From: Candidatus Zixiibacteriota bacterium
Lineage (GTDB): Bacteria > Zixibacteria > MSB-5A5 > GN15 > FEB-12
Direction of reading: 5' to 3'
Assembly (NCBI GenBank): GCA_041742355.1
Contig: JBGSIV010000144.1
Span: forward strand, 1-15,931
DNA: 15,931 nt
Shown here: piece by piece, positions 1 to 15,931 of the stretch
Layout of the letters: every line of letters starts with the position of its first letter
Numbering within the stretch: position 1 is the first letter of the stretch
Notes under the pieces: model-generated
What the model saw: the letters and a program-made list of their open reading frames with translations, nothing else
Databases searched by the model: none
What the model was told of the DNA's origin: nothing
Position numbers and translations under genes: made by a program

Positions 1-225
1 TCGTTCGTCGGCGCCGGCTACTTCGACACCGTCAGCGCCGTCATTACCGCCGGCCAAACGTCGACTGCCGCCCTGACCGGATCCACCGAAGAAGAGCAGT
101 TCAGGGAACCGACTCCCGACTTCACCCGGGCCGAAGAACACCACACCCGGGCCGACCAGACACTCAGACCGCGCACGACTCCGAATACAACTCGTGTCCC
201 CTCCGGCACCACTAAGAACCGGTAA
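1..225 (+). CDS. aceA: Isocitrate lyase, 3' end only (5' part outside window)
   Basis: Frame 1 reads [34 protein letters not shown], the characteristic ICL C-terminus (VGxGYFD...[14 protein letters not shown]). About 40 extra residues follow, then TAA at 223-225. Not in the ORF track because it is partial. Confidence 0.93.
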
Positions 226-240
226 CCCGGCGACAACAGC

Positions 241-280
241 CGATTTGACCGCGGCCGGTGCTCCGACCGCGGGCAAATCG
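241..280. promoter_or_regulatory. Intercistronic stem-loop between aceA and the aminotransferase gene
   Basis: Arms 241-258 (CGATTTGACCGCGGCCGG) and 263-280 (CCGACCGCGGGCAAATCG) are complementary at 16 of 18 positions with a 4-nt loop. There is no U-tract. Confidence 0.6.
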
Positions 281-306
281 TAACCATAAATCTGATGAGG
301 ACTGCC

Positions 307-1494
307 ATGAACATACCACAATTCCAGCCCCCCGCACGGTTACTGCTCGGCCCCGGACCATCCGCCGTCTACCCCGAAGTGCTCGAGGCCCTGAGCCGGC
401 CGACCGTCGGTCACCTCGACCCCTGGTTCGTCGATCTCATGGACCGGACCAAGGAACTCCTCCGCTACGCTTTCATGACCGAAAATGAAATGACCATGCC
501 CGTCTCCGCCCCCGGCTCGGCCGGAATGGAAACCTGCCTGGTCAACATGATCGAGCCGGGCAACAAGGTCGTCGTGTGCGTCAACGGCGTTTTCGGCGAC
601 CGCATGCGCGACATCATTGAGCGTATCGGCGGCGTCCCGGTCGTGATCCACGACCAGTGGGGTTGCGCGGTCGACCCACAGAAAGTCGAGGACACCCTGC
701 GCAAACACACCGATGCCCGCTACCTCGCCTTCGTCCACGCCGAGACCTCGACCGGCGCACTGTCCGACGCCTCGACCCTCGCCTCCATCGCCCACCGCTA
801 CGATGTCATGGTCATCATGGATGCCGTCACCTCCCTCGGCGGCGTTCCCGTCAAGCTCGATGAGTGGGGTGTCGATGTCGTCTATTCCGGCTCGCAGAAG
901 TGCCTTTCCTGCATCCCCGGCCTCTCGCCGATAAGCTTCAGCGAGAAAGCCATGCAGGTCGTGCGCAACCGCCGCACCAAAGTCACGAGCTGGTTCATGG
1001 ATCTGAACCTCGTCACCCAGTACTGGGGCGCCGGCAAGAAGCGCGCTTACCACCACACCGCGCCGGTCAACAACATCTACGCCCTCTACCAGGCCCTGAC
1101 CATCCTCAAGGCCGAGGGCCTCGAGAACAGCTGGACCCGCCACCGCGACAACCACCTGAAACTCAAAGCCGGCCTCGAAAAACTGGGGCTTGAGTTCGTA
1201 GTGGAAGAGAAATCCCGCCTGCCGCAGCTCAACTCGGTCGAGATTCCCGAGGGCGTCGATGACGCCGCGGTGCGCAAGGCGCTGCTCGACGGCCACGGCA
1301 TCGAGATCGGCGGCGGTCTCGGCGAAATGGCCGGAGACATCTGGCGCATCGGGCTCATGGGCTACTCCTCCTCCGAGGAGAACATCACCCGGCTCCTTGC
1401 GGCCCTCACCGCCACGCTGGCCGACCAACGGACCGCGAAGCCTGCTGTCGATACCGAAACGAATACGGCCCGCCGCGAAACCAAATCCGTCTGA
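307..1494 (+). CDS. Alanine-glyoxylate / serine-pyruvate aminotransferase (class V PLP enzyme)
   Basis: Motifs LLLGPGPS, VHAETSTG, DAVTSLGG, SGSQKCL (PLP lysine), YHHTAP and WRIGLMG. ATG 307 is preceded by GAGGA; ATG 295 is an alternative start. Confidence 0.93.
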   Translation: MNIPQFQPPARLLLGPGPSAVYPEVLEALSRPTVGHLDPWFVDLMDRTKELLRYAFMTENEMTMPVSAPGSAGMETCLVNMIEPGNKVVVCVNGVFGDRMRDIIERIGGVPVVIHDQWGCAVDPQKVEDTLRKHTDARYLAFVHAETSTGALSDASTLASIAHRYDVMVIMDAVTSLGGVPVKLDEWGVDVVYSGSQKCLSCIPGLSPISFSEKAMQVVRNRRTKVTSWFMDLNLVTQYWGAGKKRAYHHTAPVNNIYALYQALTILKAEGLENSWTRHRDNHLKLKAGLEKLGLEFVVEEKSRLPQLNSVEIPEGVDDAAVRKALLDGHGIEIGGGLGEMAGDIWRIGLMGYSSSEENITRLLAALTATLADQRTAKPAVDTETNTARRETKSV

Positions 1495-1521
1495 CACCGT
1501 CGAGTCGTCGTTCTGCAATTC

Positions 1522-1556
1522 GAGGCACGGCCCTGCGGGGTCGTGCCTCTTTCTCT
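1522..1556 (+). terminator. Intrinsic terminator after the aminotransferase gene
   Basis: GAGGCACGGCCC-TGCG-GGGTCGTGCCTC forms a 12-bp stem with one G-U pair, followed by TTTCTCT. Confidence 0.75.
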
Positions 1557-1579
1557 GCCGTTGGCGCTCCGAAATACGC

Positions 1580-1608
1580 TTGCCCCGGATTATCAATGGC
1601 GGCATATT
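1580..1608 (+). promoter_or_regulatory. Putative sigma70-type promoter for crcB-DUF190
   Basis: TTGCCC (1580-1585), 17-nt spacer, CATATT (1603-1608), directly after a terminator. Confidence 0.55.
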
Positions 1609-1669
1609 GCCCCGTGGTTCTCGACTCCTGCGGGGCAGGGGAGAGGCCCACGAAAGGAGAACGCTCGCC

Positions 1670-2047
1670 GTGCTGCACAAACTCCTCTGGCTCGCCCTCG
1701 CCGGAGCGCTCGGAACCCTCGCCCGCTACGGCCTCGCGGGACTCGTCCACCGCGTCGACGGCATCTCGTTCCCCTGGGGAACCCTTGTCGTCAACATCAC
1801 CGGCTGCTTTCTCGCCGGCCTGATCTGGACCCTCTTCGAAAACCGCTGGCCCGTCACCGCCGACACCCGCATCGTGATTCTGATCGGCTTCCTCGGCGCC
1901 TTCACGACCTTCTCCGCCTTTATGCTCGAAACCGGCGAACTGGCCCGGTCAGGGGAGTGGCTCTACGCTCTGGCGAACATCGGCCTGCAGAATGTGCTGG
2001 GCTTTGCCGCGCTCTTCGCCGGCATCACGCTCGGCCGCCTTGCGTAA
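1670..2047 (+). CDS. crcB: Fluoride efflux channel CrcB/Fluc
   Basis: GTG 1670 follows SD AAGGAG (1654-1659). Fluc motifs GALGTLARY, FPWGTLVVNITGCF and GFLGAFTTFSAF are present; 125 aa. The track ORF starting at 1259 is over-extended. Confidence 0.95.
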   Translation: MLHKLLWLALAGALGTLARYGLAGLVHRVDGISFPWGTLVVNITGCFLAGLIWTLFENRWPVTADTRIVILIGFLGAFTTFSAFMLETGELARSGEWLYALANIGLQNVLGFAALFAGITLGRLA

Positions 2048-2062
2048 CGAAAGGGGACACGG

Positions 2063-2404
2063 ATGAAACTGCCTTCGGATGCCTTCCTGCTCCGGATCTT
2101 TATCGGCGAAAGCGACAAAGTCGGCCCCAAACCGCTCTACGAAGTCGTCGTCGAAGAGGCCCGCAAACGCGGCATGGCCGGCGCCACCGTCCTGCGCGGC
2201 TTCCTCGGCTTCGGCGCCAACAGCCGCATCCACACGGCTAAAGTTCTGCGCCTCTCCGAGGATCTGCCGATTGTCATTGAGATTGTCGATTCCGAAGAGA
2301 ACATCCGGGCGTTCCTGCCCGAGCTCGATGTGCTGATTAGAGAAGGACTGGTGACCCTGGAACGGGTGCAGGTGATTACCTACCGGCACAACCGGACCGA
2401 CTGA
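2063..2404 (+). CDS. DUF190 family PII-like protein
   Basis: Motifs LLRIFIGESD, GMAGATVLRG.LGFG and LSEDLPIVIEIVD. SD AAGGGG. This family is commonly adjacent to crcB. Confidence 0.9.
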   Translation: MKLPSDAFLLRIFIGESDKVGPKPLYEVVVEEARKRGMAGATVLRGFLGFGANSRIHTAKVLRLSEDLPIVIEIVDSEENIRAFLPELDVLIREGLVTLERVQVITYRHNRTD

Positions 2405-2416
2405 TCCGCCCGATGC

Positions 2417-4042
2417 CTACCGCACGTACGGCGCGGGATCGGTGATCCGCCCGTTAAGTGCTGTCGCTGCGGCCGTCGCCGGCGAACACAGGTACAACTC
2501 CGCCCCGAACTCCGCCGCTTTGCAGAATAACGCCGTATTGGTCGTCGCGAGGCACCGCTCGCCCGCCCCCAGTTGCTCGCCGAGGCGATCCCCGTACAAC
2601 CCCGCCGACGGATCCATGACCGTCGCGCCCGCCTCCACGAACACGCGAATCAACCCCTTCTTCAGCGCTTCAAGATAAACCGACCGCGAGGCCGGCACTA
2701 CCAGCACCCGGCAGTCGGCATGTACCTCTTTCCCCTTGAGGATATCCGCCGCCACCCGAAGGTCATCGAATCGGCCGTTCGTGCCCGTGCCGATCACGAC
2801 CATCTGCACCGTGAGGCCGTCCAGATCCTTTACCGCCCGCACCTCCTCGGTGCTGTTCGGGCCGGCAATCTGCGGCACCAGGGGATCGATATTGATCTGG
2901 AACATCTCGGTATATTCGGCATCCTTGTCTGAAAGCATCGCCTGGAAGTGGCTCCCGTTGCGCGGATTGAGATACCGCCGCGTCACCGCCTCGAACGGGC
3001 AGATAGCCCCTTTCGCCCCGAGGTCGGCGGCCGCGTTGCACAGCGTGATCCGCTCGCTGATCGTCATGTGCGAAATCGCCGGGCCATGGAACTCGATCAC
3101 CCGGTAATCCGCTTTCGACGCACCGAGACGCTTGAGCAGGTTCAGGATGATATCCCGCGTGTACACGCCGCGCGTCCGGCGGCCCGTTACGTCGATTCGG
3201 ATCGTCTCGGGCACCTTCAGCCAGATCCGCCCGCTCGCCCACACCGCCGCCATTTCCATCGGCGAAATCCCGGTCGAAAATGCCGACAGCGCGCCGTACG
3301 TCGTCGCGTACGCATCTGTCCCCACCACCAGTTGCCCCGGCGTCACGAGCCCGTGCTCGGCGACCAGCTGATGGCAGGCGCCCTCGTGCACATCGTAAAA
3401 CTGCTGGATCCCCTGCCGCCGCGCGAACTCCCGCACCGCCATGTAATCGCCCGCCGTGATGCAGCTGTCGCCTTCGCAACAGCGCGACAGGGAGATCGCT
3501 ATCCTCGACGGATTCCACACGTATTCGGTGCCGATCTCTTTGAAGTACCGCAGAACATCGGCGGCGTCGTGATGCGCCACCGTCAGATCCGGCTCGACCG
3601 TGACCAGATCGCCGATCTCAGCTTTTTCCTTCCCCGCCGCCCGCGCGATTATCTTCTGCGCCACTGTCTGCTTGCCGTACAGGCTGACCGCATGCCCGCG
3701 CTGCTTGAGCCCCGGCAGATTCAGCTCCAGCTGCTCAAGCTTCAGAAACGCCGGCTTCTCCTTGATCCCATACCGCCGCCGCCAGTTGTAAAACGCCGCC
3801 TTGGAAATCCCCAGCTCCAGCCCGCATCGATCGTCGTCGCCGAACCGCTCCCACAGGTTGCGCACCTCGGGCTCCGAGAACTTCGGCACCGAGTGTTTGG
3901 CGACATTCTTCTTCCGCCGCCAGTACGCCACGAGGTAGGCCGGCACACCGCCGAGCCGCTCGCCGATCTTTTCGTCGGTCTTGTACAGCTTCTGCAATTG
4001 CAGCAGCTCCGACTTGGTGGGGATCTTTTTGCGGCGCGCCAT
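2417..4042 (-). CDS. LeuC/HacA-family (aconitase-superfamily) large subunit homolog with N-terminal tandem HTH; catalytic and Fe-S motifs degenerate
   Basis: ATG 4042 (MARRKK) lies 1 nt after the HIT stop; 541 aa. LeuC-like segments include QTVAQKIIA, GACHQLV, WLKVPETIRI, ERITLCN, TNGRFDDLRVAA and YLCSPATAAATALNGRITDP. Residues ~10-95 form two HTH-like repeats. Confidence 0.88.
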   Translation of the reverse strand: MARRKKIPTKSELLQLQKLYKTDEKIGERLGGVPAYLVAYWRRKKNVAKHSVPKFSEPEVRNLWERFGDDDRCGLELGISKAAFYNWRRRYGIKEKPAFLKLEQLELNLPGLKQRGHAVSLYGKQTVAQKIIARAAGKEKAEIGDLVTVEPDLTVAHHDAADVLRYFKEIGTEYVWNPSRIAISLSRCCEGDSCITAGDYMAVREFARRQGIQQFYDVHEGACHQLVAEHGLVTPGQLVVGTDAYATTYGALSAFSTGISPMEMAAVWASGRIWLKVPETIRIDVTGRRTRGVYTRDIILNLLKRLGASKADYRVIEFHGPAISHMTISERITLCNAAADLGAKGAICPFEAVTRRYLNPRNGSHFQAMLSDKDAEYTEMFQINIDPLVPQIAGPNSTEEVRAVKDLDGLTVQMVVIGTGTNGRFDDLRVAADILKGKEVHADCRVLVVPASRSVYLEALKKGLIRVFVEAGATVMDPSAGLYGDRLGEQLGAGERCLATTNTALFCKAAEFGAELYLCSPATAAATALNGRITDPAPYVR

Positions 4043-4043
4043 A

Positions 4044-4544
4044 CTACTTTGCCGGCTCCTTCGTAAACTCGCGTCGCAGCAAGTCGTACACCCTGTCCAG
4101 CGGCACCGACATGATCTTCGTCTTGCCGACCACCGGCATGAAATTCGTATCCCCCACCCAGCGCGGCACCACGTGCATGTGCAGGTGCTCCGGAATGCCC
4201 GCGCCCGACTCACGCCCGATATTCATCCCGAGGTTGAACGACCGCGGATGGTACGCCTGCCGCATCATGCGCACCGTCAGGCGCGTCAGCTCGAAAAACT
4301 CCGCCGCTTCTTCGACGGTGAGATCCTCCAGCTCGCCAACATGACGGATCGGCACCACCATCGAGTGCCCCGGATTGTACGGGTACTTATTGATAATCAC
4401 CACGTTGAGGCGGCCACGGTGGACAATGAGGTTATCCACAGAATCCTCGTCTCGCCCGATGCGATTGCAAAACACGCAGCCGTCTTCCTTTTCGCCGAAA
4501 ACGAAGTCGGCTCGCCATGGCGCCCATATCGTATTGTCTTCCAT
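4044..4544 (-). CDS. HIT-family nucleotide hydrolase/phosphorylase (Ap4A phosphorylase-like)
   Basis: Motifs WAPWR, CVFC, NKYPYNPGH, FNLGMNIG, histidine triad HLHMH and PRWVGDTNFM. Confidence 0.92.
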   Translation of the reverse strand: MEDNTIWAPWRADFVFGEKEDGCVFCNRIGRDEDSVDNLIVHRGRLNVVIINKYPYNPGHSMVVPIRHVGELEDLTVEEAAEFFELTRLTVRMMRQAYHPRSFNLGMNIGRESGAGIPEHLHMHVVPRWVGDTNFMPVVGKTKIMSVPLDRVYDLLRREFTKEPAK

Positions 4545-4552
4545 AGGGCTGT

Positions 4553-4581
4553 AAAATAAGCAAATGAAGGCGGCCTGCCAA
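4553..4581 (-). promoter_or_regulatory. Putative sigma70 promoter giving a (near-)leaderless HIT / LeuC-like transcript
   Basis: Minus strand TTGGCA (4581-4576), 17 nt, TATTTT (4558-4553), then only 8 nt to ATG 4544 with no SD. Confidence 0.55.
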
Positions 4582-4703
4582 GCCCATACGTCGGAAATAT
4601 TTCTCCCGACGCATTTTGTTGTGGTTAAATGGCTTACTGGTGGCTATCGTATAGCCGATAGACCGCCCCTCACAGAGCGGCCCACAACCGCAGAAGGGAA
4701 GTT

Positions 4704-5567
4704 ATGCACAAAATCCTCGTAATCGGCGGCACCGGCATGCTCGGCAAACCGGTCGCCACCCGTTTGGCCGGCGACGGCTTTGATGTCACGGTCATGTCTA
4801 CCCAACCCGAGAAGGCGGCCGCGAATCTCGGCAACCACATCCGGGTTGTCGATGGCGACGTCCGCCGCCCGGAAACACTCACGGCTGCGCTCACCGCCAG
4901 CGATGCCGTCTACATCAGCCTGAACGCTGAGGGGGATCCCGAGAAGCTTCGGTCGATTGAGGTCGAAGGCACTGCCGCTGTGGTCCGCGTCGCGCGCGAT
5001 TGCGGCGTGCGCCGCCTTATGATGATCTCCTCCTCCAACATCGGCGAGGGCCAGCCGCGCAGTGCGTATAGCGACGCCAAACTCACCGCCGAACGATCCC
5101 TCATCGACAGCGGCATCCCGTTCACGATCTTCCGCGCCTCGTGGTTCTTCGACGCGCTCCCGATGATGATCGAGAAGGGGGGCGGACGATTGCTCGGACA
5201 CCAGAAGCTCCCGCTCGGATGGCTCGCCGCCTCCGACTACGCTCGCCAGGTTGCCGCCGCACTGCGCACTGACTCCGCAGCGAATCAACTCTTCTACTGC
5301 CTCGGCCCTGAGAAAATGACCATGCTCGACGCCGCGCGCCGTTACTGCGTCCTGCGCGCGCCCCAGGTGAAACCGCAGGAGGTCCCCTTCTGGCAGGCGA
5401 AAATGGCCGCCGCGCTTCCCGGCATGGAAATCCTCCGCCACATCATCCCGTTCTTCGAATACATGGAGAAAGCCCACGAAGATGTTGACCCCCGTCCCGC
5501 CAATGCGTTACTTGGTCCCAATACGACCACACTTGAAGAGTGGGCGAGTACACTGCCACCGGCATAG
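4704..5567 (+). CDS. Atypical SDR / NmrA-like NAD(P)H-binding protein
   Basis: Rossmann motif ILVIGGTGMLG, YxxxK (YSDAK) and SGIPFTIFR. SD GAAGGG. Confidence 0.88.
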   Translation: MHKILVIGGTGMLGKPVATRLAGDGFDVTVMSTQPEKAAANLGNHIRVVDGDVRRPETLTAALTASDAVYISLNAEGDPEKLRSIEVEGTAAVVRVARDCGVRRLMMISSSNIGEGQPRSAYSDAKLTAERSLIDSGIPFTIFRASWFFDALPMMIEKGGGRLLGHQKLPLGWLAASDYARQVAAALRTDSAANQLFYCLGPEKMTMLDAARRYCVLRAPQVKPQEVPFWQAKMAAALPGMEILRHIIPFFEYMEKAHEDVDPRPANALLGPNTTTLEEWASTLPPA

Positions 5568-5597
5568 TCAACATCCGGCTTCCTGGGGAGGAAGATC

Positions 5598-6188
5598 ATG
5601 AAGCGCATTATTGTCCTGCTCCTTGGGCTCATTCTCGTCGCCGCCATCAACTGCTCTGCCTTCGATGGCAGCCGCAAAGGCTTCGTCCTTGGCGGCGGGA
5701 TTGGTTTTGCTCCGTATGCGCACTGGTCATCAAGTGCCGATGATTGGACCTTCAAACCGCTCGTCGATGAAACCGGCGGTGCTTTCGCCTCACACCTCTT
5801 GACCGGCTACGCCTGGGACGATCGCAACATGGCGGTCGTCGAGATGAACTGGGTGTTCTACGGCTCTGACATAGGGGATATCTACGGCGATGACGTCGAA
5901 GTCCACCACATGTTCATCGGTCCCGCCTGGTATCACTATTTCGGCCTGCGCGGGCACAGCTTCTACAGCTCTGTCGGCGTCGGGCGGTACGGCTTCGGTC
6001 AGCCTGGGACAATCGGCGTGTGGCGCGGCTGGTCGTATATGGTCAGCGGCGGCTACGAATTCACGAAGCAGGTGCAGGCCGGTGTTGTACTGGTCGGAGG
6101 CAAAGGCGAACCCTGCTGCGACAGCGATTCCGATCTCGATGTCGGTTCGGTCAACATCAGTCTCCTCCTGACCGTTGTCGCCTACTGA
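5598..6188 (+). CDS. Secreted outer-membrane beta-barrel protein (hypothetical)
   Basis: SD GGAGG, signal peptide MKRIIVLLLGLILVAAINCSA, alternating Gly/aromatic strands (GFVLGGGIGF, FYSSVGVG, GGYEF) and a C-terminal aromatic residue (VVAY). Confidence 0.75.
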   Translation: MKRIIVLLLGLILVAAINCSAFDGSRKGFVLGGGIGFAPYAHWSSSADDWTFKPLVDETGGAFASHLLTGYAWDDRNMAVVEMNWVFYGSDIGDIYGDDVEVHHMFIGPAWYHYFGLRGHSFYSSVGVGRYGFGQPGTIGVWRGWSYMVSGGYEFTKQVQAGVVLVGGKGEPCCDSDSDLDVGSVNISLLLTVVAY

Positions 6189-6243
6189 TCGCGGCCGATA
6201 GTTTTTGTTGCGGCCCTCCCGGAAGCACCCGCATACTCCTCCC

Positions 6244-7200
6244 ATGCATTACCAGCCGCTCCCGCGACTCGATACCGATACCGGCGCCGTCCGTTCCTCG
6301 CTCTTGCCCCACTGCCGCCTCCGCAAAGGGGACATCTGGCGTGACCCGCTCGGTCGCCATATCGTCGCCTGCGGCGATGCCGCCGACCCCGCGTTTATCC
6401 GCCGCCTCTTCGGGAAGCGCCGCGCCGCCCTTGCCATTCAGGATCCACCGTACAATCTCGTGATGGGGGAGAAGCTCCCCTCACTCGACTACACCGCCTG
6501 GTGCCGGCGCTGGATCGACACGACCTCCTCCATCCTCGCCGCCGACGCCGCCCTCTACATCTGGCTCGGCGCCGACCAGGACCACCACTTCCAGCCGCTG
6601 CCGCAGTTCATGGCGATGATGGCCGACACGCCGTTCGCCTCCCGCTCATTCATCACTATGCGCAACCAGCGCGGCTACGGTACCCAGCGCAACTGGATGG
6701 CCGTCCGCCAGGAACTGCTCTACTACACGAAAGGCAACCCGCCCTTCGCCGTGCAGTACACCGACATTCCGAAAGTCCTCCGCGGCTACTACAAAACTGT
6801 CGATGGTAAGCGCACCGAGAACACCGAGCGGGGGAGAGGCGATACTATCCGCCCCGGCAATGTCTGGGTCGACCTTCAGCAGGTATTCTACCGCCGCGAG
6901 GAAAATGTCAACGGCTGCTATGCACAGAAACCCCTCGCGGCCATCGAGCGTATCGTGATGGCTTCTTCGCGCACCGAGGATCTCGTCACCGATTTCTTCG
7001 CGCACTCGGGCACGACGTTAATCGCCTGCGAGCAGACCGGCCGTCTGTGTGTCACCTGCGACCTCGACCCGGTCTTCGCGGAGATCACGATCCGCCGCCT
7101 TGAACACTTCCGCACCACCGGGCGCACCGGCTGGCAAGCCGGGCACCCCTTTGAACAGGAACTACATCCGAATTCACCTTCTGTCGTTTCGTCTTTGTAA
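6244..7200 (+). CDS. Orphan DNA amino-methyltransferase (N6/N4 family, beta-class motif order)
   Basis: Motif IV DPPY near the N-terminus; QKP and motif I variant DFFAHSGTTL near the C-terminus. ATG 6244 is preferred over TTG 6205 because TTGCGG-18 nt-CATACT lies 6 nt upstream of it. Confidence 0.88.
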   Translation: MHYQPLPRLDTDTGAVRSSLLPHCRLRKGDIWRDPLGRHIVACGDAADPAFIRRLFGKRRAALAIQDPPYNLVMGEKLPSLDYTAWCRRWIDTTSSILAADAALYIWLGADQDHHFQPLPQFMAMMADTPFASRSFITMRNQRGYGTQRNWMAVRQELLYYTKGNPPFAVQYTDIPKVLRGYYKTVDGKRTENTERGRGDTIRPGNVWVDLQQVFYRREENVNGCYAQKPLAAIERIVMASSRTEDLVTDFFAHSGTTLIACEQTGRLCVTCDLDPVFAEITIRRLEHFRTTGRTGWQAGHPFEQELHPNSPSVVSSL

Positions 7201-7212
7201 GTTGGGGACAGC

Positions 7213-7701
7213 ATGAAAGATATCACCGGCACCGTGATCGTCGCCGGCGACGACATCACCACCGAAATGATTTGCCCTGCCAAACACCGCGCGGGGAAAC
7301 GCACCGAGATCGCCAAACACCTGCTTAAGGATCTGCCTGAATTCTCCGGCAAGAAACTGCCCGATAGCGCCATCATCGTGGCCGGCGACCGCTTCGGCCT
7401 CGGCGATGACGCCGAGAACACCGCCCGCGCCCTCCTGGCCGGCGGCGTGCGCTGCATCATCGCCCGATCCTTCCCGCGCGAGTTCTTCCGTCTCGCCATC
7501 AACGCCGGACTCCCGCTCATCACCGCCGACCTCGGCGGCCACTTCGATGGCGGCGAGCAGATCTGCGTCAACCTGCGCCGGGGGGTCATTATCATCGACG
7601 GGGGCGAGATCGAGGTCGGCAAATACTCCGAGCGCGTCGCCCGCATAGTTGAAAGCGGAGGGCTGATCAACGCCGTGCGCAAAGAGTTGGGGAAAGAGTA
7701 A
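7213..7701 (+). CDS. LeuD/HacB-family small (swivel) subunit homolog, catalytic motif degenerate
   Basis: GDDITTEMICPAKH (cf. GDNIDTDxIIPAxY), IIVAGDRFGLGDDAE (cf. IVAGxNFGCGSSRE) and IIARSFPREFFRLAINAGLP (cf. VIAxSFARIFFRNAINxGLP). SD GGGGA. Confidence 0.88.
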   Translation: MKDITGTVIVAGDDITTEMICPAKHRAGKRTEIAKHLLKDLPEFSGKKLPDSAIIVAGDRFGLGDDAENTARALLAGGVRCIIARSFPREFFRLAINAGLPLITADLGGHFDGGEQICVNLRRGVIIIDGGEIEVGKYSERVARIVESGGLINAVRKELGKE

Positions 7702-7716
7702 GGATTTGCGCGCAGG

Positions 7717-7744
7717 GGGAGTTCGCGTCTCGCCCACCCCGCCA
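7717..7744 (+). pseudogene. Degenerate tRNA 3' fragment (T-arm, acceptor strand and CCA; tRNA-Asp-like), probable att-site remnant
   Basis: GGGAG-TTCGCGT-CTCGC-CCACCCC-G-CCA has the 5-7-5-7-1-CCA spacing of a tRNA 3' end with discriminator G. There is one T-stem mismatch and A58 is replaced by C. No 5' half is present. It sits at the GC drop. Confidence 0.55.
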
Positions 7745-7807
7745 TTATCTTCGGTCTATAATAGCCATATTAAGTTTGTCGGTCCGTCAGATGTAAGACG
7801 GTTCACG

Positions 7808-8662
7808 TCAAAGTCTACCTTCGCCAGCGCGCCTCAGCAAAACTACACCGACCAATACGAGCATAATCCATGGTATAGCTGGGATCGAGAGTACGTTGCC
7901 CGGAATTGCATACCATGGGGAGAAATCCCACATTGGGTTCTGGGGCGACCGAAAGACCTCAATCATCTTGATTGCAACGCCCAGTACGGCAAATAGACTA
8001 ATCCCGACAAATGCGCGACTAGCGGATCGTCCGAGCCAGGAAGTTTTGCCGAGTGCAGCAGCAAACGACGCTGTCGCAAGATAAGTCAGCACCGCGCCAA
8101 AGAACAGCGCGACCAAAGACATCTCGTCCAGCATGGGGTTTGTAGAGTTCGCCTGTTGTGAAACAGCGCGCTCAATCGCACGATACTCAATTAAAGAGAT
8201 GGAAGTGAAGATGGCGTAAAGTGGGAAGGCGAATATGATCGCAGCAAAACCGAGCGTTGAGTAAAAACGTTCGCCGGCTTCGCTCAGAGCTTGTCGGAGG
8301 ACCACCAGTCCGCCCGCGATCATAAGCGCATTGATTAGGAGAATAAGATAACGCAGCTGATTCTCTGACGGGGTCGCAAGTGGTGGCGCGCTGAAGCCGG
8401 CAAGGAAGGAAAAGAGAATCCAAGGCATGATCAGCAATCCTCCAGCAACAGCGAGCTTGCGACTATCCTCCGCCTCCGCTTTGATCGCCGACACCCCAAG
8501 TTTCCACGCAGCAACACTGGCTACGATACATTGTATTAGAGCGATCGTGTAATATACAATTGGGCTGTATGTAGCACGCACGGCAAACATCACAGTTATC
8601 AAAACAAGATTGGCACATAGGATAAAGTAGCTTAGGCGACGATTGCTGTGACCTCCTGGCAT
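7808..8662 (-). CDS. Hypothetical polytopic membrane protein (~7-8 TM)
   Basis: 284-aa ORF with SD GAAGGG and many hydrophobic segments. No family recognised. Confidence 0.8.
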   Translation of the reverse strand: MPGGHSNRRLSYFILCANLVLITVMFAVRATYSPIVYYTIALIQCIVASVAAWKLGVSAIKAEAEDSRKLAVAGGLLIMPWILFSFLAGFSAPPLATPSENQLRYLILLINALMIAGGLVVLRQALSEAGERFYSTLGFAAIIFAFPLYAIFTSISLIEYRAIERAVSQQANSTNPMLDEMSLVALFFGAVLTYLATASFAAALGKTSWLGRSASRAFVGISLFAVLGVAIKMIEVFRSPQNPMWDFSPWYAIPGNVLSIPAIPWIMLVLVGVVLLRRAGEGRL

Positions 8663-8735
8663 ATGTTGTTCCCTTCAGTTGGAAGTGCGTCCGCAGAGAA
8701 ACCGGACAATGTGATACTCTAATTTAAGAGCCACT

Positions 8736-8882
8736 TTATCCTAAGGCAACAGCTATCAATGATGAGAATCCTGTGCCTGGCAATCGGTTGTTTTCCGTCG
8801 AGTTCCGCCTATTCGAGCATACTGGAACCGAATAGCGCAGTCTAAGCTCACAGGAGTCTGGGGAGAGTGAGGGCGGGGCCGC
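8736..8882. repeat. Direct repeat copy A (att-like junction)
   Basis: Core 8849-8882 CACAGGAGTCTGGGGAGAGTGAGGGCGGGGCCGC is 30/34 identical to copy B and 27/34 to copy C. Weaker similarity extends leftward. Confidence 0.85.
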
Positions 8883-9058
8883 TTTATTCACGGGTCCCCA
8901 TACTCTACGATTAATCTGTTTTCCTTCCGGCAATTTCTCTAAGTTCTTGAAAGTCTCTTAATCCTCTCTTGGGACAGGGCAGGACAAGACAACAAACCCT
9001 CAGTCAATGACGGTGGAAAGTCTTGTAAGTACAGCGTAACGGATAAGTGTGCCATAAA

Positions 9059-10441
9059 CTACTGTTGTACGTCTCTCTCTGATTCGCGCTCTTGGGCAGC
9101 TTTGATTTGCTCCCAATTGACACTCTTCTCGATCGGCTGCCCATGTTCCTCAGGGCTTCTATACGTACCTCGTTCGACGACTGGTTTATCGATTTCAACC
9201 TGTAAGCGATGCTCCCGGGCGTATGCATCGCGACGAATACCGGTCACCTGCCAGGAAACTTCCACATTTGGGCTGTCGGTTCGAATGACGAAGCGGTTGC
9301 TAGTAATCTTCGCAGCGACAATCGCTTGAGCGAACTGACCAATTACCGTGAGCTGATACCGGAAATCCATGTTCAGTGCTTCAAAATACGCCGGAAGGGT
9401 CACAACGGCCATACCTTTGGTATCCGTCACTGTGATGCCGTCGTAGATGTTCTTCATGTCGGGCGACTCGACGAAACTGTGTTGAAGGTACTTGTTTCCC
9501 GGATCAAGGGGATGGTCGATCTTAAACGCGCCTGCGTTTTTTGTCAGCGTGCCGCCGATATCAACATTACCTGCGAAATAACCAGCATAGCCAGCGCCAG
9601 TGCCGATCTTCAATCCATAAATGGCAAAAGCAGAGGCGCCTGGTCCTGAAGCGGCAGCTCCGTATACGCCATACGACGCCCCAGAACTCTTTGAACTTCT
9701 TCCTGCTGAACCATAAATACCATATTGACTTGCTGTCGAAGTTGGGTCGTTTGCAACCGAGGCATAGACCCCATACCTGAGTCCACGACCATCTCCGATT
9801 GTATCACCTACCGCGTAGTATGCACCGTAAAGAATCCCCCCCAAGCTATTATGTAGATCGGAATAATACCCAAATCGAGCAGCGGAGGTACTGTAACTTC
9901 GCGTTGCTCGGATCAGGTAAGAGCTGCTGGGGCTAATTGAATCCCCAATTCTAATACCGTTATCGTCTGCTAGCATCGTGCTATCACCAATCTTGACTAC
10001 ACCACCAGTAAAGACTGCGTCACCGGTGATCGTGCCTCCCGATGCTCCATCCACAGAATTGACTCTGAATGCATAGCCAGTAGAAACAAGCGACGTGCGT
10101 GGAAGGAGCGTCTCGTTATTGAAGTTCACTTGCAAGTAAAGTGAATCGTATTTTGCAAACAAACTGTCCGGAATCGGATTCACACCGCCCATCATGCAAT
10201 TGAACAGCCCGCCAGTAGTCGTGACATTTACTCCTTCTTCCGACCAACGTAAACTCCCGACTGTCGGGTGATCCCAAATGAGAAATTTAACTGGATACGT
10301 GCCGTCCGGCACTAAATTACCTGAGGCGTCGGTGGCCCTTCCTTGATAACTGATTACTCTTGGCACGCCGGCTGTTGCCACGACCACCAACAGCCAACAA
10401 ACGATGATTGAGAGAACGAAGATTTTGTAGTGATGTCTCAT
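9059..10441 (-). CDS. Secreted/surface protein with N-terminal VPxxISYQG domain, GxYG-rich repeats and C-terminal FKIDHPLDP domain
   Basis: ATG 10441 follows SD GGGAG. Signal peptide MRHHYKIFVLSIIVCWLLVVVATA, repeats YGVYA/YGIYG/YGVYG/AIYG/YAGYFAG, and C-terminal FKIDHPLDPGNKYLQHSFVESPDMKNIYDG. The track start at 10540 is probably too long. Confidence 0.8.
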   Translation of the reverse strand: MRHHYKIFVLSIIVCWLLVVVATAGVPRVISYQGRATDASGNLVPDGTYPVKFLIWDHPTVGSLRWSEEGVNVTTTGGLFNCMMGGVNPIPDSLFAKYDSLYLQVNFNNETLLPRTSLVSTGYAFRVNSVDGASGGTITGDAVFTGGVVKIGDSTMLADDNGIRIGDSISPSSSYLIRATRSYSTSAARFGYYSDLHNSLGGILYGAYYAVGDTIGDGRGLRYGVYASVANDPTSTASQYGIYGSAGRSSKSSGASYGVYGAAASGPGASAFAIYGLKIGTGAGYAGYFAGNVDIGGTLTKNAGAFKIDHPLDPGNKYLQHSFVESPDMKNIYDGITVTDTKGMAVVTLPAYFEALNMDFRYQLTVIGQFAQAIVAAKITSNRFVIRTDSPNVEVSWQVTGIRRDAYAREHRLQVEIDKPVVERGTYRSPEEHGQPIEKSVNWEQIKAAQERESERDVQQ

Positions 10442-10577
10442 GACGTTACTCCCGGATATATATGAATCTGTGGGCTTGATTGCGATTCGGGATCGCTTGT
10501 GATGACGACAAAATTGGCAGAATGTACGAGCGCATGACAAGAGACCTTTCCAAAGGTAAGTAGGCTCGCTGTAATGA

Positions 10578-10586
10578 AATATAACA
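10578..10586 (-). promoter_or_regulatory. Possible extended -10 promoter for the 9059-10441 gene
   Basis: Minus strand TGT-TATATT, with TTGATT 15 nt upstream of the hexamer. Confidence 0.35.
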
Positions 10587-10626
10587 AAAGGCCTCGCTAA
10601 TCAAAGGCGGATTGTTGGGGAAGGGA

Positions 10627-10794
10627 TTACTGAATGCTTAGGTTGGAAGCCTGCCCGAATGCAGTCCGAATCAACGATGACGCTCCTCGCATTTGATTGC
10701 CTTCCATCGACTTCCGCTGACTCGGGTATAGTGAAACAGGATCGGAAACTGGAACACCACAGGAGTTTGGCGAAAGTGAGGTCGGGGCCGCCAT
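10627..10794. repeat. Direct repeat copy B (att-like junction, keeps terminal CCA)
   Basis: Core 10758-10793 CACAGGAGTTTGGCGAAAGTGAGGTCGGGGCCGCCA. The minus strand is a 55-aa ORF MAAPTSLSPNSCGV...SIQ. Confidence 0.85.
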
Positions 10795-10911
10795 TTCTTG
10801 CTCACTGAAAGGGTCTTCTTATTGGCTTCAGCTCAACCAAGACGATATATACCATTTTGGGGGAACGATTCAGAACATTGCGTGTCGCACTGAATCGAAT
10901 AGACACACTAT

Positions 10912-11817
10912 TCAAGGCCTATACTTATAAATCACAGCGGAACTGACCCAATGGGCGCTCAGACCCGCACCCGTATTTCTTAGAAAAAACAGATATTTCC
11001 CATCCCGAGTCACATTGGCTCCAACTTCATGGACGTACCGCTCATTGAGTTCTTCCATAGGTACGGCCTGAATCCAGGCGCCGGCAGCGTTCTTGAAGCT
11101 TATGTATAAATCTGCATACTTGATTTCTGATTTATTGTCTACACGGGACAGAATAAGATAACTCTCGTCAGGGGCAATGAATGGTTCATTATCGTTCGTT
11201 TCCCCGTTAATCGCAGGACCAAGAGCTTCTGGTTCGGCATATTCGCCGTCGACAAAACGGGACATATAAATGTCTCCGTCGCCGGTAGAGCTTGAACTGA
11301 AATACAAGTTTCCGTTATCAGCAACCGATACCTGCCAATGCAGACGCAGTCTATTTATTTTTTCACTCAGTTGTTGCGGCGCGCTCCAACCTTCTCCATC
11401 GCGCTCCATGAACCAGATATTTTCCTTGGGATCGGCGCCAGCACTTCTGGGTACCCTGGAATTGAAAAATAGACGTTTCCCGTCGGGTGTCAGGATGGGT
11501 GAATCGGACCAGTTAAGCTCCCTGGAAAATGCGAACTCCTTGGGAATGCTCCATACGCCATCTACTGTTGTGGAATAATGCATCCGAAAGCCGGCCATGG
11601 TTGACCAATATGCTTCCATCCCATCAGGCGTAAACACCGGACAGCCGTGTAGATCAGGTTCAATGATGCCTTGAGCAAAAACAAGCGGTTTCAAGTCTGG
11701 AGGTTTCTGCCCAAGATAGGGACCTGTCAGAACCGGGAAATCATCCTGCTGTGCGTTGACAATAGGAGTCAATATAGCGGAAACTACAATCAGAGCGCCA
11801 ATTGCAATTAATCTCAT
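10912..11817 (-). CDS. Secreted PD40/TolB-like beta-propeller protein
   Basis: Signal peptide, GPYLGQKPP, and PD40-like repeats PVFTPDG, PILTPDGKRLFFNS, PFIAPDESYLI and VTRDGKYLFF. Confidence 0.85.
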   Translation of the reverse strand: MRLIAIGALIVVSAILTPIVNAQQDDFPVLTGPYLGQKPPDLKPLVFAQGIIEPDLHGCPVFTPDGMEAYWSTMAGFRMHYSTTVDGVWSIPKEFAFSRELNWSDSPILTPDGKRLFFNSRVPRSAGADPKENIWFMERDGEGWSAPQQLSEKINRLRLHWQVSVADNGNLYFSSSSTGDGDIYMSRFVDGEYAEPEALGPAINGETNDNEPFIAPDESYLILSRVDNKSEIKYADLYISFKNAAGAWIQAVPMEELNERYVHEVGANVTRDGKYLFFLRNTGAGLSAHWVSSAVIYKYRP

Positions 11818-11877
11818 TGTTCGGTAACCTCGATTCTGTTCAATTATCTCCTACTACGTTAAAGAGAACGAGACGTT

Positions 11878-11986
11878 TCATTTCAGTTTATTAGCTTCCG
11901 ACGTGTTCCGGCTGGCGAGGAATAGCTCGATTTGACTTGAAATCTGAACTCCATAAAAGTTTGTGGAGAGTGATGTCGGGGCCGCC
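11878..11986. repeat. Direct repeat copy C (att-like junction)
   Basis: Core 11952-11985 CATAAAAGTTTGTGGAGAGTGATGTCGGGGCCGC is 27/34 identical to copies A and B. Confidence 0.8.
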
Positions 11987-12327
11987 CTTGTGTCCCGTTG
12001 TCTCTGTCCTCGGATTGTGGCCACAGCAATATCCGGCACCCCGCTTCCCCCAGCGACTCTGCCTGAGGTTCTGGCCCGGATCTCTCTCAATTCCCACTGA
12101 CGACTTTTCCTCCGCAGCGTTTGGTATTGCCGGCACGCGCCGAACTCCTGCAACCTCGACAGAGCGTGAGCGTAAGCGGGAGGAAAAGAGTCTTCTTACT
12201 CATGTCCATTCTTAGTTGAACAAACAGCCTCTCCCCACGTCTATAGTGCATAGCCGCCAGTTGCACCAGTTTGCCTATAGATGAGCCAAAGAGCGTAACA
12301 GGAGTTTCATCATCGAGGGTATTGCTA

Positions 12328-14064
12328 ATGAAGGACTATTGTGGTCGGGTGGCGATGCGGAGCGCACTGGCATTACTGCTGGCTGGATCCGCCGGAACCG
12401 CTGCGGACTTGCACAGGAACACTCTCTCGGCAGTACAAACGGACTCCGTCAGCTGCCGGCATGACTTCGGGGACAATGGTTTTGTCGGCACTTCAAGCGA
12501 GTGTGAAATCTACTACGGTCTGAATGACAGTCACGGGCACAGCTGGGTTCAGGAGAACAACCAGGGCGTCGTGGGTATCACGTACTTTCAACGGTTGGAA
12601 GATGGCAGTCAGAACGGCTCGCTGATATACAGGACAATTCATCCCGATGGGACCATAGAATCTGAAACGGTCGCTGAAGGCACTCGACTGCAACGATCGG
12701 TCTTGTTGTACGATTCACTCTCCATGCCGCACATCTTTGTGGCACAATCCGGCACCGGAGATCAGATTATTGAGCACTACTACAAAGGCGATTCGGGTCT
12801 GTGGCAGAGGGAAGAGGTATTCCACTTCTTCAGCTGGGGAGGTCGATACATTTACGAGTTGTCAGCCGATCTCGGGCCTGACAATTCCTTCCACCTGCTT
12901 GTGTTGAAGACGCAATCCGATGTCGATTCCGACGACTACTGGAATGCCTGGATGAACGCATCTCTGTTTCATATCTCAAATGCACCCGGCTTCTGGCGGA
13001 CAGATTTCATTTACAGTTACAATACGGCCTACACATATGATCATTACATCAAGTGCTCATGTCGCCAGGACATCGAGGTGGATCATGATGGCTATGTGCA
13101 TGTTGTCTTCTCGCAGCAGATAGTGGCTGTCGACGATCCCTCGAGACTCCTCTACGCGACGAACAAATCCGGCTCCTGGAAAATTGAGACGGCGCTCAGC
13201 AATGATTTCGGGGCCAGGGATGATGCGGGTTGGTTTCCCTCGCTGTGTCTCGACCGGCAGGGGACACCGTATGTCGCGTGCATGTATGTCAACCGGGTAT
13301 ATACCTATTCGGCCGTCTACTGCAAGCTCTTCCTGCTGCAGAGAGTGAGCGAGGGCGTCTGGCAGCGCCAGCTCGTTGCAGAGAGTGATGACGGGTATTA
13401 TGGCAGTGACGGCAGGCGTTATACGGGTGCTTTGTCGCATCTGGTGTTCGACCGCGACAACGTTCCCCACATACTCTTCTCCGATATCGCTTCCTCGCAC
13501 CGGACATACCAGCACCTGAACGTGGGCAACATAAGACACGCGGTGTACCGGGGCGGCGCCTGGAACCTAACAACGATCTATCGACAACCGCTGCCCATTG
13601 CTTTCCAGAACGCAACCGAGATGTTCGGAGAGTGCCTCGTCGTATCCGATCTGACCGATACCATACGCGTCATCGGGCAGGAACTGAAGGTTACCGGGCC
13701 GGGGGCATATTCCGTCGGACTTGTGGAGTTCGCATGGGCCGACATTGCGACATCGGCTTCCGATGAACCTGCGGCAAACTTGCCCGACCAGTTCTGCCTG
13801 ATCCAGAACTACCCGAACCCGTTCAACCAGGGGACGGTGATCGGGTACAGCCTCCCGACTCGATCACAGGTGACAATCGAGATCTTTGACATCCTCGGCC
13901 ACCTGGTCCGGACATTGGTAAATGGATCCAGGGCAGCCGGTTCATATTGGATAGAATGGGACGGAGTCGCTGACGGCGGAGCTGGCGCGGCTACCGGCGT
14001 GTATCTGTATCGTCTCCGGGCCGGCGATGTTGAGCAGACAAAGAAGATGTTGCTGATCAAGTAG
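12328..14064 (+). CDS. Secreted protein with beta-rich repeats and C-terminal FlgD-Ig / T9SS type-A-like sorting domain
   Basis: ATG 12328 follows GAGGG (alternative start 12355). Signal-like segment RSALALLLAGSAGTA. C-terminus QNYPNPFN...IFDILGHLVRTL...WDG...GVYLYRL...KKMLLIK. Confidence 0.82.
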   Translation: MKDYCGRVAMRSALALLLAGSAGTAADLHRNTLSAVQTDSVSCRHDFGDNGFVGTSSECEIYYGLNDSHGHSWVQENNQGVVGITYFQRLEDGSQNGSLIYRTIHPDGTIESETVAEGTRLQRSVLLYDSLSMPHIFVAQSGTGDQIIEHYYKGDSGLWQREEVFHFFSWGGRYIYELSADLGPDNSFHLLVLKTQSDVDSDDYWNAWMNASLFHISNAPGFWRTDFIYSYNTAYTYDHYIKCSCRQDIEVDHDGYVHVVFSQQIVAVDDPSRLLYATNKSGSWKIETALSNDFGARDDAGWFPSLCLDRQGTPYVACMYVNRVYTYSAVYCKLFLLQRVSEGVWQRQLVAESDDGYYGSDGRRYTGALSHLVFDRDNVPHILFSDIASSHRTYQHLNVGNIRHAVYRGGAWNLTTIYRQPLPIAFQNATEMFGECLVVSDLTDTIRVIGQELKVTGPGAYSVGLVEFAWADIATSASDEPAANLPDQFCLIQNYPNPFNQGTVIGYSLPTRSQVTIEIFDILGHLVRTLVNGSRAAGSYWIEWDGVADGGAGAATGVYLYRLRAGDVEQTKKMLLIK

Positions 14065-14183
14065 TGATGTTCAGCACATGGTCCTTGAACCAGGGGTTGG
14101 GGCCGCTTGGATCCGCAGTCAGAACGCCGTTGGCGGTTGGCGATGAGCGCAGACATTGTGGCGGCAATTGGGTCCCCCCGGTC

Positions 14184-14218
14184 AAAAAAAACAGGAGGCT
14201 GACCACGTCAACCTCCTG
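14184..14218 (-). terminator. Intrinsic terminator of katG
   Basis: Minus strand CAGGAGGTTGAC-GTG-GTCAGCCTCCTG followed by T8, starting 23 nt after the katG stop. Confidence 0.9.
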
Positions 14219-14241
14219 CTGAATAGTCCTCTTCTCCTGAT

Positions 14242-15931
<1,690 letters not shown>

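Follow-up and report, generated by a model that had tools for sequence, protein, structure and literature searches.

The 541-residue protein encoded on the minus strand of the window (the whole 15,931-nucleotide stretch of Candidatus Zixiibacteriota DNA that was analysed) combines a tandem helix-turn-helix (HTH) head, a short motif of the kind that binds the beta sliding clamp, and a LeuC/HacA-type aconitase-family body that is predicted to be catalytically dead. We regard the chances as about even that it represents a clamp-tethered, DNA-binding, single-copy core protein of the Zixibacteria, which would be built on a dead enzyme scaffold and would descend from an ancestor with two jobs. The initial annotation of the gene as an aconitase/LeuC-fold pseudoenzyme fused to a tandem HTH was borne out by sequence, alignment and predicted structure. 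The open reading frame (4042 to 2417, minus strand) comprises 541 residues without internal stops, and contains the following features:

2417 to 4042, minus strand: fusion gene, 541 amino acids, in the order HTH1, HTH2, QLELNL motif, linker, putatively dead LeuC/HacA-type body
3911 to 4015, minus strand: HTH unit 1 (residues 10-44), three helices, column conservation 0.78 (113 orthologues)
3770 to 3874, minus strand: HTH unit 2 (residues 57-91), three helices, column conservation 0.73 (113 orthologues)
3716 to 3733, minus strand: QLELNL (residues 104-109), which fits the hexameric beta-clamp-binding consensus QLxLx[LF] exactly
3677 to 3715, minus strand: variable, low-confidence linker of 13 residues (residues 110-122), conservation 0.21
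2432 to 3676, minus strand: aconitase-family large-subunit body (residues 123-537), 5 of 17 catalytic/cluster positions and none of the three Fe-S cysteines kept

The full-length AlphaFold2 model, computed from 150 alignment rows, had a mean pLDDT of 89.9, with values below 50 over residues 102-118. In the dead members of the family, conservation was 0.76-0.79 for the columns of head and motif versus 0.42-0.48 for those of the body, and the conserved body positions were mostly glycines, prolines and core structural residues, not pocket residues.

The body could be aligned with MJ0499 of M. jannaschii (PDB 4kp1) with an E value of 9e-94 and 37% identity, and it scored above the NCBIfam cut-offs of PRK00402 and TIGR01343. 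Its model matched 4kp1 with a TM-score of 0.90 by target length, such that the fold of aconitase domains 1-3 is present. The protein belongs to the three-domain LeuC/HacA type, and AcnA models scored far below cut-off. All of the motif substitutions listed in the initial annotation were present in the translated ORF, and each of them lay on the motif named when aligned with 4kp1: GTGTNGR (residues 418-424, nt 2791-2771) on GSCTNGR, PSAGLYG (478-484) on PSCSACM, GTDAYA (241-246) on GADSHT, SRCC (186-189) on FDHQ, and NTALFCK (502-508) on NRNFRGR. The window copy retains none of the three [4Fe-4S] cysteines, and the substrate motifs DH, DSH and NRNFxGR read SR, DAY and NTALFCK. With 5 of 17 key positions kept, the body is, judged by its sequence, expected to be catalytically dead, as had been claimed. 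A dead sensor or scaffold domain had also been proposed; here the dead body stood, whereas a conserved ligand-sensing pocket did not, since the former active-site residues vary freely. Pocket residues differ within one family, and whole pocket loops are deleted in several families. The CCEGDSC patch, which had been considered as an alternative metal or redox site, was rejected because its cysteines are not conserved across the 117 copies (Cys188 in 8, Cys189 in 2 and Cys194 in 3 of them); the patch is private.

Residues 1-91 formed two three-helix units in both predicted models (pLDDT 86 over residues 10-44 and 57-91). The best structural matches of the head were HTH DNA-binding domains, with modest Z-scores for so small a fold, among them a mycobacteriophage repressor (Z 6.1, rmsd 2.0, 44 aligned residues) and the DNA-binding domain of GcrA (Z 5.5, rmsd 3.2, 47 aligned residues). 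A Foldseek search with the head yielded no HTH-domain match at E <= 0.001, and the ESM Atlas matches, all below 0.9 and of HTH type, served as leads only. By sequence, no solved homologue was found (the best match, with E 0.034, was unrelated), and the two repeats gave no BLASTP alignment with each other. The Pfam models HTH_Tnp_1 and HTH_23 were matched by 53 and 51, respectively, of the 57 family heads at E <= 0.1, which is below the curated cut-offs. Together, the fold into two three-helix units and the HTH structural neighbours confirmed the N-terminal tandem HTH that had been recognised initially, and it very probably binds DNA.

Searching 1.84 billion proteins with a profile of the 57 heads gave 411 matches at E <= 0.001, and many of these are arrays of the same HTH repeat. 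Many copies of this short repeat were also seen in P0140, P0149, P0154, P0160 and P0162, one of them behind an archaeal TFIIB domain. A search for the stand-alone head at shorter lengths gave 19 proteins, of which those named were partial Zixibacteria proteins, and two more distant short tandem-HTH proteins were without the clamp-like motif.

The hexameric clamp-binding consensus is published as QLxLx[LF] in the available passages of PMC11621423. For E. coli, the available part of a preprint (bioRxiv 10.64898/2026.05.27.728225) lists the hexamers QVELEF, QLVLGL and QLSLPL, and reports 10-20-fold weaker binding of hexamers to the clamp of B. subtilis than to that of E. coli. In the family analysed here, Gln104 was invariant in all 117 copies. 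At the motif position, the loose pattern Q[LMIV]x[LFM]x[LFIM] was present in 115 and the strict pattern QLxLx[LF] in 86 of the 117 copies, whereas at no other aligned position did the loose pattern occur in more than 3 of 117 sequences, and among the 117 HIT proteins it occurred in 1. The genome background per 1000 amino acids was 0.25 for the loose and 0.048 for the strict pattern. The motif was carried by 25 of 25 representative proteins with a body versus 7 of 122 without, some of which are fragments of the family. The motif segment was conserved like the HTHs, yet it lies in the region of pLDDT below 50, which is indirect evidence that it may be exposed and flexible, as is usual for short linear motifs. 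The conserved stretch, KPxxLKxxQL, is longer than the hexamer and includes the invariant residues P97 and L100; the alternating hydrophobic pattern could equally represent a beta-strand for another partner.

Residues 84-117 were modelled in complex with the DnaN protein that the same genome encodes at C243:9410-10513. The median score was 0.74, versus 0.52 for the best of three controls, an unrelated peptide with 41 confident contacts. The score passed a mark that is roughly applicable here and that had been attained by 116 of 157 pairs with solved structures and by 2 of 215 mismatched ones. At least 76% of the contacts were common to the runs, and the partner pLDDT was at least 51. In the model, the contacts were with DnaN positions 170-175, 241-246 and 362-368, which we take, in part from passages of PMC11621423, to be the known peptide pocket. 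Residues 104-109 contacted DnaN positions 170-175, 246 and 362-367, and these columns were invariant or nearly so among 30 Zixibacteria clamps. Because clamp-peptide complexes have already been solved, the pass may reflect memory and shows likeness, not binding. We consider clamp binding through QLELNL to be slightly favoured on this evidence. When the DnaE of the genome was scanned with our own patterns for a canonical clamp motif, only SHDLF was found, and the genome thus holds no positive control for use of the hexamer; SHDLF is without the Gln and is located at what we presume to be the internal clamp-motif place (G000:C164:10304-13747, L258).

The head was present in 194 of 201 Zixibacteria genomes (177 of 180 near-complete ones), with one match in all but one of them. 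An intact member supplied 17 cluster and substrate positions at which the orthologues were scored, after four sequences shorter than 440 amino acids had been dropped. All 22 sequences of families f11, f12, f16 and f17 kept 17 of 17 positions, including all three cysteines, whereas none of the 91 sequences of the other 14 families reached 16 of 17; in the dead members, the loop alignments may be off by one or two residues. In 14 of these 91 non-intact members the three cysteines were retained and substrate residues were lost. In the family of the window genome, none of 30 complete sequences keeps the three cysteines, so both HTH fusion and cysteine loss are conserved in close orthologues. The outcomes that the initial annotation had named as speaking against it, such as cysteines kept in close orthologues or an N-terminus that does not model as an HTH, did not arise among those that could be computed.

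Purifying selection on head and body was evident from the dN/dS ratios. For nine dead pairs, the median was 0.11 for the body and about 0.03 (0.029) for the head; for four intact pairs, it was 0.075 and 0.084, respectively, and the difference between the heads of dead and intact members had a p value of 0.03 with few pairs. The value for the body of the window copy compared with its closest relative was about 0.18-0.19. Dead bodies remain under purifying selection. The gene is no decaying pseudogene, given the occurrence of the head in 194 of 201 genomes, the neighbouring HIT gene at 117 of 117 loci and the selective constraint on both parts. Four of the 117 fetched copies were short, presumably owing to contig ends or breaks; short fusion copies of 250-322 amino acids are found at L057:5968-6954, L009 and L019.

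Enzymes of this type work with a small subunit, and one stand-alone LeuD-like gene, the only one found in the genome, lies in the window:

7213 to 7701, plus strand: degenerate small subunit of LeuD/HacB type, with GDDAE in place of the GSSRE motif

It reads DITTE and GLGDDAE where the motifs D-x-D/T-D and GSSRE would be expected. The gene occupies the same divergent position in both congeners and is probably the displaced cognate partner of the fusion body. In other families, small subunits were intact behind intact fusions and degenerate beside dead ones in f1, f4, f9 and f14. With the query used, a small subunit was not found in 51 of 72 genomes of the family, in 12 of 12 and 19 of 21 order-level genomes, or in most genomes of f1, f2 and f4. 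Family f8 is an exception, in which an intact small subunit of another subtype (YTYT) is located directly behind the dead body (L065:5845-6363, L087:4320-4871); its partner is probably a separate unfused large subunit encoded elsewhere. In the window, an N6/N4 DNA-methylase-family gene (6247-7200, plus strand) lies immediately upstream of the degenerate small subunit. From 7800 to 15931, the GC content drops from about 0.62 to 0.48-0.58; encoded here are unrelated proteins of secreted type (PD40, FlgD-Ig) and, up to the contig end, a catalase-peroxidase.

Unfused intact enzymes of 414-420 amino acids were 62-74% identical to the intact bodies and branched outside the fusions in the body tree, indicating that the intact state is ancestral. 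Among the best 80 of 596 loci of such unfused relatives, a small subunit was present in 64, one cluster of homoisocitrate-dehydrogenase-like enzymes in 30, CoA-ligase/citryl-CoA-lyase-like genes in 12, and PrpD in 4. Neither head nor HIT gene was found at the 78 non-Zixibacteria loci of this set, only at its 2 Zixibacteria loci. In the body tree the dead copies formed one long-branch clade; the tree of HIT plus head required two changes, and a single intact clade was rejected (p-AU 0.02, 34 of 58 rows).

None of the 23 intact-family genomes had a one-chain TIGR00139 isomerase, versus 126 of 178 others that did; in the window genome it appears to be split over two contig ends. In Zixibacteria, this enzyme sits among the same gene types as the unfused two-chain relatives. 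Of 50 genomes tested for the homoisocitrate-dehydrogenase-like dehydrogenase, 45 had it, among them 22 of the 23 intact-family genomes and the window genome. The one genome tested from each of f3, f6 and f10 had neither the dehydrogenase nor the one-chain enzyme. Most simply, the gene was retained while its catalytic role fell away, through replacement or through loss of the pathway; since kin genomes are not independent, few evolutionary events underlie the complementary distributions. An ancestor with two jobs would have lost catalysis, as the intact state is seen in 22 of 22 versus 0 of 91 sequences and most dead families have a replacement isomerase.

A separate intact leuCD, which the initial annotation had looked to in the genome, was not found, nor was a LeuA-type synthase (E <= 1e-30) or IlvD. 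LeuA/homocitrate-synthase-type genes at the same threshold were also absent from 21 of the 23 intact-family genomes and found in 2, and IlvD as well as LysX over cut-off were found in none of five genomes. Because LeuA-type synthases, IlvD and LysX were mostly or wholly not found, leucine synthesis is unlikely, and a role as a regulator of leucine or LysW-type lysine synthesis was rejected. Among the matches listed from a plasmid collection, only ordinary LeuC was seen. A recurring gene set without homocitrate/isopropylmalate synthase was observed at L199:3723-13231, L158:4603-9178, L132:5559-12688, L135:1688-13973 and L129:5524-8883. It contains an HDN-motif aconitase-type isomerase (two-chain or one-chain TIGR00139) and a homoisocitrate-dehydrogenase-like enzyme, together with PrpD, an HD-domain protein, and CoA-ligase plus citryl-CoA-lyase-like and saccharopine-dehydrogenase-like genes. 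Speculatively, this set could represent the alpha-aminoadipate route in reverse or another catabolic path for tricarboxylates.

The fusion gene is preceded by a gene of the HIT family:

4044 to 4544, minus strand: HIT-family nucleotide enzyme with an intact HLHMH motif, its stop codon 1 nt ahead of the fusion gene
4553 to 4581, minus strand: sigma-70-like promoter TTGGCA-17-TATTTT, 8 nt before the HIT start codon, consensus match only

The best NCBIfam match of the HIT protein was the Rv2613c-like ATP adenylyltransferase, below its cut-off. The HIT gene was present in 117 of 117 loci (117 genomes, 18 families), and in 61 of 61 long loci it was located upstream of the fusion gene on the same strand. 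HIT stop and fusion start mostly touch or overlap, with gaps of 0.1-1.2 kb in three families, and the histidine triad was intact among the HIT sequences listed. Three matches to sigma-70-like promoters were found versus 1.4 in shuffles, and the same layout was seen by eye in most families. Because the promoter sits 8 nt before the HIT start codon, the two-gene transcript is probably leaderless. A shared operator upstream of the operon was not found above shuffles in 114 regions, to which the site search was confined (the best dyad occurred in 3.8 of 18 families, versus 2.9-3.4 in five shuffles). The transcription regulator proposed in the initial annotation is one possibility. Near the HIT operon, a TrmA-type RNA methyltransferase was found in 28 of 61 loci, and a pair of a metallophosphoesterase and an SMC-like AAA protein also recurred (AAA gene in 17 of 61 loci); examples of these neighbours are L076:2192-5420, L053:2089-5330 and L037:3730-5160. 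In the window, a crcB (Fluc) plus DUF190 pair (1670-2404, plus strand) converges on the fusion gene, with stop codons 12 nt apart.

In the mechanism that we put forward, the tandem HTH would bind DNA and the QLxLxL/F motif right behind it would hold the beta sliding clamp (DnaN), such that the protein would act where clamps are loaded, on newly replicated or repaired DNA, in the manner of MuC or the T4 late factors. The output would be replication-coupled gene control or control of replication or repair. The protein may have originated when the head became fused with one component, the large subunit, of a two-subunit isomerase resembling homoaconitase, and four families would still run both jobs. 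In fourteen families, including that of the window genome, another enzyme would have taken over the isomerase step, or the pathway would have been lost; active site and small subunit would have decayed thereafter, the folded body being retained as a scaffold. This scaffold might serve oligomerisation or partner binding, perhaps of the co-translated HIT enzyme; the scaffold role and any link to HIT chemistry are perhaps real.

The motif may instead bind a partner other than the clamp (the second copy in a dimer, HIT, RNA polymerase or a sigma factor) on a DNA-binding scaffold, with HIT making or removing a nucleotide signal, e.g. Ap4A. This reading, to which we give roughly one chance in five, draws on the constant position of HIT upstream on the same strand (61 of 61), its presence in 117 of 117 loci with often overlapping stop and start, and on the conservation of KPxxLKxxQL beyond the hexamer, with P97 and L100 invariant. 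However, the invariant Gln and the exchange of L and F at positions 4 and 6 follow the pattern of the clamp consensus, and the HIT-fusion gaps of 0.1-1.2 kb in three families argue against obligatory co-translation. An HTH with a dead-enzyme sensor is a common design (MocR/GabR, ROK, SorC), and the protein could accordingly be a one-component transcription regulator in which the HTHs are controlled by the dead body as a sensor of a metabolite, a metal or the redox state. The three cysteines kept by 14 of 91 non-intact members make an Fe-S sensor stage possible in those lineages, and intact members could sense their substrate. Nevertheless, we judge such a regulator improbable: pocket residues vary freely within one family and loops are deleted in several, CCEGDSC is private, the small subunit was not found with the query used in 51 of 72, 12 of 12 and 19 of 21 genomes, the best upstream dyad did not reveal a shared operator (3.8 of 18 families versus 2.9-3.4 in shuffles), and leucine pathway genes were not found.

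Apo-aconitases bind RNA, and the IRP1-IRE structures 3snp and 3sn2 were among the fold matches, which would suit a cluster-free body that binds RNA with the HTHs as accessories. IRP binding uses a four-domain cleft, whereas domain 4 is here encoded by a gene of its own, which has decayed and is mostly missing, and the head is the most conserved part, making an IRP-like protein very improbable. Recent pseudogenisation, or a decaying leuC joined by chance to an HTH fragment of transposase type, would agree with the weak Pfam matches to HTH_Tnp_1 and the four short copies among 117. It is contradicted by the presence of the head in 194 of 201 genomes, by an open frame kept across 14 families and by the median dN/dS of 0.03 for head and 0.11 for body in nine dead pairs, and we give it next to no weight.

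The closest known relatives of the body are the large subunits of isopropylmalate isomerase/homoaconitase MJ0499/MJ1003 (PDB 4kp1, 4nqy, 4kp2), which share its fold and sequence. The two-subunit design with a LeuD/HacB partner is common to both, and all motifs are found in the 22 intact orthologues; the window protein differs by its added tandem HTH and clamp-like motif, its lack of cluster cysteines and its decayed small subunit. IRP1/IRP2 and certain bacterial aconitases moonlight on RNA. In these proteins the aconitase fold is likewise reused for nucleic-acid control, with active and cluster-less forms in one family, but here binding is assigned to the added HTH head and not to the cleft of the apo-enzyme, and the protein belongs to a different subfamily with a separate domain 4. 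HTH regulators with enzyme-derived domains and trigger enzymes include MocR/GabR, ROK, SorC, BirA and PutA; they share the design of a DNA-binding part plus enzyme domain, whereas the pocket of the window protein is not conserved as a sensor. The hexapeptides of Hda/HdaA, Pol IV and Pol III alpha (QLSLPL, QLVLGL, QVELEF, as given in the available part of the preprint) have the same motif sequence and, in the model, would occupy the same pocket, but the window protein is without an AAA+ or polymerase domain. MuC/Mor (PMC12867686) and T4 gp55/gp33 (PMC9690074) are, according to the available passages, DNA-binding proteins with a clamp-binding motif, and MuC of phage Mu needs its clamp motifs to activate transcription (PMC12867686); here, clamp binding is predicted. 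These are small phage proteins with pentamer-type motifs, whereas the window protein is the product of a chromosomal core gene with a hexamer-type motif, tandem HTHs and a body derived from an enzyme. No sequence relation to them was found; none of the 57 heads matched a Mor Pfam model, and Foldseek gave Mor (1rr7) only at E 0.71.

Searches of Pfam, NCBIfam and the literature revealed neither an HTH regulator family with an aconitase domain nor the combination of a clamp motif with an aconitase-family body in a cellular core gene, and no description of the fusion family was found in the literature covered, which leaves out most subscription papers. The design of HTH plus dead enzyme is itself known. 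In databases these proteins carry the name 3-isopropylmalate dehydratase, a misleading hint at leucine synthesis for genomes in which LeuA-type synthase and IlvD were not found. The family represents a natural enzyme-to-pseudoenzyme series, with intact, cysteine-only and fully dead orthologues in the same operon and the replacement enzyme visible. More tentatively, the protein may be a phylum-wide chromosomal DNA-binding factor that rides the clamp and ties gene control or chromosome handling to replication; the lineages would then preserve the path from two jobs via cysteine-only forms to a scaffold, and the co-transcribed HIT enzyme would feed in a nucleotide signal. Clamp-dependent transcription factors have so far been described from phages (T4, Mu), and a cellular core protein of this kind would, if true, represent a new setting for replication-coupled gene control.

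Follow-up and report, generated by a model that had tools for sequence, protein, structure and literature searches.

Tandem repeats in a Zixibacteria island as probable junctions left by serine recombinase-borne islands integrated serially at tRNA-Asp

A stretch of 15,931 nt from a Zixibacteria genome (the window) contains a low-GC island with three repeats on the same strand, which are very probably the far-end junctions left by islands that carried a large serine recombinase (LSR) and integrated serially at the 3′ end of tRNA-Asp(GTC). The evidence consists of the anatomy of the repeats, their link to tRNA-Asp, the continuity of the recombinase gene with the repeat and a single difference between strains, whose breakpoint falls within the repeat core. 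As serial-integration junctions behind tRNA-Asp, the repeats would mark a hot spot for the gathering of accessory genes. This would account for the collecting of envelope, secreted and defence genes by an uncultured phylum at one chromosomal location, and the element offers a simple signature by which such islands can be recognised in metagenome-assembled genomes. As tools for genome insertion, serine integrases that target a defined and universal tRNA end would also be of practical interest.

The repeat element and the layout of the island

Three 34-nt repeat cores, at 8849–8882, 10758–10791 and 11952–11985 with pairwise identities of 30/34, 27/34 and 27/34, had been described in an initial annotation of the window and were reproduced, and repeat finding over the window recovered the same family. 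The likeness was said to end right of the core and to run on leftward; counting gave 6–12 of 40 identical positions on the right, which is chance level, and 79, 61 and 68 of 115 over the leftward continuation. The repeats are the ends of a one-directional element of ~115 nt, a length that had been missed. As also annotated, a single long open reading frame (ORF) occupies each interval between successive copies (9059–10540 between copies A and B, 10912–11817 between B and C). The features of the island and its borders are as follows.

7711–7744, plus strand: partial tRNA-Asp(GTC) 3′ end (variable loop, T arm, acceptor 3′ strand, CCA)
7808–8662, minus strand: module 1, ORF for a 284-aa multi-pass membrane protein, no Pfam family
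8777–8893, minus strand: element copy A (model R1, 74.9 bits, E 3.8e-23; also matched by nhmmer)
9059–10540, minus strand: module 2, ORF for a secreted or anchored surface protein of ~460–493 aa, no Pfam family
10684–10799, minus strand: element copy B (model R1, 89 bits, E 1.6e-27)
10912–11817, minus strand: module 3, PD40 beta-propeller protein of 301 aa bearing a signal peptide (Pfam PD40, E 3e-10)
11876–11991, minus strand: element copy C (model R1, 82.1 bits, E 2.3e-25)
12271–14064, plus strand: module 4, protein of 597 aa whose C-terminus is a sorting domain of the FlgD_ig / Por_Secre_tail (T9SS-type) families (Pfam)
14242–15930, minus strand: katG (catalase-peroxidase; Pfam peroxidase), cut by the contig end

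The low-GC island extends from 7745 to 14100 (GC 0.51 vs 0.62–0.63 in the flanks) and holds four one-gene modules and three elements. GC falls to 0.47–0.56 over 7501–9000, the region of module 1, and is 0.52–0.59 in module 4, which is oriented opposite to the elements. The start of module 2 is likely the ATG at 10442. Module 3 is 42% identical to a PD40 module of the related genome G039, which itself lies between two elements. ARAGORN called no tRNA gene in the whole window; the partial tRNA-Asp at 7711–7744 had been overlooked in the initial annotation. On the tRNA side, the island is bounded by this fragment, the final 8 nt of which lie within the common core. It matches tRNA positions 52–77 at 23 of 26 nt (E 0.003 in the window, 0.86 genome-wide) and in a direct comparison was the top of 706 scanned windows (gapped score 45, runner-up 37); taken alone, the match would be of only modest significance. 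Synteny with contigs of two relatives (G002:C6 and G001:C17) stops ~20 nt ahead of it. The conserved flank on the far side is katG, 86% identical in amino acids to katG of the congener G002, where katG likewise borders the array on the side away from tRNA-Asp.

Copy A comprises a coding fragment of a recombinase 3′ end, a P half-site and the core; its frame is open throughout, its core ends at ~8879–8884 (plus strand) and its CCA is degraded. Copy B carries the core CCGCCATT at 10788–10795 (plus strand) and a frame open for 40 codons. The core of copy C ends at ~11982–11988 (plus strand), and tblastn with the recombinase C-terminus (residues 471–510) gave a match at 12008–11889, overlapping copy C, at 50% identity. 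Model R1 gave no significant match to a fourth element after module 4; two candidates, at 14095–14112 (18 nt, head-like, E 1.8) and 13377–13395 (inside module 4, E 0.57), were taken as chance.

Across 150 junctions, element conservation drops to nothing 4–9 nt past the core, and the ~25–30 nt adjoining the core are nearly invariant (150 copies, many genera). In 111 of 133 copies, the element can be read in frame for 25 codons or more, the position of the stop being shared, and the entropies of the three codon positions are 0.82/0.83/1.03. Its first 10 codons are invariant, third positions included, which fits a constrained DNA site.

The tRNA-Asp anchor and the recombinase gene

When the genome was searched with a profile of the three copies, 3 more full copies were found elsewhere (E 4e-20 to 7.5e-13), and the repeat family is therefore beyond chance. 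Extending the search to relatives, the check that the initial annotation had proposed, covered 61 related Zixibacteria genomes, of which 43 have the element, with 1–23 copies per genome grouped on a single strand; a BLAST search that used only copy B detected it in 25 of the 61 (best E 1.9e-22). A tRNA-Val/tRNA-Asp(GTC) pair sits on the tail side of the arrays, on the opposite strand. Where tRNA-Asp and the element share a contig (17 relatives), side and strand are as expected in 16, at distances of 0.8–46 kb; in the exception, G059, neither the side nor the strand of the element is the expected one. In relatives, tRNA-Asp(GTC) closely precedes the arrays, and the att repeats within the island point the same way. 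Array modules are compact, of one to few genes in either orientation, genes in relatives being longest-ORF calls made for this analysis. All 5 element copies of the closed genome G039 fall inside 7 kb.

In G014, a 144-nt perfect direct repeat occurs after the tRNA and after the element, which is a poor fit to a simple core-only exchange.

In the genome studied here, the intact tRNA-Asp is on another contig (C156), with no recombinase gene abutting it, and ends in GTCAACCCCGCCA. A tRNA-Asp ending in GTCGGGGCCGCCA, which the initial annotation had expected, was sought in this genome and not found. Its proposal of a tRNA-type core holds as to the Asp anchor, with tRNA-Asp(GTC) beside the arrays, and fails as to GTCGGGGCCGCCA being a real tRNA end: GTCGGGGCCGCCA is the recombinase-gene side of attP and merely resembles one.

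The recombinase is an LSR (Pfam PF00239 Resolvase, PF07508 Recombinase and PF13408 Zn_ribbon_recom). Genes with all three domains were located at the following positions.

L111, 2926–4461: LSR gene
L144, 1800–3272: LSR gene
L148, 1189–2742: LSR gene
L149, 9690–11138: LSR gene

The recombinase gene that had been expected next to such a core was found in two settings. In 12 genomes, the LSR gene abuts the 3′ end of tRNA-Asp in convergent orientation, within 350 nt. In four other cases (G001:C24, L069, G018:C22, which is partial, and the database protein P0002), the same gene runs stop-free into the element, which forms its last ~34 codons. Because the gene abuts tRNA-Asp in the one setting and reads into the element in the other, the attachment site is placed inside the recombinase gene. 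When junctions were aligned, the recombinase side was constant up to GCGG (CCGC on the tRNA strand), which is common to all junction types, and was followed by the reverse complement of tRNA-Asp, by another tRNA or by the element; in the genome studied here, an LSR homologue abuts tRNA-Ser on contig C99. An ORF integrated at the tRNA ends within the tRNA and otherwise passes the core into the element (four independent sequences). Some element copies have 9–13 nt identical to the tRNA end. A word-limited protein database search with the recombinase tail gave five matches, two with the full tail. Model R1 detected no element in G023, G031, G033, G037 and G040 despite a recombinase at tRNA-Asp.

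A remnant of the LSR 3′ end of at least 50 nt was present at only ~7–8 of 150 junctions. Since most junctions are without a remnant, loss of recombinase genes must be assumed. At many junctions without a recombinase gene, there is still a hairpin and an A/T-rich spacer resembling the recombinase 3′ end.

Tyrosine recombinase sequences were also observed: a truncated fragment lies inside the array in L084, and full tyrosine-recombinase-like genes adjoin the serine recombinase in L111/L145, L148 and L099.

A strain difference with its breakpoint at the core, anticipated in the initial annotation, was observed once. One contig from another metagenome (run X3; a single contig, depth 2.1, 88% likeness to the window) joins 7738 to 10788 via the common 8-nt CCGCCATT, with its left end in the partial tRNA-Asp and its right end in copy B, and skips two modules. 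In runs X3 and X4, module 1 had no cover, module 2 had none over 9624–10475 and module 3 was covered at ~99% identity; uncovered stretches in X2–X4 speak for absence only where the X3 contig spans them. Two further joints (7396 to 13805 and 7454 to 13809, X3/X4), probably from other organisms or repeats, were set aside because their sides were only 20–21 letters and their depth was high. Array content varies between congeners, and katG stays put. Module families encoding CBAH, GNAT, methyltransferase and PD40 proteins recur across genomes, at varied array positions and beside the tRNA, with 80–82% amino acid identity between two families of the order.

Proposed origin and alternative readings

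Serial site-specific integration at a tRNA-type att core, as the initial annotation had suggested, is supported by the tRNA-Asp anchor, the recombinase link and the X3 breakpoint in the core. We infer the course of events, including the point of crossover and what became of the recombinase genes, as follows. An island with an LSR would integrate at the extreme 3′ end of tRNA-Asp(GTC) through an attP inside the LSR gene, ~34 codons ahead of the stop. When free, or when sited beside an older element, the LSR gene would read through the core and gain a conserved tail of ~34 residues; after integration at the tRNA, the gene would run on for only a few codons, in reverse-complemented tRNA sequence, before ending, and the piece that encodes the tail would stay at the other end of the island as the element (attR side: P half-site plus core). 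Repeated integration behind one tRNA and later loss of the recombinase bodies would leave a same-strand array of elements between accessory modules, and the modules in the window may be remains of larger recombinase-bearing islands. Canonical serine integrases are not known to use attL or attR a second time, which counts against simple growth of the array by repeated integration.

It is conceivable, if rather doubtful, that the same anatomy serves a present function and that Zixibacteria possess an active, integron-like platform for gene capture by a serine recombinase. The elements would mimic the tRNA-Asp end as re-usable landing pads and supply the tail, the tailed or tail-less state of the enzyme would set the direction, and recombinase-less single-gene modules would be shuffled in trans by the LSR. 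Consistent with this are the near-invariance of the ~25–30 nt by the core, the compact modules in both orientations, the recurrence of module families at different array positions and by the tRNA in different genomes, the hairpin and A/T-rich spacer often kept at recombinase-less junctions, and the X3 joint, which drops two modules exactly at cores. However, no circular cassette and no empty/filled pair at single-module resolution was seen, the junction side past the core is poorly conserved overall, and the high conservation is also explicable by fast turnover of scars from constrained attP sites. Serine integrases are also not known to recombine a pair of attP-like or hybrid sites unless a directionality factor is present, which counts against such a platform.

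The alternative given in the initial annotation, a shared cis-regulatory element (promoter, operator or 5′ leader RNA) upstream of minus-strand genes, is highly improbable. All copies in the window lie 55–240 nt upstream of a co-oriented gene, and in G000, G002 and G060 the CBAH gene has retained its upstream element. Yet of 130 classified copies the tail faces a gene start in only 51 and a gene end in 79, 35 copies lie between two gene ends, and the lone elements of G025 and G047 lie between convergent genes; the promoter reading was dropped after this orientation count. A leader RNA fares no better: RNAalifold gave 0 pairs for 56 element copies (gene strand only folded), and two hand-drawn helices were without covariation beyond shuffles, the nested-helix model having 59.8% paired cells vs 60.0% in shuffles and the alternative helix 69.3% vs 67.1%, a level reached by 8 of 500 shuffles and equalled by a one-column slide. 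Rfam had no match anywhere in the window at E ≤ 1.

A small mobile repeat of the MITE/REP/BIME kind, non-autonomous and spreading into intergenic regions by itself, would also be multi-copy, intergenic, ~115 nt long and found in all four intergenic contexts, but we consider it very unlikely: the copies are not dispersed and form one or few same-strand clusters tied to tRNA-Asp (5 within 7 kb in G039), one end is sharp and the other fading, the element shares its reading frame with a recombinase gene, a repeat search of the window found no terminal inverted repeats of the element, and no dispersed copies with target-site duplications were seen in closed genomes.

An integrase-less integron array (CALIN) with the repeats as attC sites would account for a same-strand array of ~110-nt sites between mostly single accessory genes, for array GC below that of the genome and for content varying between congeners, but has next to no probability, given that the structure tests gave no attC-like pairing or hairpin symmetry (as the initial annotation had stated of attC palindromes), that the element continues a serine recombinase ORF, that genes lie in both orientations, and that none of the 24 PF00589 matches in five genomes (G000, G016, G039, G005 and G053) lies near an array, all being on array-free contigs except in the closed, single-contig G039, where the nearest is ~260 kb from the array.

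Comparison with known systems

Serial integration of LSR-bearing islands with attP inside the recombinase gene resembles several known systems in part, and no earlier description of such split bacterial LSR/element arrays was found in the literature, with subscription journals mostly outside the scope of the search. The closest mechanism is that of the SSV-type ('suicidal') integrases of archaeal viruses and plasmids, tyrosine recombinases of a type called 'so far restricted to archaea' in PMC7253208. There too, attP lies within the recombinase ORF. Integration at a tRNA splits the gene, with one part left at either end of the integrated element; the protein includes the translated att site, and tandem integration can restore an intact gene (PMC7253208). 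In contrast, the enzyme here is a bacterial LSR, and only its last ~34 codons are split off, the three Pfam domains (to ~residue 320–350) staying together. Judged from its sequence, the enzyme appears to work like the SSV family and is not a member of it, because its Pfam domains are those of a serine recombinase and its host is bacterial. A bacterial serine-recombinase counterpart of the archaeal split integrases would mean that the arrangement arose twice, and would offer a test of direction control by gene splitting.

The islands formed by tycheposons of Prochlorococcus likewise lie beside particular tRNA genes, where serial integrations push older elements outward, and contain partial att/tRNA repeats, degraded recombinase genes and niche and defence cargo (bioRxiv 10.1101/2020.12.28.424599). 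Tycheposons mostly use tyrosine recombinases (910 of 937), and their repeats are partial tRNAs (bioRxiv 10.1101/2020.12.28.424599). Here the recombinase belongs to another superfamily, the repeat is a 115-nt recombinase-gene fragment that mimics a tRNA end, and most modules are of one gene.

The integron-like comparison drawn in the initial annotation serves as an analogy and fails as membership, there being no attC fold and no IntI-type gene. Integrons and CALINs share with the present arrays the one-directional layout, sites of ~60–140 nt and mostly single accessory genes at one locus; they differ in using a folded attC hairpin and a tyrosine recombinase (IntI), neither of which is present here.

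The staphylococcal cassette chromosome (SCC) also relies on large serine recombinases, which target the 3′ end of a single conserved gene, and builds tandem modules, many without a recombinase gene, that are separated by direct att repeats. Composite SCC islands contain ccr-less pseudo-SCC modules with direct repeats between them. The SCC target is rlmH (PMC13739063) and not a tRNA. The SCC differs further in that its att repeats are ~15–20 bp and lie outside the ccr genes, and in that its host belongs to another phylum.

Repeats and island of the window

The three copies of the element, a repeat of about 115 nt, carried their 34-nt cores where the initial annotation had placed them, with pairwise core identities of 30/34, 27/34 and 27/34. 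Its description of their surroundings was also borne out: similarity continued leftward (79, 61 and 68 of 115 positions identical) and fell to chance right of the core (6–12/40 identical), and one long ORF lay between each successive pair of copies. Reading along the tRNA strand gives the following order.

7719..7744, partial tRNA-Asp
7808..8662 (-), module 1
8777..8893 (-), element copy A, core 8849-8882
9059..10540 (-), module 2
10684..10799 (-), element copy B, core 10758-10791
10912..11817 (-), module 3
11876..11991 (-), element copy C, core 11952-11985
12271..14064 (+), module 4
14242..15930 (-), katG

The partial tRNA-Asp was identical to tRNA-Asp positions 52–77 at 23 of 26 positions, with a gapped alignment reaching 7711. 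It was the best match within the window (E 0.003), was on the predicted strand and lay ~20 nt past the stop codon where synteny with two relatives (G002:C6 and G001:C17) ends. The window katG is syntenic with that of G002, where it forms the tRNA-Asp-distal limit of the array. GC content was 0.51 for the island (7745–14100) vs 0.63 and 0.62 in its flanks. The intact tRNA-Asp of the source genome (G000) is on contig C156, adjoining another T9SS-tail protein gene and a contig end; its separation from the window island may reflect a rearrangement or, equally, an assembly problem. Searching the G000 assembly (93.8% complete, 310 contigs) with a profile of the three window copies, as had been proposed, yielded 3 further full copies, two on contig C299 and one on C167. 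Separately, two genes at 4704–6188, one NmrA-like and NAD-binding and the other a 196-aa ORF of no family, were missing from the corresponding syntenic position of G002; they are located among conserved genes and adjoin an N6/N4 DNA methylase gene (6205–7200).

Contigs of four public metagenome runs (X1–X4) were mapped to window 6500–15000 at 88% likeness. X1, which contained 0.96 of the words sampled over 7600–14300, may be the source sample. Its contigs were interrupted within element A (8828–8871), and one contig bridged B and C; the element repeat may break up assemblies of these islands. For X3 and X4, 7920–10759 was uncovered and module 3 was present at ~99% identity. The presence/absence breakpoint in the core that the initial annotation anticipated was found in X3, a run from another study, on one low-depth contig only (depth 2.1, shorter side 56 letters). 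This contig connects 7738 to 10788, leaving out modules 1 and 2 with elements A and B, and eight letters at the joint (CCGCCATT) fit both sides.

Between G000 and G002, elements match and cassettes differ: orthologous methyltransferase and CBAH genes are separated by element-GT87 gene-element in G000, and by an unrelated 466-aa ORF and a headless element in G002. Identities between families f1 and f4 were 82% for the GNAT module and 80% for the methyltransferase module, and CBAH identities were 67–75%, alike within genus and between families; these values hint at possible transfer.

Arrays of related genomes and tRNA-Asp

BLAST with copy B as query detected the element in 25/61 same-order genomes, G000 included. 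Using R1, a sequence-only model made from 56 copies, at E ≤ 1e-5, it was found in 43/61 genomes (f1, 25/36; f2, 0/5; f3, 9/10; f4, 8/9), at 1 to 23 copies per genome. Copies were grouped on one strand: the closed genome G039 has its 5 copies inside 7 kb, G005 has 7 within 8 kb, and G016 has >20 along one 50-kb stretch. When the species collection was scanned for an exact element pattern, 74 stretches were returned, mostly labeled Candidatus Zixiibacteriota or Ignavibacteria/-les; other labels were single contigs.

At array loci, ARAGORN identified tRNA-Val(TAC)-tRNA-Asp(GTC) on the arrays' tail side and on the opposite strand. When tRNA-Asp positions were set against element positions in the 17 relatives with both on one contig, elements were downstream of tRNA-Asp in 16, 0.8 to 46 kb away, with the element's reverse strand co-oriented with the tRNA; G059 was the sole misfit. 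In G016, the contig ends 308 nt from the tRNA, and the main array contig opens with an element. The first module after the tRNA varies by genome: 2′-5′ RNA ligase family, CBAH hydrolase, DUF5122 propeller, methyltransferase, ankyrin protein, metallo-beta-lactamase fold, UDG family, or a three-gene unit common with G039. A unit of three to four genes is common to loci L028 (G039) 6293–10803 and L127 (G030) 5756–10027; in G030 it adjoins tRNA-Asp, and in G039 it stands at the end of the array. It encodes proteins of 247–257 aa and 821 aa, then a gene with a pPIWI-associated nuclease domain in G039, and is probably a defence module. In G014, locus L113 (G014:C1) has a perfect 144-nt direct repeat (8142–8285 and 9267–9410), consisting of the last 9 nt of tRNA-Asp and 135 nt of downstream flank. 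One copy follows the tRNA and the other the single element, with an ankyrin-repeat gene in between; the repeat is much longer than a serine-integrase core.

Serine recombinase and element junctions

Two loci have an ORF of 511 aa that encodes Resolvase, Recombinase and zinc-ribbon domains and continues into the element. Genes continuing in this way were on G001:C24, L069 and G018:C22 (partial), and a 511-aa database protein has a tail in common with the recombinase (80% identity). When the 511-aa recombinase was compared with G000 by tblastn, a full homologue was found on contig C99, and residues 450–510 matched elements, including copy C (window 12008–11889, 50% identity). The C99 gene (17689–19211; L149 9690–11211) is G000's own full-length recombinase of the family; it terminates in the reverse complement of a tRNA-Ser, its integration site being tRNA-Ser(TGA) instead of tRNA-Asp. 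The 22-kb contig showed no far end resembling the element.

As for the recombinase expected beside the core, homologues convergent with the tRNA-Asp 3′ end (≤350 nt) were found in 12 of 61 genomes (G031, G023, G024, G033, G036, G040, G037, G045, G028, G039, G029 and G041), and the gene enters the element in others. In aligned junctions, the recombinase side was invariant as far as GCGG, past which came the reverse complement of tRNA-Asp, another tRNA, or the element. Because the recombinase side is constant and is followed by tRNA or element, the element substitutes in attP for the tRNA arm, with the tRNA end CCGCCA as probable shared core. At the level of sequence, these data show that this family of recombinases inserts at the 3′ ends of tRNA genes with its ORF crossing the att core, that the element corresponds to the piece of this ORF past the core, and that the arrays are located behind tRNA-Asp.

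The recombinase frame was open for ≥25 codons in 111/133 anchored copies, with a mostly common stop position. The peptide has an invariant H-S-P-Q-T near its start, alternating aromatic and hydrophobic residues, and G-x-R-W-K near its end. In 80 in-register copies, selected for a retained G-x-R-W-K motif, entropy at codon positions 1, 2 and 3 was 0.82, 0.83 and 1.03; codons 1–10 were fixed, third positions included. The element was read as a putative DNA site (P half-site), then a piece under protein-level constraint. Conservation was lost within 4–9 nt past the core, where terminator-like hairpins were most frequent; other types were an inverted copy of the element head, a tRNA-Asp-like fragment and, at ≥7 junctions (one on G000 contig C299), recombinase 3′ remnants. 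In some copies, 9–13 nt agreed exactly with the true end of tRNA-Asp. At ≥8 junctions, an inverted element head lay ~55 nt past the core, such that two heads are face to face (L079, L105, L057, L064, L020, L028 ~12121, L050 ~5778 and L118).

Islands retaining the recombinase carry defence and maintenance genes: type I-E CRISPR-Cas genes and an RND pump in G001, an Eco57I-type methylase-Schlafen protein and SNF2/PLD helicase in G031, and ParB_N, D12 methylase and radical SAM genes in G036. In the islands of G001 and G031, the serine recombinase is immediately preceded by a gene weakly matching PF00589 (tyrosine-recombinase-like genes: L145 12550–13647, L148 2870–3973, L099 4842–5654), and then come the same genes of 157–166 aa, 609–617 aa (QueC-like) and 259–262 aa, an arrangement resembling a conserved two-recombinase backbone of the island. 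In another genome's array, a truncated tyrosine-recombinase C-terminus (L084 2452–2982; ~70 residues, catalytic motifs kept) is flanked by a partial and a full element.

Origin of the repeats and comparison with known systems

We consider it likely that the repeats are far-end scars of large serine recombinase islands serially integrated behind tRNA-Asp. The initial proposal of att repeats from serial integration at a tRNA-Asp-type site is retained, with 16/17 genomes fitting; some of its details are incorrect or unproven. Each element would record one past integration; recombinase bodies would have been lost afterwards, or some modules would have lacked one from the outset. Elements may also have been re-used as landing sites. 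A 37-kb recombinase island in G001 has elements at both sides, a picture that serial integration at the tRNA would also predict. Without a directionality factor, canonical serine integrases are not known to recombine hybrid sites.

The alternative initially offered, a cis-element upstream of minus-strand genes, matches the window layout of element then co-oriented gene, which is the minority class among classified copies. From 217 hits, 167 were unique and 130 had an ORF ≤600 nt away on both sides (longest-ORF calls). The tail pointed to a gene start in 51/130 copies and to a gene end in 79/130; 35 of the 130 lay between two gene ends, and single copies lay between convergent genes in G025 and G047. 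These counts exclude a role as promoter or leader for co-oriented genes. No Rfam family matched the window at E ≤ 1. An attC-like hairpin or structured RNA was rejected, at least for the strand folded: RNAalifold predicted no pair in 56 copies (in keeping with the reported lack of attC palindromes), a nested-hairpin model paired 59.8% of cells vs 60.0% in shuffles, and a second candidate helix had marginal support only. An integron was rejected, as none of five genomes inspected had a tyrosine recombinase gene on or near its array contigs.

No description of the element was found in the literature searched on Zixibacteria with integrons or serine recombinases, on attP within serine integrase genes, or on serine recombinases, tRNA and tandem genomic islands. 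SCC composite islands are arrays that include recombinase-less modules. For the split gene, the nearest likeness is to archaeal SSV-type 'suicidal' integrases, in which attP is inside the ORF and which are described as 'so far restricted to archaea' (PMC7253208). Being a serine recombinase, the present enzyme falls outside that family. The nearest likeness for the island is to tycheposon islands (bioRxiv 10.1101/2020.12.28.424599), and for the serine-recombinase array to SCC composite islands, which integrate at rlmH (PMC13739063).

Follow-up and report, generated by a model that had tools for sequence, protein, structure and literature searches.

Repeated segments that stay open to translation on one strand of a genomic island raise the question of what they encode, in which reading frame and as part of which gene. 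The question is posed here by a stretch of 15,931 nucleotides from a Candidatus Zixiibacteriota bacterium, hereafter the window (contig C144 of genome G000), in which three minus-strand copies (A, B and C) of a repeat termed family D2 are present, aligned and spaced by 1909 and 1194 nucleotides. The original prediction saw in these copies a conserved minus-strand peptide, possibly the detached C-terminus of a recombinase. We argue that the repeats are very probably the P arms of the attP site of a tRNA-Asp-targeting large serine recombinase (LSR), which double as the last 33 codons of the LSR gene, and that the arrays formed by serial insertion of units. The earlier concept holds; its reading frame does not.

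The window and the repeat family

The left, host-like flank of the island is a leuD-like gene (Aconitase_C; 7213..7701, plus strand), and the GC content drops from 0.63 left of position 7700 to 0.47-0.51 in three units at 7743-11985, each of which contains one gene, is terminated by a repeat copy and lacks an LSR. Between leuD and the units lies a putative pseudo-attB B arm (7719..7744, plus strand), a mimic of the 3' end of tRNA-Asp(GTC) that is identical at 23/26 positions and includes the core CCGC at 7739-7742. Unit 1 (7743-8882; GC 0.51) encodes a 284-aa, probably membrane-bound protein with no family above cut-off (7808..8662, minus strand). It ends with copy A (8756..8881, minus strand), a P arm with the LSR tail RPRPHSPQTP...GTRRKTT (41 aa to the stop), and crossover core A, CCGC (minus strand GCGG; 8879..8882, plus strand); this tail is decayed, with the conserved W replaced by R. 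The cargo of unit 2 (8883-10791; GC 0.49) is an ORF of up to 493 aa (9059..10540, minus strand) for a probably exported protein, whose match to Bdello_MAT_N is weak and below cut-off. Its P arm, copy B (10671..10790, minus strand), carries in the true frame the tail RPRPHFRQTPVVFQF...GSRWKAIK, 39 aa to the stop, and is followed by core B (10788..10791, plus strand). Unit 3 (10792-11985; GC 0.47), the whole of which recurs in locus L211, encodes a 301-aa PD40 beta-propeller protein (10912..11817, minus strand) and ends with copy C (11883..11984, minus strand) and core C (11982..11985, plus strand); the tail of copy C, RPRHHSPQTFMEF...GTRRKLIN and stop, has the family length of 33 aa and again R in place of the conserved W. 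The outer part of the island comprises the gene for a 597-aa exported protein with a FlgD-Ig/T9SS-like C-terminal domain (12271..14064, plus strand) and a catalase-peroxidase (katG-like) gene (14242..15931, minus strand), which is interrupted by the contig end and is probably older cargo.

No tRNA and no Rfam RNA were found in the window, Pfam gave no match above cut-off on the tails, and promoters and terminators are not enriched at 7600-12400 (4 and 3 found versus 4.8 and 5.1 in shuffles). An aconitase-family (LeuC-like) ORF at 2417-4213 (minus strand), with a long N-terminal extension that weakly matches an HTH, is neither next to the leuD-like gene nor encoded on its strand.

The repeat greatly exceeds chance expectation, as a pattern of 25 nt matches in 27 of 61 related genomes, versus one with the backwards control. 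G000 itself contains six copies, three of them outside the window on contigs C167 and C299, and matches to the tail profile occur in 96/160 genomes of the order, with a maximum of 37 in one genome. Exact matches to the pattern number 49 in the genome collection and, judged by record titles, comprise 15 Zixibacteria, 24 Ignavibacteria-like genomes, 5 unnamed bacteria and 5 from other groups. The copies form same-strand arrays, and the spacing from left to right box is constant in 114 of 133 distinct copies. The repeat pattern is absent from viral contigs, and none of 29 viral loci with related LSRs matches the repeat model; five of these with readable ends stop in other tRNA-antisense or in unrelated sequence. 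Some arrays are very long, with 21 sites in 55 kb of G016 (C5 1-55000) and 37 tail matches in G070.

A recombinase with two C-termini

The proposal that the repeats are P-arm tails of a recombinase gene spanning attP is supported by full-length LSRs that end in the tail (L048/P0001, P0002 and L071). In genome G001, a 511-aa ORF (L048:9798-11333) with Resolvase, Recombinase and Zn-ribbon domains, all above cut-off, reads through the repeat and ends RPQYHSPQTF...GTRWKTI. The tRNA-antisense variant expected of the integrated state was found as well: beside tRNA-Asp the LSR has 480 aa and ends ...SxRG before the stop, while at array junctions it has 511 aa. Among 30 LSR-related loci, fetched with the LSR C-terminus, 14 abut a whole tRNA-Asp, so that the gene ends in the antisense tRNA and overlaps attL at its 3' end; three abut a tRNA-Asp 3' fragment, four join the P arm described here, two join another arm, one runs into a contig end and six lie at other sites. 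The 24 homologous proteins, which where named are mostly from Zixibacteria, have tRNA-derived C-termini in 16 cases (14 end RG and two end RGRRDSNSRPPA), two carry the present tail and six end otherwise. LSR C-terminal pieces fused to the tail were also seen, by eye, in about 8 of 25 fetched profile matches (out of 73, many of which are chance matches to long repeat proteins).

Only GCGG, sometimes TGGCGG, is common to the tRNA-joined and the arm-joined forms, which places the crossover at the last encoded bases of the tRNA. A strict LSR-tRNA-Asp junction pattern occurs in 20/251 genomes of the phylum and not at all in the control. The core was also considered as a copy of a host tRNA ending in GTCGGGGCCGCCA, and this was rejected: the genome has no such tRNA, and CCGC alone is common to both.

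The recombinase resembles solved LSRs in fold (9dxh_A, Z 17.5, rmsd 18.7 over 446 residues; 4kis_B, Z 14.4, rmsd 10.2 over 278 residues). Since these structures align to residues 1-473 only, the tail is an appendage that the canonical fold does not need. Two AlphaFold2 runs predict a beta-hairpin in the second half of the tail (pLDDT ~70-80), behind a low-confidence linker, and in a fold search with the C-terminal model the tail is barely covered among the matches listed. For protein P0001 the scores fall far short of the cut-offs for CcrA/B/C and XisF. No description of the tRNA-Asp LSR family was found in a search of mostly open-access literature; island databases may list these sites.

In three genomes (G001, G130 and G018) the tailed LSR lies outward of an arm-bearing neighbour unit, in which, for G001 and G130, no LSR ORF is evident; an incoming unit can thus complete a resident gene. 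The original prediction that such a gene is completed only in the excised circle was right about a gene spanning attP but too narrow, as a chromosomal copy becomes whole too where another unit adjoins on its tRNA side. The nearest neighbours of the G001 LSR match Phage_integrase, HTH_17 and QueC. The 37-kb element with this tailed LSR (G001 C24 ~16800-53600; L048, L161 and L049) bears a tyrosine-recombinase gene, QueC-like genes, a type I-E-like CRISPR-cas set and arsenic-resistance-like genes, most of these labels having been read from sequence.

No tRNA-Asp-type LSR was found in G000, which is 93.8% complete, and the nearest LSR there is 50% identical to the tRNA-Asp family and resides at tRNA-Ser; the array may thus be inert in this host. 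The two tyrosine recombinases of G000 are both encoded on contigs other than that of the window. Three LSRs of this genome, that at tRNA-Ser being one of them, are encoded on C99 (L055:991-2439), C191 and C138 at tRNA-Ser, tRNA-Met and tRNA-Leu, and each ends in antisense tRNA. Elsewhere, members of the same LSR family are joined to other arms and bear other tails (L059 and L069; P0007, P0015 and P0020), and hence more than one P-arm family uses tRNA-Asp.

The reading frame of the tail

A DNA profile search yielded 133 distinct copies, of which 109 ungapped, non-redundant ones entered the frame statistics; the other 24 were set aside because of shifted or weak boxes (22) or as near-duplicates (2). 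Expected stop counts were taken from 300 column shuffles, and alignments A3 and A5, which had been picked for stop-free tails, provide no evidence of openness. The LSR frame, one base off the frame first proposed, contains 22 stops in 31 codons versus 41.4 expected, the lowest of the 300 shuffles giving 31. Its first stop falls at codon 34 in 49/109 copies, and 19/109 tails contain stops. In the frame first proposed, stops are at chance level (64 versus 61.6 expected), and 43/109 copies have one within the first 31 codons, which speaks against that frame (AAPTSLS) as the conserved one.

Over codons 12-31, pN/pS is 0.65 (0.47-0.84) in the LSR frame versus 0.94 (0.76-1.20) in the other, intervals that are too narrow and overstate the certainty because the repeat copies are related. 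The LSR frame gives 0.67 in the variable spacer and 0.59 in the right box, and in this frame alone the two segments are depleted of stops. Over its first 11 codons the value is 1.16, as for a DNA site; the same stretch gives 0.57 in the frame first proposed. Purifying selection on the tail thus appears to act in the LSR frame, as judged from these alignments, with none evident in the other. Common variants have a pN/pS of 0.60 and rare ones of 1.27, which fits past selection followed by decay.

The three peptides initially described translate as written, and an ATG is present in copy B only. All three copies are open in the register first proposed, but three out of three would be expected about 22% of the time (0.605 cubed). 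The statement that many differences are synonymous fails on counting: among A, B and C that frame has 9 synonymous versus 60 non-synonymous codon differences (3/19, 5/18 and 1/23). The SSLI match between A and B lies beyond the stop codon of the family, and SSL occurs there in only 4/109 copies. The ATG of copy B, taken as a possible start, consists of an A plus the TG of TGG (Trp), the antisense of the CCA of the tRNA; such an ATG is found in 47/109 copies, of which 16 have an in-frame stop and only two an SD-like motif. The ORF originally noted (10627..10794, minus strand; MAAPTSLS...) is open, but an off-frame shadow of the tail: its peptide gives no LSR alignment at E<=100, and the frame one base further in copy B shows 14/32 identities to LSR residues 479-510 (E 5e-7). 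No protein ending in the originally proposed tail was found among six candidates in a weak search.

The units and their recurrence

The 160 distinct units have a median length of 1.6 kb; 129 are at most 3 kb long, 103 contain one ORF, and none contains an intact LSR, in a set of locus sizes that under-samples large units. Cargo genes are oriented against the repeat in 84 cases and with it in 67. Several units recur in other contexts. In L211 the unit between cores B and C is matched from end to end at 83.5% over 1199 nt, beginning at core C; the outer flank there is unrelated (14/60), and so is the DNA beyond the next arm. Pieces of this unit that are 97.6-99.4% identical occur in sequencing runs X3 and X5 of two other studies, where parts of the window are without cover, which is uninformative at that depth. 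The copies of a 568-nt unit in L173, L192 and L205 are 97-98% identical, two of them lying beside different tRNA-Asp alleles. A 1.45-kb unit ends at the C299 mimic in G000 and at tRNA-Asp in G060, the P' end being shared by both (27/35). These recurrent units are compatible with movement in cis or in trans.

A short LSR-coding piece lies on the P' side of about 6/109 junctions, including that of copy E in G000 and none of A, B and C, which indicates that some units are deletion remnants; 100/109 junctions score no such remnant. For two pairs of homologous units, the P-arm spacers resemble each other no better than those of an average pair (ranks 58 and 75 of 96), and units thus exchange or lose ends. 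Terminal repeats indicative of excised circles were found in 0/132 metagenome loci, no joint at a core was seen among the best 15 of 75 sequence-run contigs listed, and the run matches listed include no RNA run. The end of C167 and the start of C156 in G000, which show no overlap, are probably parts of a single large exported-protein unit that lies between copy D and tRNA-Asp and is interrupted by a gap in the assembly.

Alternative explanations

An account that retains the att origin considers the units as fossils of the CIME type, namely former full LSR elements from which deletion removed the LSR and most of the DNA, and which move only as passengers or by ordinary recombination. We give it an appreciable but lesser probability. 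Decay is a described route to CIMEs in the available part of the literature (PMC5704250), and it would agree with the few LSR-coding remnants at junctions, the stops in 19/109 tails, the neutral-looking rare variants and the lack of a cognate LSR in the G000 assembly. The great majority of junctions score no remnant, however, whole units are conserved with both ends in different hosts and sites, and one is 97-98% identical between unrelated outer flanks; recurrent units may nonetheless have been transferred as passengers whose helper was then lost precisely. Another account, which we deem improbable, has the arm conserved only as DNA, with binding sites for the LSR or accessory factors, and the 33-aa tail as functionless read-through. 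The first 11 codons vary as expected of a DNA site, the related LSRs P0007, P0015 and P0020 bear tails of other sequence, and the fold is complete without the tail; yet spacer and right box show reduced pN/pS and a depletion of stops confined to the LSR frame, the length is constant in 114/133 copies, and the hairpin is predicted in both AlphaFold2 runs.

Accounts that dispense with the recombinase gene fare worse. A family of small peptides in the frame first proposed is very improbable: the three open window copies, the ATG in nearly half of the copies and the low pN/pS of the first 11 codons would suit it, but stops are at chance level and at no fixed place, codons 12-31 show no selection (0.94), SD-like motifs are all but missing (2/47), and the weak search found no longer protein with the peptide. 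The refuting condition attached to the original prediction already rules this reading out. To a still smaller degree of probability we hold integron attC sites or a structured leader RNA ahead of each cargo gene, although same-strand arrays of mostly single-gene units with a median of 1.6 kb recall such systems: attC-like ends occur in 0/109 copies with no consensus pair on either strand, the ssDNA fold z is below -2 in 0/40, Rfam gives no match, and cargo orientation is mixed. The fold and attC-end tests rule out attC, riboswitch and ssDNA hairpin.

A model for array growth

We thus return to the repeats as P arms that double as the end of an LSR gene. Where both arms are joined, the gene is seen to read P' arm, GCGG core and P arm into a protein of 511 aa, and beside tRNA-Asp the same family ends in the antisense tRNA at ~480 aa; integration would hence remove 31 residues and leave the tail at the far end. 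Each new unit probably enters at the tRNA-proximal site and pushes older ones outward, by which every junction would come to consist of a P arm, the core and the P' end of an older unit. Most units appear as LSR-less, single-gene segments of 1-3 kb, some with the same two ends in different hosts. We lean towards the view that an LSR encoded elsewhere excises them as circles and inserts them again, either on their own or in tandem with it. By a slighter inclination, the tailed form made from the circle would be the integrating enzyme, since only circles and junctions encode it, and truncation would damp it or bias it towards excision. The window array would have grown from the tRNA-Asp mimic behind leuD, with tails that are now decaying.

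A bolder extension, which we regard as speculative and rather unlikely, is that single-gene circles without an LSR insert in trans at tRNA-Asp or at mimics of it, and that landing beside a resident, truncated LSR, as in the arrangement of G001, G130 and G018, restores the C-terminal hairpin and switches the enzyme to the integrating form on the chromosome. If true, the system would be the serine-recombinase counterpart of an integron, equipped with a switch of its own, and would explain protein-coding tails kept in cassettes as well as arrays of 20 or more units.

Relation to known systems

The recombinase shares its domains, fold and short central overlap with phage large serine integrases (Bxb1, phiC31 and Listeria LI), whereas its attP lies inside the 3' end of its own gene, and the 33-aa tail extends beyond the aligned range of the listed LSR structures. 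In the IntP/IntX system of Myxococcus phage Mx8, which targets tRNA-Asp, and in split integrases of the SSV1 type, integration also rewrites the C-terminus of the integrase. The Mx8 and SSV1-type enzymes are viral tyrosine recombinases, however, and are not known to form arrays of single-gene units. With integrons the present arrays share the outcome, small gene cassettes growing at one end, but they differ by a serine recombinase, the lack of attC hairpins, mixed cargo orientation and the lack of a recombinase fixed at the array.

The nearest precedent described is dsiB in the Dehalococcoides ssrA islands, which, in the accessible part of that report, stand in tandem at the 3' end of an RNA gene with the 3' end of dsiB overlapping attL, and 15/31 of which lack the integration module (PMC3146451). 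Both features, tandem units at an RNA gene end and an LSR gene overlapping attL, are found here. The ssrA islands target ssrA with a 20-bp direct repeat from the T-loop (PMC3146451); the present target is tRNA-Asp, the overlap measures 4-6 bp at the acceptor end, and the units are mostly single genes of 1-3 kb. The module of the ssrA islands counts six genes, among them that of a further, small serine recombinase, DsiA (PMC3146451). The C-termini of DsiB are called divergent there (PMC3146451), unlike the detached fragment described here, which has constant length, appears to be under purifying selection and is seen fused. CIMEs, according to the text available, lack integration genes, keep their att sites, stack at tRNA 3' ends and are described as decayed elements carried in cis (PMC5704250). 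The window units likewise lack an integrase, keep att sites and stand in tandem at a target, but many units here bear no LSR trace and recur with exact ends, and their junctions are attP-like and encode part of a recombinase. The tycheposons of Prochlorococcus, as far as the accessible text describes them, integrate serially at tRNAs, push old elements into the island and deliver adaptive cargo; 910/937 use tyrosine recombinases, and they carry their own integrase and have partial tRNA copies as borders (bioRxiv 10.1101/2020.12.28.424599).

The general theme is already known, and the tRNA-Asp LSR with a detached tail is a variant of it. McMurdie et al. proposed in 2011 that dsiB is complete only in the circle or when an island bearing the 3' fragment lies next to it, a hypothesis that, as worded in the accessible part of the paper (PMC3146451), can be tested directly here, both natural LSR forms being available together with the precise crossover point, the host site and about a hundred variants of the tail. 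Should the tail govern direction or activity, it would provide control of a serine integrase without a separate directionality factor; RDF binding is predicted at the junction of zinc and coiled-coil domains in the accessible text (PMC11795197). The system also illustrates the acquisition of accessory genes by an uncultured lineage, tails being present in more than half of the genomes of the order, and since the enzyme targets a conserved tRNA end, it may suit use as an integration tool.

Anchors and island borders

In relatives, arrays start at tRNA-Asp. The segment 7719-7744 is the best match to the tRNA-Asp 3' end in the 4.37-Mb genome after the tRNA itself, and a strict anchor motif occurs four times in G000, at the tRNA, the window site, the C299 array and one unoccupied place. 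By sequence comparison, the window array is anchored on the tRNA-Asp mimic after leuD. An exact contig (spanning 7249-8828) of run X1, which may be the source sample, bridges leuD, anchor and copy A, and mimics lie at the tRNA-proximal side in 4/26 other stretches with no tRNA in view (background ~0.04 per 6 kb).

In G001 and G002, leuD is directly followed by an lpxH-like gene and the anchor site is thus empty; in G003 one small gene lies between leuD and lpxH, the latter label having been read from sequence. In G000 the lpxH-like gene is located on C49, behind the start of katG, a Fur/PerR-like gene and a phosphatase-like gene, and hence we infer that the window contig and C49, which do not overlap, join at katG. 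No outermost P arm is detectable near lpxH on C49. In G051 a similar pair of katG and Fur/PerR-like genes sits between two P arms. More generally, outer array ends repeatedly carry katG, accompanied by a Fur/PerR-like gene where one was seen, and kdp genes (window 14242-15931 plus C49 1-950; G051 L033 16940-19705; G002 L036 4554-6764), which suggests that they are old, ameliorated cargo.

Away from tRNAs, tRNA-Asp mimics of two recurrent classes serve as anchors for arrays (G050, L041 ~7032; G087, L148; G017, L045; G025, L047; G000, C299 ~7187-7211). The G050 site is nearly identical to that of the window, and the sites in G017, G025 and C299 have further upstream sequence in common, as if the mimic travels on another element.
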